The notes under the pieces: generated by a model
What the model saw: the letters and a program-made list of their open reading frames with translations, nothing else
Told to the model about the DNA's origin: nothing
The model's database searches: none
Translations under genes and position numbers: made by a program
DNA from: a virus
Taxonomy: Duplodnaviria; Caudoviricetes
IMG/VR virus record: IMGVR_UViG_3300034022_000969
Coordinates: 1 to 53,904 of that record
Length of the DNA stretch: 53,904 nucleotides
Reading direction: 5' to 3' (one strand)
Shown here: positions 1-53,904 of the stretch, piece by piece
How positions within the stretch are numbered: the stretch's first letter is position 1
Layout of the letters: each line of letters opens with the position of its first letter

Positions 1-80
1 AACTTCGCGAAACGAAACAGGCATTTCTCAGCGGTATTCATTGGCTGGCAGCACGCGATGACTATTCCCCGAATGAGCTT
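1..80. repeat. Terminal direct repeat, left copy (circular assembly overlap)
   Basis: aacttcgcgaaacg...gaatgagctt is identical to 53825-53904. Confidence 0.97.
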
Positions 81-171
81 CAGGCCGCAGTCAGACAAAT
101 TCTAGGGGAGAATAACCCGTTCATAAATCCTTGTATTGCGGATAATAAAAAACGAGAGGAAACGTTATCAA

Positions 172-447
172 ATGACACGGGAAACGAGTAAGTATTGCGA
201 GCAATGTGAAGTGCAATCATATATGCAGGATAGTGAGGGAAACTCAGTGAGGACATTCCTGATTCAGGACACACGCGGCAAAGATTCCGTGCCGATAGAG
301 TGGGCAGAGGAAGCCTACAAGGAATACGCAACGCAGTTCGGGACGAGTCAATCACTGGAGGACCTGGGAGCGCGTGGTGGTTTTGGGGCAACGGGAATAG
401 CTATGCTGCTGTTTCAGAGGATCAAGCGAATTCAGGCGTCAGCATGA
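172..447 (+). CDS. Hypothetical protein
   Basis: ATG at 172 with upstream GAGG; C-terminal QSLEDLGARGGFG. Confidence 0.7.
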   Translation: MTRETSKYCEQCEVQSYMQDSEGNSVRTFLIQDTRGKDSVPIEWAEEAYKEYATQFGTSQSLEDLGARGGFGATGIAMLLFQRIKRIQASA

Positions 448-469
448 CATGGGGTTGGGGGGATGAGGA

Positions 470-661
470 ATGACTGACGCGGAAAAACACTTAAAAACAC
501 TAGATCATATCGCAAGAGAGAACATTTGCTGGATGGACAATTCAGATGTTACGGAAGCGGCAAAATGGGCATTGTCCGAGATCGAGCGACTCACAACCGA
601 AATTAAAGACCGGAAAAGCCAAATCGAGTATGAGCGAAAGCAATGGAAGAAAAAAAGGTAG
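470..661 (+). CDS. Hypothetical protein, end of the early operon
   Basis: GAGG RBS; helical 63 aa. Confidence 0.65.
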   Translation: MTDAEKHLKTLDHIARENICWMDNSDVTEAAKWALSEIERLTTEIKDRKSQIEYERKQWKKKR

Positions 662-722
662 GCAGTGACCGGTCTGGACAAACTAAGCCAGTTTGGTGAA
701 ACTGATACTTGAGCGAGTGAAG

Positions 723-774
723 AATTCAACGGCTCGGCGGCTGCGTATTGCGGCGGTCGGGCCTGTTTTCGTTT
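723..774 (+). promoter_or_regulatory. Conserved leader hairpin + TTTTCGTTT (attenuator/terminator-like), copy A
   Basis: AATTCAACGGCTCG...CGGGCC-TGTTTTCGTTT; the 14-mer is identical at 10819-10832. Confidence 0.6.
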
Positions 775-787
775 AAGGGTCCAAGTC

Positions 788-1243
788 ATGCAAGTCATTA
801 CAAGACGAACTCAGATCGCGTTGCTGTTGTTTGCCATCGCCGGGTTGTGCTTGCTGGCGTTCGTTTGGATCGGTGGAAGCACTGTGCGTTCCTACGCAGC
901 AACTGGGGCCGTTCCGACGGACAGCGGGTGGTACGCGATGGCCACATCGATTCTCAGTGCGGCTGGATTCTCGGTCGCGGGCGTTGTGACGTTGATCATT
1001 CGTCGTGTGATCCCAGGGGCACCGGCAGTCACTGAGAACAATATCAGCGAGGTGGTCGAGTTGTCCGCGTCGTTTTTGGCGCTGATGAAAGATCGCACGA
1101 ACCGTGCCGCACAGCGTCGATTCTTTTTCGCGTTGGTTGATGCGTCAAAATTGATGCCAGGAGTCGAGACAACTCACGAGGGGGGCGTTGTGAGCCTGAA
1201 ATACAGTGGGTTTGCCGAGCCTGTTGCGGAGATTAAGACTTGA
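788..1243 (+). CDS. Two-TM membrane protein (holin-like position)
   Basis: Hydrophobic segments IALLLFAIAGLCLLAFVWIG and WYAMATSILSAAGFSVAGVVTLII. Confidence 0.75.
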   Translation: MQVITRRTQIALLLFAIAGLCLLAFVWIGGSTVRSYAATGAVPTDSGWYAMATSILSAAGFSVAGVVTLIIRRVIPGAPAVTENNISEVVELSASFLALMKDRTNRAAQRRFFFALVDASKLMPGVETTHEGGVVSLKYSGFAEPVAEIKT

Positions 1244-1300
1244 TCGAAGCGAGTGACGAGGTTGTTCAGTTGATCAAGGAATTTTGCCGCGAGAGACATC

Positions 1301-1627
1301 ATGAAGCGAATCGCCGTGTTGATCATGCTTGCCGTCGGGTGTGGGCCGTTAACGAAGTTGCCCGACCAAAAGGACAATCCACCACAACCGATCGTGATCG
1401 AGCACGCTCCGGCGTCTGAGATCTGGATTGCGTTGGCTCACGTTGTCGAGACGGGTGGCGTGCCGAATCTCAAGGAGCTGGCACGGTTGGTCAAGGTGCT
1501 GTCCGACAATGGCGAGTTGGCCAGTTCCGACGTGGTTGCGTTCGATTCGGCATTTCCCGGGGCTCCGACCTCGGTGAGTGATCTGGACCAAAAAAACGTC
1601 AGCCAGAAACTGCGGGGGATAAAGTGA
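1301..1627 (+). CDS. Predicted lipoprotein
   Basis: Signal MKRIAVLIMLAVG-C with lipobox-like cleavage site. Confidence 0.75.
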   Translation: MKRIAVLIMLAVGCGPLTKLPDQKDNPPQPIVIEHAPASEIWIALAHVVETGGVPNLKELARLVKVLSDNGELASSDVVAFDSAFPGAPTSVSDLDQKNVSQKLRGIK

Positions 1628-2643
1628 GCAGCGAAATGACGAACTTTCCCACCGGCTACATTTACGACCCTCAGCGAATTCAATCATCGATCGCCGACCG
1701 AATCGCACTCGGTCAGAACGTGATGGGGTCGGCCTATGCTGCGGCCAGTGCCCCACAGTTGCCCGGAACCTGGCGACGATTGGTTGCCGACGGTTATACC
1801 GGGGTGTTCCTGCGAGATCGCGAATTGCGGTTGCTAGGACAATATCGGCGACCAATGTTCCAAAAATCAGGAACTTGTGTTGCTCGCGGCATGTGTCGAG
1901 GGGTTCAGCTTTCGCTTGACTATTCCATCGTCGAGCGAAAATCGCTTCTGAGGCCGGTGGAAATCTCGTTCGCACCGATTTATTCATTCGCTCGACACGA
2001 GATCGGGCGGGACCGTTGTGGGGCTGGCGATGGGGCTATTCTGAGCGATGCGGCGCGAGCGGTGAATGATCTGGGTGTGGCGACGACGGATCTGTTCCCT
2101 GGCACATCAGAGGACGACGTTGAGCGGCTGGCTGTGCGATACGCTGCTCCTGGAGTGGGATCACCGTCGAGTTGGATCAAAGCGGCGGCTGGTCACAAAT
2201 GCGTGACGTTTTGGCCGGAATCGCTGGAGATGATTTTCGATTGTTTGGCAGCAGGTTTTGCTGTGCCATACGCGATGAATTATATCACCGCAAAGCCGAA
2301 CGGAGTCGGGCTGTCGGACCTCGGGAGCTTCGGTCCGCATTGCCGGTGTTTTGTTGGGGTCTATCTTGACGAGAACGGCGAGACCCAGCTTGAATCGTCG
2401 GAGTCATGGGGACGGTTTCCCGCTGGCGATCCGCGACTCGAAGACTCGACCATGCCGATTGATGAGATTCCGCGGATCACGATCCGGTACGCGGGGGGAA
2501 CCAAAACTTTGGCACCTGGCGATGTGGGTGTGAATGCCAAACGGTTCTGGGCGCAAATCCAAACAAACGGCGAAGCGTGGGCGGTTGGTCCGCCGAAATT
2601 TGAAGCAGGTTCAGTAGGTGAGCTCGTTCGAAAGGCGGTTTAG
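1624..2643 (+). CDS. Papain-like (C1-clan) cysteine peptidase
   Basis: Q..C motif QKSGTCVARG, His in GPHCRCFVG, SESWG at the NSWG position; GTGA-coupled to the lipoprotein. Confidence 0.7.
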   Translation: MSSEMTNFPTGYIYDPQRIQSSIADRIALGQNVMGSAYAAASAPQLPGTWRRLVADGYTGVFLRDRELRLLGQYRRPMFQKSGTCVARGMCRGVQLSLDYSIVERKSLLRPVEISFAPIYSFARHEIGRDRCGAGDGAILSDAARAVNDLGVATTDLFPGTSEDDVERLAVRYAAPGVGSPSSWIKAAAGHKCVTFWPESLEMIFDCLAAGFAVPYAMNYITAKPNGVGLSDLGSFGPHCRCFVGVYLDENGETQLESSESWGRFPAGDPRLEDSTMPIDEIPRITIRYAGGTKTLAPGDVGVNAKRFWAQIQTNGEAWAVGPPKFEAGSVGELVRKAV

Positions 2644-2645
2644 CG

Positions 2646-3848
2646 ATGATCAAAAACCCTATTTTTGTAGGGGTCCCGGGCAGTCGCTCGAAGGCCTCGA
2701 TTCTGATGATTCTGGTGCTCTGTCAAACCGCAATTTTGGTGCGTGCCGACGATCGCGAAAAGGCCGTTGCGGCCGTAGTCGTGGCTCGGGCTCAGATCGC
2801 AATTGCCGACGATCAGCCATCGTTGCCAGCGTCTGCAGCAGTTGCCGAAAATGTTGCAATCCCAGAAACGAATGTTGCAATCGTCGAACCGATTCGGTTT
2901 GAGGTTCCGCAGCAATCCCCAGTCAGTTACGTGATGCCAGCACAACTCGTCGTGAGGCATTGGGCGAGGGGATGCGCTCGCGGTGACCGGCAGGTTCGAG
3001 AGATTGAGAGGGTTTTGAAGCCGCTGAGATGGTCGATCGGAGACGGGCCAGAAAACCAAATCCAGATCGTCACGACGGAAGATCAAAGCTACCCGTGTCC
3101 GACAATCGAGCTTTATCAGAACGGTGTGATTATCAATACGTGGCAGGGGCTGACTCACGTCAACACGCTGTCTGCCGAACTGCGGTCAGCATGGGAGTCT
3201 GCGGGACCATCGCAGACCGTCGCTCAGGCCGGGCCAGCGGGTGCGATTCAGGGCCGGAAACAAATCCACGATATGCTGACGTGGTGGCGAGCGAACATCG
3301 GAGAGCGAGTCAAAGCCACGGCACGATGGGACCGGACGGGGGCTCAGTCGTTTCCGCTGCTCGCAAAAGGCGATTGGTCGATTGGTGCTCTGTGCGGAAA
3401 GTACGGTCACGTTGAGGCCGCTGCGAAGGGCTCGAAGTACCCAATTGATGCGATTGGATTCGGATATCGAGTCGCAGGAGATGACGTTACGGTTGACCTC
3501 GATCCAGTGACGATCAAGGGGCTAAAGCTGAGCAAGTCGGACACGATGCAATCCGGACCGTCTGAGTTTGGGCCGGGTACGTTGTTGACGGTCTTGACTG
3601 TTGTACGCGGAATTTACTCGCTGTTGCATCCGACGTGCGACCTGCAACTGGGCGGGACCGTCTCAGCGACTGGGGTTCTCAACGGTGACACGCTGGCGAT
3701 CGACTTTGAGAACTGCCCATCAATCAAGTTGGTGGCGTTGTTCACATTTCAATTGGCCGTCAAACGGCTGGAGATCAAGAAGGATTCGGTGAGAGTGTTG
3801 TTCACCGGGTCGAGACTCGTGAAAGAGCGTACGTTCGCGGTTCAGTGA
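2646..3848 (+). CDS. Exported protein with degenerate thioredoxin-like domain and beta-rich C-terminus
   Basis: Signal-like ILMILVLCQTAILVRA; WARGCARG at the WCxxC position; PCPTIELYQNG cis-Pro region. Confidence 0.6.
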   Translation: MIKNPIFVGVPGSRSKASILMILVLCQTAILVRADDREKAVAAVVVARAQIAIADDQPSLPASAAVAENVAIPETNVAIVEPIRFEVPQQSPVSYVMPAQLVVRHWARGCARGDRQVREIERVLKPLRWSIGDGPENQIQIVTTEDQSYPCPTIELYQNGVIINTWQGLTHVNTLSAELRSAWESAGPSQTVAQAGPAGAIQGRKQIHDMLTWWRANIGERVKATARWDRTGAQSFPLLAKGDWSIGALCGKYGHVEAAAKGSKYPIDAIGFGYRVAGDDVTVDLDPVTIKGLKLSKSDTMQSGPSEFGPGTLLTVLTVVRGIYSLLHPTCDLQLGGTVSATGVLNGDTLAIDFENCPSIKLVALFTFQLAVKRLEIKKDSVRVLFTGSRLVKERTFAVQ

Positions 3849-4145
3849 TGTGGATGAGTCAAGTTAGAGTGTTTCAATTGGAGAGCTTTAGATGAAATCG
3901 AAACTGCGTGGTGGCGGCGAGCTGACGCTGCAAATCCCGAGCAAGCGAGCGAAAGGCGACGTAAAATTTGCAACCATGCGAAGACTCGAAGAGCTGATTG
4001 ACGCTGCGGAACAACTGCAGAACGACGCCAGGTAAGTTATGAAAACACGCGTCACTGCGGCGATAATTCCGCGTCCGGTTTCGGAGTGACGCGGCGGGCC
4101 GTGAGGGGAACCCGCCGAATTTTTGCAAACTGAGGGGAGGTGATC

Positions 4146-4262
4146 TTGTCTGAATGGTGGGTGGGATTCTGCTGGGGAGGTGCGACCGCGACGAGCATTA
4201 TGCTTGGCGCGGCCATTGCATTGGTGAGATGGCTAAACAGCAACGTAGGACCACGATTTTGA
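4146..4262 (+). CDS. Small single-TM peptide (38 aa, not in ORF track): MSEWWVGFCWGGATATSIMLGAAIALVRWLNSNVGPRF
   Basis: GGAGGTGA RBS before a TTG start; stop overlaps the next start (TTGA). Confidence 0.55.
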   Translation: MSEWWVGFCWGGATATSIMLGAAIALVRWLNSNVGPRF

Positions 4263-4915
4263 AAACTGAAAGTCGATTACAATTTCCAACATGGCAGGAA
4301 TTGGCGTTTGTCTGCGTTCTCATGGTATTGATCGCGACAATTGTGATTTTGGCAACGGGATCACCGCAACGATTCGTAGCACCCGAGCCAGTGGAAAGTC
4401 CGATCGTCGAGCAGATTTCCGAAGTCGAGTTGCTCGAGATTGGCGGCGGCGAATTTGGCGACGATACGAACGGTCCTTATGGAGTGTTGCCACCCAGGGC
4501 CGGGACGGAATGGGTCAAGAAGTTTGAGCAAACTAAACGGGTCAGGGTAAAAACGTTTCCGCTGTGCGAGGGCTGCGGACGGACCCCTGACGATTTGGGA
4601 CGTTACCCTGACCAGCACCACAAGGTTTCGGTTTATCGGATCATCACGGAAAAACTTGATGAGTCGCTGCTGTGGGACGAAGCGAACCTAATCTCGCTGT
4701 GCAAGACGTGTCATCAGCAGTACGGTCACCCGGATGGGTGGGCTACGTCAAATCCGGATGTGGAACGTGATGCCAAGGGGGCGTTCAAACAGTGTCAGGG
4801 GATATCCTACGCGGCGGCGGTTACCGAGTGGCGAGCCAAGCAGCCGACTCCAGCCACGCTGACGAAGGATAGGCGACGATCAAACCGTGAGAGCAAAACG
4901 ACAGTTATCCCGTGA
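4259..4915 (+). CDS. HNH endonuclease-like protein with N-terminal TM anchor
   Basis: CEGC...QHHK...NLISLCKTCHQQYGH; TM LAFVCVLMVLIATIVILA; start placed at the coupled TTG (alternative ATG 4229). Confidence 0.75.
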   Translation: MKTESRLQFPTWQELAFVCVLMVLIATIVILATGSPQRFVAPEPVESPIVEQISEVELLEIGGGEFGDDTNGPYGVLPPRAGTEWVKKFEQTKRVRVKTFPLCEGCGRTPDDLGRYPDQHHKVSVYRIITEKLDESLLWDEANLISLCKTCHQQYGHPDGWATSNPDVERDAKGAFKQCQGISYAAAVTEWRAKQPTPATLTKDRRRSNRESKTTVIP

Positions 4916-4966
4916 ACTGTTTAGCAATTCTTGACAGTTGAAAAATCAAGGGAGGGGGTCAATCAA

Positions 4967-5161
4967 ATGGCATCAATCGTGGAAATCATGGAGTTGCAGG
5001 ACATCAGGCAAGAGATACGGCATTTGACCCGTCGCCAATGGCGTGTCGCTGTGTACGTGATTTTGTTCATCGTCGGGTCAAGTGCGATGTGTCGCCAGAT
5101 CCATATCAATGCTTTAGCGGCCAGAGCAGAGGAACGGTCCCATGCTGTCGATTCTCGCTGA
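4967..5161 (+). CDS. Small single-TM protein
   Basis: GGAGGGGG RBS; VAVYVILFIVGSSAMC. Confidence 0.6.
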   Translation: MASIVEIMELQDIRQEIRHLTRRQWRVAVYVILFIVGSSAMCRQIHINALAARAEERSHAVDSR

Positions 5162-5453
5162 AACTGGAGTGGATGCTGCAGGGTTGGCAGCGGGTGCCAG
5201 TGCGTTGCTGAATACCGGGGCTACGCTTTGGTTTTTCTATTACTGTCACACCGTCACGTTGCCCGAGCAGCAAAAGCAATCTCGCGAACTGATGAGGGAA
5301 AAAGACGTTGCTCACGCTGCGGAGTGTGACAAGCTGCGAGATATTTTCGCTGACCAGCTGAAAGAAGCACGGTTGGAGCGGGAAGCGATCGTGAATGAGC
5401 TACGAGCGAATCGCGAAGCATTTGAACGGTGGAAAAACGAACATAAGGCGTAA
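5142..5453 (+). CDS. TM + coiled-coil protein (holin-like)
   Basis: N-terminal hydrophobic segment, charged helical C-terminus. Confidence 0.6.
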   Translation: MLSILAETGVDAAGLAAGASALLNTGATLWFFYYCHTVTLPEQQKQSRELMREKDVAHAAECDKLRDIFADQLKEARLEREAIVNELRANREAFERWKNEHKA

Positions 5454-5457
5454 CAGC

Positions 5458-5811
5458 ATGAGATTCCGTCGAGCGTTCGAATGGTTCAGCGAGTTCTGCG
5501 GAGTCTGTTTAGGGTGTGGCCTGCTGTGGTGCCACTTGCGGATCGTCATGCTCGAAGAAAGAATTCATTGGCTTGAGACGATCGAGCCCAAGCAGGCGAT
5601 TCAAAACAATAATCAACAAGTGTTTGTTGAAGATCCACGCAACGAACTCATTCGCGAAATCGCGACTCAGAACGGATGGAAACCCGATGTCAACCGGACC
5701 AATGACCCCGCCAAGCAACCTGCCAGCAAACCCGCAGCTGGCCCCGCCAAACAATCCGAGCCGGGCACGTTGTCTCGAAATACAGGCGGCACTGGAGCGA
5801 ATCCGAAATGA
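5458..5811 (+). CDS. TM + coiled-coil hypothetical protein
   Basis: FCGVCLGCGLLWCHL hydrophobic segment, then polar tail. Confidence 0.55.
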   Translation: MRFRRAFEWFSEFCGVCLGCGLLWCHLRIVMLEERIHWLETIEPKQAIQNNNQQVFVEDPRNELIREIATQNGWKPDVNRTNDPAKQPASKPAAGPAKQSEPGTLSRNTGGTGANPK

Positions 5812-5956
5812 GCGGATCCGGCTGGTGGCGGCGGTCCAGATTGCCCAGGCGACTGTGATTGCGGCTCAGCGGGATGTCGAGGGCAACATGAATGCGGAGT
5901 GCGTGTTGCTGGGTGAGGGGTATCAGCTGGGGTGCAATTTGGGGACGGGATCGTAA
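5687..5956 (+). CDS. Hypothetical coiled-coil protein overlapping the previous gene
   Basis: Pro-rich N-terminus, then amphipathic helix. Confidence 0.45.
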   Translation: MSTGPMTPPSNLPANPQLAPPNNPSRARCLEIQAALERIRNERIRLVAAVQIAQATVIAAQRDVEGNMNAECVLLGEGYQLGCNLGTGS

Positions 5957-5967
5957 TCATTGGTAGG

Positions 5968-5996
5968 TTGACATTATGCACACTGGCGTGTATAGT
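5968..5996 (+). promoter_or_regulatory. Near-consensus sigma70 promoter with overlapping palindrome; probably a leaderless transcript
   Basis: TTGACA-17-TATAGT; ATG 6003 lies 7 nt past the -10; TATGCAC-N6-GTGTATA imperfect palindrome over spacer and -10. Confidence 0.8.
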
Positions 5997-6002
5997 GATG
6001 GC

Positions 6003-6200
6003 ATGAGCTGGTCAGAGTACATTCGCGATGCAGTCAAAAAGAGCGGCAAAACTACCTATAAGATTGCCGTGGAGTCTGGCGTTCCGGTCCAAACTGTGGA
6101 TCGGTTTATGGCTGGGGCGGATGCGAAATTGTCGACAGCGGAAAAAATTGGCCAGGTGGTGGGCGTGGAGGTGACCGATGGCAGAGTGGCCGGGGAGTGA
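6003..6200 (+). CDS. XRE/Cro-like HTH regulator
   Basis: SGKTTYKIAVESGVPVQTVDRFMAG...LSTAEKI HTH pattern. Confidence 0.85.
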   Translation: MSWSEYIRDAVKKSGKTTYKIAVESGVPVQTVDRFMAGADAKLSTAEKIGQVVGVEVTDGRVAGE

Positions 6201-6900
6201 TGAGCTGTGTCAGCAGGTGGCGTCGACTACCTCGGACAGCTGCGTGCTGATGTTCTCGCGCGGTAAGGATGCCGTGGGGGCGTGGCTGCAGTTGCGGCGA
6301 TTTTTCAAGCGGATCGAGCCGGTGTTCTTGTACCTTTGCCCGGACCTGTCGTTTGAGTTCGAGTCGCTGAAATACTATGAGGATTATTTTGGCCAGAAAA
6401 TCCACCGACTTCCGCACCCGAGTTGCTACCGACTTCTGAATGCGGCTGCGTTTCAAACTCGATGGGGCGCTGAGGCCGTGTGGGAACAGCAGTTGCCGAA
6501 TTTTGCCTACCGCGATGTGCAGCAGGTAATAATCGAGGATTGCGGTCTGGATGCGATCACCCAGGCGGCTGTGGGTGTGCGGGCCTGCGACTCGATGATG
6601 CGGCGCGTGTCGATCAAGACCCATGGGCCGTGGTCTCGTCGCAAGGGCGAGTTTTTTCCGATCTGGGACTGGAATGCCGAGCGATTGCGGCAGGAATTGA
6701 GGGCCGCGAAGGTCAAGTTGCCGGTCGATTATGAATGGTTTGGTCGGTCGTTTGACGGGATCGATCGCCGATTTACCGAGCCGTTGCGGCGGCACAGTCC
6801 AGCGGATTTTCAGAAACTCAAGGCCTTTTTTCCGTTGATTGAGGCTGATCTCAAACGGTATGAATTCAATGGGAGGCGTCATGGCCAAAAAGCAAACTGA
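6178..6900 (+). CDS. PAPS-reductase-like PP-loop (adenine nucleotide alpha-hydrolase) protein
   Basis: FSRGKDA PP-loop, GVRACDSMMRR, FPIWDW; no C-terminal ECGLH. Confidence 0.8.
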   Translation: MAEWPGSDELCQQVASTTSDSCVLMFSRGKDAVGAWLQLRRFFKRIEPVFLYLCPDLSFEFESLKYYEDYFGQKIHRLPHPSCYRLLNAAAFQTRWGAEAVWEQQLPNFAYRDVQQVIIEDCGLDAITQAAVGVRACDSMMRRVSIKTHGPWSRRKGEFFPIWDWNAERLRQELRAAKVKLPVDYEWFGRSFDGIDRRFTEPLRRHSPADFQKLKAFFPLIEADLKRYEFNGRRHGQKAN

Positions 6901-7282
6901 GCTGCGGCGGCAACTGGATTCGCTGAGTGATGAGGATCTGGCTGCATTGCTGGCCAGTATGCCGGTCGATGTGCCCGCCGAGACTGGCGAGGTGCAGTCG
7001 AAAAAAGAGCTATCCGAGACCCTGAAAGCCATCGCTGGCCGACAGAAGATCGAGAAAGAGCGGCGTGATGCTGCGACAGATGGCGAATTCTGGGCTCAGC
7101 TGATTTTCGACAGCAAGATCCAGCGTGATGCCTTTTTTGCGGGGCTGGCTGCGTCGCATCTGCTGGAGGATCAGTGGGTGGATGGTATAGCCTTGGCAGA
7201 GCACCTGCAGATAGAATTGCCACCGAGTCCGGTGTTATCGAGCGGTGAGCCGACAACCGCGTGGAATGAATTTGTCGGCTAG
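6881..7282 (+). CDS. Hypothetical partner protein of the PP-loop enzyme
   Basis: GGGAGG RBS before ATG 6881; overlaps the upstream gene. Confidence 0.75.
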   Translation: MAKKQTELRRQLDSLSDEDLAALLASMPVDVPAETGEVQSKKELSETLKAIAGRQKIEKERRDAATDGEFWAQLIFDSKIQRDAFFAGLAASHLLEDQWVDGIALAEHLQIELPPSPVLSSGEPTTAWNEFVG

Positions 7283-7296
7283 GAAGGGGTGAAATC

Positions 7297-7368
7297 ATGA
7301 GAGGTCGATCGGGAAGTGGGTTTGGAAAAGGGACGACGGCTGGTGCTCGCAAGCTTTCGGGGAGCTGA
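7297..7368 (+). CDS. 23-aa basic Gly/Ser-rich micropeptide MRGRSGSGFGKGTTAGARKLSGS
   Basis: AGGAAGGGG RBS; fills the gap between 7282 and 7373; below the ORF-track cut-off. Confidence 0.6.
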   Translation: MRGRSGSGFGKGTTAGARKLSGS

Positions 7369-7372
7369 GTGA

Positions 7373-7894
7373 ATGGATCGTGACGCCGTTTTGAACCGAT
7401 TGAATTCGTTGCTGGCGGCCAAGCGGTCCGGGACGCAACCAGTGGAACAACCTGCTGGGCAAAACACGGATCTGACTTCCTCCCCGGTTACTCCTAGCGG
7501 GGGGCTGGGGAGGAGAGTTAGGCTGGAGGGCTCGCAGCTGACCGCGATCAAGGAAGCGCGGATGCTGGCCAGGGCGGTGAAGTGGCAGGATAAGCTGCGG
7601 TATCCTGTCGATATGACTCAGTCCGAGATTGAAGATCAGGTTGCGGAACGAGGTGAACCGCTACTGGCCGAACAGATCGCGATTGCGTCGTTCGAGCTGA
7701 TGAACGACTGGGACGGTCGGAACAAGTTGATTGGCATGCGGGCCGGGATGGACATGATCCGCACCGTGCAGGCTGATGACCACGCAAAAGAGCGATCGTC
7801 TGGCGGCGATGTCAACGTGAACATCGGCGATCAATACGTGCTTGTGCTGCCTCGGAACGGGCGGGAGTCAACGGCAATTGAGAAAGCTCCTTGA
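7373..7894 (+). CDS. terS: Terminase small subunit (putative)
   Basis: Directly upstream of and overlapping TerL; C-terminal YVLVLPRNGRE typical of TerS tails. Confidence 0.65.
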   Translation: MDRDAVLNRLNSLLAAKRSGTQPVEQPAGQNTDLTSSPVTPSGGLGRRVRLEGSQLTAIKEARMLARAVKWQDKLRYPVDMTQSEIEDQVAERGEPLLAEQIAIASFELMNDWDGRNKLIGMRAGMDMIRTVQADDHAKERSSGGDVNVNIGDQYVLVLPRNGRESTAIEKAP

Positions 7895-9278
7895 GCCTCA
7901 CCCAGGTCCGCAGACTGCTTTCCTTGAGACCGAAGCCGACATTGCTTTGTACGGTGGTCAGGCCGGGGGCGGAAAGTCGTGGGCGCTGATTGCCGAGGCA
8001 TCTCGCAATATCGCAGACCCAAATTATGGGGCGGTGATTTTTCGCCGAACTTCTCCGCAGATCACGAACGAGGGGGGGCTTTGGGACGAAAGTTCTAAGC
8101 TGTTCCCGCATCTCGGGGGGTCGCCAAACCAAGCGTCACTTGACTGGCGATTTCGCAGCGGGGCGAACATTGGTTTTCGGCATTTACAGTACGAGACGAG
8201 CAAGTTGGCGTGGGCTGGTGCGCAAATCGCAATGATCGGGTGGGATGAGCTTACGCACTTCACCGAGTCGCAGTTTTGGTTTTTGATGTCGCGTAATCGG
8301 TCGACATGCGGAGTGCCGCCATACGTTCGAGCCACTACGAACCCAGTCCCTGCGGATGATCCGATTGGTGGGTGGGTCAATCTGTTGGTTTCTTGGTGGA
8401 TTGATCAGAAAACAGGGTTTGCGATTCCCGAGCGGTCTGGCGTGCTGCGTTGGTTCATTCGTCGCCAAGGGGAAATAATCTGGGAAGACAATCCGAAGGA
8501 TTTATTCGAAAAGTACCGTATTCAGAACCTGCCAGATAATCACGAGGACCAGCCACGGCCGAAATCGTTTACATTTATTAGCGCGAAACTCAGCGACAAT
8601 CCGACGCTGATTCGGATAAATCCCGGATATCGTGCAAACCTGCTGGCGTTGCCGGAAGTCGAAAAACAACGGTTGGCCGATGGCAATTGGAACGCCAAGC
8701 TGCAGGCCGGACTGTTTTTTAAGGTCGGTCAACTGAAGCCTTGGCCGTCGACGGAACTGCCCGCATCGGGTTGGCGATTCTGCCGAGCGTGGGACCTTGC
8801 CGCGACAGACGGGGCGGGAGACTGGACCGTTGGGGCGAAGATCGGGGCTGGGCCGGATGGGCAGTTCATTATTGCCGACATCGTGCGGGGCCAGTGGGAG
8901 AGCAACTATCGGGACAAGATCATCAAGCAAACGACCGCAGCGGACGGGGTTGGGTGCTCGGTCTGGGTTCCGCAAGACCCTGGTGCCGCTGGGAAATCTG
9001 AGGCGTCGCGAATCGTGGGGATGCTGGCCGGGCACACCGTGAAGAGGGAGACAGAGACCGGCGACAAGGCGACTCGGGCGACGGGGTTTTCCTCGCAGGT
9101 CAACGCGGGGAACGTTTGGATTATGCCTGCGGCGTGGAATCACGGGCTGACGCAACGGATGGATGCATTCCCGACGAAAGGGGTGCCAGACGACGAAATT
9201 GACTCAATGGCACATGCGTTTGTGCAGGTTTCGACTAAGATTGACCTTGGTGCTTGGTTGGAAAAGGGAGCGTTTTGA
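7878..9278 (+). CDS. terL: Terminase large subunit
   Basis: YGGQAGGGKS Walker A, IGWDELTHF Walker B, RATTNP, RAWDLA and DDEIDS nuclease motifs. Confidence 0.95.
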   Translation: MRKLLEPHPGPQTAFLETEADIALYGGQAGGGKSWALIAEASRNIADPNYGAVIFRRTSPQITNEGGLWDESSKLFPHLGGSPNQASLDWRFRSGANIGFRHLQYETSKLAWAGAQIAMIGWDELTHFTESQFWFLMSRNRSTCGVPPYVRATTNPVPADDPIGGWVNLLVSWWIDQKTGFAIPERSGVLRWFIRRQGEIIWEDNPKDLFEKYRIQNLPDNHEDQPRPKSFTFISAKLSDNPTLIRINPGYRANLLALPEVEKQRLADGNWNAKLQAGLFFKVGQLKPWPSTELPASGWRFCRAWDLAATDGAGDWTVGAKIGAGPDGQFIIADIVRGQWESNYRDKIIKQTTAADGVGCSVWVPQDPGAAGKSEASRIVGMLAGHTVKRETETGDKATRATGFSSQVNAGNVWIMPAAWNHGLTQRMDAFPTKGVPDDEIDSMAHAFVQVSTKIDLGAWLEKGAF

Positions 9279-9280
9279 AA

Positions 9281-9940
9281 ATGCCGCACAACGAACAGTC
9301 ACACCTTGTTTCAAAGTTCGAACCATTGGTCACGAGAGACCAATACGGTAAACAATGGTTTCCGACAACTGGCCAGTTTGGACCAGAGACCGCCAATTCA
9401 ATGATGAGACGAATTCGGACGGGGGTGATCAGTCGATACCTGAACGGCGTGGGCTTGGACATTGGGTTTCGTGGCTCGATTCCCGACGCGCTGCCGTTCC
9501 CCGGTGCGATTGGGATCGAGCTTGATTACCCTGGCTACTACGGACGGACGCTGCCGTTTGCGGACGAGTCGCAGGATTTTGTGTACTCGTCCCATTGCCT
9601 CGAACACATTTCGGATGCTGGCAACGCGCTGCGTGACTATCATCGCGTCCTGAAAATTGGCGGTTTCATGCTGATCGCCGTGCCGCATAAGTACCTGTAC
9701 GAAAAGAAGTGGAATCTTCCTTCGAGGTACAATGGGGACCACAAGCGATTTTACACGCCAATGAAACTTATGGCCGAGATCGAGGATGCGTTGCAGCCGA
9801 ACAGCTACCGGCTGCGGCATCTGCAGGACTGCGACGATGGGTTCGATTATTCGATTGGGCCTGACCGGCACTCGTGCGGGGAGTACCAAGTCGAGTGTGT
9901 GATAGAGAAAATCAAGATGCCGAAATGGGGGTTGACATGA
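9281..9940 (+). CDS. Class I SAM-dependent methyltransferase (type 11-like)
   Basis: GLDIGF, LPFADESQDFVYSSHCLEHI, RVLKIGG. Confidence 0.85.
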   Translation: MPHNEQSHLVSKFEPLVTRDQYGKQWFPTTGQFGPETANSMMRRIRTGVISRYLNGVGLDIGFRGSIPDALPFPGAIGIELDYPGYYGRTLPFADESQDFVYSSHCLEHISDAGNALRDYHRVLKIGGFMLIAVPHKYLYEKKWNLPSRYNGDHKRFYTPMKLMAEIEDALQPNSYRLRHLQDCDDGFDYSIGPDRHSCGEYQVECVIEKIKMPKWGLT

Positions 9941-10797
9941 GGGAGATACGTCCGAAAATTGCGGTGATTGGCGACAAGATGGTCGACATTGATATTCACT
10001 GCACTTGCGAACGGATGTCACCAGAGGGGCCGTGGCCGGTGCTAAAAGTGCTTCACCATGAGCATCGTCCTGGCGGAGCTGGGAACGTTGCGGAAATGGT
10101 CAAGGCCTTGGGTTGTGATGTTTTGTTGTTGGGGGATGATGTTCCTCACGAAAAAACTCGGTATTACGTTGACGGAAAATTGACGGGACCGAGAATTGAC
10201 AGAGACTGGAACAGAAAAGCAGATAATTGCGACGTGAGAAAATGGGAGCAGTCCCTCAAGCAATTCAGGCCCGATGCCGTCATCGTCGCGGATCACGGCA
10301 AGGGTGTTGTGACCGATCAGGTGATGCGCATGATTCAAGATTACCCGTTATTCATTGATCCGATTGAGACGACTCCGATTTATGGAAGTTCGGTGAACGC
10401 TCTGGTTGGCAGCAAAAAGGAACTGCCAAAAACGATAGACGGATATTTGAATTCTCGGGATTTCAACGGAATCGTGGTTACGAAACTGGGTGCGTCGGGG
10501 ATGAAATGGAAACAATCTGCGGTCAGAACTGAGAAACACGTTCCGTCGACGGTCACAAACGCCGTGGATCCGCTCGGAGCAGGTGACCAGTTGATCGCGG
10601 GTTTGACCTGGGCTCGTTTGATGGGGAATAATTGGGACATATCAACTGAGTTGGCAAATGTCGCGGCGGGAATGCAATGTCTGCGGCGTGGTTGTGTCCC
10701 TGTCACGTTTGACGAATTGGCGAAAGAAATGTCGCTATCAATCAATCAGAACATCAAGCACTCGGATGAACTTCACGCTTCTGCCGCAGCCTGTTAG
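9937..10797 (+). CDS. PfkB-family kinase, RfaE/HldA-like (heptose-7-phosphate kinase-like)
   Basis: AVIGDKMVD, ERMSPEGPWPV, PGGAGNVA, ADHGKGVV, DPLGAGD, LANVAAG: the pattern of RfaE domain I. Confidence 0.85.
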   Translation: MREIRPKIAVIGDKMVDIDIHCTCERMSPEGPWPVLKVLHHEHRPGGAGNVAEMVKALGCDVLLLGDDVPHEKTRYYVDGKLTGPRIDRDWNRKADNCDVRKWEQSLKQFRPDAVIVADHGKGVVTDQVMRMIQDYPLFIDPIETTPIYGSSVNALVGSKKELPKTIDGYLNSRDFNGIVVTKLGASGMKWKQSAVRTEKHVPSTVTNAVDPLGAGDQLIAGLTWARLMGNNWDISTELANVAAGMQCLRRGCVPVTFDELAKEMSLSINQNIKHSDELHASAAAC

Positions 10798-10818
10798 AGT
10801 GTGAGCGGGCAAGTGATC

Positions 10819-10869
10819 AATTCAACGGCTCGTCGGTCCAGATCGGATCGCCGGGCCGTGTTCGTTTTG
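10819..10869 (+). promoter_or_regulatory. Conserved leader hairpin, copy B
   Basis: AATTCAACGGCTCG...CGGGCCG-TGTTCGTTTT, then RBS. Confidence 0.6.
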
Positions 10870-10881
10870 TGGGGAATCGAC

Positions 10882-11094
10882 GTGTCGCAACAAGCTGAAG
10901 TTGACCGCAAGCAGAAACTCGACGCGATCCTTATGCTGGAGAATCGTGTTGATCTGTTGCAGATGCGGGTTGATGCTCAGGCCGAGATCATTGCGGCGTA
11001 TCGGGACTGTATCGAGACGTTTCAAAACGAGAAACGATTACAGACTTCACTGCACTTGGCCGACTTAAAACAAATGACTTCGCCAAAATCGTGA
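10882..11094 (+). CDS. Small coiled-coil protein
   Basis: GGGGA RBS before GTG; heptad pattern. Confidence 0.6.
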   Translation: MSQQAEVDRKQKLDAILMLENRVDLLQMRVDAQAEIIAAYRDCIETFQNEKRLQTSLHLADLKQMTSPKS

Positions 11095-11107
11095 CCGGAG
11101 CTACGCC

Positions 11108-12604
11108 ATGCCATTACCACCGCGATTCGGCGAGTCGATCAGTCTTAACGCTGGCACGCACACGCAGGGTTTTGACTCGACCGCGCCCGCGAGCCCTGTT
11201 GCCATGTTTATGCAGGCACCTGGCAGTCGCTGGGGATCGGCTCAGGGGATGGCGTCGCTTAACGAGTGTACGAAGCACTACAATTACTGGAACTATGTCG
11301 GGATTCGCCCGATCGCGAACAAGTTTGCCCAGCTGATGCCGAACGTGGGGTATCCGGTGCCGTGCAAGAAGCATCATCAGCGAAGACTGTCACCGCGAGA
11401 TCATCGCTGGATCCGGCAGAGCTATGGGGCGACTGTGTTGCAGCATGACGGAATGGATCTGGAGACGGCTCCCGAGAATCACCCGCTGGTTCAGTTGTTT
11501 CAAGACATCAATCAGCAGGACGTGTGGCAGGAGTTTGCCTACGAGTGGATGATGTACTGGCAACTGTGCGGAAAGTCCTATTTGTGGGTGATTCCGAACG
11601 GGCTTGGGATGCCGTCTGAGGTGTATGTTCTGCCGAGTGACTGGGTCTGGCCGGTGTATTCCGCATCCGGAGAACTACATAAGTATCAAGTGATTCCGGT
11701 TGGGTATTCGGCGATTCGGATCGACCTGCCTCCCGAGGAAATCATTCAATGCAAATTCAAATCACCACGCTCGAAAATCGACGGGTGGGGCCCATTGCAG
11801 GCCGGACCGCTGTGGGTTGATAACGTCGAGGCGATCGAGAAGACTCGGAAAGCCACGTTTGACGGGGGCCCGGATGCCCGATTTATGTTCACCCTGCCAC
11901 AGGAATTCGGCGAGCCTGGCGGAGATGTGATCACGAGGATCAAGGAAAAGTTTCTTGCTCGCACGAACAACCTGCAGCGTGAACCGATGGTTGTGCCGTT
12001 CGGGATTACTGCGGTCAAAATGAGCCAGACACCGCAGGAGATGGATTTTGGAGCTTCCGGAACGATCACTCGTGACAATAATCTGGCACTGGTGGGGACT
12101 CCTGGAATCATTGCGGGTCTGGCTCACGAGTTCACCGAGGCGAACGCAGACGCATCAATGCTGGTGTTTTGCGAGAACACCATGAACCCGCTGTTTTCGC
12201 TCGCTGCGGGGATTCTGACCGAGCATTTGGCCAGCAAATACGACAAGCGACTGCGGGTGTGGTATCCCGATTGTCGGCCAGAGAATGCCGAATTCAAACT
12301 GAGGCAACTGCAGGCGGCGTCGGCCTTTGGTGGTGCGTCGCCGAACGATTGGCGGAAATACATGGGCTTCGAGATCAGCGAAGAATCGGCGTATCAAAGC
12401 GGGTATATGCCAGCCAATCTGGTTCCGCTCGTTTCTCCCGAGGATGCCGAGCCGGACGACGATTTGCCAGAGGATCCGACTGCCGAGGAAGCCGCAGCGG
12501 AAGCCGAAAAAGAGGCCTTGAAATCCGTGGCAGATGACAAAAAAGAGGCCTTGAAATCCGAAGCGGAAGCCAAGGCAGAGGACGCTCCCTCGCCGAAGGA
12601 GTGA
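11108..12604 (+). CDS. Portal protein (HK97-like)
   Basis: HPLVQLF..N, WQLCGKSYLW, EEIIQCK, DGWGPL, QEMDF; acidic C-terminal tail; follows terminase. Confidence 0.92.
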   Translation: MPLPPRFGESISLNAGTHTQGFDSTAPASPVAMFMQAPGSRWGSAQGMASLNECTKHYNYWNYVGIRPIANKFAQLMPNVGYPVPCKKHHQRRLSPRDHRWIRQSYGATVLQHDGMDLETAPENHPLVQLFQDINQQDVWQEFAYEWMMYWQLCGKSYLWVIPNGLGMPSEVYVLPSDWVWPVYSASGELHKYQVIPVGYSAIRIDLPPEEIIQCKFKSPRSKIDGWGPLQAGPLWVDNVEAIEKTRKATFDGGPDARFMFTLPQEFGEPGGDVITRIKEKFLARTNNLQREPMVVPFGITAVKMSQTPQEMDFGASGTITRDNNLALVGTPGIIAGLAHEFTEANADASMLVFCENTMNPLFSLAAGILTEHLASKYDKRLRVWYPDCRPENAEFKLRQLQAASAFGGASPNDWRKYMGFEISEESAYQSGYMPANLVPLVSPEDAEPDDDLPEDPTAEEAAAEAEKEALKSVADDKKEALKSEAEAKAEDAPSPKE

Positions 12605-12643
12605 CGTAATTGCGACGTAATTGCGACGTAATAGTGACGTAAT
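12603..12643. repeat. Four GACGTAAT copies with an exact 11-bp period
   Basis: Copies at 12603, 12614, 12625, 12636. Confidence 0.9.
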
Positions 12644-12660
12644 CATAACGGTGACCGAGC

Positions 12661-13623
12661 ATGTCGAATAAATTCGCAATCTGGCCTGCTGCGGAGACGT
12701 TGGGGACCGTTGGGGCGGAATACGCGGTGGCGACTCAGCAACAGCCACAAATCATGATCTGGAAGCGTCGACAATCGGCAGACAGCGACAAGCGGGAACG
12801 GTTGCACAGCACGTTCCGACGGACTCATGCGAATCTTGAACGGCAGACGGTCGCGGCGCTGCGGCCAGTGTTTGGCGAGATGGCTGATCGGATCACCAAG
12901 CGATTCAACGATGCCGGGACGGTGGCTGTTCACGTTTTGGAGCTGTGGCACCAGGCGGAACTGGCGACTCCATTTAATGCGGCGATGCGTCCGTGTTGGT
13001 GGCGAATGGCGGAGGCGGGAATCCACTTCGAAGCGGATTGGGTCGGGACGGCAAGGCCTCAGTTTTATAGGCCTACGTTTACGCAGCAGGAGCTACCCTC
13101 GATCGACGTGGATCTGTCGGCGTTCCTGCAAAACTCGCTGCGGACGTGGATGAAAAACCGCATGGACGGCGTCTGGGCCGAGGTTTCCAAGACGATGCAT
13201 CTGCGGATTGATCGTTGTCTGCGTCGAGGCCTGCGGGATGGGTTGACGCTGAAAGAGATGGCGAAGGAATTACAGAAGACGCTGAAATCGCTTGAGGAAT
13301 ATCAGGCGGTTCGGATCGCTCGGACGGAAACGACCGGGGGAATGAATACCGGGGGCCAGTTGGAGCGCGTCGACCTTGGGATCGAGTACAAGGAGTGGAT
13401 TAGCACACTCGACAGCCGAACACGAGGTAACAAGGTCAAGGATCGCTTCGACCATATCAGCAGCAACGGCGAAGTCGTCGGCAACAAGGACGTGTTTGTC
13501 GTCAGTGCGCAAAAACTGATGTACCCTGCCGACGGTTCGCAGGGGGCGAGCGCGGGGAACATTTGTAATTGTCGCTGCTGTGCGGTAGGGGCTTGGCCGA
13601 AGTCTCCACTTTCGGTACGATAA
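12661..13623 (+). CDS. Minor head protein (Mu gpF / SPP1 gp7-like)
   Basis: RIARTET, KEWISTLDSRTR, H...G, MYPAD, NICNCRC. Confidence 0.9.
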   Translation: MSNKFAIWPAAETLGTVGAEYAVATQQQPQIMIWKRRQSADSDKRERLHSTFRRTHANLERQTVAALRPVFGEMADRITKRFNDAGTVAVHVLELWHQAELATPFNAAMRPCWWRMAEAGIHFEADWVGTARPQFYRPTFTQQELPSIDVDLSAFLQNSLRTWMKNRMDGVWAEVSKTMHLRIDRCLRRGLRDGLTLKEMAKELQKTLKSLEEYQAVRIARTETTGGMNTGGQLERVDLGIEYKEWISTLDSRTRGNKVKDRFDHISSNGEVVGNKDVFVVSAQKLMYPADGSQGASAGNICNCRCCAVGAWPKSPLSVR

Positions 13624-13656
13624 GCCCCGTGAGATTGCGCACGCGAAGGGCGACGT

Positions 13657-13938
13657 ATGCTGCGACTGTATGACCCGAACGGATTACCGCGACCTGATCT
13701 GGGACGGGTCATTACGTTTGATGCGGAATACCTGCTGAATGCCGATGGGGTTGTCGAATGCGAGTCCGACCCTGCCGAGGCTCTTGAGATCAACCAGATC
13801 TATGCAAAAGAGCGGCTCGACATTTCGAACGAGCATTTGGTCGAAGCGAGGCTGCGGCAGCTGTGTATTGCGATGCGTGGCACGTCGTACGAGGTGTTTA
13901 GCACGAAGCAGAAAGTCACCATGCCCCCCTTGTACTGA
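13657..13938 (+). CDS. Hypothetical protein
   Basis: ORF with RBS in the head module. Confidence 0.6.
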   Translation: MLRLYDPNGLPRPDLGRVITFDAEYLLNADGVVECESDPAEALEINQIYAKERLDISNEHLVEARLRQLCIAMRGTSYEVFSTKQKVTMPPLY

Positions 13939-14009
13939 CTCAGACTGCATTCGCATTGCGGAACCGACCTGAAACGATAAACTATTGACGTGGTTAGGAC
14001 ACACCGTTC

Positions 14010-14050
14010 AGCCCGCCCAAAGTTCGCTTTGTGCGGGCTATTTTCGTTTT
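14010..14050 (+). promoter_or_regulatory. Conserved leader hairpin, copy C
   Basis: AGCCCGC...GCGGGCT-ATTTTCGTTTT; upstream TTGCGG-16-TAAACT. Confidence 0.55.
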
Positions 14051-14063
14051 AAGGGGTCTCAAA

Positions 14064-14297
14064 ATGCCGATTTTCTCCGTCACTCATACGATCCGTGGCA
14101 CCACCCAGGTCAATCGTTGCCGCATTGATGTGACCACCGATCCCGTGGCCGCTGCGGACGAGCTGAAGAGATCGCTGGCGGAAACGTTTTCGGTTCAACC
14201 GAACGAAGTCATGATCGTCAGCATTGATGGTGATGATCCGGAAGCGGCCTTCAAAAAGCCAAAACAAAAGGCTGACAAAGTCCCCGCGTCCGCATGA
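14064..14297 (+). CDS. Hypothetical protein
   Basis: AAGGGG RBS before ATG 14064. Confidence 0.6.
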   Translation: MPIFSVTHTIRGTTQVNRCRIDVTTDPVAAADELKRSLAETFSVQPNEVMIVSIDGDDPEAAFKKPKQKADKVPASA

Positions 14298-14357
14298 TCG
14301 GGTCAACGTCAGAACGAGTCGTGGAAAAATCATCTCAAAGCCGGTGGAATCAAGTGA

Positions 14358-16178
14358 ATGAGTGCAACGTTACTACCTCCGGCGCTGATGAACGGCGTGC
14401 TCGTGTTCGGCCCTACTTCATCTGTGGGGACGGCGGGCCAGGTGCTGAAGGGGGATGGAGCGGGGGGAACCTCGTTCGGTTGGGTCGCGTATTCCGAATT
14501 GACCGGATTGCCGTCTCTGGGGTCGGCAGCATTCCAGAACACGTCGGCCTTTATGCAGCCAAGCAACAATTTGAGCGACTTGATCTCGTCTTCTACGGCC
14601 AGAATCAATCTGGGGCTCGGGACGGCTGCGGTTCAAAACTCGGGAACGTTTTTGCAAACAGCCAACAATCTTTCCGATGTGGTGGCAGCAACTGCGAGGA
14701 CAAACCTTGGTCTCGTTGCTAGTGCCACGACTGATACGACCAATGCCAGCAATATCACCACTGGGACGCTGAATGCAGCGAGGTTGCCAGCGGTCTATGC
14801 TCCGATCGCGTCCCCAGGATTGACCGGAACTCCAACGGCACCAACTGCGACGGTTGGCACAAATACAACACAACTCGCCACAACGGAATTTGTGCAGTCA
14901 GCATTACCTGCGGTGCCCGTGTCAAGCGTGGCTGGCAAGACCGGTGCGGTGACGCTAGTTGAGGCGGATATCTCTGGTCTGGTGAGTAACTTGGCCTTGA
15001 AGGCGGCGTTGGCTTCACCAGCGTTCACGGGGACGCCAACGGCACCAACGGCCACTGCCGGGACGAACACTACGCAGCTGGCCACGACTGCGTTTGTGCA
15101 GGAGGCGTTAGGCGGTGGTTCTAGCGCAGGCTTTCCAACCATATTTTATTTTGGGGATGGCTCGGACGGAGCGGTCACGATTAGCAGCGGCACTACGACA
15201 CTGACCCGCGATATGTTTTATTCCTCATTGACGATTTCGGGTACCGGTCAGCTGAACACGGCGGGGTTTCGCGTTTTCGTGAACGGAATTCTCGATCTTT
15301 CCAGCGCCGGGGCCGGTGCGATTGTGGCCAACGGCGGCAATGGCGGAAATGGATCGGCGACAGGGACGGCGGGGACCACAGCAGTTGCTGGACCGAATGG
15401 ATATACGTTGACAAACACCGCCCAAAATGCTGCCGGCGCTGGAACGACAACGGTGGGGGCCGCTGCTGGAGCGTCAGGCGTGGCGTTACCAGTTCTCGGC
15501 GGTGGTACCGCCGCTGGTGGAACTGGCGGTACCGGGACGAGCGGAAACACGGGAGGCGCTGGGACCGTGGCGGCAACGCCAGCTGGGTTCAACTCGTTTC
15601 GACGATTCACAACGGATTTTCCTCGACCGACAGTCAACTCTGGTTTTGCCATACACCTTGCGACCGTGCGCACGTCAAGCGGGGGTGGTGGTGGAGGTGA
15701 TGGCACCGTTGCTGGTGGAGGCGGTGGGGCGTCTGGAGGCGGCGGCGGCTGTATTTGGATTAGCGCTGCAACAATCGCACGTGGCACAAATTCGACGGCT
15801 GCAATCATCCAATGCAAAGGCGGGAACGGCGGCAACGGCGGATCACCGGCCAGCGGTAACGCATCCGGTGGGGGCGGTGGAGCTGGCGGCCCTGGAGGAT
15901 TCGCCTACATTTGTTTCGGCAGTGTCACCGGATCGAGTATCCCTGCTGCAGTCGACGTGAGTGGCGGACCAGGTGGCGACGGGGGGACAGGTCGCGGCAC
16001 TGCATTGCTGGCTGCCCGTGGCGGGGGATCTGGCGGATCTGGACGATTTACGCTGATCAATTTGACTGCCGGGACCAGTGTCGAGATTGTGCCGATCGCG
16101 GGTACGTCTGGTGGCGTAGGATCGGGTCTGACAGGCGGAGCGGGGGCAGCGGCCACAGTCTCACAGGGGGAACTATGA
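14358..16178 (+). CDS. Fibre-like virion protein with glycine-rich C-terminal domain
   Basis: NNLSD repeats, two ASPxxTGTPTAPTAxxGTNTTQLATTxFVQ repeats, VSSVAGKTGAVTL, poly-Gly C-terminus. Confidence 0.85.
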   Translation: MSATLLPPALMNGVLVFGPTSSVGTAGQVLKGDGAGGTSFGWVAYSELTGLPSLGSAAFQNTSAFMQPSNNLSDLISSSTARINLGLGTAAVQNSGTFLQTANNLSDVVAATARTNLGLVASATTDTTNASNITTGTLNAARLPAVYAPIASPGLTGTPTAPTATVGTNTTQLATTEFVQSALPAVPVSSVAGKTGAVTLVEADISGLVSNLALKAALASPAFTGTPTAPTATAGTNTTQLATTAFVQEALGGGSSAGFPTIFYFGDGSDGAVTISSGTTTLTRDMFYSSLTISGTGQLNTAGFRVFVNGILDLSSAGAGAIVANGGNGGNGSATGTAGTTAVAGPNGYTLTNTAQNAAGAGTTTVGAAAGASGVALPVLGGGTAAGGTGGTGTSGNTGGAGTVAATPAGFNSFRRFTTDFPRPTVNSGFAIHLATVRTSSGGGGGGDGTVAGGGGGASGGGGGCIWISAATIARGTNSTAAIIQCKGGNGGNGGSPASGNASGGGGGAGGPGGFAYICFGSVTGSSIPAAVDVSGGPGGDGGTGRGTALLAARGGGSGGSGRFTLINLTAGTSVEIVPIAGTSGGVGSGLTGGAGAAATVSQGEL

Positions 16179-16570
16179 TTGATCGATTCGGCAGAACGAT
16201 TTCCGTTCTTTCAAATTCGGACGGATCAAAGCTTTACTCGACCGGTGGGATATCACTGAAAAGCTGGTCTGGTGATGCTGTTGCCTTGCAAGCGCTGAAT
16301 GGAATGGCTCCAGACGGGTTCGTGGAACCGGTTTTAGGTATGTTTTTTGCCCCGTATGATTTTTTGTATTTGTTCACGGATTCCGAAAAGACCCAGATAT
16401 TGTCGTCGACGGATGCGATCGTCAAAAACGCAATCGTGGAACTGACAGCAATCATCACCTACGTGGATTTGTGGAACGAGCAGACGATTGGATTTGTTCG
16501 ATACTTGCAATCAATTGGGATTTTGACAGCAACTCGTGCAACCAGCATTTTGGCTGGGGTCAGACCATAA
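16175..16570 (+). CDS. Fibre-associated small protein (assembly chaperone-like)
   Basis: ATGA-coupled; FLYLFTDSEK...GILTATRATSIL. Confidence 0.65.
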   Translation: MIDRFGRTISVLSNSDGSKLYSTGGISLKSWSGDAVALQALNGMAPDGFVEPVLGMFFAPYDFLYLFTDSEKTQILSSTDAIVKNAIVELTAIITYVDLWNEQTIGFVRYLQSIGILTATRATSILAGVRP

Positions 16571-16585
16571 GGCGGAAAGTCAGCA

Positions 16586-17353
16586 ATGCCAGTCAATAAA
16601 ACAATCCGGCTCCGGTACCCGCAGGTGAGCGTCGGCAACCTGACAGTGAACGTGTTGTCGTTGGACGGTGCGACGGCGATTCAAAACGCGGTGGCACTGA
16701 CCGACGCCAATGCCAACGGGACTTACACGGGGACGGTGACGGGAGTGGTCTCGGGGACGTTGGCAACGTATTCCGCGAACGTCTATCGCGGCGGTGTGTT
16801 GATCGGTCCCAATGTCATTGATCTGATCGAGACGGTCGGAGTCTACGAGATTGTCGGCCCTCCATCGGTCCTGCAAATCACCGCAAACATCAGCGGTGGA
16901 GGAGGTGGTACGACGGTGATTCAGAATAACATCACCGTACCGGGACCGGTCGCGACAGCGTCACAAACTCCTATGGCGTTGGCTTGCAATCGCGGCGACA
17001 CGTTTCGACGGCAAGTGTTGGTCACATGCGGGAGCGTCTCGGCCCGAACAAAAGCTTGGTTCACAATCAAACGAAAACTCAGCGATCCAGATTCGGCGGC
17101 AGTCCTGCAGATCGTCGAGGGGACTGGCATCGTCGTGCAGAACGGTGCGACTCCCCCAAATGCGAGCAAGGGGTCGCTGGTGATCGACAACACGACCGGG
17201 TATCCGACGATCTACATTGATGAGTCGGTTACGGCATTGTTTGCAATCGCGAACGGTGCCTGGGACGTGCAAATTCTTTTGAGCGGCGACACGTCAACGC
17301 CGTTGAGCGGGTATTTCAGCGTCACGGCGGACGCAACGCGATCGATTATTTAG
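16586..17353 (+). CDS. Beta-rich structural protein (BppU-like C-terminal half)
   Basis: RGDTF...AWFTIKRK...WDVQI...SGYFSVTADATR. Confidence 0.6.
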   Translation: MPVNKTIRLRYPQVSVGNLTVNVLSLDGATAIQNAVALTDANANGTYTGTVTGVVSGTLATYSANVYRGGVLIGPNVIDLIETVGVYEIVGPPSVLQITANISGGGGGTTVIQNNITVPGPVATASQTPMALACNRGDTFRRQVLVTCGSVSARTKAWFTIKRKLSDPDSAAVLQIVEGTGIVVQNGATPPNASKGSLVIDNTTGYPTIYIDESVTALFAIANGAWDVQILLSGDTSTPLSGYFSVTADATRSII

Positions 17354-17359
17354 GAGCAG

Positions 17360-18553
17360 ATGATGACCCAATCGACTATCGAACAGCCAATCCATGGCGT
17401 TGAGATCATGGACCTGATCAACCAGAATTGTCCCGACATTGTGCTTCCGGGCGGGCACGTGTGTCAGCGGAATTCGGCGGCAACCATGCAAAGCATCGAC
17501 AATGGTGCGATGTCGGCCACGTTTGCGATCGTGACCCGCACGAAGCAGCCGAATCGGTACGGAAACCAGCTGCAGCTGATGCCGAATGAGTTTGGAAAGG
17601 GGCCCCAGACCCAATACTACAAACAAAACCCAGTGGTGCTGTACGACCATGGGATGAGCGGTTTGACGCTGCCGATCGGGTTGGCCTCGCAGGACGGAAA
17701 GCTTTCGCTCGCATGGTCTGAGGAGAAAGGGATCGGGACGTGCTATTTCTCGAAGCAATCTTGGGCCGAGCCGATCTACGCGGCGGTGGCCGAGGGGTTG
17801 CTGCGGATGGCATCGATCGGATTCGACCCGATCATGGCCATGCGGCTCAGTCAAAAGGGGCCGAAGGAGGTCGCCAACTCTGGCGTGCAGGATATGACGT
17901 GGCTGGGGATGGACTTTGTCGAGTGGGAGTTGCTCGAATGGTCAGTTGTGCCAATCGGAGCGGACCGAGGATCTCTGCGGCAATGTCTCGACCGTGGCAA
18001 AATCCATGACGTGAAGCTACCGCAGTTTTTGCGGAAGTCGTTTGAGCAACACGCTGCTCAACTCGATCGACCTGGGATCGGTATCGACTTTCGACGATTG
18101 CAGATGGCGAGTGTCACCATCGAAGGGCCGACGGACGAAGTGGCCGCGATCGAGGCTGCGGTGTTGCAGGCAAAAGCTGCCATCGTCTGCAAAGCTTGCA
18201 ACGACAGCGGCAAGATTCCCTGTAAAACTTGCGGCATGGCGGGGTGTGGAGATTGTGGCGGGAGCGGCAAAGTTCAGTGTATGACCTGCAAAAAACATAG
18301 CGAAACTTCCGTTGACGTGCAGGGTGAACCCAGTCCAGATATTGCCCCGGACGTGGCGATGTCTTATCCTTCTGCGGCAGACGTGGCTCAGGCGTGCTCA
18401 GCACAATTGATGCAGTCTCAGGTCGATGCGGTCAAGCAGGGTTTGCTTGGCGGGGTAAGTCTAGCGGTGAAAGCGGCGATTGATCCAATTGCAAAAAGCG
18501 TTGCCAGTGTGGCGGCGGAATTTCAACGCATGACGGGAAAAATCAATGATTGA
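17360..18553 (+). CDS. HK97-type prohead protease with DnaJ-like zinc-finger insert
   Basis: YKQNPVVLYDH, LPIG, ASIGF, ELLEWSVVPIGA; CKAC/CKTC/CGDC/CMTC. Confidence 0.88.
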   Translation: MMTQSTIEQPIHGVEIMDLINQNCPDIVLPGGHVCQRNSAATMQSIDNGAMSATFAIVTRTKQPNRYGNQLQLMPNEFGKGPQTQYYKQNPVVLYDHGMSGLTLPIGLASQDGKLSLAWSEEKGIGTCYFSKQSWAEPIYAAVAEGLLRMASIGFDPIMAMRLSQKGPKEVANSGVQDMTWLGMDFVEWELLEWSVVPIGADRGSLRQCLDRGKIHDVKLPQFLRKSFEQHAAQLDRPGIGIDFRRLQMASVTIEGPTDEVAAIEAAVLQAKAAIVCKACNDSGKIPCKTCGMAGCGDCGGSGKVQCMTCKKHSETSVDVQGEPSPDIAPDVAMSYPSAADVAQACSAQLMQSQVDAVKQGLLGGVSLAVKAAIDPIAKSVASVAAEFQRMTGKIND

Positions 18554-18914
18554 GACCGCACCGCGAACAAAGGGTGATCTGACCCGCAAGCGATGTTTGG
18601 ACGGGGTCAAGGGGCTGTTAGCTGCGGTTTCGCGCAAGCTGGTGTTGCTCGAGCAAGATAAGATTTCGAAGACATTAGTCATCGAAATTATCTCCGCGAA
18701 CGGTGTTTTGAGCGCGGTGGAATCGGCTTCGCGATGTGCTGCTCCTCAGTCAATTGTGAACGATCCAGAAGAAGTTCTTGGCCGGATCTTCGATCAACTC
18801 GACGCGTTGGCATTGCCAGACGTTCATAAAACGATCAGAATCGAAATCGTCTCGGTCAAAGGTACATTGAGTGCCGTCGATACCGAGTCAACTCGACACC
18901 GCTGGGACATTTGA
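18546..18914 (+). CDS. Hypothetical protein made of two internal repeats
   Basis: KTLVIEIISANGVLSAVE and KTIRIEIVSVKGTLSAVD. Confidence 0.7.
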   Translation: MIETAPRTKGDLTRKRCLDGVKGLLAAVSRKLVLLEQDKISKTLVIEIISANGVLSAVESASRCAAPQSIVNDPEEVLGRIFDQLDALALPDVHKTIRIEIVSVKGTLSAVDTESTRHRWDI

Positions 18915-18936
18915 CCAGCACTGAGCAAGTGGATTT

Positions 18937-18981
18937 CCAACAGCTCGCAACCCTGACCGGTCGCGAGCTGTTTTTATTTCG
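18937..18981 (+). promoter_or_regulatory. Conserved leader hairpin, copy D (before capsid gene)
   Basis: CCAACAGCTCGCAACCC...GCGAGCTG-TTTTTATTT; the 17-mer is identical at 27050-27066. Confidence 0.6.
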
Positions 18982-19034
18982 AGCTACCCGACAACGGACG
19001 GCTCTTTCAAACACCCGTTTGGGAGACCGTTACC

Positions 19035-20663
19035 ATGCCAAGATTTTTACGTGCTCGATTGATGGAAACTGCCTCGTCTCCGGACGCTTCGGGGGCTGGC
19101 AACGGTGGACCTGTTGCACAGGCAACGCAGGCCGCACAGGCGAAACCAGGGGCAGCGCCAAGCCCGACTGATTTCGCGGCTCAGATCATGCAGGCCATGG
19201 GGCCGCAGATCACCAACATCGTCAATCAGGCAGTGGCACCGATCCAGGCTCAGGCCACGCAACTGGCGGCAGATCTCGCAGCGGCAAGGCAGCCGCAACG
19301 ACAGGCTGCAGCAGTGTTCGGCGGCGGACCCGGCAACGGCGGTGTGATCGTCGGCGAACGTGCCGTCTCGCGCGGCTTCGAGTTCCAGCGAGCGCTCGGT
19401 TATCAGCAGGGGATGGAAGAATTTCAGCCCGAAAACTGCAAAGTGGAACGTGAGTTCTGCCAGGACCTGCGAGCACTCTACCGACAGGCCGGACTGTCGA
19501 TGGACGGGGTTCCCGTCAACGGACGCGAGCCGATGCTGTGCGTGCTCGACACCAACTACATCCCCGACCAGTTCAAAGCGACGCTGGCGCAGAAGTACGG
19601 CAGCCTGCCGCAATTCATGACGCAGTCTTTGGCCGGTGCCGATCCGAACCAGCTGAAGTGGCTGGCAAAAAAGCACCAGCAATTCGCACCGCGAATCAAC
19701 CAGGCATTAAGTCAGTTCGACGATAGCGGAATGGGGATCTTCCTTGAGCCCGGACCGCACGGCGAAATGATTGATTACATTCGCCCGCGTGAAGCCCTGA
19801 CCAAAGCCGGGGTGCGTGACATCGCGCTGCCGCCAAACGGCTATCTGCCTTTCGGCAGCCAGACCGGGACCTCGACCGGGTACTGGGTCGGGGAAGCTGC
19901 GGCGACGACGCAAACGCAGCCAGTCACCGGTCGCAAGGAAATGCGAGCCAAGAAGGCTGCGGCACTGGTCCAGGTTCCGAACGAGCTGTTCAAGTTCGCA
20001 TCCGGCACCACGGAGGCTTTCATTCGTGCTGACGTGGGGGCGATCATCGCGTTGCTCGAAGACAAGGCAGGACTCGAAGGGACGGGGACCTCGACCCAGC
20101 CTCTTGGCGTCCGGAATCTTCCAGGTGTTCTGAAACACACGCGGACGCTGGTCGTCGGGACCAACGGCAATCAGTTTGAGCCACGCACCGCATCGGCCAT
20201 GATCGTCGATGTTCAGGATCGTAACTACGACGTCGACAACGATGGCTGGGCATGGATCATGCGAGCCCCGATGTGGGAAGAAATCTCCACGCGACGTGCC
20301 GTGATGTTTTCGGGTGGTAGCGAAACCGGCCCTTACCTGTTCCCGACTCAGGCTGCCGATCTCTCGAAGGGACTCGGCTACGATACGCTGCGAGGTTACA
20401 ACGTGGTCAAGTCTGGCCAGGTGAGCAACACGATTACCAAAGGCTCGTCTTCGAGTTTGTCGTACGTGGTTGGCGGGATCTGGCGAAACTGTCTGCGGGG
20501 TCGCGTCGGGGTGATTGAGTTTGCCATGGCGACCCAAGGCGATTCGTTGTTTCCGAACTACATCAGTCAGTTGCGTGCGATTGATTTTGTTGATTTCTTG
20601 TTCCGGTACGAGACCTGTTTCAGTATCGCTGATCAGATCGACATGACGCTGCCAAACGGCTGA
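19035..20663 (+). CDS. Major capsid protein (HK97 fold, N-terminal scaffold-like domain)
   Basis: GYWVGE, KKAAALVQVPNELF, EDKAGLEGTGTSTQPLGV, WAWIM, TLRGYNV; 542 aa after the protease. Confidence 0.92.
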   Translation: MPRFLRARLMETASSPDASGAGNGGPVAQATQAAQAKPGAAPSPTDFAAQIMQAMGPQITNIVNQAVAPIQAQATQLAADLAAARQPQRQAAAVFGGGPGNGGVIVGERAVSRGFEFQRALGYQQGMEEFQPENCKVEREFCQDLRALYRQAGLSMDGVPVNGREPMLCVLDTNYIPDQFKATLAQKYGSLPQFMTQSLAGADPNQLKWLAKKHQQFAPRINQALSQFDDSGMGIFLEPGPHGEMIDYIRPREALTKAGVRDIALPPNGYLPFGSQTGTSTGYWVGEAAATTQTQPVTGRKEMRAKKAAALVQVPNELFKFASGTTEAFIRADVGAIIALLEDKAGLEGTGTSTQPLGVRNLPGVLKHTRTLVVGTNGNQFEPRTASAMIVDVQDRNYDVDNDGWAWIMRAPMWEEISTRRAVMFSGGSETGPYLFPTQAADLSKGLGYDTLRGYNVVKSGQVSNTITKGSSSSLSYVVGGIWRNCLRGRVGVIEFAMATQGDSLFPNYISQLRAIDFVDFLFRYETCFSIADQIDMTLPNG

Positions 20664-20682
20664 TCCATGATGTTGTGATGTT

Positions 20683-20718
20683 GGCGAGGTCCAGAAATGG
20701 GCCTCGCCTGATTTTGTT
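20683..20718 (+). terminator. GAAA-capped hairpin after the capsid gene (weak terminator or stabiliser)
   Basis: GGCGAGGTCCA-GAAA-TGGGCCTCGCC then TGATTTTGTT. Confidence 0.6.
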
Positions 20719-20756
20719 CAGATTCATAAATTTCAAACTCCATTAGGAGAAACAAA

Positions 20757-21182
20757 ATGGCATTCGCAACGCTTCACGATCTTCCCAACAACGGATTTTT
20801 GGGAGTCTCTGTTGCTCCCGCAGCGCAAACGGCAACGGTCAACGGCGCAGGGGTCGATTGCACTGTGGTTGATGGGCCAATCAATGCCATAAGTCAGGTT
20901 GGTGCGGCAGCGGGGTCTCCGACCAGTTACACGGTCACGGCCAAGCTGCAGGAGAGTGACACCTCTGGCGGGACTTATACTGACCTCGCAACCCAAAGTT
21001 CGCCGGGGGCGCAAACTGCTGCCGGTGCAGTTGCGATCCGAGGAATTCGCACCAAGAAGTTTGTTCGCGTGGTGCAAACGATCGCATTTGTTTCGGGGAC
21101 GAGTCCCACGATTGCAACGTCTGCCATCGTCATCGGTCAGAATCGAACCTTCGGACTGCAGCCAGGGGCATCCGGGTATTGA
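20757..21182 (+). CDS. Putative capsid decoration protein
   Basis: AGGAG RBS; TATVNGAGVD, KLQESDTSGGTYTD, KFVRVV; follows capsid gene. Confidence 0.7.
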   Translation: MAFATLHDLPNNGFLGVSVAPAAQTATVNGAGVDCTVVDGPINAISQVGAAAGSPTSYTVTAKLQESDTSGGTYTDLATQSSPGAQTAAGAVAIRGIRTKKFVRVVQTIAFVSGTSPTIATSAIVIGQNRTFGLQPGASGY

Positions 21183-21201
21183 TCTCGTGTTTTGCGGTTA
21201 C

Positions 21202-21250
21202 AAGCCGTCCTCGATCGCACTCGCGGCGGTTGGGGACGGTTTTTTTTATT
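21202..21250 (+). terminator. Intrinsic terminator-like hairpin
   Basis: AAGCCGTCC...GGGGACGGTT followed by a T run. Confidence 0.65.
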
Positions 21251-21259
21251 GAGGTTGCC

Positions 21260-21955
21260 ATGTCCGCTGTCACCATCAACGAATTCAAGCTTCACGCGAA
21301 TCTGCCGCTGTCAGTCACGACAGAGGACGCTCGCATTCAGCAGCTGCTGGACGGGGCAGAGGAAGCCATCTGGCAATGGATCGGGCGCGAGCGAGTCCAG
21401 GGCTATCATCCGTTCGAGCAGGTCCAATCGACCGAGTATTACGACGGAAAGCAGCGACAAATGCTCGTGCTGCGTCGAAGACCGACCGTGTCCGTCCAAG
21501 CAGTCTGGGTGGATCGGTCTGGGTATTATGGCCAGAACCCAACCGCGTTTGTGGATCCGCAAACGTCGTGGAATGTTGGGACGCAATGTGCGTTGATGCG
21601 AAACGATGAAAGCGAAGCCAATCCAGGGATCTTGGTTGCGTTCGCGGGAGTCGTTCCGAGTTGGCAGGGGCAGGCCGTGATCTCGCCTGCGTGGCCAGCG
21701 GGGATGGGAAACATCAAGGTGACTTACACGGCGGGCTATTCGTCGTTACCGCTCGATCTGGTCTCGGCAATCTGCAACATCACGGCGGCAATTCGCAAGG
21801 CGGCACCTCGAGGAAATCAGCTCGCATCGGAAACGCTTGGACGCTACACCTACACGCTGATGAGAAGCGGCGGGAAAGCAGGCGGGACCGCAGACGTAAA
21901 CGAGATCGGCATGGCGATCAGCACCCTAGCCCGGTACAAGGAGGTTAACGTCTGA
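21260..21955 (+). CDS. Head-tail connector / adaptor
   Basis: VTINEFKLH, EYYDG, NIKVTYTAGY..LP.DL, SETLGRYTYT. Confidence 0.85.
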   Translation: MSAVTINEFKLHANLPLSVTTEDARIQQLLDGAEEAIWQWIGRERVQGYHPFEQVQSTEYYDGKQRQMLVLRRRPTVSVQAVWVDRSGYYGQNPTAFVDPQTSWNVGTQCALMRNDESEANPGILVAFAGVVPSWQGQAVISPAWPAGMGNIKVTYTAGYSSLPLDLVSAICNITAAIRKAAPRGNQLASETLGRYTYTLMRSGGKAGGTADVNEIGMAISTLARYKEVNV

Positions 21956-22314
21956 TGAGCAGCTACGATTTGATGACGCACACCGCAACGATCCAGCGAG
22001 TGACCCAGACCAATGTTGACGGGGTGATTTTGCCGACGTGGAACGATCTGGCAACGATCCCGTGCCTAGTGCAAGAGAACTCGGGCAAGCTCCAGCTCAA
22101 CGCCGCGGGCCAAGGATTGGTCTACGATGCCGTCGCATACATTCCGGCAGGAACGGATATCAAGCCGCAGGGTTTGCACGATATTAACGATCGAGTCGTG
22201 ATGGTGACACCGACACGCTTGGCAGGGGTGACTTATCTTGTGAAAATCGTAGTCGACGAGTCAGGCGCAGAGGATCACTTGGTGGCTTACCTGATGCGTT
22301 ACCCAGCTCCCTAA
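21955..22314 (+). CDS. Head closure protein
   Basis: LMTHTATIQR, IPCLVQ; position after the adaptor. Confidence 0.75.
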   Translation: MSSYDLMTHTATIQRVTQTNVDGVILPTWNDLATIPCLVQENSGKLQLNAAGQGLVYDAVAYIPAGTDIKPQGLHDINDRVVMVTPTRLAGVTYLVKIVVDESGAEDHLVAYLMRYPAP

Positions 22315-22328
22315 ATCACGAGGTTCGA

Positions 22329-22853
22329 ATGATCGACACTATGCCGACGACGGCACAAATCCTGAAGCATCAGCAGCAACTGCCCACTGAAATCCGGCAA
22401 TCAGCGGTGTTGCTGGTGTTTGCTGAATCGGTCAACGCGGCATTGTTGGGAGAGTTTCTGACGATCCGGCTGAACCGCATGCAGCATACGCAATGCGAAG
22501 ACGGTTTTTACCTCGTCAATCGGATCCAGCCGGAACGCATGGGAAGCAAAGCATGCCCCAAGTGTATGCAGATCATGTATCGACAAAGCCTGAACGAGTT
22601 TGTCTGCCGCAACAGTCGTTGCTCATTTTCCGCGACTGGCGGAATTGTTGGCGGTCCTCGGTCGGGAATTCTGGGAGTTCGAGTTGCTGCGGAGTTTGTG
22701 ACGAGGACCGAAACCACAGCCGACGGACGGATCGTTGAGTATGTCGATCGAGCTGTTCTCGTCCTCGATCGACGGTATGAAGACGAGGCCTTGGCCGGGA
22801 TACTCCGGACAGCGCACGCGATCGCAGAGGAACGCGGATGGAAGCTAAAATAA
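22329..22853 (+). CDS. Hypothetical protein with zinc ribbon
   Basis: CPKC...CRNSRC. Confidence 0.6.
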   Translation: MIDTMPTTAQILKHQQQLPTEIRQSAVLLVFAESVNAALLGEFLTIRLNRMQHTQCEDGFYLVNRIQPERMGSKACPKCMQIMYRQSLNEFVCRNSRCSFSATGGIVGGPRSGILGVRVAAEFVTRTETTADGRIVEYVDRAVLVLDRRYEDEALAGILRTAHAIAEERGWKLK

Positions 22854-22865
22854 GGATCGGTGGCC

Positions 22866-23414
22866 ATGGCGGCGGATATCAATATCAAGCTCGATTCGGA
22901 CTTCGCCAAGCAATTGAGTGGATTGGCCGATTTCTTTCGGGCTTGGGACAAGTCGACGGTTGCAAAACTGCAAAAAGCACTGCGACTCATAGGCGTGAGG
23001 TGGCAGGCCGAGGCGGTCAAGCGAGTCCCCGTCGACTCGGGCAACCTCAAGCAGCGAATCTTGTACGAGGTCATACGAGAGGCCGGGGAATGGCTGGTCG
23101 CGGTCGGAACCAATGTCCCCTACGGAAAATACCTCGAATTCGGCACCAAATATATCGCCGGTGGTCGCGTCAAGGCTCTCGGTATGGATGTCGGAATCAC
23201 TGATTCGCAGGCCATCAAGGATTGGCCCGCGAAGACCAGCGGATTGATCACCAGTCAAATCGGGCTGGCACGAATGCGGGCGTCGAAGGGTTTTGTAAAT
23301 GGAAGCCCGAGCGAGCAAATGCCCTGGCTGCGGACATCAATGAACGCGATTCTTGGCTGGGCTGTTGAGCAACTGACGCAAGCCGCGCAACCTCCGAACT
23401 CTAAGGTGGCCTAA
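22866..23414 (+). CDS. HK97 gp10-like neck / tail-completion protein
   Basis: PVDSGNLKQRI, VGTNVPYGKYLEFGT, PWLR. Confidence 0.88.
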   Translation: MAADINIKLDSDFAKQLSGLADFFRAWDKSTVAKLQKALRLIGVRWQAEAVKRVPVDSGNLKQRILYEVIREAGEWLVAVGTNVPYGKYLEFGTKYIAGGRVKALGMDVGITDSQAIKDWPAKTSGLITSQIGLARMRASKGFVNGSPSEQMPWLRTSMNAILGWAVEQLTQAAQPPNSKVA

Positions 23415-23875
23415 TGCCGATCACAAATCAGCCGGATCTTGGCGAACTGTGGAAAGCCCTGCGTACGGCGTGGCTGGCCGATGCCTACGTGGCGAATCTG
23501 TTATCTACGGCGAACGAGGGCGGTTCGATTTACCTAGCGATGCCGCACCGCAAGATCGCGTTTCCATCGCTGGTGATGACTCACATTCAATCGGACTCGC
23601 CATTCGCGGCGACGTATTTAGGAGTGAGCCGCAACATCCTGAAGATTGATTCATTCTCGCTGGACCGTTATTTCGGCGCGAAGATTTTTTCGCAGTTTGA
23701 GTCACGATGGACGATTCCTCACGTGGTTGCGTCCCAATTCAATTCGACAAATTGGAAAATTACGCAGATGTACTGGGAGAACCCTATAGACGTGGGCCGA
23801 CTTCAGGTTGAAAACATCGATCAAGACGTTTGGCAATTCTCCTGCCAATGTCATTGCCGCGTCACGCGGGTTTGA
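23414..23875 (+). CDS. Tail terminator-like protein
   Basis: Position between neck and tail tube; IY...P...FPSLV. Confidence 0.65.
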   Translation: MPITNQPDLGELWKALRTAWLADAYVANLLSTANEGGSIYLAMPHRKIAFPSLVMTHIQSDSPFAATYLGVSRNILKIDSFSLDRYFGAKIFSQFESRWTIPHVVASQFNSTNWKITQMYWENPIDVGRLQVENIDQDVWQFSCQCHCRVTRV

Positions 23876-23939
23876 GCGTTTCCACTTGCTCGTCGCCGTC
23901 GATACGGTAAACTACAGGCCAGAGTCAGGCCACCGTCAC

Positions 23940-23985
23940 CAGCTCGCATCGGACAGATTGTCTTGTGCGGGCTTTTTTCGTTTTT
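23940..23985 (+). promoter_or_regulatory. Conserved leader hairpin, copy E (before tail tube gene)
   Basis: CAGCTCGCA...TGCGGGCT-TTTTTCGTTTTT; upstream TTGCTC...TAAACT. Confidence 0.6.
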
Positions 23986-23996
23986 GGAGTGCGACC

Positions 23997-24509
23997 ATGC
24001 CAAACGCTTATGATGCTTCGAAAGTGCTCCAAGGGCCGGCCGTGTTTAAGTGGAACAACACGGTACTGGGACACACCTCGGGCGGTATTGATTTTGATTT
24101 CAAACCCGCAGTGCGGATGCAGAACGTTGACATCTGGGGAAAGTCCGGTATCAACGCGATTCACCAAGGGGACGAAATCAAAATTAAGGTTCCGTTGGCC
24201 GAATGGACGGCAGCCAGCTTGCAAGAATCGTTTGGCTCTGGGAACGATCAGACGGGGAGCGGGTCGGGTGCCTACATGGGGCTCGGTCGCACCGCAGGGT
24301 ATCGCTACATCCCCGGCGCAGTCTCGATCATTCCAATTCTGACCGCCGACATTGCGAAATACATTCTGTTGCATCGAGCCGTGCCGATCGGGGAAATCAA
24401 GCTGCCATTCATTGCCGACAAGGACAGGATTTTCGAGACCGAATTCACCGGACTGATCGACGAGACCAAAGCCGACGGCGAGCTGATCGGCAAGATTTTC
24501 CTGAACTGA
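23997..24509 (+). CDS. Major tail tube protein
   Basis: LGHTSGG, KIKVPLAE, RIFETEFTG; GGAG RBS; precedes the chaperone. Confidence 0.8.
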   Translation: MPNAYDASKVLQGPAVFKWNNTVLGHTSGGIDFDFKPAVRMQNVDIWGKSGINAIHQGDEIKIKVPLAEWTAASLQESFGSGNDQTGSGSGAYMGLGRTAGYRYIPGAVSIIPILTADIAKYILLHRAVPIGEIKLPFIADKDRIFETEFTGLIDETKADGELIGKIFLN

Positions 24510-24570
24510 GTTGAGTCGTGTGTGAATCGATGAGGCTGAGTTGTGAACCGATCAGACAAATTCGAGGATC

Positions 24571-24930
24571 ATGATGAATACCGCAAACACTCTCGAAAAT
24601 CAGATAGCCGACCAACGCGAACAGCAGTTGATCTTTCTGCGGTCTGCGGCGTCTGAGGCCTTGGAAGCCACGTCGCTGTCGTCATTCATGGAAGCAATGA
24701 ACCGAGTGCTGCGATGTCACGGCGGGAAGCTGCCCGATGCAATTCAGGCGGCGTGGGATCGAGTGTTAATCAAAGATGCAGGCGATTCCAAGACGGTGAG
24801 AAATTGGCTAAAAAACATCGTTGGCATTGCTGACGATCAGAACGAAACGGAACCAGGGGACGGGACGAACCCGACCCCGCAAAGCAACGCAGGGACCAAT
24901 GACGACCACCAAGAAATTGACACTCAGTAA
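24571..24930 (+). CDS. Hypothetical protein
   Basis: GAGG RBS; helical; overlaps the next gene. Confidence 0.6.
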   Translation: MMNTANTLENQIADQREQQLIFLRSAASEALEATSLSSFMEAMNRVLRCHGGKLPDAIQAAWDRVLIKDAGDSKTVRNWLKNIVGIADDQNETEPGDGTNPTPQSNAGTNDDHQEIDTQ

Positions 24931-25486
24931 CGGGAAAGAGTACGAGGTCGGACCACTCACGTGGGGCGGCTTTAAGAAACTCAAAGGCCTGATCGCCAAG
25001 ACCGTCTCCGGACCTGTTCTCCGTGAGACGGTCGATCTCGTTTCGGGCCCCCTCGGTGGGATCGTTGGGGACCTGTTGACGTCCATCGCATCCGCGATCA
25101 AGCCGGGCGATGGAATCCAGGACGCGCAGTCCGCGTTGGCCGAAAACCTGTTGTCGAAGTGGGGAGACGTGCAAACGTTGTCGATGGTTGTCGGCGGTCT
25201 GGACAAACTCAAGACCTCGCTGGCAACAATTCTTGGTGAACTGCTCGAGACTTCGGACGAGTTTACCGAGTTGCTGCTGGGTCACACCGGCAATAACTGG
25301 GATCAGTATCCACTGACCGTGTTGGACGTGATCCAGTTGCGAGACGCGGCTCTGGAAATGAACGACTTGGGAGCGTTGTTCGATTCCGAAAAAAACTGGT
25401 GGGGCCGGGTGATGACGAGCGGCAAGGCGTGTCTTGGTACGCCGACGTTGACATCCCCTGGCACGTCCACTACGAGCACCGACTGA
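24899..25486 (+). CDS. Tail assembly chaperone (gpG-like)
   Basis: Position; contains in-frame slippery heptamer A-AAA-AAC at 25390-25396. Confidence 0.75.
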   Translation: MTTTKKLTLSNGKEYEVGPLTWGGFKKLKGLIAKTVSGPVLRETVDLVSGPLGGIVGDLLTSIASAIKPGDGIQDAQSALAENLLSKWGDVQTLSMVVGGLDKLKTSLATILGELLETSDEFTELLLGHTGNNWDQYPLTVLDVIQLRDAALEMNDLGALFDSEKNWWGRVMTSGKACLGTPTLTSPGTSTTSTD

Positions 25487-25890
25487 GCATCGCGTATCAC
25501 TGGCCGATCAGGGAGATTGAAGCAACCGCAGCGATCGAATGTTTTGGGCACCTGATATTGATTCGCAGGCGCGAGGCTTCGGACAAGCACTTGCAATGTA
25601 TGGCGGGGTCATTTGCCGAGCTAATGCCCGCCGTGCGAAAGGAACTGGTTCAGAAATTCGTGGATGAAATGAATTCTGGGCGGCGTCGACTGTCAGAGTA
25701 CGAGGTGGCGGATCCAGACGCACGAATCACGATGATTGGCACCTCGCTGAGAATCCACGGCGAGCGATGGGCGGCGAAACATCCGAAAGAAATCGGCTGG
25801 CTCGCATCACAGCGGATCAGTCACGAGGAAGCAATCAGGCGGTCTGTGGAGTGGGAAAAACACACCATGGCCGACGAGTTTTGGAAGTGA
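25390..25890 (+). CDS. Tail assembly chaperone gpT segment, reached by -1 frameshift
   Basis: The -1 frame is open from the heptamer (KKLVGPGDDERQ...) to TGA 25890 and has no clear RBS of its own. Confidence 0.75.
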   Translation, partial: KKLVGPGDDERQGVSWYADVDIPWHVHYEHRLSIAYHWPIREIEATAAIECFGHLILIRRREASDKHLQCMAGSFAELMPAVRKELVQKFVDEMNSGRRRLSEYEVADPDARITMIGTSLRIHGERWAAKHPKEIGWLASQRISHEEAIRRSVEWEKHTMADEFWK

Positions 25891-25895
25891 ACCAA

Positions 25896-26285
25896 ATGCC
25901 CAGTTCCAAAGTGACGTTCGCAATCGGCGGCACCAGCTGTCAGGTCGAGGGGCCTGATGGCATGGTCGATGTTGCGGTCCAACCTCAATGGGTGACTGAC
26001 CAAACGTCGGACCTGACACGGATTTCCTACCGGACCACATCGACGGTTCTGACCACTGTCAAACTCAATCTCAACAACATGACCAAGGCCAGCTGGCAGG
26101 CATTGCGGTCCTTCTTTTTTACCACCGCCAAAGGTCCGGAAAACGCGCTGAGTTACACGCACACGGACGGCACGACGTACAGCAACTGCCGGTTCGCCAT
26201 GGGCACGATCGAGCCCAAACGGATGAACAACAACGAGTATTCCGTGGTTCTGACCATGGACGTGCCTGGCTTTTTTGATCCGTGA
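25896..26285 (+). CDS. Distal-tail-like minor tail protein
   Basis: WQALRSFF...AKGPEN..SY...DG...CRF pattern reminiscent of lambda gpM-like proteins. Confidence 0.55.
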   Translation: MPSSKVTFAIGGTSCQVEGPDGMVDVAVQPQWVTDQTSDLTRISYRTTSTVLTTVKLNLNNMTKASWQALRSFFFTTAKGPENALSYTHTDGTTYSNCRFAMGTIEPKRMNNNEYSVVLTMDVPGFFDP

Positions 26286-26330
26286 TCGACTATCATGACA
26301 ACGTCCTTGCTTGGGGACAAAAGAGATTTG

Positions 26331-26374
26331 AAAACGCCACCGGGATTCCGCCCCTGGTGGCGTTTTTTGTTTTC
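26331..26374 (+). terminator. Intrinsic (possibly bidirectional) terminator
   Basis: AAAACGCCACCGGG...CCCTGGTGGCGTTTTTTGTTTT. Confidence 0.75.
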
Positions 26375-26514
26375 TAAGACGCTGATGCCTCTTGTTTCTC
26401 AATCCACCGCTGCAAGCCAGTCACTGGTCCGTCTCTTGACGTGCTGGAAAGGTCCTGTTCATGATGACTGCGCGAAATTCGCGGTTTCAATTCACGAACA
26501 AGGATGAAAGTCAG

Positions 26515-26991
26515 ATGAGCACTAAGTTGCCGAAATGGGCGGAAAAAGTGGCGTGGGCCGGAATTGGTTTGATGGGGCTGATTGCGTTGTCGACATTGTT
26601 TCGACGCGGTGACGAACTGGACGAGATTCGAGCGAAAGGCCAAAAACAGCTCGACAGTATTCACAGGATGGCTGCGGACCAAAAAGCCCGAGACGATCAA
26701 AAACATGCCAAATTGCAGGCCTTGAAAAACGCCGGGCTTGACGATTTTAAATCGTTCTTTCGAGAAGGCTTTGGTGATGCGTATTGGTTTGGGTCCGTCA
26801 AGGAAATTACGCAAAGCAACGGAATTCTTCAGATTTGGACGTCATTATCGGCCAACGATAAAACCGAATTCAGCACAATTGACCATGTTGCAGCAGGATA
26901 CGCTCGAACGGATAGCGGCAAGTGGGTTTCGTCCATCGTCGTCAAAGACAAAGACAACCGAAATCTGACAGAGCATTTCAATATCCGGTGA
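26515..26991 (+). CDS. Single-TM moron-like protein
   Basis: TM VAWAGIGLMGLIALSTLF; lies between a terminator and the tape-measure leader; TTGACG-18-CATGAT upstream. Confidence 0.7.
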   Translation: MSTKLPKWAEKVAWAGIGLMGLIALSTLFRRGDELDEIRAKGQKQLDSIHRMAADQKARDDQKHAKLQALKNAGLDDFKSFFREGFGDAYWFGSVKEITQSNGILQIWTSLSANDKTEFSTIDHVAAGYARTDSGKWVSSIVVKDKDNRNLTEHFNIR

Positions 26992-27049
26992 ACAGGTCTT
27001 TGAATCGTGTTTGATCACGGTTATCCTGTGATCTGAGTCAATGGAACAA

Positions 27050-27098
27050 CCAACAGCTCGCAACCCCACACAACTGGGGCGGCGAGCTGCTTTCGTTT
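27050..27098 (+). promoter_or_regulatory. Conserved leader hairpin, copy F (before tape measure gene)
   Basis: CCAACAGCTCGCAACCC...GCGAGCTG-CTTTCGTTT; upstream TTGAAT-16-TATCCT. Confidence 0.6.
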
Positions 27099-27109
27099 GT
27101 GGAGTTAAC

Positions 27110-30064
27110 ATGGCAGGCACGATCGCCGATCTTGTCGCGAAGATTACCGGAAACATCTCGGGATTCCGGCAAGCCATGTCCGACGGTGCGAACGCAACGG
27201 ACGGATTCGCCAAGGCTTGGACCAAGGCCGGTTCCGATGTGGCGACGGCGGCCAGTCGGATCTCGATCGGCGTCGGCACAATGGTCGGGGCGGTGGTCGG
27301 CTACACGGCCAAGATGGGCATTGCATTCAATACGATGAAGGAGGACGCGCTCGCCGACTTCACGGTGATGCTGCAATCCGCAGTCAAAGCCAAGGAGATG
27401 CTGGCTGACATTCAGGATTTCGCGGCGAAGACTCCGCTGGAAACGTCCGATATCACCGGGGCAGCCAAGACGTTGCTACAGTTCGGGGTCGCGGGTGATT
27501 CCATTTTGCCGATGCTGAAGCGGCTCGGGGATGCCAGCGGCGGAAACTCGGAACGATTCAAGGCCATGTCCCTGGCATTCGGCCAGATGAGTTCCACGGG
27601 TCATTTGATGGGGCAGGATCTCCTGCAGATGATCAACGCCGGTTTCAACCCGCTGAACGAGGTGGCCAAGCGAACTGGCGAGTCAATGGACGCGCTCAAA
27701 GAGCGAATGTCGAAAGGCAAGGTCTCGACGGCGGAAGTGACGCAGGCCTTCATCGATGCCACGTCCGAAGGGGGAATGTTTTTTAATCTGATGGACATCA
27801 AGTCCCGCACGATGACCGGTCTTTGGTCGACAATGGTCGACAACATGAAGATCAATGCGGGCAAGATCTTCGAGCCGTTTTCGGGTGGCTTGAAGCGGAT
27901 GATGGATGACGTTGGCGGGTCTCTGGATGGCGGAGCGGCGACAACAACAGTGTTCCGTCTTCAGCAGGCGGTCGAAGGGATCGTTGTCGAGCTCGAAAAG
28001 CTGGCAAGCCAAAACGGTGCTGGGATCATCGAGAGTTTGGCGGACGGATTTGTGTGGCTGGCAGAAAGCACGGCGAAGTTCACCAAGTATCTTGCCGAGC
28101 AAGGTCCGGCACTGATGCAAACGGCATCTGGTTGGATGGCAATGCTTAAGCCGATCATGCAGTTCGTGGCCGATCATCCCCAGGTTCTTGCGGCACTGAT
28201 CGCGCTGAAAGTCGGAGGGATGCTCGGGCTGAATCAGGCGGCAGTGTCACTGGCGGCGGCAATATGGCAAACGATTCCATCATTTTCCACCATGACGACA
28301 GCAGTTGGGGGAACAACGGGTGCGTTGAAGCTGCTGTCGGGGCTGGGAACGGTTGCGTTAATCGCGGCGGTGGCGGTGGTGGCTCACCAGGCCGCGACCG
28401 AGATGTCTGGCTGGGGAGAAGAGACGCGCAAGGCTGCGGCGGAAATGAAAAAGGCCACCGACCAGGCCAAAGAGCTCGACACACTGCGAGGTGATCAGAA
28501 GCTGGAGGAACAGCGGAGAAAGCAGGAAGATGTTGACCGCGAATCCGATCCCGATAAAAAGAAAATGATTCTGCGGGGCCAGTTGGGCAAAGCGGAGCAA
28601 GAGGCTCAAGGCAAGGGGGCGTCAGCGAAGGGAGCAGCAAAGAACGCGGATGAACTGGAATCGCAGTGGGGTGGCTCGTTGTCAAAAGTGGCTCAGGTCG
28701 CCAGAGAGGAAGCAAAGACAGCGGCACAAGAGGCCTTGGACGCGGCTCGGGAAGTGGATAGGATCAAACGCGAAATCCAGCGACTTGACCGAGACGCAGC
28801 TGCGCAACAACTGAGTGCTGCCAATGCCGCAAAAAAAACCGATGGCCAAGTCGTTCCCGTCACGGTCGGCAGCGTGTCGGTCGCTGTCAGTCCGAAGGAA
28901 CAGGCGGCTGCCGACAAACAGGCCATGAAGGACGAAGCCAAAAAGCAGGACACCGCCGACGACAAGGTGGCACAGTTCCAAGAAAAATTGCGGGACCTGC
29001 AAGGCTCGGTTCCGAACGACCAGCTGCAACAATTCGCGGACCTGTTTGGCCAACTGCGGAAAGAATTTCTCGACGGCCAGATTGATGCTGACCAATACCG
29101 CGACTCGCTCAAATTTCTCGACAACCGCATGCGAGACGCGAGCCAGATTGGGACGCAGTCAAAAAGCCTGTCCGATCAGACCCAGAGCGGGGCGGAACGC
29201 CTCGACACGTATTCGTTCGGTAGCGGTTCGCGGGATGGGGTCGGTGATAGTGTTCTGGCCGGTGCGAATGCCAAATACGATGCCATTGAGCAGGCGGGGG
29301 CGCAACTGGCGGAATCGTTCAAGTCCGGCCAGATCTCCGCCACAATGTACGCTCTGGAAATCGGCCGGCTGAAAAAGGCGACTGACGATGTGACTGAGGC
29401 AGCCATCAGGGAGGAGCAGCAAAAGCGACGTGAAGCCTTGATGAAGGGGGATTTCAAGGGAGCGGGGCTCGATTTTAATCAGTCGGTTCAGCAAAAGATG
29501 CAAGAACGCATGGCCGACCAGCAGATGAGGATTTTCGACAACGCGGTGAATGGAGTCGTCAATCAGTTTTTGCCGCTCGAAGACGTGCTGCAAACCGTGA
29601 ACGATGGCTTTGAGTCGCTCGACAAGGGGTTGGCGTCAGCCTCGCAAAACATTGGTGGCATGGGGAAGGGTGGCGGCAACGATTCCCAAGCCGCAGCCAA
29701 CTTCGCCAACTGGATGAATTCGATCGCGGGACGCATCGCGAACATGCAGAACGAGATATCCTTTCACCAGCAGGCACTGACCGTGCTGACCGATCCGACG
29801 AAACGGCAGGAAGAGATCAACGCCATCGTCAATCTGACGAACCAAATCAGCAAGCTAAGCAGTAGTGTTAGCACCTTCAGCGGGTACAAATCGAACGACC
29901 CGATTTTCAAAGACCCTGGGATCACCGGGGGCGGAAGTCAGTCGTCGGTCACGATTAACCAGCACATTCCGAACGTGCAGAATTTTTCCCAGTCCGATGT
30001 TGACCACTTGGCCAATTCCGTCGCAAATGCCCTGAACCGTCAGGGCCATCGCGCGTTTGCCTGA
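27110..30064 (+). CDS. Tape measure protein
   Basis: FAAKTPLE, LAFGQMSSTGHLMGQDLLQMINAG tape-measure domain; long Ala-rich helical protein with hydrophobic segments. Confidence 0.93.
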   Translation: MAGTIADLVAKITGNISGFRQAMSDGANATDGFAKAWTKAGSDVATAASRISIGVGTMVGAVVGYTAKMGIAFNTMKEDALADFTVMLQSAVKAKEMLADIQDFAAKTPLETSDITGAAKTLLQFGVAGDSILPMLKRLGDASGGNSERFKAMSLAFGQMSSTGHLMGQDLLQMINAGFNPLNEVAKRTGESMDALKERMSKGKVSTAEVTQAFIDATSEGGMFFNLMDIKSRTMTGLWSTMVDNMKINAGKIFEPFSGGLKRMMDDVGGSLDGGAATTTVFRLQQAVEGIVVELEKLASQNGAGIIESLADGFVWLAESTAKFTKYLAEQGPALMQTASGWMAMLKPIMQFVADHPQVLAALIALKVGGMLGLNQAAVSLAAAIWQTIPSFSTMTTAVGGTTGALKLLSGLGTVALIAAVAVVAHQAATEMSGWGEETRKAAAEMKKATDQAKELDTLRGDQKLEEQRRKQEDVDRESDPDKKKMILRGQLGKAEQEAQGKGASAKGAAKNADELESQWGGSLSKVAQVAREEAKTAAQEALDAAREVDRIKREIQRLDRDAAAQQLSAANAAKKTDGQVVPVTVGSVSVAVSPKEQAAADKQAMKDEAKKQDTADDKVAQFQEKLRDLQGSVPNDQLQQFADLFGQLRKEFLDGQIDADQYRDSLKFLDNRMRDASQIGTQSKSLSDQTQSGAERLDTYSFGSGSRDGVGDSVLAGANAKYDAIEQAGAQLAESFKSGQISATMYALEIGRLKKATDDVTEAAIREEQQKRREALMKGDFKGAGLDFNQSVQQKMQERMADQQMRIFDNAVNGVVNQFLPLEDVLQTVNDGFESLDKGLASASQNIGGMGKGGGNDSQAAANFANWMNSIAGRIANMQNEISFHQQALTVLTDPTKRQEEINAIVNLTNQISKLSSSVSTFSGYKSNDPIFKDPGITGGGSQSSVTINQHIPNVQNFSQSDVDHLANSVANALNRQGHRAFA

Positions 30065-30076
30065 TCCGAGAACCAA

Positions 30077-33000
30077 ATGGCCAGATCGCTGACTACTGCC
30101 GCTGCCACGCAAGCCGCTCTCAACACGGGAGCGTTTCCACGTCGCGTTCTCGAAGTCAATTACGGGGGCAGCACGGGGACTAAGTATTACTCGGACGACA
30201 CGTTTACGATTGGCGGGTTTACCACCGATCCTCGCGTGAAAAACTGGGGCACCATGGTCACCGCAGCCGACCCAAACAAAATGGGTGGCAACAGCCAGCT
30301 GACAATCGAGCTGTCCGATTCAGACCACGCTCTGAAAAACATTTGGGACGTGTCGCCGGGGGTGCAAGCGAGGCTCTGCCGACTGTGGCTGTGGTTCGAG
30401 GGGACTGCATGGTCAGACGCGGTCAACCTGTTCGCCGGTGTGATCTCAAACCCGGTCACGTTTACCGAAGCGACCGGGACGTGGAAGTGTACGCTCAAGG
30501 GGATCGAGCTATCCCTAGACCGCAACCTCGGCACTACGTTGACACGGGACCAGTTCAGCGACGTGCAGTGCTCGGACTGCGAAGGAACGCAGATCCCAAT
30601 CGTTTACGGGAATCCCTGCATTCGTGTGGAATGCTGTGCGATCGACAAGCCGGGCTGGGCATGGATGACTGGTCGGCTTGGAATTCATGATGCAACGTTG
30701 TCAATCAATATGGGGGCTCTGGCGGCAGGGTTTACGGTTGGCGTTCCGATTACGCTGATTGTTGGTGAGCAGGGGTCTTGGGAGGAAATCACCGGGATCT
30801 TTCCCAGCCCTACGTCGACGGTGTTCACCATTTATAGCCGTGGTGCGATTCAGGCGTATGGATTTTCTCCTGGCGTTTCCTCGAGCGGTGGATTCTTTTA
30901 TTTCCTAATCAACAGAATCGACATTGATAACCCCGACACGGCACGAACTGGTTATCCGATCTGGACTAAGCACAGTGGCAGTTCGACCTGGCGGCAACAG
31001 ATGGTCGACAACTGGTTTCAGGCCGGGACTGCGCAGGGGGTCGCACTGCAGCCGACCGATTATACGTTTGCAACTGGCGACCAGTGGAAAATCGGCTCGT
31101 ATGCAGGGGTGATTCCGCTGTTTCCCGTGGGAACTCCCGTTCGCGAGTCAGCTCCCTGGACATTTGTGGCAAATATCCTGCCGTCGAAATCGGTGATCCG
31201 GGTCGAGGCCAAAACGACTGTGCAAGATGCGATCCGCGGTGGCACGATGGTCCAGTATCTGACCTATACCAACGATGCCAGCGTTTACACGGTCAACCTG
31301 AACAACCAATCTTTCAATTCGCAGATGGGTCGAGGCTCATCCGATCCCGGCCTGACAACAATCACGATCCAAAAGCCGCCGACGTATTTCAACTTTGAAG
31401 ATTCTCATCTTTATGTCACGCTGCAAGGGTGTGTCGACAACAACAACCCGTCGACAGGAACGGTCCTCGAAAATCCGAGCGATGTCATCGGGCACATGCT
31501 GACCAGCATCTCGCTGGGAAATATCAATACGAGCTACATTGACGCGACCTCGTTTGCTGCCACGAAAACGACGTTGGCGGCGATCCCGATTCGAATGGCG
31601 TTTGCGATCAACAGCGTGAAGAAATTGCATCAGGCGGTGAGCGAATTGGCGTTTCAAGCGATGTGCCTGTACTACTGGGACCAGGGCAAAGCGTTTCTCG
31701 TGTCGCTGGTCACACCGCCAACGGGCACCAGTGTGCTGACGGTCAGCCCGAGCAACTATCGCAACAAGTCGCTGCAGCTCGATCAGTTCGACGTGCGAGA
31801 AATCACCACCGAATTATCGGCGACGTTTCGCATGAGTCAGTCCAGCCCGCAAATCACGATCAAACGAGTTCAGCCCGCAGCTGTGGCAGCCTACAACAAT
31901 CGGCAAGATACGATTGACCTATGGGCGTTTCAACTCCCCAGCAACGTGGCGCTGATCACGGAGTTTTGGCTGGCGTATCGGCTAAATCGGCAACGCTCGG
32001 TCAGGTTTGACCTGTTTTTGCATGCTCTCAAGCTTCAGCCAGGCGACACGATCACGGTCAACGCGACCGATGGAAACAGCGGAACATTGATGAGCAGTCA
32101 GAAAGCTCGAGTGCAATCGATCTCGCATCAGGCAGCGGACGGTCGACGGCAGCTCATGGAAAAGATGACAGTCACCGCTGAATACACGCTGTGGCCGTGG
32201 ACAGTGACCGGCGTGATTTCGCCGCTGCGGGACTGTACGGCTGCGATTGGCTCACCAAGTCCCGTTGGGCAAGATGGGTATTTGTCGGTAAATACCGGAC
32301 AAGGGACCGGATCGGGAAGCGGGTCTGGATCTGGAAGTGGATCTAGTTCGGGGAGCGGTTCGGGGAGTGGGAGCGGATCAGGATCGTCGAATTGTCTTGG
32401 GTTTGCGACGTTAATGATGTCTGGGTGGCCAACAGACGCGACGTATGGCCCTAATTTTTCAAATTTAAATGGATCATTTTGTTTATCGCAACCGAGCTAC
32501 CCTGGTCCTGGTTCATTTGCGGGCACGATTTATGATGGGGCGGTTTTGAAGTGGACACTGTTTGCTCAAGCAACAAGTTCTTCTTCGTTGAGGGTCGTAA
32601 TCGCATCAGGAAGCGGCAGTCCGCTATACATGTTTGAGTACGGTAATCGATCGGTCACGTCAACGACTTGCAACGCAACCGTTACAGCATCAAATTTTAC
32701 GTTCAATAGTCCGTTTGCCCCGCCAAGTTCCGTGTCCATAAAGTGGCTGACATCAAGTTGTTCTGGCAGCGGCAGCGGCAGCGGCAGCGGTTCTGGCTCC
32801 GGTTCCGGCTCGGGAAGTGGTAGCGGATCTGGGTCTGGGTCGGGGTCCGGCAGCGGTTCAGGATCTGGCAGCGGCAGCGGGTCAGGCAGTGGCACAGGAG
32901 GATCGGTGAACCTTACAGGAGCAGGCAGTTGGACGGTCCCAGCTGGCGTGACGGTCATTGCCATCACGGGGCAAGCAGCAGGAGGTGGTGGCGGAGCTGG

Positions 33001-33475
33001 GGATTCTGGCGGACCGTTTGCCATGAACCAAGGGGGGGCGGGTGGCGGACAGGGCGGGAAATTTGTGCATTCTTCGTTGGCGGTCACACCGGGTCAGACA
33101 TTCTCCTATTCCGTGGGAACGAGCGGGGCCGGTGCGCCGAACACAACTTGTGCCAGTGGCTCGACAGGGGGCAACACAACGTTTGGAGGGCTAATCGCAT
33201 ACGGTGGAACTGGCGGTGGAAGTTGCAACGGAACAGGGTCGACGCAAGGCCTTGGAGGATCGGCGGGTGGCGGGCAAACCAATACGACCGGAAATAATGG
33301 ATCGGCGGGTGGCGGATCTAACTCAGGCGGTTCTGGCGGTGGCGGTGCGAGTGGTGGCGCTTCGGGGGCAAACGGGGCAAACGCGACTGCGGGGACTGGT
33401 GGCGGAGGCGGCGGCGGCGGCAAAAATGGAAACGGGGGAGCTGGTGACAATGGATCACTTACCGTCAGTTGGTGA
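30077..33475 (+). CDS. Tail tip/hub protein fused to Ser-Gly tracts and a glycine-rich C-terminal domain
   Basis: Follows TMP; IPIVYG, ENPSDVI, LQPGDTI hub motifs; SG tracts; WTVPAGVT..I...AAGGGGG domain. Confidence 0.85.
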   Translation: MARSLTTAAATQAALNTGAFPRRVLEVNYGGSTGTKYYSDDTFTIGGFTTDPRVKNWGTMVTAADPNKMGGNSQLTIELSDSDHALKNIWDVSPGVQARLCRLWLWFEGTAWSDAVNLFAGVISNPVTFTEATGTWKCTLKGIELSLDRNLGTTLTRDQFSDVQCSDCEGTQIPIVYGNPCIRVECCAIDKPGWAWMTGRLGIHDATLSINMGALAAGFTVGVPITLIVGEQGSWEEITGIFPSPTSTVFTIYSRGAIQAYGFSPGVSSSGGFFYFLINRIDIDNPDTARTGYPIWTKHSGSSTWRQQMVDNWFQAGTAQGVALQPTDYTFATGDQWKIGSYAGVIPLFPVGTPVRESAPWTFVANILPSKSVIRVEAKTTVQDAIRGGTMVQYLTYTNDASVYTVNLNNQSFNSQMGRGSSDPGLTTITIQKPPTYFNFEDSHLYVTLQGCVDNNNPSTGTVLENPSDVIGHMLTSISLGNINTSYIDATSFAATKTTLAAIPIRMAFAINSVKKLHQAVSELAFQAMCLYYWDQGKAFLVSLVTPPTGTSVLTVSPSNYRNKSLQLDQFDVREITTELSATFRMSQSSPQITIKRVQPAAVAAYNNRQDTIDLWAFQLPSNVALITEFWLAYRLNRQRSVRFDLFLHALKLQPGDTITVNATDGNSGTLMSSQKARVQSISHQAADGRRQLMEKMTVTAEYTLWPWTVTGVISPLRDCTAAIGSPSPVGQDGYLSVNTGQGTGSGSGSGSGSGSSSGSGSGSGSGSGSSNCLGFATLMMSGWPTDATYGPNFSNLNGSFCLSQPSYPGPGSFAGTIYDGAVLKWTLFAQATSSSSLRVVIASGSGSPLYMFEYGNRSVTSTTCNATVTASNFTFNSPFAPPSSVSIKWLTSSCSGSGSGSGSGSGSGSGSGSGSGSGSGSGSGSGSGSGSGSGSGSGTGGSVNLTGAGSWTVPAGVTVIAITGQAAGGGGGAGDSGGPFAMNQGGAGGGQGGKFVHSSLAVTPGQTFSYSVGTSGAGAPNTTCASGSTGGNTTFGGLIAYGGTGGGSCNGTGSTQGLGGSAGGGQTNTTGNNGSAGGGSNSGGSGGGGASGGASGANGANATAGTGGGGGGGGKNGNGGAGDNGSLTVSW
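32309..32389 (+). repeat. Ser-Gly tract 1 (27 aa)
   Basis: GSGSGSGSGSGSSSGSGSGSGSGSGSS with mixed codons. Confidence 0.95.
32762..32893 (+). repeat. Ser-Gly tract 2, (SG)22
   Basis: 44 alternating codons; all six Ser codons are used. Confidence 0.95.
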
Positions 33476-34313
33476 CGTTTTGAAGATTGACCTCGCAACG
33501 CCGGGGCTGTTTTGCGCCGGACTTGGCGACTGCGTCACTTGGGCGTGGATTGCTGCGGGGTCGACTCGTCCACTGCAATTTTTTGCGAGAGGCAGCAACG
33601 CGGAGATGCTGCGGCTGTTCGGCTGCGATGTCACCGAGGACAATACTGACGCGATCGATCCTTCATTCGGATATCGAGCGGAAACCAACACCGGCTGTAA
33701 GATCCCGCGTGTCGAGATCTGGAAAAAGGTCTTGCAAATCGGCGGGACGGTGACGAGGCCCAGCTGCACGCGTAACCCAATCCGCAATCCAAATCCTCGT
33801 CGGATCATGTTGGCCCCGCACTGTAATTTCGTGTCGCGAACATGGCCTGCGGCGTACTGGCTCGATCTGAACTGGTCGCTATTGCACGCAGGCTACGAGG
33901 TGGTCTGGTTGATGGCACACAACGACCAAACCTACGTCAATCGCGGTCCTTCGATGGCATTCTGGGGGAACGGTTTCAGCACGGTTATCGATCTGATGAT
34001 GACTTGCGAACTGGTTGTCGGGAACGACTCGATGCCGGCGCATCTGGCCGGAACGCTCGGGCTTCCCGTCCTGGCGTTGATGGGTCCGACAAGCCCGAAC
34101 GTGTTTGCTCACATTCCCAACGTCGTAGCGATGCAATCCGATGCCGTAAAATGTGTCGGCTGTCACTTTGGGGCACCGTATCGAGCCGGTTGTGGTCTTG
34201 GTTGCCAGTCCCTGTTTACTCTGTTGCCACAAAATATCATGGCGGAAATCGAACAACGTGTTTCGATTCAAAAGCCAACTTTACGATTCCTCAAATTGGA
34301 AACGAACGAATGA
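33450..34313 (+). CDS. Glycosyltransferase family 9 (heptosyltransferase-like)
   Basis: AGLGDCV, SRTWPAAYW, LVVGNDSMPAHLAGTLGLPVLALMGPT, C-terminal CVGC..C..C; start 33450 or TTG 33480. Confidence 0.88.
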   Translation: MDHLPSVGDVLKIDLATPGLFCAGLGDCVTWAWIAAGSTRPLQFFARGSNAEMLRLFGCDVTEDNTDAIDPSFGYRAETNTGCKIPRVEIWKKVLQIGGTVTRPSCTRNPIRNPNPRRIMLAPHCNFVSRTWPAAYWLDLNWSLLHAGYEVVWLMAHNDQTYVNRGPSMAFWGNGFSTVIDLMMTCELVVGNDSMPAHLAGTLGLPVLALMGPTSPNVFAHIPNVVAMQSDAVKCVGCHFGAPYRAGCGLGCQSLFTLLPQNIMAEIEQRVSIQKPTLRFLKLETNE

Positions 34314-34924
34314 ACGGGCCTTGGAACGAAGATCATCTTGCCGCGTATTTGCCGGACCGAGCCAGAACGGCCGTGATCGTTGGTGCGAACGAAGGACAAT
34401 GGGTCAAGCGATGCTCGCCGTTGTTCGACCGGGTTGTCGCGATCGAGCCAGACGCAGCAAACGTGGCCATGCTGATCGATCTGAACTTGCATAACGTCAG
34501 CATCGTCGCGGCGGCGGCATGGATGACCGAGGGGCACACGTTACCGTTTCACGTGCGAGATCATCAGCCCATGTCGGGAGCTTTGGCAGCCCGCGACATA
34601 AGACGAAACGACGAGGTCAGCCGCACGATCGAGATGAATCTGGTAACGATCGACAGTTTAAATCTTGTGGACTGCGATTTTCTGATTGTCGATACCGAGG
34701 GTGCCGAACTGGACGTAATGCGGGGAGCAACGCAAACAATCGAGCGATGCAAGCCGGATCTGATTATTGAATGTCACGAGATCGAAAACCGAATCTGGTT
34801 GGCCAGCTGGCTGGAGCGGTGCGGGTATAACCTGGCTCACATTCACGATCCGGCTCGCGAAATGAACGACGAATGGCAGAGGTTCGTTCACCTCGTTTGT
34901 CATCATTACCGACCGAGGGATTGA
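34310..34924 (+). CDS. FkbM-family methyltransferase
   Basis: IVGANEG, VVAIEPD, VTIDSL, DFLIVDTEGAELDVMRGA..TI...KP.LIIE. Confidence 0.88.
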   Translation: MNGPWNEDHLAAYLPDRARTAVIVGANEGQWVKRCSPLFDRVVAIEPDAANVAMLIDLNLHNVSIVAAAAWMTEGHTLPFHVRDHQPMSGALAARDIRRNDEVSRTIEMNLVTIDSLNLVDCDFLIVDTEGAELDVMRGATQTIERCKPDLIIECHEIENRIWLASWLERCGYNLAHIHDPAREMNDEWQRFVHLVCHHYRPRD

Positions 34925-34926
34925 GC

Positions 34927-35223
34927 GTGAGAAAGCTACTTTACCGACCGATTAAACCGGACCCATGGGCATGGCGAGGCACGGATCTCGGGTCAGATTG
35001 CCCAGCTCGAGGCGAATACCTGCGGACGGAGATGTGCCAGATCGGCTGCAAAGCATCACGAGCACCGTTGCCAATCTACGCATGCCAGAGATTCGGCGAG
35101 TGCTGCCCTTGGAAACTGGACCAGACGGGCAAAATGACCAGCTGCCTCGAGTGTGTGGCAGGCGGGATGCAGTCTCAGTGTGCAGGTTGCCCAGACGCGG
35201 GTAGATCCGATCCGATCACCTAG
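34927..35223 (+). CDS. Small Cys-rich (metal-binding?) protein
   Basis: CPARG, CQIGC, YACQRFGECC, CLEC, CAGC. Confidence 0.65.
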   Translation: MRKLLYRPIKPDPWAWRGTDLGSDCPARGEYLRTEMCQIGCKASRAPLPIYACQRFGECCPWKLDQTGKMTSCLECVAGGMQSQCAGCPDAGRSDPIT

Positions 35224-35404
35224 TCGCTGGGGAGACCTCGACGCCGATGGAATCATTGCACAGGCCAGCCAGAGAAAGTTCCGCTTGGTGTTTGGCGCTG
35301 GCGTCAATCGCGGCCCATTCTGCTACCTCACGGTGAGCAGACACGCCTGCGGAGATTCCCCAGCCGATGACGCAGGTACAGCAGACCAAAAAAATCTCTC
35401 GCAT
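35216..35404 (-). CDS. Small predicted membrane/secreted protein
   Basis: AAAGGA RBS on the minus strand; hydrophobic N-terminus. Confidence 0.5.
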   Translation of the reverse strand: MREIFLVCCTCVIGWGISAGVSAHREVAEWAAIDASAKHQAELSLAGLCNDSIGVEVSPATR

Positions 35405-35451
35405 GATTCGTCCTTTGTGTTGTGAAACGTCAAGAAAAGCTCGCTGGCGTT

Positions 35452-35499
35452 AAACTGTATGACAGTTTCGACCTGAAACGCAAGAACTGTATCACAGTT
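35452..35499. promoter_or_regulatory. Two palindromic operator-like sites AACTGT-ATN-ACAGTT
   Basis: AAACTGTATGACAGTTT (35452-35468) and AACTGTATCACAGTT (35485-35499). Confidence 0.65.
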
Positions 35500-35601
35500 T
35501 TTTCGCAAACCGGCAAAAACAGCCTGGTGGCAGAGGTACGAACGGCGATTTTTGGCGAGGGCTTGGCGAACGGTCGATGACTCACGTGAGGAGATCAGCA
35601 C

Positions 35602-35790
35602 GTGGTCGACAGCCCGAAATTGAATCTGCGATGCCCGACGGCAATCCGCGATGCGCTTGATGCGTACTGCCGGGCCGAGGGGCTCGTGATGTCGCAGCTG
35701 GTGTTGACTGCGATCTGTCGCGAGATCGGCAGGCCGGACCTCTTGGCGGAGATCCGGCCAGAAGGTCGACCAAAAAAACCGACCGAGTAG
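35602..35790 (+). CDS. Ribbon-helix-helix-like DNA-binding protein
   Basis: GAGGAG RBS; KLNLRCP..IRDALDAYC..EG..MSQLV; GRPKK tail. Confidence 0.7.
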   Translation: MVDSPKLNLRCPTAIRDALDAYCRAEGLVMSQLVLTAICREIGRPDLLAEIRPEGRPKKPTE

Positions 35791-35971
35791 GGTCAAGTCT
35801 CACCCGCAGCACCGTGTCACCTAGCGGCGACAATTGCGATCTGCGGCGGTGTGGTGCGAGTCCGTCCGATCTGCCGGACCTGGTCGAGTCCGTGGCAGCC
35901 GTCCGCAGGATTGACCGTTGCGGCCAGCGTCCCCGACCTGATCACCGTCTTCATCTTAGATCCTATGTTCC

Positions 35972-36002
35972 CCTACCAGTCCTCTATAGGAGGACTGGTA
36001 GG
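35972..36002. repeat. Perfect 13-bp inverted repeat
   Basis: CCTACCAGTCCTC-TATAG-GAGGACTGGTAGG. Confidence 0.85.
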
Positions 36003-36102
36003 AATCGAGAGATTCGGGAAGCGGAGCCCAAAGACATAGCTATAGGGGGGAGATTACCCAGATTAACTGGCAGGACCATGTCCAGCAGCATCTGCGGGCC
36101 GT

Positions 36103-36187
36103 GGCAGAGGTGCTGTAGACCGGTCGGCAGAGGTGGCAGACCCCTAAAGAAGAAATTTGGCAGAGGTTGGCAGAGGTTGGCAGAGGT
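36103..36187. repeat. GGCAGAGGT iteron-like direct repeats
   Basis: Copies at 36103, 36126, 36159, 36169, 36179 (last three tandem, 10-bp period); partial copy at 36135. Confidence 0.85.
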
Positions 36188-36258
36188 TTCGAAACCCATG
36201 AAAAATAGTGTTTTCGAAAAATTCTCGAAAAACTTTCGGAAAATGTTATCCCGACATA

Positions 36259-36286
36259 TTGCAATCGCCGAAAGTCAGGATATACT
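36259..36286 (+). promoter_or_regulatory. Sigma70-like promoter of the accessory operon
   Basis: TTGCAA-16-TATACT preceded by phased A-tracts. Confidence 0.55.
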
Positions 36287-36348
36287 TCCCCTTGTCGAGC
36301 CGGTCGCAGTGACCAGCCGACCGAAACACCTGGAAGAAAGAACAAATC

Positions 36349-36645
36349 ATGACAAATTTTACCGCGACCGGACTCCGCAAGTACATTGTCGACAGAAACC
36401 AAGGGGTGGATGAAAAAGGCTTGCATTTTGGGTATGTCTGCGTTGGTGATGGCGGCTTTTTTTTCACTTGGGATTTTGTTGGGTGCCGGACAAATCGAGA
36501 AAAAACAAACTCGGTCTTGGCGACCATTGAGGCTGACACTACCGATGCGCCATCGGGGCGATACTCGATGGTAAGAGTCGAAAAAGCCATTCGGGATTCG
36601 ATTCGCAAGCATGGTTTTTTTGGGGAAAATCGGTGTGAGATTTAG
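36349..36645 (+). CDS. Hypothetical protein
   Basis: First ORF after the promoter. Confidence 0.6.
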   Translation: MTNFTATGLRKYIVDRNQGVDEKGLHFGYVCVGDGGFFFTWDFVGCRTNREKTNSVLATIEADTTDAPSGRYSMVRVEKAIRDSIRKHGFFGENRCEI

Positions 36646-36725
36646 TGCTCATTGCAACTGACAGCCGACAACCCAAGCCCGTCGCAATGTGTGGCGGGCC
36701 AACGATCTTGATTGAAGAGGGCAAT

Positions 36726-36923
36726 ATGACCGGAAAAGAACTTATTACCATGATGCGTCGCCACAAAGTGACCATCAGGGAACTGGCGCGCCGAATTCAG
36801 ATTCCGCAAAAGCGTGTCCGAATAAGGCGGGATATTGGACTGGACGCTGAGACCGCTCGGGATTGGATTCAATCCATCACTGGCGTTGACCCAGGACCAC
36901 AAATAACGAAAGCAACGCGATGA
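36726..36923 (+). CDS. Small HTH-like protein
   Basis: GAGGG RBS; RRHKVTIRELARRIQIPQKRVR. Confidence 0.65.
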   Translation: MTGKELITMMRRHKVTIRELARRIQIPQKRVRIRRDIGLDAETARDWIQSITGVDPGPQITKATR

Positions 36924-37177
36924 GAACTGCCGACCAACAACCGGACGAATCGGGGCCAACAACCAAACACAGCTCGCCAAATTGCCGAGTCTGCAGGCGC
37001 GTGATCTGCAAGGGTGAGGAAGTTTACAGCAAAAAAGTTGGCAACGGCACGCGATACCGACACAAGGAATGTCGAATCAATGTGCCTGACCCGACAGATG
37101 AAGGCTCGCAACAGGACCGCAAGCTCGGTGGGTATACTTTTCAACGCGGCACCGGGACCGACCATTTTTACTCGTGA
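36920..37177 (+). CDS. Small zinc-finger-like hypothetical protein
   Basis: ATGA-coupled; CRVC...HKEC. Confidence 0.55.
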   Translation: MRTADQQPDESGPTTKHSSPNCRVCRRVICKGEEVYSKKVGNGTRYRHKECRINVPDPTDEGSQQDRKLGGYTFQRGTGTDHFYS

Positions 37178-37189
37178 TCGGAAGCGACA

Positions 37190-37504
37190 ATGACAACGAA
37201 TCCGAACCAAAAAGAATGGCAATGGTACATGACCGTTGCTGCGATCGAGCAGTATATGAACATCTGCCGAATGCCAGGTGACCTGTTCGACGAAGACCAG
37301 AATTTCCGTAAGGCACTTGAACAACTCGGGGAATTCAGCCTGACCGCGAGGCTGGCCGACATTCCACCGACCGAGTCCGGAGCGGAGATCTACCGAGCGA
37401 AAATTACGCTGCGGGGAAAACGGTATCGCATTGAATTCACCGTGCAGCCGCAACCACGCAACGAAGGCAAGTTACCCCAGTTATTGAGAGTACGATTGCG
37501 ATGA
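37190..37504 (+). CDS. Hypothetical protein (possible RelE-like fold)
   Basis: 104 aa, basic beta-rich C-terminus IYRAKI...YRIEFTV. Confidence 0.55.
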   Translation: MTTNPNQKEWQWYMTVAAIEQYMNICRMPGDLFDEDQNFRKALEQLGEFSLTARLADIPPTESGAEIYRAKITLRGKRYRIEFTVQPQPRNEGKLPQLLRVRLR

Positions 37505-37713
37505 AAGTTCAGAGACTGATTGCCGACATCACGCCGGAGCTAAAGCAGGCGGTGATATCGATCGCCGAACAAAACGGAGAGAAAATTGCGGACCTCGTTG
37601 AGCGACTGCTGCGAGCAGCTCCCGAGGTCGACCAGTTCCGCAAAGAAAACGCGATTGAGTGGCGAGGCCGGCCGGTAATGGGGAGGCCGAAAAAGCCTGT
37701 GCCAGCGGAGTAA
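37501..37713 (+). CDS. Ribbon-helix-helix-like protein
   Basis: ATGA-coupled; RLIADITPELKQAV...IADLVERLL; GRPKK tail. Confidence 0.65.
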   Translation: MKVQRLIADITPELKQAVISIAEQNGEKIADLVERLLRAAPEVDQFRKENAIEWRGRPVMGRPKKPVPAE

Positions 37714-37871
37714 ACAACCCAATACGTACGCCTCAATTCCAGTTTGATACCTATATTTTGTGTCTTGATTCCGATCCGCGAACCCGGCATGATTCCACCG
37801 TCGCGAATAGCGATCCCAAGGAAACTCTGGCATGAATGCCGCCCTTGCGGTGGAGCGCCGGTCCTCGCTGA

Positions 37872-38252
37872 GTGACTGCCCTTGATCGCTCCAAACGATC
37901 GAAAGCCCGTCTCGTGAAGAAAGCCAATTGTCCTCTCGTACCAGGTCGCGTCTACTCGTTCCAGTACCCGCGACACAATTTCCATGGCGTGTTGAGCCCG
38001 TTGGAGCCCCGGCGAATCCAAGTTGAATCGGTACGGGATCTGGTCAAGGAACCGATCGAGCGTCAAACGTTCGACGTTCAGCCGTTGCTCAAGAGAAGTC
38101 GGTATCTGGTGACCGGTGTGGATCTGGAAAAACAAGCCAAGCGATCGTTCTACGTCGACGCAATGAAATCGCTGCGAGTGCTACCAGAAGTGAAACCAAA
38201 ACGGCGTCAAACATTGAGCCCTGAAAACAAGGGGAGATCGAAAACACGCTAG
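37872..38252 (+). CDS. Stand-alone WYL-like domain protein
   Basis: FQYP, PRRIQV, YLVTGVDLEKQAKRSFYVDAM matches the WYL C-terminal pattern. Confidence 0.55.
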   Translation: MTALDRSKRSKARLVKKANCPLVPGRVYSFQYPRHNFHGVLSPLEPRRIQVESVRDLVKEPIERQTFDVQPLLKRSRYLVTGVDLEKQAKRSFYVDAMKSLRVLPEVKPKRRQTLSPENKGRSKTR

Positions 38253-38303
38253 ACAGTCGGTCAAACTGGGGTAGCTCAATGGCAAACAGATCGCACCGAG
38301 CGA

Positions 38304-38342
38304 ATTATGAGTCCTCTGCTCTAACCATTGAGCTACAGCCCC
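38304..38342 (-). other. attP core region: 5' half of a tRNA-CAU (Ile2-like) ending at the anticodon loop
   Basis: Minus strand GGGGCTG-TA-GCTC-AATGGTTA-GAGC-A-GAGGA-CTCATAA-T; tRNA similarity stops there; 6 nt past the int stop codon. Confidence 0.85.
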
Positions 38343-38348
38343 AGTGCC

Positions 38349-39497
38349 CTAATTTGTAGGGGTTGGAGGTTTGAACGCTGCTGGTGTTACCTTTTCTGTT
38401 ACCCTCGTTTGAACTGACCACAACGCTGCGGCTGTCTGCTGAGCGTCTTGGCCGACGTAGTATTTCATGGTGGTTGACACGTCACGGTGACGCATCAGAT
38501 CGCGTAACACGACTGGTAACACTCGTTTGCTCCAACGGGTGCCAAACGTCCTGCGGAGGTCGTGCGCTGAAGCGTACTTCTTTCGGCGATGGTCAACAAC
38601 GATTCCAGCCGTCTCGCCGAACGCCGAAATCGTTCTGCTGATGTTCGTTTCGTTTGTGATGGGTTGACCACGTTCTCCGATGGGAGCGAATACGCGGCCT
38701 GTGCGATGCTCGATCGGAGTACGCAGCAGCCAACGGCCAAAGTCCGGGGTGATCGGTAACAGCCGATGCTCACGGCCTTTGTCGTCCTCGGCGTCGATTT
38801 CCAAAAGCGGGTATTCGCCTGCCAAGTTGATTCTCGGGGCGGTGGGATCGTCCCAGGAGAGCGACACGGCTTCGGACAGGCGAAGACCGCTGAGCCATAG
38901 ACCGTACAGCAAGTGCCGCCACGATGCGATTTGCTGGGGCTGGACCACCTTTCCAACGGCGGAGAGCAGGCGAACAAACTCGAACAGGGTCAGGTCACGG
39001 CCTTTTACCTTGCGGCCTGAGACCTCACGCGACTTGGGGAACGTGGGGACCGTCGAGGTGTAGCCTTGCTCCTGCGACCACTGCAACGCGCAACGGATGG
39101 CGATGATGTGGCCCCTGATCGTGGATTCGGATTTCTTCTGGCCACGCAGCTGGGAGACGTATTGAGCCACTACCGATGTGTTGATCGAGGAGAGCTGCGC
39201 GGGTCGCATCGTTTCTGTGAAGACCTTCAATTTGCTGAGGTGCCAACGTTCTGTTGCCGATTCCAAGCCCGACAGGTGCCGGATTTGATAAAGATCTTGG
39301 AACGACTCCCAGGGCATTGCACCGTCACCGGAGGCCTGCGTCTCGTTGAGGTGTTTTTCCAGATCAGACGCGGCTCGTTCCGCCTTGCCACGGGTGGTGC
39401 ATTTGGACGATCTCGTGCATTGCTTGCCGGTGGTCGGGTCACGCCAGCGAAGGGCTAAGAATTTCCGGCCGTAATCGATCACATAGACCCTGATCAC
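38349..39497 (-). CDS. int: Tyrosine integrase
   Basis: SGLRLSEA, DKG, AHDLRRTF, MRH, TTMKYY catalytic motifs; N-terminal arm-binding and core-binding regions. Confidence 0.95.
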   Translation of the reverse strand: MIRVYVIDYGRKFLALRWRDPTTGKQCTRSSKCTTRGKAERAASDLEKHLNETQASGDGAMPWESFQDLYQIRHLSGLESATERWHLSKLKVFTETMRPAQLSSINTSVVAQYVSQLRGQKKSESTIRGHIIAIRCALQWSQEQGYTSTVPTFPKSREVSGRKVKGRDLTLFEFVRLLSAVGKVVQPQQIASWRHLLYGLWLSGLRLSEAVSLSWDDPTAPRINLAGEYPLLEIDAEDDKGREHRLLPITPDFGRWLLRTPIEHRTGRVFAPIGERGQPITNETNISRTISAFGETAGIVVDHRRKKYASAHDLRRTFGTRWSKRVLPVVLRDLMRHRDVSTTMKYYVGQDAQQTAAALWSVQTRVTEKVTPAAFKPPTPTN

Positions 39498-39898
39498 GTT
39501 GGCCTCGGTTTTTTGGATGGCTTCTTGGCGGACGGTTTGGCTTGCTTCTTGGCTGGCGTTTTTGCGGTGCCAGGCGGTGACTGGATCAGGTCGGATTGTG
39601 CAGCCAGATTTGCATTCCGTTTTGTCCGTAGTTCAATGGCAATTTGGTTTTGCTTCCATCGAGGTGTTTCACCTGATTTCGCGCATCTGTATTGATCGCG
39701 AAATTCGCTTTCGGCTGTTCCTGAAAGCTTGACAATCGTGGAGGTGTAAACCCCAAACGCGGCCTGAGCTTGTAAGTTCAAGGCGTCAAACTGTTTGGAA
39801 CGCATTTCCGCAACGATGCTGCGAAATTTCGATGCGGCGTATTCCAATTCGGCAGCAACCAATTCAATTTCATCGGCGGTCCAAGCGTTCATCGCCAT
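39494..39898 (-). CDS. Hypothetical protein in the repressor position, coupled to int
   Basis: Stop overlaps the int GTG start; helical with Lys/Pro-rich tail; no clear HTH. Confidence 0.7.
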   Translation of the reverse strand: MAMNAWTADEIELVAAELEYAASKFRSIVAEMRSKQFDALNLQAQAAFGVYTSTIVKLSGTAESEFRDQYRCAKSGETPRWKQNQIAIELRTKRNANLAAQSDLIQSPPGTAKTPAKKQAKPSAKKPSKKPRPT

Positions 39899-39940
39899 CG
39901 AGAAATCCCAATGCAGTTTAAGAAAGTTTTTTAGAGTTGA

Positions 39941-39969
39941 AGTATTGTTGGGAATTGCAGTTGCGTCAA
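39941..39969 (-). promoter_or_regulatory. Leftward (lysogenic) promoter
   Basis: Minus strand TTGACG-17-AATACT. Confidence 0.55.
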
Positions 39970-40018
39970 TTTGGGCTCGAAAACTGTACAAAAATCCAAA
40001 AAACTTTCGCGACAGTTC

Positions 40019-40047
40019 TTGACAGTTCGAAAAGCGGATTGTATTCT
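40019..40047 (+). promoter_or_regulatory. Rightward (early lytic) promoter
   Basis: TTGACA-17-TATTCT; GACAGTTC direct repeat at 40011 and 40021. Confidence 0.75.
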
Positions 40048-40091
40048 TTCCCCGTCAGGGCGAATCACAAAACCGTCAAATAGGCATCACA

Positions 40092-40391
40092 ATGGCTACA
40101 GCAATGAAACAGCCAAAAGGGATTCCCGACTCTCTCGTTACTGGGGGAATCGATCCAAATAAGGCTTACGCACTCAATGAATTTTTGAAGGTCGCTGCTA
40201 TATCGCGTCAATCGCTGTCCGATTTGCGGAAGCTTGGACTGGTTGTGAGAGACACCGGATCGGGGACTCCCACAATGCTCGGGAGCGACTGGATTGAGTT
40301 TGTGAAAACTCGTCCTGCTCACGTGCCGAAGCCGCGTGGTCGGCACAATTTGAAGAATGCATCCGTAGGAACAACTCAACCGAATCCGTGA
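40092..40391 (+). CDS. Excisionase/Cro-like DNA-binding protein
   Basis: AYALNEFLKVAAISRQSL...GL...LGSDWIEFV winged-HTH pattern; first rightward gene. Confidence 0.7.
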   Translation: MATAMKQPKGIPDSLVTGGIDPNKAYALNEFLKVAAISRQSLSDLRKLGLVVRDTGSGTPTMLGSDWIEFVKTRPAHVPKPRGRHNLKNASVGTTQPNP

Positions 40392-40486
40392 TGTGATCCA
40401 TCGTGGCGATCATCGGCACAGGTTGCAACTAAAAGTTCCCTAGGTTTCCCAATTTAACACAAACTCAGAATTTCTAGGCCTAGAAA

Positions 40487-40690
40487 ATGACTCCATTTTT
40501 GATCTTCGGATTGGTCTTGTTTTGCTGCGGTGGCATGTGTTTGGTTGGCTGGGGGCTCCATGAATTCAATCCGATCAACGAGATCATGGAGGAAGTGACC
40601 GGCGTGGTCGAATTGCCGAAGGAGTCGGCGAGTTATTCCACCCGGTCTCGTAGTGGGATAGAGCAGCCAGGTAGCTCGCGAGGTTCATAA
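40487..40690 (+). CDS. Small TM protein (3' end overlaps the tRNA)
   Basis: Hydrophobic N-terminus FLIFGLVLFCCGGMCLVGWGL. Confidence 0.45.
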   Translation: MTPFLIFGLVLFCCGGMCLVGWGLHEFNPINEIMEEVTGVVELPKESASYSTRSRSGIEQPGSSRGS

Positions 40691-40725
40691 CCTTGAGGTC
40701 GCAGGTTCGAATCCTGCTCCCACCA
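40652..40725 (+). tRNA. tRNA-Met(CAT), initiator-like; CCA not encoded
   Basis: A-GTGGGA/TCCCAC-C-A acceptor with 1:72 mismatch, GAGC/GCTC D-stem, CGAGG-TTCATAA-CCTTG, GCAGG-TTCGAAT-CCTGC. Confidence 0.93.
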
Positions 40726-40782
40726 TTTTCCAAAAGCGCGGGGGGTCTGCGTGGAAAATCCGTTGATACAAGGATGTAAACC

Positions 40783-40965
40783 ATGTTAGTGCTAAGTCGG
40801 AAGCCCGGCGAAAAGATTTTTATTGGTGAGGATATTGAAATCACGATCGTTCGCATTGGGCCGAATACCGTTCGCATCGGGGTGACAGCTCCGAGAGAGA
40901 TGAGAATCATTCGCGATGAATTGGTCGTCGCGGAAACGCAACCTGTGGAGAGTGTGGAATCATGA
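40783..40965 (+). CDS. csrA: Carbon storage regulator CsrA/RsmA
   Basis: MLVLSRKPGEKIFIGEDIEITIV...VRIGVTAP.EMRIIRDEL. Confidence 0.93.
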   Translation: MLVLSRKPGEKIFIGEDIEITIVRIGPNTVRIGVTAPREMRIIRDELVVAETQPVESVES

Positions 40966-41318
40966 TCGCGAAAAACAATGAATTTACCGTTGAGGATCTT
41001 GGGTCGTCTCAGCTGATGCAGCGGGACAAAAACAACCAGCTGATCGGAGAGAACAACGAACTGCGAAGACAGATCGAGGTGCTGACCGCAACTATTGCCA
41101 AGCTGCAACCTGACGCGATCGAGCTGCAACGACTGCGGCAGCATGCGGAAGATGTTGTTGAATGGGTCGTGGAAGACGCGACCGACAAGCATGGGAGATT
41201 GATCAAGCACACTGTGGATGCGGCCTTGGGTGGCGAGGACTGGGTCCCAGGTTGGGTCGTGAAAAACGGGAAGCGGATTTCCCTGCTGAGCACGATTTAC
41301 GAGGTCTCTGAAGTCTGA
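40962..41318 (+). CDS. Hypothetical coiled-coil protein
   Basis: ATGA-coupled to csrA. Confidence 0.7.
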   Translation: MIAKNNEFTVEDLGSSQLMQRDKNNQLIGENNELRRQIEVLTATIAKLQPDAIELQRLRQHAEDVVEWVVEDATDKHGRLIKHTVDAALGGEDWVPGWVVKNGKRISLLSTIYEVSEV

Positions 41319-41395
41319 ACGTATCCGTGATGTGTTGAGAGATCGGGCTGAAATGTTCGGCCCGAAGAAACCAAAACGAAATGAAAGTTTGAATC

Positions 41396-42919
41396 ATGAT
41401 CGCAGCGAACACAACAATGGTTGAGCCGATTGTTATTAACAACATTGGTCCGATTGATCACTTTGAGATTCCCGCAGTGCCGGGAACGATTACGGTATTC
41501 CGGGGAAATAATGGTAAGGGGAAGTCTACAGCATTAGACGCGATTTCTGCTCTGACTCGGGGTGGAAATGGTTTGGAGTCACGAGACGGTACTGTTGGTG
41601 GATCCGCCTCGGGATTTGGCGTGACGATCAAGGTCGGTCGCGGTGGTGCGAATCGTCGCACTGGCAGTCTGGTGGTGACCTCAGTCGAGGATAAGCTTTC
41701 GATCGCCGATTTTGTTGACCCTCGGGTGAATGATCCCGTTGCGGCGGACGCTCGACGGCTAAAGGCGTTGGTCGGTCTGGTGGGGCTCAAGGCTGATCCT
41801 GCCGCGTTCTACTCGCTGTGCGGAGGTGCGGAGCAGTTTGCCGCGATCGTGAAGCCGGAAACGCTCAAGGAAACTGATCCAATTACGCTGTGCGAAAAGA
41901 TCAAGCGAGATTTGGAATCGGCGTCTCGAATGAGCAACACCAAGGCGGAGCGATTGTTCGGCGAGATCCAGGCAAAGCAGGCTGCGGCGAACGGGATTGA
42001 TCTGAAACTGGAGCATGATCGAGACGTGCTGCAGAAGAAACTTGAACGAGCAATTGCTGATCAATCGGCACTTCGCGAACGACAGGCCGCAGCGGGCCGG
42101 GCCGCACTGCAACGGCAGCAAGCCGATGCCGCGTTGAAACGGGCCGTGGAAAGCTATACCGGCAAGACGATTGGTCAGGCTGATGTGGACTTGGATTCAG
42201 CGAGGGAAGATCAGGCCACGCAACAGAAGACTGTTGAAAAGCTTGAGGATACTCTGCGGGAAGCAAGAGCCGATTTGTTGGCAGCGAATTCCAAGCTTGC
42301 GATTGCTGTGAATGCTCGTGAGTCTGCGGTCTCGCATGACGTTGCGATCGCTGGCTGGAAGAAGACTTTGGACGATTCAGCCGCCACGCAAACACCATCG
42401 GATGCGGTTTTGGAGTCGGCAGAGAAAGACGTTGCCGCAGCTCGTGAAGCGAACGAGACAGGGACGTTGATTCGCGCAGCGAAGGCGAGACTGGCCGAAG
42501 CGACCGAACTGGAGGAGCAGCGAAAGGCTGCCGTCGGTGAATCCGAGCGGCTGCGTGATGCTGCCAAGTCGGTGCTGGATGTGCTGGCCGCTGGGGTGAA
42601 GGAGTTGGTCCCAGGTCTGGAGATTAACAGCGAGTTTCGGATTGTCGTTCCGCATGCGACACGAAAATCGTGTTACTACGCGGACCTATCGCATGGTGAG
42701 GGCTGGAAAATGGCTCTGCGGATTGCCGTCAAGTCGTTCGAGCGGCTGGGTGAGCCAGGAGTTTTGGCGATTCCTCAAATTGCGTGGGAAGGTCTCGACG
42801 GTCGCAGCCGACAGGAACTGATTCAACTTGTCGGGGAGACTGATCTGTGCGTTTACACCGCCGAGGCGTCTCGTGAGGTCGATGGCGATGCCGGATTGAC
42901 TCATCAAATCGTTAAGTAA
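41396..42919 (+). CDS. SbcC/Rad50-like ABC-type ATPase
   Basis: INNIGPI, GNNGKGKST, long coiled coil, LSHGE signature. Confidence 0.85.
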   Translation: MIAANTTMVEPIVINNIGPIDHFEIPAVPGTITVFRGNNGKGKSTALDAISALTRGGNGLESRDGTVGGSASGFGVTIKVGRGGANRRTGSLVVTSVEDKLSIADFVDPRVNDPVAADARRLKALVGLVGLKADPAAFYSLCGGAEQFAAIVKPETLKETDPITLCEKIKRDLESASRMSNTKAERLFGEIQAKQAAANGIDLKLEHDRDVLQKKLERAIADQSALRERQAAAGRAALQRQQADAALKRAVESYTGKTIGQADVDLDSAREDQATQQKTVEKLEDTLREARADLLAANSKLAIAVNARESAVSHDVAIAGWKKTLDDSAATQTPSDAVLESAEKDVAAAREANETGTLIRAAKARLAEATELEEQRKAAVGESERLRDAAKSVLDVLAAGVKELVPGLEINSEFRIVVPHATRKSCYYADLSHGEGWKMALRIAVKSFERLGEPGVLAIPQIAWEGLDGRSRQELIQLVGETDLCVYTAEASREVDGDAGLTHQIVK

Positions 42920-42963
42920 GCCGACGTTTCGATTATCAACCAATTGTCTTGAAAGCTAAGCCG

Positions 42964-43863
42964 ATGTCGTTAGAAGCCCCCAAGCCCGGAATTTACCCGA
43001 ATGTTCCGTTCGAGGATTATCTCGAATGGGATGCGGTCTCGAACAGCAGCATGCATGCGGCGAAGCGATCAATGCTGCACTATTACGAGCAGCAGCCGAT
43101 CAACGAGACTCCTGCCATGCGGCTGGGTACGTTGTGTCATGCGGGGAAGTTCGAGCCGCTGATGATCGCTCAGCGGTATGTGGTGATGCCTGCGTTCGAG
43201 AATCAGGTGCGAAAGCCAAACGGTGATCTGTTTGACAGTCCAAAGCTTTCAAAGGCCTACAAGGAACTGGTCTACGATTTCCGCCAAGCGAATTCGGACA
43301 AGATCCCGGTTGAGCAGTCCGAGTTTGATCGGATGCTGGGGGTGGTTGCGGCGCTGTCTCGACATGGTCGGGCCAGCGAATACTTGGCCGTTCGGGAAAC
43401 GACACAGGTCGAAGTTGCGATCGTCTGGCGAGATGCTGATACAGGTCTGCTGTGCAAGGGGCGAATGGACTGCATCCAGCATGACTGTGACACGGTCAGC
43501 GACCTGAAGACCGCAGTCGATGTTGAGCACTTTGAGAAGATCATTCTCAACAGAAGCTATCACCGTCAGGGTGCTTTTTATGTCGATGGGTTGGCCGAGT
43601 TGACGGGCGAGGTGTTTGACTTTGCTCTTGCCGCGATCGAGCCATCCAGACCGCATGGAATCAGAGCCGCGAAGCTGTGCGATGACACGTTGCGCTCGGG
43701 TCGGACGGAGTACAAGCGGATCCTGCAGAGTATTGCGGAATGCCGCGAATCGAAGAGTTGGCCGGGTTATGAAAGCCCGGAATTTTGGAAGCTGCCTGCG
43801 TGGGCAGCGGATGCCGATGATGAAATCGAACTCGTCATTGGTGGTCAAAAGGTTCGAATCTGA
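42964..43863 (+). CDS. RecE-like (exonuclease VIII) PD-(D/E)XK nuclease
   Basis: AVSNS, TPAMRLGTLCH, CKGRMD, DLKT, YHRQGAFY, WPGY. Confidence 0.88.
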   Translation: MSLEAPKPGIYPNVPFEDYLEWDAVSNSSMHAAKRSMLHYYEQQPINETPAMRLGTLCHAGKFEPLMIAQRYVVMPAFENQVRKPNGDLFDSPKLSKAYKELVYDFRQANSDKIPVEQSEFDRMLGVVAALSRHGRASEYLAVRETTQVEVAIVWRDADTGLLCKGRMDCIQHDCDTVSDLKTAVDVEHFEKIILNRSYHRQGAFYVDGLAELTGEVFDFALAAIEPSRPHGIRAAKLCDDTLRSGRTEYKRILQSIAECRESKSWPGYESPEFWKLPAWAADADDEIELVIGGQKVRI

Positions 43864-43875
43864 AAGGGTTTTACG

Positions 43876-44295
43876 ATGTCGAATTACGCGTTGTTGTTTC
43901 CGTCGAAATGGTTGGCCGCTGCGGATCTGATGGGCGAAGACCGAATCGTCCAGGTGAAGCAGATCATTCCATCGGAGGAGGTCGGGCAGTCCAAGGACAA
44001 GCGCCCGGTGGTCTACTTTCAGGGGGTCGAGAAGGGTCTGGTGCTGAACAAGACTAACGCCAAACGGATCGCCAAATTGTACGGTCCGGACACTGACAAG
44101 TGGTTGGGGAAGCCAATCACTCTTTATCCCTCAGAGTGCGATTTTGGGGACGAGACTGTGCCGTGTTTGCGAGTCAGGCCCGAGGCTCCGCAAATCGATG
44201 ATCCAGACGATGATCTCGACGAAGAAGAGCAGGCCGCTCTGGACGCCGTGAGAAAACGCAAGGCCGAAAAGAAGGCCAAAGCTAACGCATCCTGA
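43876..44295 (+). CDS. Putative ssDNA-binding/annealing protein
   Basis: FPSKWLAAADL, LVLNKTN, WLGKPITLY, CLRVR; acidic tail; follows the RecE-like gene. Confidence 0.65.
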   Translation: MSNYALLFPSKWLAAADLMGEDRIVQVKQIIPSEEVGQSKDKRPVVYFQGVEKGLVLNKTNAKRIAKLYGPDTDKWLGKPITLYPSECDFGDETVPCLRVRPEAPQIDDPDDDLDEEEQAALDAVRKRKAEKKAKANAS

Positions 44296-44432
44296 AGGCA
44301 ACGACTGCTGCTACTTTCACCCGACACGAACTGAAGCGTGGAGGATAGACCGGCAATCACGGGCAGCAGTCAAAATCGCAACGTGTATTGCTGGGAGGGG
44401 CCAGACGGCTGGCCGCAGCTACTCAGAACGCG

Positions 44433-44479
44433 ACTCGGGACTAATGGAGACTAGGCCTGTTCGAGACCGGCCCCGAGTG
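44433..44479 (+). ncRNA. tRNA-like mini RNA (acceptor stem + T-arm only)
   Basis: ACTCGGG/CCCGAGT 7 bp, GCCTG-TTCGAGA-CCGGC T-arm, 15-nt linker, T run after. Confidence 0.55.
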
Positions 44480-44496
44480 TTTTTTAAGCAAAGTGG

Positions 44497-44578
44497 CCGC
44501 CCCGCGCAGCCGTTCAGCATGTTGCTGAAGTTCAACGGTAATCTACTGCTCGTGACAATGCAGTTCTGCGCGGGGTGG
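44497..44578 (+). ncRNA. Candidate multi-branched structured RNA
   Basis: 13-bp closing stem CCGCCCCGCGCAG/CTGCGCGGGGTGG enclosing CCGTT/AACGG, CAGCA/TGCTG and ACTGC/GCAGT stems. Confidence 0.5.
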
Positions 44579-44609
44579 ATTTTTCTTCAGATCGGAACGG
44601 ATTCGGATT

Positions 44610-45176
44610 ATGAGCATTGCAACCGTTATTGGGATCGACCCGTCGCTGACTGGGACTGGCGTCATCGTGCTGGACGCTGACGGAACATTGCTGCATAAGT
44701 CGGTCGTTTCGTCTGCTCCCAGCGGTGGCAAGGTGTTCGATCGCATGCAGCGTATCGAAAAGATGGTGACACAGATCAAAGCCATCGTGTTCCAGTTCAA
44801 ACCTGATGTCATTTGCATCGAGGGGTATAGCCTTGGCAGCAACATGCCAGGGGTTTCGGATCGTGTCGAATACGGTGGCCTGCTGCGGTACGTGCTGACA
44901 CGCAACTGGAAGGTCATAGAGGTCAATCCGCTCAGTCTGAAAAAATGGGCAACCGGTCGGGGTGCCGGTGACAAGACCGCTTTGATTGCCGCGATCACGG
45001 CTCGGTATGGGGTCCAGTTCGGGTCATCCGACGAGTACGACGCCTACGCATTGGCTCGGCTCGGGATGCAGATTGCAGGGTTTGAAAAACCGAGCAACGC
45101 GACCCAGGCCGAATGCGTTGATGTGGCCGTGAATGGCCGTCCCAAGAAGATTAAGAAAGTGAAGGTAGCGAAGTGA
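44610..45176 (+). CDS. ruvC: RuvC-like Holliday junction resolvase
   Basis: IGIDPSLTGTG, ICIEGY, LKKWATGRG.GDK, DEYDAYALA. Confidence 0.9.
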   Translation: MSIATVIGIDPSLTGTGVIVLDADGTLLHKSVVSSAPSGGKVFDRMQRIEKMVTQIKAIVFQFKPDVICIEGYSLGSNMPGVSDRVEYGGLLRYVLTRNWKVIEVNPLSLKKWATGRGAGDKTALIAAITARYGVQFGSSDEYDAYALARLGMQIAGFEKPSNATQAECVDVAVNGRPKKIKKVKVAK

Positions 45177-45664
45177 CGACACGAGTTCTGAAAGTAAACG
45201 GAATCAACCCGAACGAGTGGCAGGGGAACCCAGGAAACGAATACTGCGGTCGGAGAGTGATCATCAAGAATGGTCCTCACTATGGCGCGGTGTGGGAAAA
45301 CATTGGGTTTGGAAATTGTTATAAGTTTGAGGCTGACGACACGGACGAAGACAAGCGGCTGAAGTTGTTTCACTTTGTCCAAGGGCTGAACGTCTCGTTA
45401 TTGAAGGCCAAGATGCTGCGCAATCGGTTCGCCAAATTGGCCGGAAAGAATCTTGGCTGCTGGTGCCTGAACTGGGACGGCGAGGGTCGAGTGCCTCTGT
45501 GTCATGCCGCTTGGCTGGCTCGGATTGTCGATCTGTTTGAGGAGACGGTTGACGGGAAAAAAGCGGTGGCCGTGTCTGTCAATTCTACGGGTGGAATGCT
45601 GGCGCATCATCTGGAACTTCCGAAGGAAAACCTGACGACTTGTGTGATTCGGAGGCTCTGGTGA
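45173..45664 (+). CDS. DUF4326-like protein
   Basis: YCGR, FGN, LAGKNLGCWC, CHA..LA. Confidence 0.75.
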   Translation: MTTRVLKVNGINPNEWQGNPGNEYCGRRVIIKNGPHYGAVWENIGFGNCYKFEADDTDEDKRLKLFHFVQGLNVSLLKAKMLRNRFAKLAGKNLGCWCLNWDGEGRVPLCHAAWLARIVDLFEETVDGKKAVAVSVNSTGGMLAHHLELPKENLTTCVIRRLW

Positions 45665-46785
45665 TTCAGTTTGACCGCAAAACGTTTTCTGATCAGTTTG
45701 CCACGGTGGCGGCTTGCTGCCCGTCTCGAACGAATTCGGAGGTGCTGAAGAATGTGCTGCTGGAGATCAGGGGCGAACGGTGCTATTTGTCGGCCTCAGA
45801 CGGTGAGCAGAGCATTCAGACGAGCTTTGTAATTCCGCCAAGCAAGCTGCAGTCTTCACTACTGCCAGCGGCGAGGATCTTGCAGATTTTGCGAGAGGTC
45901 GACAAGGAAACGATTGAGCTCGAAATCGACGAACCAGCCGGGAAGATCATGCTGGTTTGCGGCGGTGCGACTTTTGAGTTGCAGGTTGAGAATTGCACGA
46001 ACTTTCCGCCAGTGCCGTTGTTTGACGCGGATTCCTACTTCGAAATGACTGCCAGCGAGATGCGGCTTGCCATTCGACGGACCATCTTTTCGACCGATGT
46101 GAACAGCACTCGGTATGCGTTGGGCGGGGTCTTGGTGGAGATTGGCGAAAATAACCTGTATGGCGCAAACGAAGTTTGCGTGTTTGCCTCGACGGACTCA
46201 CGACGGCTGAGTGTCGCCATCTGCGGGTATACGGCAGTCAACAATCCACGAGTTACCGAGTCGAATACGGTGATTCCGGCACGAGCGCTGAAGCTGGTCG
46301 AGTCGATCAACGGCGATAAAATCCACATGGCATTTTCCGAAAACAGTGTCTCGGTGCAGATCGGGGACGTGTCGGTTTGCAGCCAATTGGTGCAGGGTAA
46401 ATTCCCGCCGTGGCGAAAGGTCCTCCCGACAAAAGACCTGCAGAAGGTCACAATTCCGGTCAGTCCCTTGGCGTCGATTGTGCGGCAGGCCGCGCTGGTC
46501 AGCTCGGAGGAATCGCGGGGAGTGGATTTGCGGTTCACCGATAAGGGTCTGGTGGCCACGTCCAACGTAAGCGATCTTGGGTCAGCCAAAATTGAGATGC
46601 CGATTGCTTGGGTTGGCAAACCGTTGCTGGTCACGCTCGACAATCGATACGTGTCGGAGGTGCTCAAGGCGCTCAGTCACGAGGTGACCGTTGACGTGAG
46701 TTTGGGTGGGAGCGAATCCCCGGTCTTGATCACGGCCGGAACCTACCGACATGTGCTGATGCCGCTGGATCGGGGTGGGAAATGA
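45661..46785 (+). CDS. dnaN: DNA polymerase III beta sliding clamp
   Basis: LKNVLL, ASDGE, FPPVP, TRYALGGV, STDSRRL, VIPARAL, GKFPPWRKVLP, VLMP. Confidence 0.93.
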   Translation: MIQFDRKTFSDQFATVAACCPSRTNSEVLKNVLLEIRGERCYLSASDGEQSIQTSFVIPPSKLQSSLLPAARILQILREVDKETIELEIDEPAGKIMLVCGGATFELQVENCTNFPPVPLFDADSYFEMTASEMRLAIRRTIFSTDVNSTRYALGGVLVEIGENNLYGANEVCVFASTDSRRLSVAICGYTAVNNPRVTESNTVIPARALKLVESINGDKIHMAFSENSVSVQIGDVSVCSQLVQGKFPPWRKVLPTKDLQKVTIPVSPLASIVRQAALVSSEESRGVDLRFTDKGLVATSNVSDLGSAKIEMPIAWVGKPLLVTLDNRYVSEVLKALSHEVTVDVSLGGSESPVLITAGTYRHVLMPLDRGGK

Positions 46786-48416
46786 GGAAGTTGCCAGTCA
46801 ATCAATACGATCGCAATGAATGGATGATCGTCGATAACTTTGCGGGTGGCGGTGGTGCTTCGACCGGGATCGAGATGGCGATTGGTCGTAGTCCGAACGT
46901 GGCGATTAACCATGATCCCGAGGCCTTGGCGATGCATAAGGCGAATCATCCCTTGACTCGACACTACGAGCAGAACGTCTGGGATATTGATCCTCGAGTG
47001 GTTGTTCGGAATCGACGGGTGGGGCTGGCTTGGTTCTCTCCGGATTGCACGCATCACAGCAAGGCGCGCGGCGGAAAGCCGATCCGGAACGCTGGTAAAA
47101 AGTCGCGATCGCTCGCATGGGTGGTGGTGAAATGGGCGAGCCACGTTAGACCGCGCGTGATCATCCTTGAAAACGTGGAGGAGTTTGCGCAGTGGGGGCC
47201 AGTGGTGAAGAAGGTCGGCGATGATGGCCAGCCGGTAATCGGTGCGGATGGGATGCCGTTGTTTGCTCCGTGTCAGAAACGCCGGGGAGCTACGTTTCGA
47301 CGCTGGCGCAAGCAACTGCAGGGGCTCGGGTATGAGATCGAGTGGAAGGAGCTGCGGGCCTGTGACTTTGGGACACCGACGGTCCGAAAGCGGTTGTTTG
47401 TGATCGCTCGTTGTGACGGTCAGCCGATTGTGTGGCCAGAGCCAACGCATGGTCGACCGGAATCTGCCGAAGTGATTGCCGGGACTCGCCAGCCTTGGCG
47501 GACTGCTGCCGAGATTATCGATTGGTCACGTGCCTGCCCGTCTATCTTTTTGTCGTCGGAGGAGGCCAAGATCATTGGGGTGAACCGGCCACTGGCTGAT
47601 AACACCCTCAAGCGAATCGCGGCGGGATTGAAGCGGTATGTGATTGAGTCGGCGAATCCGTTCATCGTGAGCCCGGCACACAGCAAGACAACCGGACGAG
47701 GCAAGAATTGTTGGTCGCTCGAAGAGCCGTTGCCGACGACAACCAGCAGCAACGACAAGTGTCTGATTGCTCCAGTTTTGACTCGTGAGTTTGGCAGGTC
47801 GGTGGGGTGTGATGTTGAGTCGCCGGCACCAACTGTGATGCCTGGCGGCGGGGGAAAAACGGGGCTCGTGCAAGCGTTCCTCGCACAGCATAACAAAGGG
47901 GCTGTTGGGCACCCTGCGACGAAGCCTCTGTCCACGATCATGGGGACTGGAACTCAGCAGCAGATTGTCGAGGCCTCGTTCTTTGGGTCTGAGAATACCT
48001 GTCAAGTGAATGGGCAGCATTACCTTCAGTTGAAGGCGTTCCTGCAAAAATACTACGGTGCCGATACGAATCACCAAGACTGCCGAGACCCAGTGCATAC
48101 GGTCCCGACCAAGGACCGGTTTGGCGTCGTAACGGTCGACGAAGTGGATTATCAGATCGTTGATATCGGGATGCGAATGTTGACGAGTCGGGAGTTGTTC
48201 CGGGCACAGGGATTTCCAGACTCATACGTGATTGATTGCCGAGCTGCGAACAAGCAGGGGAAGGTTAGGCCGCTGCCGAAGGACGCTCAGGTTCGCATGT
48301 GTGGGAACTCGGTCTGTCCTCAGCTGGCCGCTGCACTGGTGAAGGCGAACTGCGAATTTCTCGCAACGCAAACGGATACTCGGACGCATCGTCAGCTTGA
48401 ACTCGCCTCGATTTAA
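46782..48416 (+). CDS. DNA (cytosine-5) methyltransferase
   Basis: DNFAGGGGAS, SPDCTHHS, ENVEEF, RKRLF, RMLTSREL, GNSVCP. Confidence 0.95.
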   Translation: MRKLPVNQYDRNEWMIVDNFAGGGGASTGIEMAIGRSPNVAINHDPEALAMHKANHPLTRHYEQNVWDIDPRVVVRNRRVGLAWFSPDCTHHSKARGGKPIRNAGKKSRSLAWVVVKWASHVRPRVIILENVEEFAQWGPVVKKVGDDGQPVIGADGMPLFAPCQKRRGATFRRWRKQLQGLGYEIEWKELRACDFGTPTVRKRLFVIARCDGQPIVWPEPTHGRPESAEVIAGTRQPWRTAAEIIDWSRACPSIFLSSEEAKIIGVNRPLADNTLKRIAAGLKRYVIESANPFIVSPAHSKTTGRGKNCWSLEEPLPTTTSSNDKCLIAPVLTREFGRSVGCDVESPAPTVMPGGGGKTGLVQAFLAQHNKGAVGHPATKPLSTIMGTGTQQQIVEASFFGSENTCQVNGQHYLQLKAFLQKYYGADTNHQDCRDPVHTVPTKDRFGVVTVDEVDYQIVDIGMRMLTSRELFRAQGFPDSYVIDCRAANKQGKVRPLPKDAQVRMCGNSVCPQLAAALVKANCEFLATQTDTRTHRQLELASI

Positions 48417-48434
48417 TTAACGAAATTTGTCCCA

Positions 48435-49769
48435 ATGGCACGGACGTCACCATCACCGATCGACGGAGCGCAGCACCTGCTGACCGTCCTGACACGTCTT
48501 GGAAATCAAGGCGAATGGTCGGGGTCTCAGGCGATGCTGGCGAAAGAATGCGGAGTTTCGGTCCGGACGCTGGCGAGGCGATTGGTCGAACTCAAGGCGG
48601 ATGGTCGTATTACGGTTACTGGTAAGCCCGGAACGGAATTGAAGTATGCGGTTCAGAGCCAAGATGGAGACGGTGTTCAACTTCCTGCACGGATCAATCG
48701 TGGAAAACCGGAACAAGACTCCGACGATCTTTGTGGCGCAGTGGGAGGATCGGGATCAAGCAGAGGCGACCGCAGCGTATTGGAGATCCCAGCTAAACCG
48801 TCGGTGGACAGTCTCCATCGAAAGCATCGAAAGCGAGTGAAGTCTTCGTTCACGAGCAAGACGATAGCAATGGTTGGGGCGCTGATCACGACCATGATCA
48901 ATGCCGTGATGCCAGCGAAACCGAAGCGTGGTGGGTTCAAGGTTGCCAAGGGGCAGCTGTCGTTTAATTTTGAGGCGGATTATGCAGAAGTATCAAATCG
49001 TGGTGATGAGTTTCGAACTGGAGATCGACGAAGCGGTCGTCGAAATCCGGTTGCCGCTGATCACAACGAGTGTGGACGCGGCGAAAACATTCGTTCGGGA
49101 AAACTTGCTTCCGATCAGAGGGACCTATGCGGTGACGATCGTACGGGACGGGCAAGTTTGGAAAGAGATCGTCAAAAAGGTTTGAGCCGATCGAGTCGGG
49201 CGGGTGCCGCGTCAATTAACCCGGTCAATCCGTGCACGGATCAACTCGTTTCTGTCGCTACTGTTGCACATCAGGCGGGGGCCCGACGTGCCGATCAGTT
49301 GCGAGCGAGGGGACCAGCACAGGTCAGCCCGCCTGACTCAATCTGCTCAATGTTCAAGTTGCCGCGGGACACGACTGGGATTCAGCTGCGGGATCCGCGA
49401 TTCATTCAAGAGCATGTTTTTGAGGCGTCGCAAAAGCTGGGGATCGTGACGGTCGACGAGGAAAAGCATGTGTTTGCCCTCGTCGGTTACGTGCTGCGGA
49501 ACGAATCGAAGACACCCGCCCGGCTGCTGACGTGGATTTTGCGGGGTGGGAAGCGGATCAATCCTTGGCGAGCGGACCTGGCGGAACAGGATTGGGCGTT
49601 CGCTGCGGAACGGTTGCGGCAAATCGTTCCAAAATCGCTTGCACGGCGATCAGGCGGATTGTTTGGCTCAGAGGTCGAAGAATCGGAGTTCGCTGCCACG
49701 GACCGCAAGAAACGTGAGTCTCTCGCCGCGCTGAAGAGTAAGTACGCAAACATTGCTGGGGGTAAGTAG
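48435..49769 (+). CDS. Putative replication initiator-like protein (N-terminal HTH); may be several nested genes
   Basis: SQAMLAKECGVSVRTLARRLVELKADGRI HTH; position in the replication operon. Confidence 0.55.
   Translation: MARTSPSPIDGAQHLLTVLTRLGNQGEWSGSQAMLAKECGVSVRTLARRLVELKADGRITVTGKPGTELKYAVQSQDGDGVQLPARINRGKPEQDSDDLCGAVGGSGSSRGDRSVLEIPAKPSVDSLHRKHRKRVKSSFTSKTIAMVGALITTMINAVMPAKPKRGGFKVAKGQLSFNFEADYAEVSNRGDEFRTGDRRSGRRNPVAADHNECGRGENIRSGKLASDQRDLCGDDRTGRASLERDRQKGLSRSSRAGAASINPVNPCTDQLVSVATVAHQAGARRADQLRARGPAQVSPPDSICSMFKLPRDTTGIQLRDPRFIQEHVFEASQKLGIVTVDEEKHVFALVGYVLRNESKTPARLLTWILRGGKRINPWRADLAEQDWAFAAERLRQIVPKSLARRSGGLFGSEVEESEFAATDRKKRESLAALKSKYANIAGGK
48664..48840 (+). CDS. Nested +1-frame small ORF
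   Basis: Protein-like composition; stop overlaps an in-frame GTG of the long ORF. Confidence 0.4.
   Translation: METVFNFLHGSIVENRNKTPTIFVAQWEDRDQAEATAAYWRSQLNRRWTVSIESIESE
48982..49185 (+). CDS. Nested +1-frame small ORF
   Basis: GAGGCGG RBS; MQKYQIVVMSFELEIDEAVVEIRL...; stop overlaps an in-frame TTG of the long ORF. Confidence 0.5.
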   Translation: MQKYQIVVMSFELEIDEAVVEIRLPLITTSVDAAKTFVRENLLPIRGTYAVTIVRDGQVWKEIVKKV

Positions 49770-49770
49770 C

Positions 49771-50688
49771 GTGAACGAAACCGACAAGCCGAAGATTGGG
49801 GCGTTGGCACCGTGGTTTGGCGGGAAACGAACAATGGCCAGCGACATCGTTACTAAGCTGGGAAAACATACCCAGTTTTTCGAGCCGTTTTGCGGGTCGA
49901 TGGCTGTGTTACTGCAAAAAGATCCCAGTCAAAAGGAAACAGTCAACGATTTGCATGGCGATCTGGTCAACCTGGCGGAAGTGATTCAGTACGAGGTGAC
50001 TGCCGAAATCCTTTATGAACGGCTGCAACGGACGTTGTTTACAGAAGCCGTCCTAGAGTCGGCAAGAGTGGTGCTTTCGCAACAACCAGCAAACGACATG
50101 CGAAGCAAGGTACAACGAGCGTACTACTATTTCATCGCGTCATGGATGGGAAGAAACGGGACGGCGGGCACTGCAAGGCTTGATTATCAGATTGCCGTGC
50201 GATGGACGAAAAACGGTGGGTCACCGACTGTTCGGTTCAAAAACGCGGTTGACTCGATTCCCGCGTGGCATCTTCGACTTGGAAACGTAGTGATTCTTAG
50301 TCGCGATGCGTTTCAGGTCATGGATCGGTTTGAGGATGTCGCCGGAACCGCGATCTTTGCGGATCCTCCTCACTGCGATGAGACACGCTCGAAGGGTGCG
50401 ATCAAAAACGGTCGCGGCGGAAAATATCTGCATGAGTTCGATCATGACCGGGATCACGAACGGCTTGCGGAAATCCTTCGCGGGTACCGAAAAGCCAGAG
50501 TCGTCGTGAGCTATTACGACTGTGAACGAATCCGAAAACTGTATGACGGGTGGACCTTTATTGATCACAGTCGGCAGAAGTTTTTGCACAACCAGAACGG
50601 TCGAGGATCAAGGCCACTGGAAGCACCAGAAGTGCTAATCGTCAACGGCGAAAGTTTCGCCAAAACCACCAATCAACTCTTCACGTAA
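49771..50688 (+). CDS. DNA adenine methyltransferase (Dam/D12 class)
   Basis: PWFGGK, EPFCGS, ETVNDL, ADPPH catalytic motif variant. Confidence 0.9.
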   Translation: MNETDKPKIGALAPWFGGKRTMASDIVTKLGKHTQFFEPFCGSMAVLLQKDPSQKETVNDLHGDLVNLAEVIQYEVTAEILYERLQRTLFTEAVLESARVVLSQQPANDMRSKVQRAYYYFIASWMGRNGTAGTARLDYQIAVRWTKNGGSPTVRFKNAVDSIPAWHLRLGNVVILSRDAFQVMDRFEDVAGTAIFADPPHCDETRSKGAIKNGRGGKYLHEFDHDRDHERLAEILRGYRKARVVVSYYDCERIRKLYDGWTFIDHSRQKFLHNQNGRGSRPLEAPEVLIVNGESFAKTTNQLFT

Positions 50689-50700
50689 AAGGATGCCAAC

Positions 50701-52089
50701 ATGGCAACGAAGACGCTTTCGGCCAAAGAACCGAAACCAAAAACCCTGACCAAGACCGAGAAAGCCGCTGCGAAGATGGCTTATGACGAGGGACGGCAGG
50801 CTCAGGAACATGGCAACGTCCGTGGGGCGTGCCTGCATGATGAACCGCATCTGCGAGAGGCTTGGCATCGTGGCTGGGACGAAGCGGACGAGACCGCAAA
50901 ATCTGTGGAGGAGGCCAGCGAGCAGGCTGCTGCGACGACAGTGGCCGAACAGCTCGAGCAGCATGGCCACAACGTCACAGACCCTGCGGTTGTGTCTCGT
51001 GAGACCGATCTGGCGGCACTTTGCCAGGCGTTCGACAATCACGGCGTATCGATCGTGGAAAGTCAGTGGCGATATCTTTCCGACGAAGACCAAGGGATCG
51101 CGGCGAGATGGTTGAACAATCGCAAAATCGGGGTGCTGTCACCCGTTCCGTACAGTTTGCTGCAGTACTCGACGGATGCCCTGAAAAAAGAGTATGCGAT
51201 GTACGCGGATGAGCAGCGATTGATTCGGAAGGTGATTATGCCGTGCGAGTTTGGCAAGCATTCGGAAACCAAACCGGACGGAGACGACAGCAAACCGCGA
51301 ATCAAGATGACCCTCAAAGTCCCGATTGATGATTTATCGTCGAACACGGCGAATGATTTGTTCGGCTGGAAGCGGTCTCGGGTCGAGTTTGGCCGACGAG
51401 CGGTCAATACGTGGGACCAGTTGGAGATTCCAGGTGCGGGGCAGACGTTTGCATGCATCGCCGATATCAGCGGGTTCAGTCGGAATCGAACTCACTGGAA
51501 GTTTGGATTCTTTATCGACATGACGGAAATTTCGCTTGAGCAGGCGTACGACCTGTGGAAGTCAAGCGGTTCTTGCCGGGTCGAACCGATCAGAGACATT
51601 CCCGAGGAATCGAAACGGTCTGAATTGGAAAACCCCGAAAACGAGGCGGACGATGACGAGCCAGCTGAAGTGAGAAAGGCCGTGCCAAGTCTGTTTGACG
51701 CGCAGGAAACCGAAAAAGATATGGAAATCGACAATAACGGGTTCTTTACCGATCCGCTCGAATACGGTGCGACGATCCGCGACGAGAACGCCAGCTGCTT
51801 GATCTCGATTGGGATTGGTCCGGACGGTCGGGTCTATATGGATAACGATCTGATGTATACGGACCCAGAAGGCAATGACTGCTCGCTGGGGGATCAGTAC
51901 CCGCTCAAGTCTGGAGACGGATTCAAGACGATTCCCGAGGCGGTCAAGGCTGGGATCGGTAAGCTGATTGATCGGGCTTTGGCTAACGATGTTGATGTGG
52001 CGATCATCGACGACCTGCGGGACGAGTTGAAGCGACTCGAAGCGGGTGGCGAACCGTTGGCGTATCCTCGTGAAAGCGAGGCTGTCTGA
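50701..52089 (+). CDS. Multidomain hypothetical protein with N-terminal Rmf-like motif
   Basis: AYDEGRQA...G...C......AWHRGWDEA; acidic C-terminal half. Confidence 0.65.
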   Translation: MATKTLSAKEPKPKTLTKTEKAAAKMAYDEGRQAQEHGNVRGACLHDEPHLREAWHRGWDEADETAKSVEEASEQAAATTVAEQLEQHGHNVTDPAVVSRETDLAALCQAFDNHGVSIVESQWRYLSDEDQGIAARWLNNRKIGVLSPVPYSLLQYSTDALKKEYAMYADEQRLIRKVIMPCEFGKHSETKPDGDDSKPRIKMTLKVPIDDLSSNTANDLFGWKRSRVEFGRRAVNTWDQLEIPGAGQTFACIADISGFSRNRTHWKFGFFIDMTEISLEQAYDLWKSSGSCRVEPIRDIPEESKRSELENPENEADDDEPAEVRKAVPSLFDAQETEKDMEIDNNGFFTDPLEYGATIRDENASCLISIGIGPDGRVYMDNDLMYTDPEGNDCSLGDQYPLKSGDGFKTIPEAVKAGIGKLIDRALANDVDVAIIDDLRDELKRLEAGGEPLAYPRESEAV

Positions 52090-53261
52090 TGGCTGCGACA
52101 TCAATTGAGTGGTGCGACCATTCAATCAATCCGATCCGGGCGAAGCTGAAATCAACTAATGCGGTTGGGCATTACTGCGAAAAGATCGCAGCTGGATGCA
52201 AGAATTGTTACGCGTCGGACCTGCAAAGACGGTTTAAAATGCCGTCGTTTGGTAGCGGTCAGAAGCGGGACGACGTAAAGATCTTTTTGGACAAATTCAA
52301 GTTGTTGGAGGTGGAGCGCCGCAAAAAGCCGACGCGGTACCTTTGGTGTGACATGACGGATCTGTTCGGAGAATTTGTGCCAGACGAGTTGATCGATAAA
52401 TGCTTTGACACGATGTGGAATACTCCGCAGCACACGCACCTGCTGCTGACAAAGCGACCTGAGCGAATGCTCACGTATATTCGGGAAAAATCGAGTCGTC
52501 GTTCGTTTGGGTGGACGGATATACAACGGACTCCGTTAAAGCCTGGCGATGTGATCTCCATGGATGACATCCGCATGCGAAATCAATGCGGATACGTCGG
52601 TGATGATGACGAGCACGAGTATGTTTGCGATCATCCCAACCATCAAAGCAAAGGTTGTGAAGGTTCTTGTGACAGTTGTGACTGTCCCATTGCATACCGA
52701 TTGAGTTATCGCGATGAGTTTGTGGAGCTTGGCCTGGAGGATTGTGGTTACGAATTTGACGAAGATGGATATTGCGAATCAAGCGAACTCATGATGCTGG
52801 TTTCTCGTCCGCTGCATGCCCTGCCGGGAAATGTTTGGTTTGGGTTTAGTGCTTCGGATCAAACGACGTTTAAAGCCAATTTTGAAGCGTTCGCACCAAT
52901 GCGAGAGATCAGCCCTCACATCACGCTGTTTTGCTCGTTGGAACCGTTACTGGGTCCGATCGATTTTCAGGAAGGTTCGCAGGATTCGGCGTTGTCGTCT
53001 CATGACGTGAACGGTGGTGAAATGAAAGTCCCGTACCTGAACTGGGTGATCGTCGGAGGGGAAAGCGGGGTGAACGCAAGGCCTTGTGATGATACCTGGA
53101 TTAAAGGAATTATTGATCAGTGTGGTAAAGCTGGGGTGCCGGTGTTCAATAAGCAGTTGGGGTCCAATTCGACAATCAAGTCGCGCGACAGGAAGGGTGG
53201 CGACATGAACGAATGGCCTCGACATCTCGGCGTACGGCAATTTCCAGCGGTGGAGAAATGA
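52089..53261 (+). CDS. Phage Gp37/Gp68 (DUF5131) family protein
   Basis: TSIEWCDHSINP, CEKIAAGCKNCYA, MTDLF, LLTKRPER, SLEPLLG, WVIVGGESG, FNKQLG. Confidence 0.92.
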   Translation: MAATSIEWCDHSINPIRAKLKSTNAVGHYCEKIAAGCKNCYASDLQRRFKMPSFGSGQKRDDVKIFLDKFKLLEVERRKKPTRYLWCDMTDLFGEFVPDELIDKCFDTMWNTPQHTHLLLTKRPERMLTYIREKSSRRSFGWTDIQRTPLKPGDVISMDDIRMRNQCGYVGDDDEHEYVCDHPNHQSKGCEGSCDSCDCPIAYRLSYRDEFVELGLEDCGYEFDEDGYCESSELMMLVSRPLHALPGNVWFGFSASDQTTFKANFEAFAPMREISPHITLFCSLEPLLGPIDFQEGSQDSALSSHDVNGGEMKVPYLNWVIVGGESGVNARPCDDTWIKGIIDQCGKAGVPVFNKQLGSNSTIKSRDRKGGDMNEWPRHLGVRQFPAVEK

Positions 53262-53713
53262 GTCGAATTATCCTGATCGGATGCGGCAAGCAAAAAGCAT
53301 CCGAGAAATGCGCCGCTGCTGAAATGTACACGGGATCGATGTTTCGAGCCCGAGCCAGATACGCGACGGGAACAGGTGACCCTGTCTATATCATTTCGGC
53401 CAAGCATGGGCTGGTCGGCCTGACGACTGTAATCGAACCGTACGATTGGACGATTGGCGACCTGTCACCGCTCAACCAGATCGCTTGGGGAATCGGCGTA
53501 GCGGGTCAAATCTGCGAAATGATCGACAACGACTCGCTGACACTTCGTGAGCTGCGGAACGTGAATTTTGAATTCCACGCTGGTGCCGATTACGTCGAAC
53601 GCTTGCAACCGGTCCTGATAGCGGCTGGGTTCTCGACGTCCTGGCCAGTGCAAGGCATTTCGCAGGGTGCGCAGTTGAGGTGGTACAAAAATAGGATGAA
53701 GGTGATTGAATGA
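53258..53713 (+). CDS. DUF6884-like protein
   Basis: LIGCGKQK, AAEMYTG..F, IISAKHGLV, IEPYD, AGADY. Confidence 0.75.
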   Translation: MSRIILIGCGKQKASEKCAAAEMYTGSMFRARARYATGTGDPVYIISAKHGLVGLTTVIEPYDWTIGDLSPLNQIAWGIGVAGQICEMIDNDSLTLRELRNVNFEFHAGADYVERLQPVLIAAGFSTSWPVQGISQGAQLRWYKNRMKVIE

Positions 53714-53904
53714 CGGAAGAAATTACGCACGATTGGGATGAAGAAGACTACGCAACGTCTGTCAATGATGCTTACGACGAATACCGGAAAGCGTGTTACG
53801 GCGATTTCCGCTTGCAATTACATCAACTTCGCGAAACGAAACAGGCATTTCTCAGCGGTATTCATTGGCTGGCAGCACGCGATGACTATTCCCCGAATGA
53901 GCTT
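53710..53904 (+). CDS. Hypothetical protein (101 aa) spanning the circular junction, ending at TAA 189-191
   Basis: ATGA-coupled start; frame stays open through the 80-bp overlap: MTEEITHDW...NDTGNE. Confidence 0.75.
   Translation, partial: MTEEITHDWDEEDYATSVNDAYDEYRKACYGDFRLQLHQLRETKQAFLSGIHWLAARDDYSPNEL
53825..53904. repeat. Terminal direct repeat, right copy
   Basis: Identical to 1-80. Confidence 0.97.

Follow-up and report, generated by a model that had tools for sequence, protein, structure and literature searches.

The window analysed here is a stretch of 53,904 nucleotides from a virus of the Caudoviricetes. The region at 5968..9278 holds, all on the plus strand, a promoter-like site, a possible helix-turn-helix (HTH) gene, an enzyme gene, a helper gene, a very short peptide gene, a putative small terminase gene and a large terminase gene. 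The enzyme (240 aa, 6178..6900) is a PP-loop protein assigned to the PAPS-reductase-like clade from its match to phrog_2302, its motifs and its predicted fold. The helper (133 aa, 6881..7282) is from a family without a name or fold match, and its gene lies directly after the enzyme gene in every locus examined. The Arg/Gly/Ser-rich peptide (23 aa, 7297..7368) has the sequence MRGRSGSGFGKGTTAGARKLSGS, ends in ...ARKLSGS and is a member of a conserved peptide family. The strong ribosome-binding site described for it in a first-pass annotation is present as the Shine-Dalgarno-like AAGGGGTG at 7284..7291, which ends 5 nt before the ATG at 7297. The tight packing described in the same annotation was borne out for the open reading frames of the enzyme, helper and peptide. 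The HTH gene overlaps the enzyme gene by 23 nt, the enzyme gene overlaps the helper gene by 20 nt, and the peptide gene follows after a gap of 14 nt. The next gene begins 5 nt past the peptide stop and encodes a putative small terminase subunit (173 aa, 7373..7894), which is named from its position and has no match in Pfam, PHROGs or NCBIfam. It is followed by the gene for the large terminase subunit (7842..9278; Terminase_6N, E 3.3e-19; phrog_979, E 3.5e-137).

The promoter-like site is of the sigma-70 type (TTGACA-17-TATAGT, 5968..5996) and agrees with the consensus at 11 of 12 positions. A scan of 5300..8000 returned 2 such sites versus 0.8 +/- 0.9 in shuffled sequences. Thus, the near-consensus promoter proposed to fire at about the ATG of the HTH gene (65 aa, 6003..6200) was recovered. 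The -10 element ends at 5996 and the ATG is at 6003, which is too tight for a ribosome-binding site, and this geometry, judged from sequence, fits a leaderless mRNA. The spacing therefore agrees with the earlier description of a leaderless XRE HTH gene, but the HTH call itself is weak, with HTH_3 below the cut-off (E 0.0054) and a match to phrog_9425 at E 1.6e-5. The palindrome reported over the -10 was not recovered as an inverted repeat with a seed of 6 and a length of 8, hence no palindromic operator was seen; ACAC/GTGT arms of just 4 bp, noted by eye, lie in the promoter spacer.

The region had also been described as a self-contained cassette that included the HTH gene and its promoter. 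No terminator-like site was found by scanning after the peptide gene, the terminase genes lie directly downstream, and tblastn detected an HTH homologue in none of 80 related loci (the best 80 of 404 viral loci). The promoter, the HTH gene and the layout described as self-contained are peculiarities of this phage and are not conserved parts of the module, which the HTH gene and the near-consensus promoter would simply happen to precede here. A suggested link to TilS or to a tRNA-CAU was likewise not supported: the tRNA-CAU gene is 33 kb away, beside an integrase, and TilS is one of many tied PP-loop structures.

The PP-loop enzyme and its helper

The enzyme is a divergent branch of the PAPS-reductase-like clade in the PP-loop ATP pyrophosphatase superfamily. 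The canonical PP-loop motif is SGGxDS-like and binds ATP phosphates. In the window enzyme the loop is S27-R-G29-K30-D31, followed by GVRACDSMMRR and PIWDW, and the SRGKDA, GVRACDS and PIWDW motifs read from the sequence earlier are all there. S27, G29, K30 and D31 are invariant across 75 relatives, all of which thus carry an S-x-G-K-D motif of the kind that binds ATP phosphates. The predicted structure (pLDDT 96) has the Rossmann-like alpha/beta fold common to CysH, CysD and FMN adenylyltransferase. The G-V-R-x-x-D-S-x-x-R segment after strand 4 is also common to the enzyme and these three proteins; we take it to correspond to the CysH and CysD motifs. Many PP-loop structures, TilS among them, tied in score in a structure search, and TtuA was also among the matches. 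In a fold comparison, FAD synthase and CysH ranked above other PP-loop structures.

At the sequence level the window enzyme matched phrog_2302 (E 1.3e-17, profile positions 27-267 of 381) and did not match the Pfam family PF01507 (PAPS_reduct) at E 0.1, while 15 of the 75 relatives matched PF01507 at E 0.01 or better (best 1e-6). The enzyme family has no sequence-level match to any solved structure; its profile returned just one spurious match (E 0.92) from the PDB sequences. No fused or longer relatives of the enzyme were found, which is a weak negative result.

No alignment column among the 75 relatives contained cysteine in at least 50% of sequences. Because there is no conserved cysteine, the enzyme is not a sulfate-reduction enzyme, as the first-pass annotation had argued. 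The accompanying statement that ECGLH is absent is correct for a conserved catalytic cysteine, but the window copy has a lookalike, EDCGLD, in the middle of the protein, which is not conserved in the family. The enzyme differs from the CysH/CysD clade in lacking the catalytic cysteine, in its partners and in its genomic context. The ATP-using members of this clade, CysD and FMN adenylyltransferase, adenylate sulfate or phosphate rather than peptides, and these substrates count against peptide adenylation.

A helper homologue was the next same-strand gene after the enzyme gene in 84 of 84 phage loci and was present in all 80 bacterial-genome loci examined. Members of the helper family are about 135 aa long and their genes usually overlap the enzyme gene. 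The helper profile matched 1788 representative protein clusters, and in the longer relatives the same domain is duplicated in tandem, without an added Pfam domain. Searches of Pfam, PHROGs, NCBIfam and PADLOC gave no match, nor was there a fold match. A role as an acidic chaperone was considered and rejected for the family at large. Although the net charge of the window copy is -10, the family median is -1, figures to which spurious N-termini from the ORF starts as called may contribute. A median near zero speaks against a simple acidic-chaperone picture.

The peptide family and its genomic setting

Sequence comparison places the 23-aa ORF in a conserved peptide family whose ORFs look protein-coding. 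Family members are 23-56 aa long, contain about 21% Arg, have a pI of about 12 and end in a tail close to R-[S/T]-S-G-[S/T]-stop. The first-pass annotation had named the absence of the micropeptide from homologous loci as grounds against its reading, and short Arg/Ser/Gly-rich ORFs with a conserved C-terminus were found there instead. Under a strict-or-lax rule, 40 of 51 phage clusters have a peptide gene just downstream of the helper gene, and seven of the 51 have two or more copies. Eleven clusters lack a peptide in the downstream zone under the rules used, and about six of these show no variant by eye either.

A strict rule on tail and charge was applied to the small ORFs of a 740-nt zone downstream of the helper gene. 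Here 33 of 248 passed, versus 16 of 4433 elsewhere, and none passed on the opposite strand of the zone. When anchored at the stop codon, the strict rule identified peptides in 30 of 51 phage clusters and 21 of 40 held-out prophage clusters. The motif density in the zone was 0.94/kb (phage) and 0.78/kb (held-out prophage) versus 0.034 and 0.050/kb elsewhere in the loci, a 16- to 27-fold enrichment; the motif was defined on the phage set and reproduced in the held-out set, but some loci of the two sets may be related. The density was 0.040/kb in 32 loci that have a related terminase and no enzyme, and no convincing peptide precedes the terminase in these phages. A profile HMM of the peptide reached 12 bits or more in 12 of 44 held-out clusters (best of 32 control loci, 10.7 bits), but it was insensitive and the motif rule was used in its place. 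A tblastn search with the 23-aa peptide matched nothing, the query being too short.

Several features suggest that these ORFs are protein-coding. A Shine-Dalgarno-like 4-mer precedes 26 of 39 family peptides versus 418 of 3362 (12.4%) control small ORFs. The peptides of close relatives differ by 31 synonymous versus 9 non-synonymous codons, in pairs that are not independent. The 39 peptides were selected by this tail; in them, the Ser at -3 is encoded by AGY in 14 and TCN in 20, the Arg by CGN in 19 and AGA in 6, and the Gly by all four codons. With codons this varied, it is the amino acids of the tail that are conserved and not the DNA. Cysteine occurs in one of the 39 peptides and Asp or Glu in 11, and the tail is the sole conserved handle of the peptide.

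The order of the genes is not fixed. In two loci, L035 and L131, the peptide gene is upstream of the enzyme gene, and in Cutibacterium phage CA1NRNZ it reads with the small terminase gene and is divergent from the enzyme gene. The CA1NRNZ peptide has five further residues after ...SSSGS, and extended tails also occur in BigBern1 and L179. The gene orientation in CA1NRNZ, the extended tails and the 11 peptide-less clusters count against a reading in which the tail is adenylated.

The enzyme, the helper of about 135 aa and one or two protamine-like short peptides are a conserved three-part phage module. In most loci examined this trio heads the terminase (DNA-packaging) operon, whichever terminase family is used. 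Of the 44 phage clusters with a long ORF downstream, at least 42 have a large terminase as the first such ORF; for prophage clusters the figure is 27 of 35. These large terminases fall into at least four Pfam families. At the position of the putative small terminase gene, some ORFs in other loci match small-terminase families of PHROGs; these families are many, and the one matched most often accounts for 12 of 49 ORFs. Neither the enzyme nor the helper was found in any of the 32 loci whose terminase is related to that of this phage. The peptide thus goes with the enzyme and not with a terminase type, because the terminases are varied, the 32 enzyme-less loci gave no convincing peptide, and L035 and L131 have their altered order.

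Relatives of the enzyme are encoded on 404 viral contigs and at 130 places in a collection of bacterial and archaeal species genomes, across many phyla. The trio turns up in hundreds of phages, which are spread over many bacterial phyla. Cultured phages that carry it include Gordonia phage Cafasso (gp166-168), Pasteurella phage Pm86, Cutibacterium phage CA1NRNZ and Bifidobacterium phage BigBern1, so that enzyme, helper and 23-56-aa peptide form a concrete, testable system. The three-part set appears to be undescribed so far. It is not mentioned in the portions available to us of the literature on phage PAPS reductases, PP-loop/precursor-peptide systems, RiPPs and IbrA/IbrB, and supplementary gene tables may hold more. 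A whole family of small phage genes has been missed by routine annotation.

Comparison with known systems

One close comparison at the level of the enzyme is IbrA/IbrB (YbdN/YbdM), with which the trio has the enzyme superfamily in common through phrog_2302. However, the enzyme of that pair is long and has a C-terminal extension, while the window enzyme is short and covers only part of the profile. The partner is ParB-like in IbrA/IbrB, whereas the helper here has no ParB match. The conserved peptide also sets the trio apart from this pair. DndC and BREX type 4 BrxP were considered as identities for the enzyme and rejected: there is no conserved cysteine and no PADLOC match, and the neighbours are mostly terminase genes.

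RiPP clusters encode a short precursor peptide, often more than once, beside the gene of its modifying enzyme. In the trio the peptide gene adjoins the enzyme-helper pair and is sometimes present in several copies, and modification of the peptide would make it RiPP-like. Lasso peptide machinery combines a ribosomal peptide with a PP-loop cyclase of the asparagine-synthetase-like type and a small helper that binds the peptide. The trio would follow the same logic of an adenylating PP-loop enzyme, a small helper and one or more adjacent short peptide genes. However, the lasso cyclase is of another PP-loop clade, whereas the trio enzyme ranks FAD synthase and CysH highest. In addition, the trio has no protease gene, just 11 of its 39 peptides have a possible Asp/Glu acceptor, its conserved part is the extreme C-terminus, and its context is phage packaging.

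In microcin C (MccA peptide and MccB) and in TtuA/TtuB, an adenylating enzyme activates or uses the C-terminus of a small gene product. The trio likewise places a short peptide with a fixed C-terminus of small residues by a putative adenylating enzyme. In contrast, MccB is E1-like and not a PP-loop protein, and TtuA needs Fe-S cysteines that the trio enzyme family, without a conserved cysteine, does not have. The trio tails end in Ser or Thr, whereas tails of the MccA/TtuB type end in Asn or Gly-Gly. Membership of a TtuA/NcsA-TtuB system is further contradicted by the peptides, which at 23-56 aa are too short for a beta-grasp fold.

Proposed role and alternatives

We propose, tentatively and at somewhat less than an even chance, that the enzyme and helper adenylate the tail of the peptide, giving an activated or modified peptide that would be used at packaging. 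The enzyme would bind ATP via its intact S-x-G-K-D loop, the helper would present the peptide, and AMP would be moved onto the invariant tail at the C-terminal carboxylate or at the terminal Ser/Thr hydroxyl. The activated or modified peptide would then be joined to, or act on, a target at packaging time. Phage DNA is a plausible target because of the peptide charge and the gene position. Of the roles suggested in the first-pass annotation, a RiPP-like, a tag-like or a nucleic-acid-modifying one may each apply. A single co-folding run of the enzyme, helper, 23-aa peptide and ATP, with the peptide scored, gave 0.00 from a tool that is not calibrated for chains below 30 residues, and speaks neither for nor against the proposal. 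The trio could bring to light a new chemistry, linked to packaging, by which peptides or nucleic acids are modified. A peptide-conjugation system is unlikely in our judgement. In it, shortly before packaging, the Ser/Thr tail would be adenylated and the peptide joined covalently to phage DNA (for example, at genome ends or packaging sites) or to some other target. If true, it would be a new and previously unnoticed way for phages of many phyla to cap or mark their genomes, by means of a gene-encoded peptide.

The main rival to adenylation of the peptide tail is the marking of DNA at packaging, which we regard as possible but doubtful. Here the enzyme would adenylate a position in phage DNA (or RNA), and the Arg-rich peptide would be a DNA-binding or targeting subunit, or else the attached group, for example via its terminal Ser/Thr hydroxyl, in parallel to the ParB-partnered cassettes of the IbrA/IbrB type. 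The large terminase gene downstream in most phage and prophage clusters, the protamine-like composition of the peptides and the match of the enzyme to phrog_2302 all agree with DNA marking. In addition, several structural relatives of the enzyme (TilS, TtuA and MnmA) act by adenylating nucleobases. The enzyme of Lactobacillus phage LR1 is 26% identical, and instead of the helper and peptide this phage encodes a ParB-like 'nuclease' and a basic protein of 141 aa that has a Ser/Gly tail. However, Pfam, PHROG, NCBIfam and fold searches found no DNA- or RNA-binding domain in the enzyme or helper, and spending one gene-encoded peptide on each modified site would be expensive if there were more than a few sites. 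The available parts of the literature on phage PAPS reductases with terminases or DNA modification also record no modified base for phages that carry the trio. The peptide could instead be an independent packaging accessory, such as a DNA-condensing peptide or small-terminase cofactor, that neighbours the enzyme-helper pair without serving as its substrate. This we consider improbable. Its basic composition, its usual place directly upstream of the small terminase gene and its orientation in CA1NRNZ would suit such a role, but it accompanies many unrelated terminase families and its gene precedes that of the enzyme in L035 and L131, and the 32 enzyme-less loci with a related terminase gave no convincing peptide before the terminase, the motif there being at background density. 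A five-residue tail conserved on an otherwise variable peptide also points to a specific partner.

That the enzyme is a PAPS reductase serving as an auxiliary sulfur-metabolism gene, as public annotations and some papers assume, is very improbable. The 'PAPS reductase' label is attached to the copies in Pm86, CA1NRNZ and LR1, and the part seen of one preprint (bioRxiv 10.64898/2026.02.18.706556) handles prophage copies as sulfur genes. Against this assignment, no cysteine is conserved anywhere, so there is no catalytic cysteine of the ECGLH type; the ATP-type S-x-G-K-D loop is retained; and the window enzyme falls short of PF01507. The enzyme also always occurs with the helper, usually with the peptide and mostly by a terminase gene. 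Phage 'PAPS reductase' genes are routinely classed as sulfur auxiliary genes, whereas this branch has no catalytic cysteine and is found where the packaging operon begins, together with a helper and a conserved micropeptide that lacks annotation.

Genome setting of the trio

The record is a complete virus genome of 53,904 bp with direct terminal repeats. On its + strand, the genes for a 240-aa PP-loop enzyme (6178..6900), a 133-aa helper protein (6881..7282) and a 23-aa peptide (7297..7368), termed the trio, lie a short distance upstream of the large terminase gene (7842..9278, +; Terminase_6N, E 3.3e-19; phrog_979, E 3.5e-137), which is followed by portal and head-morphogenesis genes. An HNH endonuclease gene (4154..4915, +; phrog_144, E 3.8e-7) is located upstream of the terminase genes; cos-type phages often have HNH and terminase genes paired. 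The first-pass annotation described the unit as a self-contained cassette. However, the scan found no terminator-like site after the peptide gene and the next gene starts 5 nt past the peptide stop; thus, the unit does not stand alone but forms the start of the packaging operon. The phage is probably temperate, since its terminally repeated genome contains an integrase gene (38349..39497, -; phrog_1, E 4.4e-27), with a complete tRNA-Met(CAU) gene (40651..40726, +) about 1.1 kb away.

The near-consensus promoter reported ahead of these genes was recovered as TTGACA-17-TATAGT (5968..5996, +; 11/12 matches), one of 2 such sites in 2.7 kb, compared with 0.8 +/- 0.9 in shuffled sequence. Its -10 element ends six bases from the ATG (6003) of a 65-aa ORF, an arrangement that would fit a leaderless message. 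This ORF had been called an XRE HTH gene; the ORF is present, but its HTH likeness is weak (HTH_3, E 0.0054, below its cut-off; phrog_9425, E 1.6e-5). The palindrome claimed over the -10 amounts to 4-bp arms and was not detected by the repeat finder. The three ORFs that follow, with the motifs SRGKDA, GVRACDS and PIWDW, are as described.

The helper and peptide families

The trio was followed in 84 loci (the best 80 of 404 viral contigs, the window and three GenBank phages), which form 51 clusters at 80% enzyme identity. By tblastn, 42 of the 80 viral loci have the helper downstream of the enzyme gene; an iterated profile placed it immediately after the enzyme gene on the same strand, either overlapping it or no more than 8 nt away, in 84/84. 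All 80 loci examined from bacterial genomes have it too. The profile identified 1788 representative clusters among 1.84 billion proteins, nearly all with members of 115-180 aa, the longer ones being tandem duplications. For example, P0127, P0213, P0230 and P0235 (helper-family proteins of 247-308 aa) carry a tandemly duplicated helper domain without other Pfam domains. The helper matched no family in Pfam, PHROG, NCBIfam or PADLOC and no fold; its model consists mainly of long helices (pLDDT 87, pTM 0.45).

In most loci, one or two short Arg-rich ORFs occupy the space from the end of the helper gene to the long ORF that follows. Their products end in, for example, ...RSSGS, ...RSSGT, ...RTSGS, ...RASAT or ...RSSST, a pattern with which the window peptide (...ARKLSGS) agrees. 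A strict rule required 18-75 aa of net basic composition, four C-terminal residues that are each S, T, G, A, N, Q, L or I and include at least two S/T, a final S, T or A, and R or K at -5 to -7. Of 248 small + strand ORFs in the 740 nt that follow the helper gene, 33 satisfied this rule, from 29 of the 51 clusters, as against 16 of 4433 elsewhere in the loci and none on the opposite strand of the same zone. A stop-anchored rule found peptides in 30/51 clusters of phage loci (0.94 hits per kb in the zone, 0.034 elsewhere) and in 21/40 clusters of held-out prophages from bacterial genomes (0.78 and 0.050); the 32 loci that have a related terminase but no enzyme gene, to which the zone does not apply, gave 0.040 hits per kb. 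With a laxer rule added, which 47 of 4433 small ORFs outside the zone also pass, a peptide is present in 40 of 51 clusters, with two copies in 7. The search of homologous loci for short R/G/S-rich ORFs with a conserved C-terminus, proposed in the first-pass annotation, gave a positive result. Several of the 11 clusters scored as lacking a peptide hold variants: locus L035 has a typical peptide gene just upstream of the enzyme gene, phage CA1NRNZ has an annotated 35-aa gene, and in phage BigBern1 the tail is longer by three residues.

Because 39 peptides were chosen for having the tail, the evidence for coding lies in the spread of codons rather than in the residues. The tail is spelled with differing codons between loci: AGY accounts for 14 and TCN for 20 of the Ser codons at -3, the Arg codons comprise 19 CGN and 6 AGA, and all four Gly codons are in use. 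A Shine-Dalgarno-like 4-mer precedes 26 of the 39; for control small ORFs from these loci the share is 12.4%. Between close relatives, 31 codon differences are synonymous and 9 are non-synonymous, in pairs that are not independent. In the family alignment, the peptides have in common an MR(G/N) start and, about 12 residues before the C-terminus, an S/G-R-R motif. They contain few Asp/Glu and almost no Cys, a composition that argues against lasso- or lanthipeptide-type reactions. In three loci (L083 3810..3917, -; L084 2219..2320, +; L179), 3-5 extra, mostly basic residues follow ...SGS (SKRRK, IHR, QVKR), which hints that in some lineages cleavage may expose the tail.

The enzyme and possible functions

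The enzyme had no match in Pfam, NCBIfam or PADLOC and matched phrog_2302 ("PAPS reductase") at E 1.3e-17. Its 367 relatives of similar length were found in a large protein collection, and 15 of 75 aligned relatives reached PF01507 at E 0.01 or better. The PP-loop residues S27, G29, K30 and D31 are invariant across the 75 sequences, together with G133, D138 and R142. The S-x-G-K-D loop resembles that of the ATP-using members CysD and FMN adenylyltransferase rather than the degenerate CysH loop. AlphaFold gave a confident model (pLDDT 96, pTM 0.90), with TilS, TtuA, GMP synthetase and CysH as its top Foldseek matches (E from 4e-6). An EDCGLD stretch in mid-enzyme (6535..6552) is a chance look-alike of the CysH motif ECGLH and is not kept in relatives.

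Papers treat enzymes of this type as sulfur genes, among them a preprint that does so for prophage copies (bioRxiv 10.64898/2026.02.18.706556). A role in sulfur metabolism is very unlikely here: the family alignment has no majority-Cys column, so neither CysH-type nor Fe-S-dependent TtuA/DndC-type chemistry is supported, in agreement with the earlier view that this is not sulfate reduction. The trio is conserved; its ATP loop is intact, cysteine chemistry is lacking and the peptide tail is fixed. The reading given most weight, tentatively and at somewhat under an even chance, is that the enzyme would adenylate the peptide tail, that the helper would present the peptide to it, and that the product would act at packaging. 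The main rival, which is somewhat less likely, places the target in nucleic acid, with the peptide as a DNA-binding part or an attached group. A small remainder of probability falls to further roles, such as defence or counter-defence, for which PADLOC gave no supporting match.

It is improbable that the peptide is an unrelated packaging accessory. A counter-case is CA1NRNZ, in which the peptide gene has the orientation of the small terminase gene. However, enzyme and helper are absent from all 32 loci whose terminase is 33-46% identical to that of the window phage, and none of these has a convincing peptide ahead of the terminase. In addition, the peptide gene lies upstream of the enzyme gene in loci L035 and L131, kilobases away in L128 and L140, and on the converging strand in L178. 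The genes next after the trio include small terminases of many PHROG families, and the large terminases downstream fall into at least four Pfam families (phage set, n=44: Terminase_6N 25, Terminase_3 15, TerL_ATPase 1, GpA 1); in the bacterial set the terminase is the first long downstream ORF in 27/35. On balance, these observations group the peptide with the enzyme and helper, and the trio as a whole with packaging. Among the 44 large terminase ORFs, two contain intein splicing domains and one a LAGLIDADG domain.

Distribution and cultured phages

Literature searches turned up no account of the helper and peptide families or of the trio. The set is a cassette built around a PP-loop enzyme and placed at the terminase, following a logic of enzyme, helper and gene-encoded peptide. 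Prophage relatives span many phyla: Bacteroidota, Pseudomonadota, Verrucomicrobiota, Bacillota, Actinomycetota, Myxococcota, Planctomycetota, Desulfobacterota and Acidobacteriota. Among cultured phages, the trio is carried by Pasteurella phage Pm86 (ORF51, ORF52 and two unannotated peptides), Gordonia phage Cafasso (gp166; gp167, which contains the helper domain at an hhalign probability of 98.5%; and gp168, a 49-aa peptide), Cutibacterium phage CA1NRNZ and Bifidobacterium phage BigBern1. Lactobacillus phage LR1 (L198, 2950..4866) encodes an enzyme relative at 26% identity; instead of a helper and peptide, the locus encodes a basic 141-aa protein with the C-terminus ...KGSSGKSSG and a ParB-like "nuclease", followed by terminase genes. 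This locus may be intermediate between the trio and ParB-partnered IbrA/IbrB-type cassettes.

What the first reader, a model, noticed from the sequence alone, without database searches (positions are those of the whole stretch)
38266..38344. Reversed-orientation tRNA attP with an antisense arm that can pair only in the excised circle
Seen: right after the int stop, on the int strand, lies the 5' half of a tRNA-CAU (GGGGCTGTAGCTCAATGGTTAGAGCAGAGGACTCATAAT), ending at the anticodon loop. On the far side of the presumed crossover is CCATTGAGCTACCCCAG (38266-38282), complementary to the acceptor and D-arm part of that half. Established: tRNA-targeting elements usually carry the 3' part; 5'-half carriers are rare; lambda sib retroregulates int from beyond attP. 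Inference: after integration the host tRNA (Ile2-like, often single copy) is rebuilt from the phage 5' half and depends on int-operon transcription. In the circle the same bases fold into a long hairpin that masks the half-tRNA and could terminate or destabilise int mRNA. Recombination would thus switch an RNA fold between tRNA and hairpin.
Basis: partly seen in the sequence, partly recalled or inferred. Interest (0 to 1): 0.8.

Follow-up and report, generated by a model that had tools for sequence, protein, structure and literature searches.

The report
Phage attP carrying tRNA 5' half

Summary
On the integrase strand, 6 nt after the int stop, lie positions 1-39 of a tRNA-CAU gene (38304-38342). 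An inverted arm (38266-38282) pairs with its acceptor and D-arm part. Together they form a strong hairpin (z -4.8).

The 39 nt match single-copy tRNA genes exactly in one planctomycete and one verrucomicrobial genome. Four relatives of the integrase show the same layout, and one is an integrated element flanked by 42-bp repeats equal to tRNA positions 1-42. All five share paired arm-type repeats at near-constant distances. So this is a genuine attP of the "5'-fragment" type. That type is known but rare: 159 of 3919 islands in the Islander paper.

The switch idea fails as stated. The identity block is duplicated on integration, so the arm keeps a partner at the int-distal junction. Only int itself loses the hairpin.

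The arm is absent in 3 of 4 relatives and marginal in one. It was found in no other IMG/VR contig.

My reading is that it is a lineage-specific hairpin between convergent genes. It most likely acts as a terminator or insulator, or it is a neutral inverted copy. Integration of this phage itself was not observed.

The parts
38349..39497 (-). Tyrosine integrase gene, 382 aa; stop codon at 38349-38351
   Evidence: Pfam PF00589 and PF02899; PHROG integrase. R206, K240, R315, H337 and Y346/Y347 are invariant in the 3-sequence alignment.
38304..38342 (-). Identity block: positions 1-39 of a tRNA-CAU gene (acceptor 5' strand, D arm, anticodon stem 5' strand, loop, plus 1 nt)
   Evidence: Exact 39-nt match to tRNA genes in L002 and L003. 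Lake-water contigs carrying tRNA-like sequence diverge from the phage at 38302-38305 and at 38342.
38305..38311 (-). Anticodon loop CTCATAA, the inferred crossover region
   Evidence: Inference. Identity with host or direct-repeat copies ends at tRNA position 39 (window), about 40-41 (L008, whose host tRNA was not found) and 42 (G055 repeats). Anticodon-centred sites are a known class (PMC4383910 Table 1 note).
38266..38282 (-). Antisense arm, complementary to tRNA positions -2 to 4 and 8 to 18
38266..38344 (-). Long hairpin formed by the tRNA half and the arm: about 25 pairs with a 3-nt bulge and a small internal loop
   Evidence: -43.5 kcal/mol for 96 nt, z -4.80
38384..38403 (-). Int-proximal pair of arm-type repeats, GGTAACAG and GGTAACAC, 12 nt apart, at -61 and -49 from tRNA +1, inside the int 3' end
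   Evidence: Same positions as the repeat pair of the G385 element.
38178..38197 (-). Int-distal pair of arm-type repeats, GGTTTCAC and GGTAGCAC, 12 nt apart, at +108 and +120 after the anticodon loop
   Evidence: sequence read. Relatives have their distal pairs at +106 to +126.
37872..38252 (+). 126-aa ORF of unknown function that converges on int; its 3' end overlaps the distal arm-type repeats
   Evidence: No Pfam or PHROG match.
38347..38361 (-). Small 5-bp hairpin that spans the int stop codon and stays with int in both states
   Evidence: Present in the minimum-energy fold

Best explanation
The region 38178-38403 is the attP of a temperate tailed phage whose host is probably a planctomycete. 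Its integrase recombines at the anticodon loop of a single-copy tRNA-CAU gene. Unlike most tRNA-targeting elements, the phage carries the 5' part of the gene (positions 1-39), directly behind int and in the same direction.

Integration would therefore give two junctions:
- Int-proximal junction: int, then phage tRNA 1-39 joined to the host 3' half. This is an intact tRNA that has lost its own promoter.
- Int-distal junction: host promoter, then the displaced tRNA 1-39 followed by phage DNA.

The inverted arm lies 22 nt beyond the anticodon loop, on the distal side. With either copy of the half it forms a hairpin of about 25 bp. The hairpin thus follows int in the free phage and follows the host tRNA promoter in the lysogen.

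I take it to be a lineage-specific hairpin that ends or insulates transcription in both directions between the convergent + strand genes and int. In the lysogen it would stop the host tRNA promoter from reading antisense into the prophage.

Shown: the sequences, the host match, the layout shared by the clade, and the 42-bp flanking repeats in one integrated relative.
Inferred: the crossover place, integration of this particular phage, and any function of the hairpin.

My confidence is about 0.9 for the attP reading and about 0.4 for the terminator or insulator role.
For: attP:
- Exact 39-nt match to tRNA genes of L002 (planctomycete MAG) and L003 (Verrucomicrobiia MAG). One copy in each genome at up to 3 mismatches.
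- The integrase family is found in 149 of 398 genomes of L002's order at E<=1e-20. It is found in 0 of 301 sampled genomes of L003's class at E<=1e-50.
- L008 (59% identical int) has a different tRNA-CAU 5' half at the same place after int.
- L015 has a tRNA-Arg(TCT) 5' half after int.
- G055 has int, then 10 nt, then the whole tRNA-CAU. tRNA 1-42 is repeated 2.2 kb upstream, and these are the only two copies in that genome.
- G385 has int followed by the whole tRNA-Arg, with a displaced 5' fragment on another contig.
- All of these fall in one 8-row clade of the integrase tree, support 97/93.
- Paired arm-type repeats shared by both arms sit at near-constant distances in the 4 relatives (shared 7-mers p 0.000-0.020). 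The window has degenerate pairs at the same places, and 6 of the 13 GGTWDCAS matches in the whole window lie within 585 bp around the site.

Hairpin:
- z -4.80 on the int strand.
- It fills 79 of the 96 nt between two convergent ORFs.
- The int-strand RNA gains 7 extra pairs, two of them G-U, which the other strand cannot form.
- One relative (L041) has a consensus terminator in the same spacer. L008 has a 15-nt, 80% inverted repeat ending in a T-rich run there.
Against: - No junction of this phage with host DNA was seen. The Logan contigs break inside the 39-nt block, so they cannot link the flanks.
- The hairpin is followed only by UUUG, and the terminator scan does not call it.
- Only 1 of 4 relatives has a scan-positive terminator in the spacer. 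The spacer folds of the relatives are no better than shuffles (z -0.1 to -1.6).
- The arm is not conserved. It is absent in L008, L015 and L047. L041 has a 19-of-27 match with p 0.027, uncorrected for four tests, and a fold z of -0.92.
- The G-U argument rests on two substitutions and was made after seeing the data.
- No promoter-like site for the rebuilt tRNA was found on the minus strand near 38343-38600. Promoters of these hosts may not fit that consensus.
Confidence: 0.55

Rival explanations
1. The arm is a recent, neutral inverted copy of the phage's own int-proximal sequence, for example a templated (quasi-palindrome) mutation. It has no function, and the hairpin is a by-product.
For: - The arm is found only in this phage: 0 of 4 relatives clearly have it and 0 other IMG/VR contigs carry the repeat.
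- The repeat includes the 3 nt ACT that precede the tRNA on the phage side. The candidate hosts have TTG and CGC there, so the copy came from the phage, not from attB.
- The distance from the core to the distal arm-type repeats (+108/+120) is the same as in relatives without the arm. This fits a replacement of spacer sequence rather than a selected insertion.
Against: - A structure of about 25 bp, with the only changes in its extension being two that keep G-U pairs on the int strand, sits exactly between two convergent genes, where hairpins are commonly functional.
- Long inverted repeats tend to be lost if useless (established knowledge, recalled).
Confidence: 0.3
2. One reading: a sib-like retroregulator. 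In the free phage the int message ends in the long hairpin, which is cut (for example by RNase III) or terminates the message, lowering Int. In the prophage int is followed by the whole tRNA instead, so the int message has a different fate.
For: - The geometry fits for the int-linked copy. The arm lies beyond the identity block, so after integration int is followed by tRNA 1-39 plus the host 3' half (integrated relative).
- The hairpin is long enough for a double-strand-specific nuclease.
- Lambda sib acts on int from downstream (PMC5300877, passage read).
Against: - The arm is not conserved in relatives that share the same attP layout.
- The hairpin is not lost on integration. It persists at the other junction.
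- No expression data exist: no RNA run was listed.
- Nothing here shows cleavage.
Confidence: 0.1
3. The inverted repeat works at the DNA level in recombination. It could be a binding site for an accessory or bending protein, or a cruciform that shapes the attP complex.
For: It lies between the core and the distal arm-type repeats. In lambda-type sites that is where bending and directionality proteins bind (recalled knowledge).
Against: - Relatives keep the same core-to-arm distances without any such repeat. A cruciform that removed about 77 bp would break that geometry.
- One half of the repeat is host tRNA sequence, fixed by the target.
Confidence: 0.05

Closest known systems
Genomic islands and prophages that displace a 5' tDNA fragment (Islander catalogue, anticodon-centred 'A' sites)
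   Same: - A tyrosine integrase.
- attP holds a tRNA gene fragment that runs from one gene end to the anticodon loop.
- Integration rebuilds the gene and leaves a displaced fragment as a direct repeat, seen here in relatives G055 and G385.
   Different: Only 159 of 3919 catalogued islands are of the 5' type (PMC4383910 Table 1). Here the type runs through a clade of planctomycete-associated integrases whose wider family is mostly of the classical 3' type: 23 of 30 genome loci have a convergent tRNA and 2 have a co-oriented one. The extra inverted arm is not part of the known pattern.
Lambda sib retroregulation of int
   Same: A hairpin downstream of int has its far side beyond the crossover, so int is uncoupled from it by integration.
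   Different: The near side of the hairpin is the identity block itself, so the complete hairpin is re-formed at the other prophage junction. No evidence of RNase III cutting, and no conservation in relatives.
Bidirectional hairpin terminators between convergent genes
   Same: A strong hairpin fills the gap between two convergent ORFs and folds on both strands.
   Different: No U tract (UUUG only). The loop is 42 nt, or a branched top. It is not called by the consensus scan.

Membership tests
Tyrosine recombinase / phage integrase | Catalytic domain with the conserved Arg, Lys, Arg, His and Tyr residues | tested here: met
   PF00589 E 3.9e-12 and PF02899. R206, K240, R315, H337 and Y346/347 are invariant among the 3 aligned members. 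The assignment of these residues to catalytic roles is from recall.
tDNA-targeting attP, 5'-fragment type, anticodon-centred | attP holds a fragment identical to the target tRNA gene, running from the gene's 5' end to the anticodon loop | tested here: met
   39 of 39 nt identical to tRNA genes in L002 and L003; identity stops one base after the loop.
tDNA-targeting attP, 5'-fragment type, anticodon-centred | The integrated form is flanked by the whole tRNA gene on the int side and a displaced 5' fragment, as direct repeats | tested here: inconclusive
   Met for relatives: G055 has a 42-bp repeat, and G385 has its fragment on another contig. Not seen for this phage: the contigs of 4 runs break within the block, and no close int relative is present in the two candidate host genomes.
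tDNA-targeting attP, 5'-fragment type, anticodon-centred | Arm-type integrase-binding repeats on both sides of the core | tested here: met
   Paired repeats 12 nt apart at -61/-49 and +108/+120. The same places are used in 4 relatives. Binding itself was not tested.
sib-type retroregulator | A hairpin downstream of int that is separated from int by integration | tested here: met
   Met by geometry only: the arm lies outside the identity block. However, the hairpin re-forms at the other junction.
sib-type retroregulator | Nuclease cleavage of the hairpin that lowers int expression | not testable with these tools
   No RNA run was listed.
Intrinsic (Rho-independent) terminator | GC-rich hairpin followed directly by a U tract | tested here: not met
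   The hairpin is present, but the tail is UUUG. It is not among the 6 terminator-like sites of 37000-41500.
tRNA gene (Rfam RF00005) | Score at or above the gathering threshold with a cloverleaf | tested here: not met
   38267-38342 (-) scores 26.5 bits against a threshold of 29. The model uses the CCCC of the arm as a 3' acceptor strand and skips 24 nt where the T arm should be. The distal 37 nt are not significantly like tRNA 3' halves (p 0.08-0.38).

The most novel reading that the evidence does not exclude
Recombination re-wires two RNAs at once. In the free phage the int message ends in a nuclease-sensitive or terminating hairpin built from the tRNA half. In the lysogen the single-copy host tRNA is expressed only from the prophage lysogeny operon. 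At the same time, the host's strong tRNA promoter makes a self-masked half-tRNA hairpin at the other junction. Both int control and supply of a host tRNA that may be essential would then depend on the integration state.
Probability: 0.1. Interest if true: 0.7.

Novelty: new member of a known kind. Interest (0 to 1): 0.3.

Why it matters
This gives a well-defined example of the rare 5'-fragment way of using a tRNA gene as an integration site, with core, identity block and both sets of arm-type repeats mapped. It comes from a group of hosts (planctomycetes) whose phages are little studied. It also shows that both orientations occur within one integrase family.

The 5' type raises a real question that the 3' type does not. 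The rebuilt tRNA loses its promoter, and the displaced fragment keeps it. These sites could be used to test how such elements supply the tRNA and silence the fragment.

The hairpin itself cannot at present be told apart from a one-off.

Tried and rejected
- Metagenome scan with a 3-integrase alignment. It returned only the contig already known as L008, so no closer relatives were found.
- Viral-contig scans with the integrase. These gave 3 distinct relatives: L008, L009 and L045. L009 showed no tRNA piece next to int. L045 looks classical, with a sub-threshold reverse tRNA hit after int.
- Sample of 401 genomes of the planctomycete phylum at E<=1e-85: none found in those searched.
- Viral-contig scan for the 32-nt inner part of the half. 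It found 4 contigs, all with whole tRNA genes and none with an attP-like half.
- Viral-contig scan for the 12-nt inverted repeat with 30-60 nt between the arms: 0 contigs. The window's own record may be left out by the tool.
- Sequencing runs. 20 rows were listed and no RNA holder was listed.
- Contigs of X1, X4, X5 and X6 laid on 36500-40500. There were no joints. The phage contigs end or begin inside the tRNA half (38313-38342 overlap), so these data can neither show nor exclude integration.
- The idea that the distal 37 nt are a decayed tRNA 3' half was rejected (p 0.135, 0.385 and 0.075 against three tRNAs).
- The idea that the phage's own tRNA-CAU (40652-40725) replaces the target was set aside. 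The two sequences are unlike each other, and by eye the phage one looks initiator-like.
- A terminator in every relative's spacer was not borne out: 1 of 4 by the scan.
- The Ile2-versus-Met identity of the target tRNA was not resolved. No isotype model is on hand, and the likeness to Ile2 is only recalled.
- Papers. The Williams 2002 paper on sublocation preference is not held, so I rely on the Islander paper (passages) and on one passage of a bioRxiv preprint that summarises it. A search for text on 5'-end integration gave nothing usable. Supplementary files were not opened.

Full report
**What the window is.** The 53,904-base window is a complete virus record with an 80-base terminal repeat. 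It encodes a large terminase, portal, major head protein and tape measure, so it is a tailed phage. Nearly all genes are on the + strand. A short minus-strand block ends with a 382-aa tyrosine integrase at 38349-39497.

**The observation.**
- On the int strand, 6 nt after the stop codon, lie 39 nt (38304-38342) that read as tRNA positions 1-39 with anticodon CAU. They comprise the acceptor 5' strand, the D arm, the anticodon stem 5' strand, the loop CTCATAA and one more base.
- The arm CCATTGAGCTACCCCAG is at 38266-38282. It is unique in the window even with 3 mismatches allowed (0.03 expected).
- A perfect 12-nt inverted repeat (38271-38282 / 38325-38336) is joined, after a 3-nt bulge, by CCCCAG/CTGGGG.
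- The gapped alignment score of the reverse-complemented half against the next 300 nt is 27, against a maximum of 24 in 1000 shuffles.
- The 96-nt RNA folds to -43.5 kcal/mol on the int strand (z -4.80) and to -38.1 on the other strand (z -4.41). The int-strand fold has 7 further pairs, two of them G-U, that the other strand lacks.

**Is it an attP?** Five lines of evidence say yes.

1. Host match. The 39 nt match two tRNA genes exactly among 185,579 species genomes: one in a MAG labelled Schlesneria paludicola (L002) and one in a Verrucomicrobiia MAG (L003). Each genome has one copy at up to 3 mismatches. Identity stops one base after the loop.

2. Distribution of the integrase family. It occurs in 149 of 398 genomes of L002's order at E<=1e-20. 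It occurs in 0 of 301 sampled genomes of L003's class at E<=1e-50. A planctomycete host is therefore more likely.

3. The same layout in relatives.
   - L008 (59% identical integrase, a 57.6-kb viral contig) has a different tRNA-CAU 5' half at the same place behind int.
   - L015 has a tRNA-Arg(TCT) 5' half there.
   - In genome G055 an integrase 47% identical is followed after 10 nt by a whole tRNA-CAU in the same direction. tRNA 1-42 recurs 2.2 kb upstream, and these are the only two copies in that genome. This is what integration through a 5' fragment must leave behind.
   - In G385 int is followed by a whole tRNA-Arg, and a 5' fragment lies on another contig.

4. Phylogeny. In a tree of 34 integrases these five fall in one 8-row clade (support 97/93). 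The clade also holds one classical member (L012) and two undetermined ones (L009, L030). Among the 30 genome loci fetched, 23 have the tRNA convergent with int (the classical 3' type), 2 have it co-oriented, and 5 have no tRNA called by ARAGORN. L015 is one of those 5, and its tRNA half was found by eye.

5. Arm-type repeats.
   - Each of the four relatives has a pair of short repeats 12 nt apart in the int 3' end. The same repeats occur again at +106 to +126 after the loop. Shared 7-mers between the two arms number 7-20, against about 2 in shuffles (p 0.000-0.020).
   - In the window no significant exact 7-mers are shared (2, p 0.36). However, degenerate pairs sit at the same places: GGTAACAG/GGTAACAC at -61/-49 and GGTTTCAC/GGTAGCAC at +108/+120.
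   - Six of the 13 GGTWDCAS matches in the whole window lie within 38178-38762.

I therefore read 38178-38403 as a lambda-style attP with its core at the anticodon loop.

**What was not shown.** Integration of this phage itself was not shown. Contigs from four lake-water runs hold the phage, and they also hold tRNA-like contigs that part from it at 38302-38305 and at 38342. But the phage contigs break inside the 39-nt block (overlap 38313-38342), so nothing links the flanks.

**Is the layout new?** No. The Islander paper lists 3760 islands with a 3' fragment and 159 with a 5' fragment, and its algorithm allows for both (PMC4383910, passages and Table 1). The case is a new member of a rare known kind. 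It is of some interest because the type runs in a clade and because both orientations occur in one family.

**The arm.**
This does not follow. The arm lies outside the identity block, but integration duplicates the block. At the int-distal junction the arm is next to an identical tRNA 1-39, now downstream of the host tRNA promoter. What changes is only what follows int: the hairpin in the circle, the whole tRNA in the lysogen.
- The arm is not a family feature. L008, L015 and L047 have no inverted match to their tRNA halves. L041 has an ungapped 19-of-27 match at a different place (p 0.027 in 300 shuffles, uncorrected for four tests), and the fold that uses it is ordinary (z -0.92). No other IMG/VR contig has the 12-nt repeat at 30-60 nt spacing.
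- The copy includes the 3 nt (ACT) that precede the tRNA on the phage side and that the candidate hosts lack. It was therefore copied from the phage itself.
- The core-to-distal-repeat distance equals that of relatives without the arm. This argues against a cruciform role and for replacement of spacer sequence.
- Rfam's tRNA model scores the 76 nt at 26.5 bits, below its threshold of 29, by using the arm's CCCC as the 3' acceptor strand. The distal part is not significantly like a tRNA 3' half.

**What the hairpin does.** The hairpin fills 79 of the 96 nt between two convergent ORFs and is strong on both strands. The most economical reading is a two-way transcription stop or 3'-end structure.
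- It would end int and + strand transcripts in the free phage.
- In a lysogen it would keep the host tRNA promoter from reading antisense into the prophage, a need peculiar to 5'-type elements.

Support is thin. There is no U tract, and the scan does not call it. Only 1 of 4 relatives has a scan-positive terminator in the spacer.

A neutral, recent inverted copy is nearly as likely. The sib-like model remains possible for the int-linked copy but has no positive evidence. My estimates are:
- attP reading: about 0.9
- terminator or insulator: about 0.4
- neutral relic: 0.3
- sib-like: 0.1
- DNA-level role: 0.05

**The rebuilt tRNA.** In G055 the only intact copy of the target tRNA lies 10 nt behind an integrase stop codon. 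The element side must therefore supply or pass on transcription. Which promoter does so is unknown: no consensus promoter was found on the minus strand near 38343-38600. The Ile2 assignment was not tested.

**Verdict.** This is a real and well-supported attP of the rare 5'-fragment kind. The proposed fold switch is mis-stated, and the arm is unique to this phage. Interest is modest.

Noticed in passing
window 40652-40725 (+): The phage carries its own tRNA with anticodon CAU (Rfam 61.7 bits; ARAGORN). It is unlike the attP target. By eye it has a mismatch at the top of the acceptor stem and an A11:U24 pair, which I recall as initiator-tRNA marks.
   Followed up: partly
window 40783-40965 (+): A 60-aa CsrA-like regulator gene lies just downstream of the phage tRNA (PHROG 9500, E 4.5e-14).
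   Followed up: no
window 36660-36703: A stretch of about 44 nt is shared with many other contigs in the lake-water runs. Summed contig depth at 36686 in X1 is 112.8, against a bin-mean word depth of 14.5-15.1 in the flanking bins, and contigs diverge on both sides. It contains a small GC-rich inverted repeat and lies upstream of a likely ATG at 36726. Nature unknown.
   Followed up: no
L008 4104-4126 and 4331-4353; L015; L041/L042; L046/L047: Members of the 5'-type clade each have their own 8-10-nt arm-type repeat, as pairs 12 nt apart on both sides of the tRNA half. The distal pair is always about 106-126 nt after the anticodon loop. Classical members L013 and L014 show GGTAACAC pairs in the int 3' end.
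   Followed up: partly
L004 1-1217: A viral contig from an isolate genome has an unrelated integrase (BLASTP E 0.08 against the window's). It ends 10 nt before a whole, co-oriented tRNA-CAU that shares positions 8-39 with the window's half. It may be another 5'-type element. Its displaced fragment was not looked for.
   Followed up: no
L012 (G355:C1), just after the int stop: The one classical member of the 8-row clade has, by eye, a perfect stem with a T run between the int stop and the convergent tRNA-Cys (sequence).
   Followed up: no
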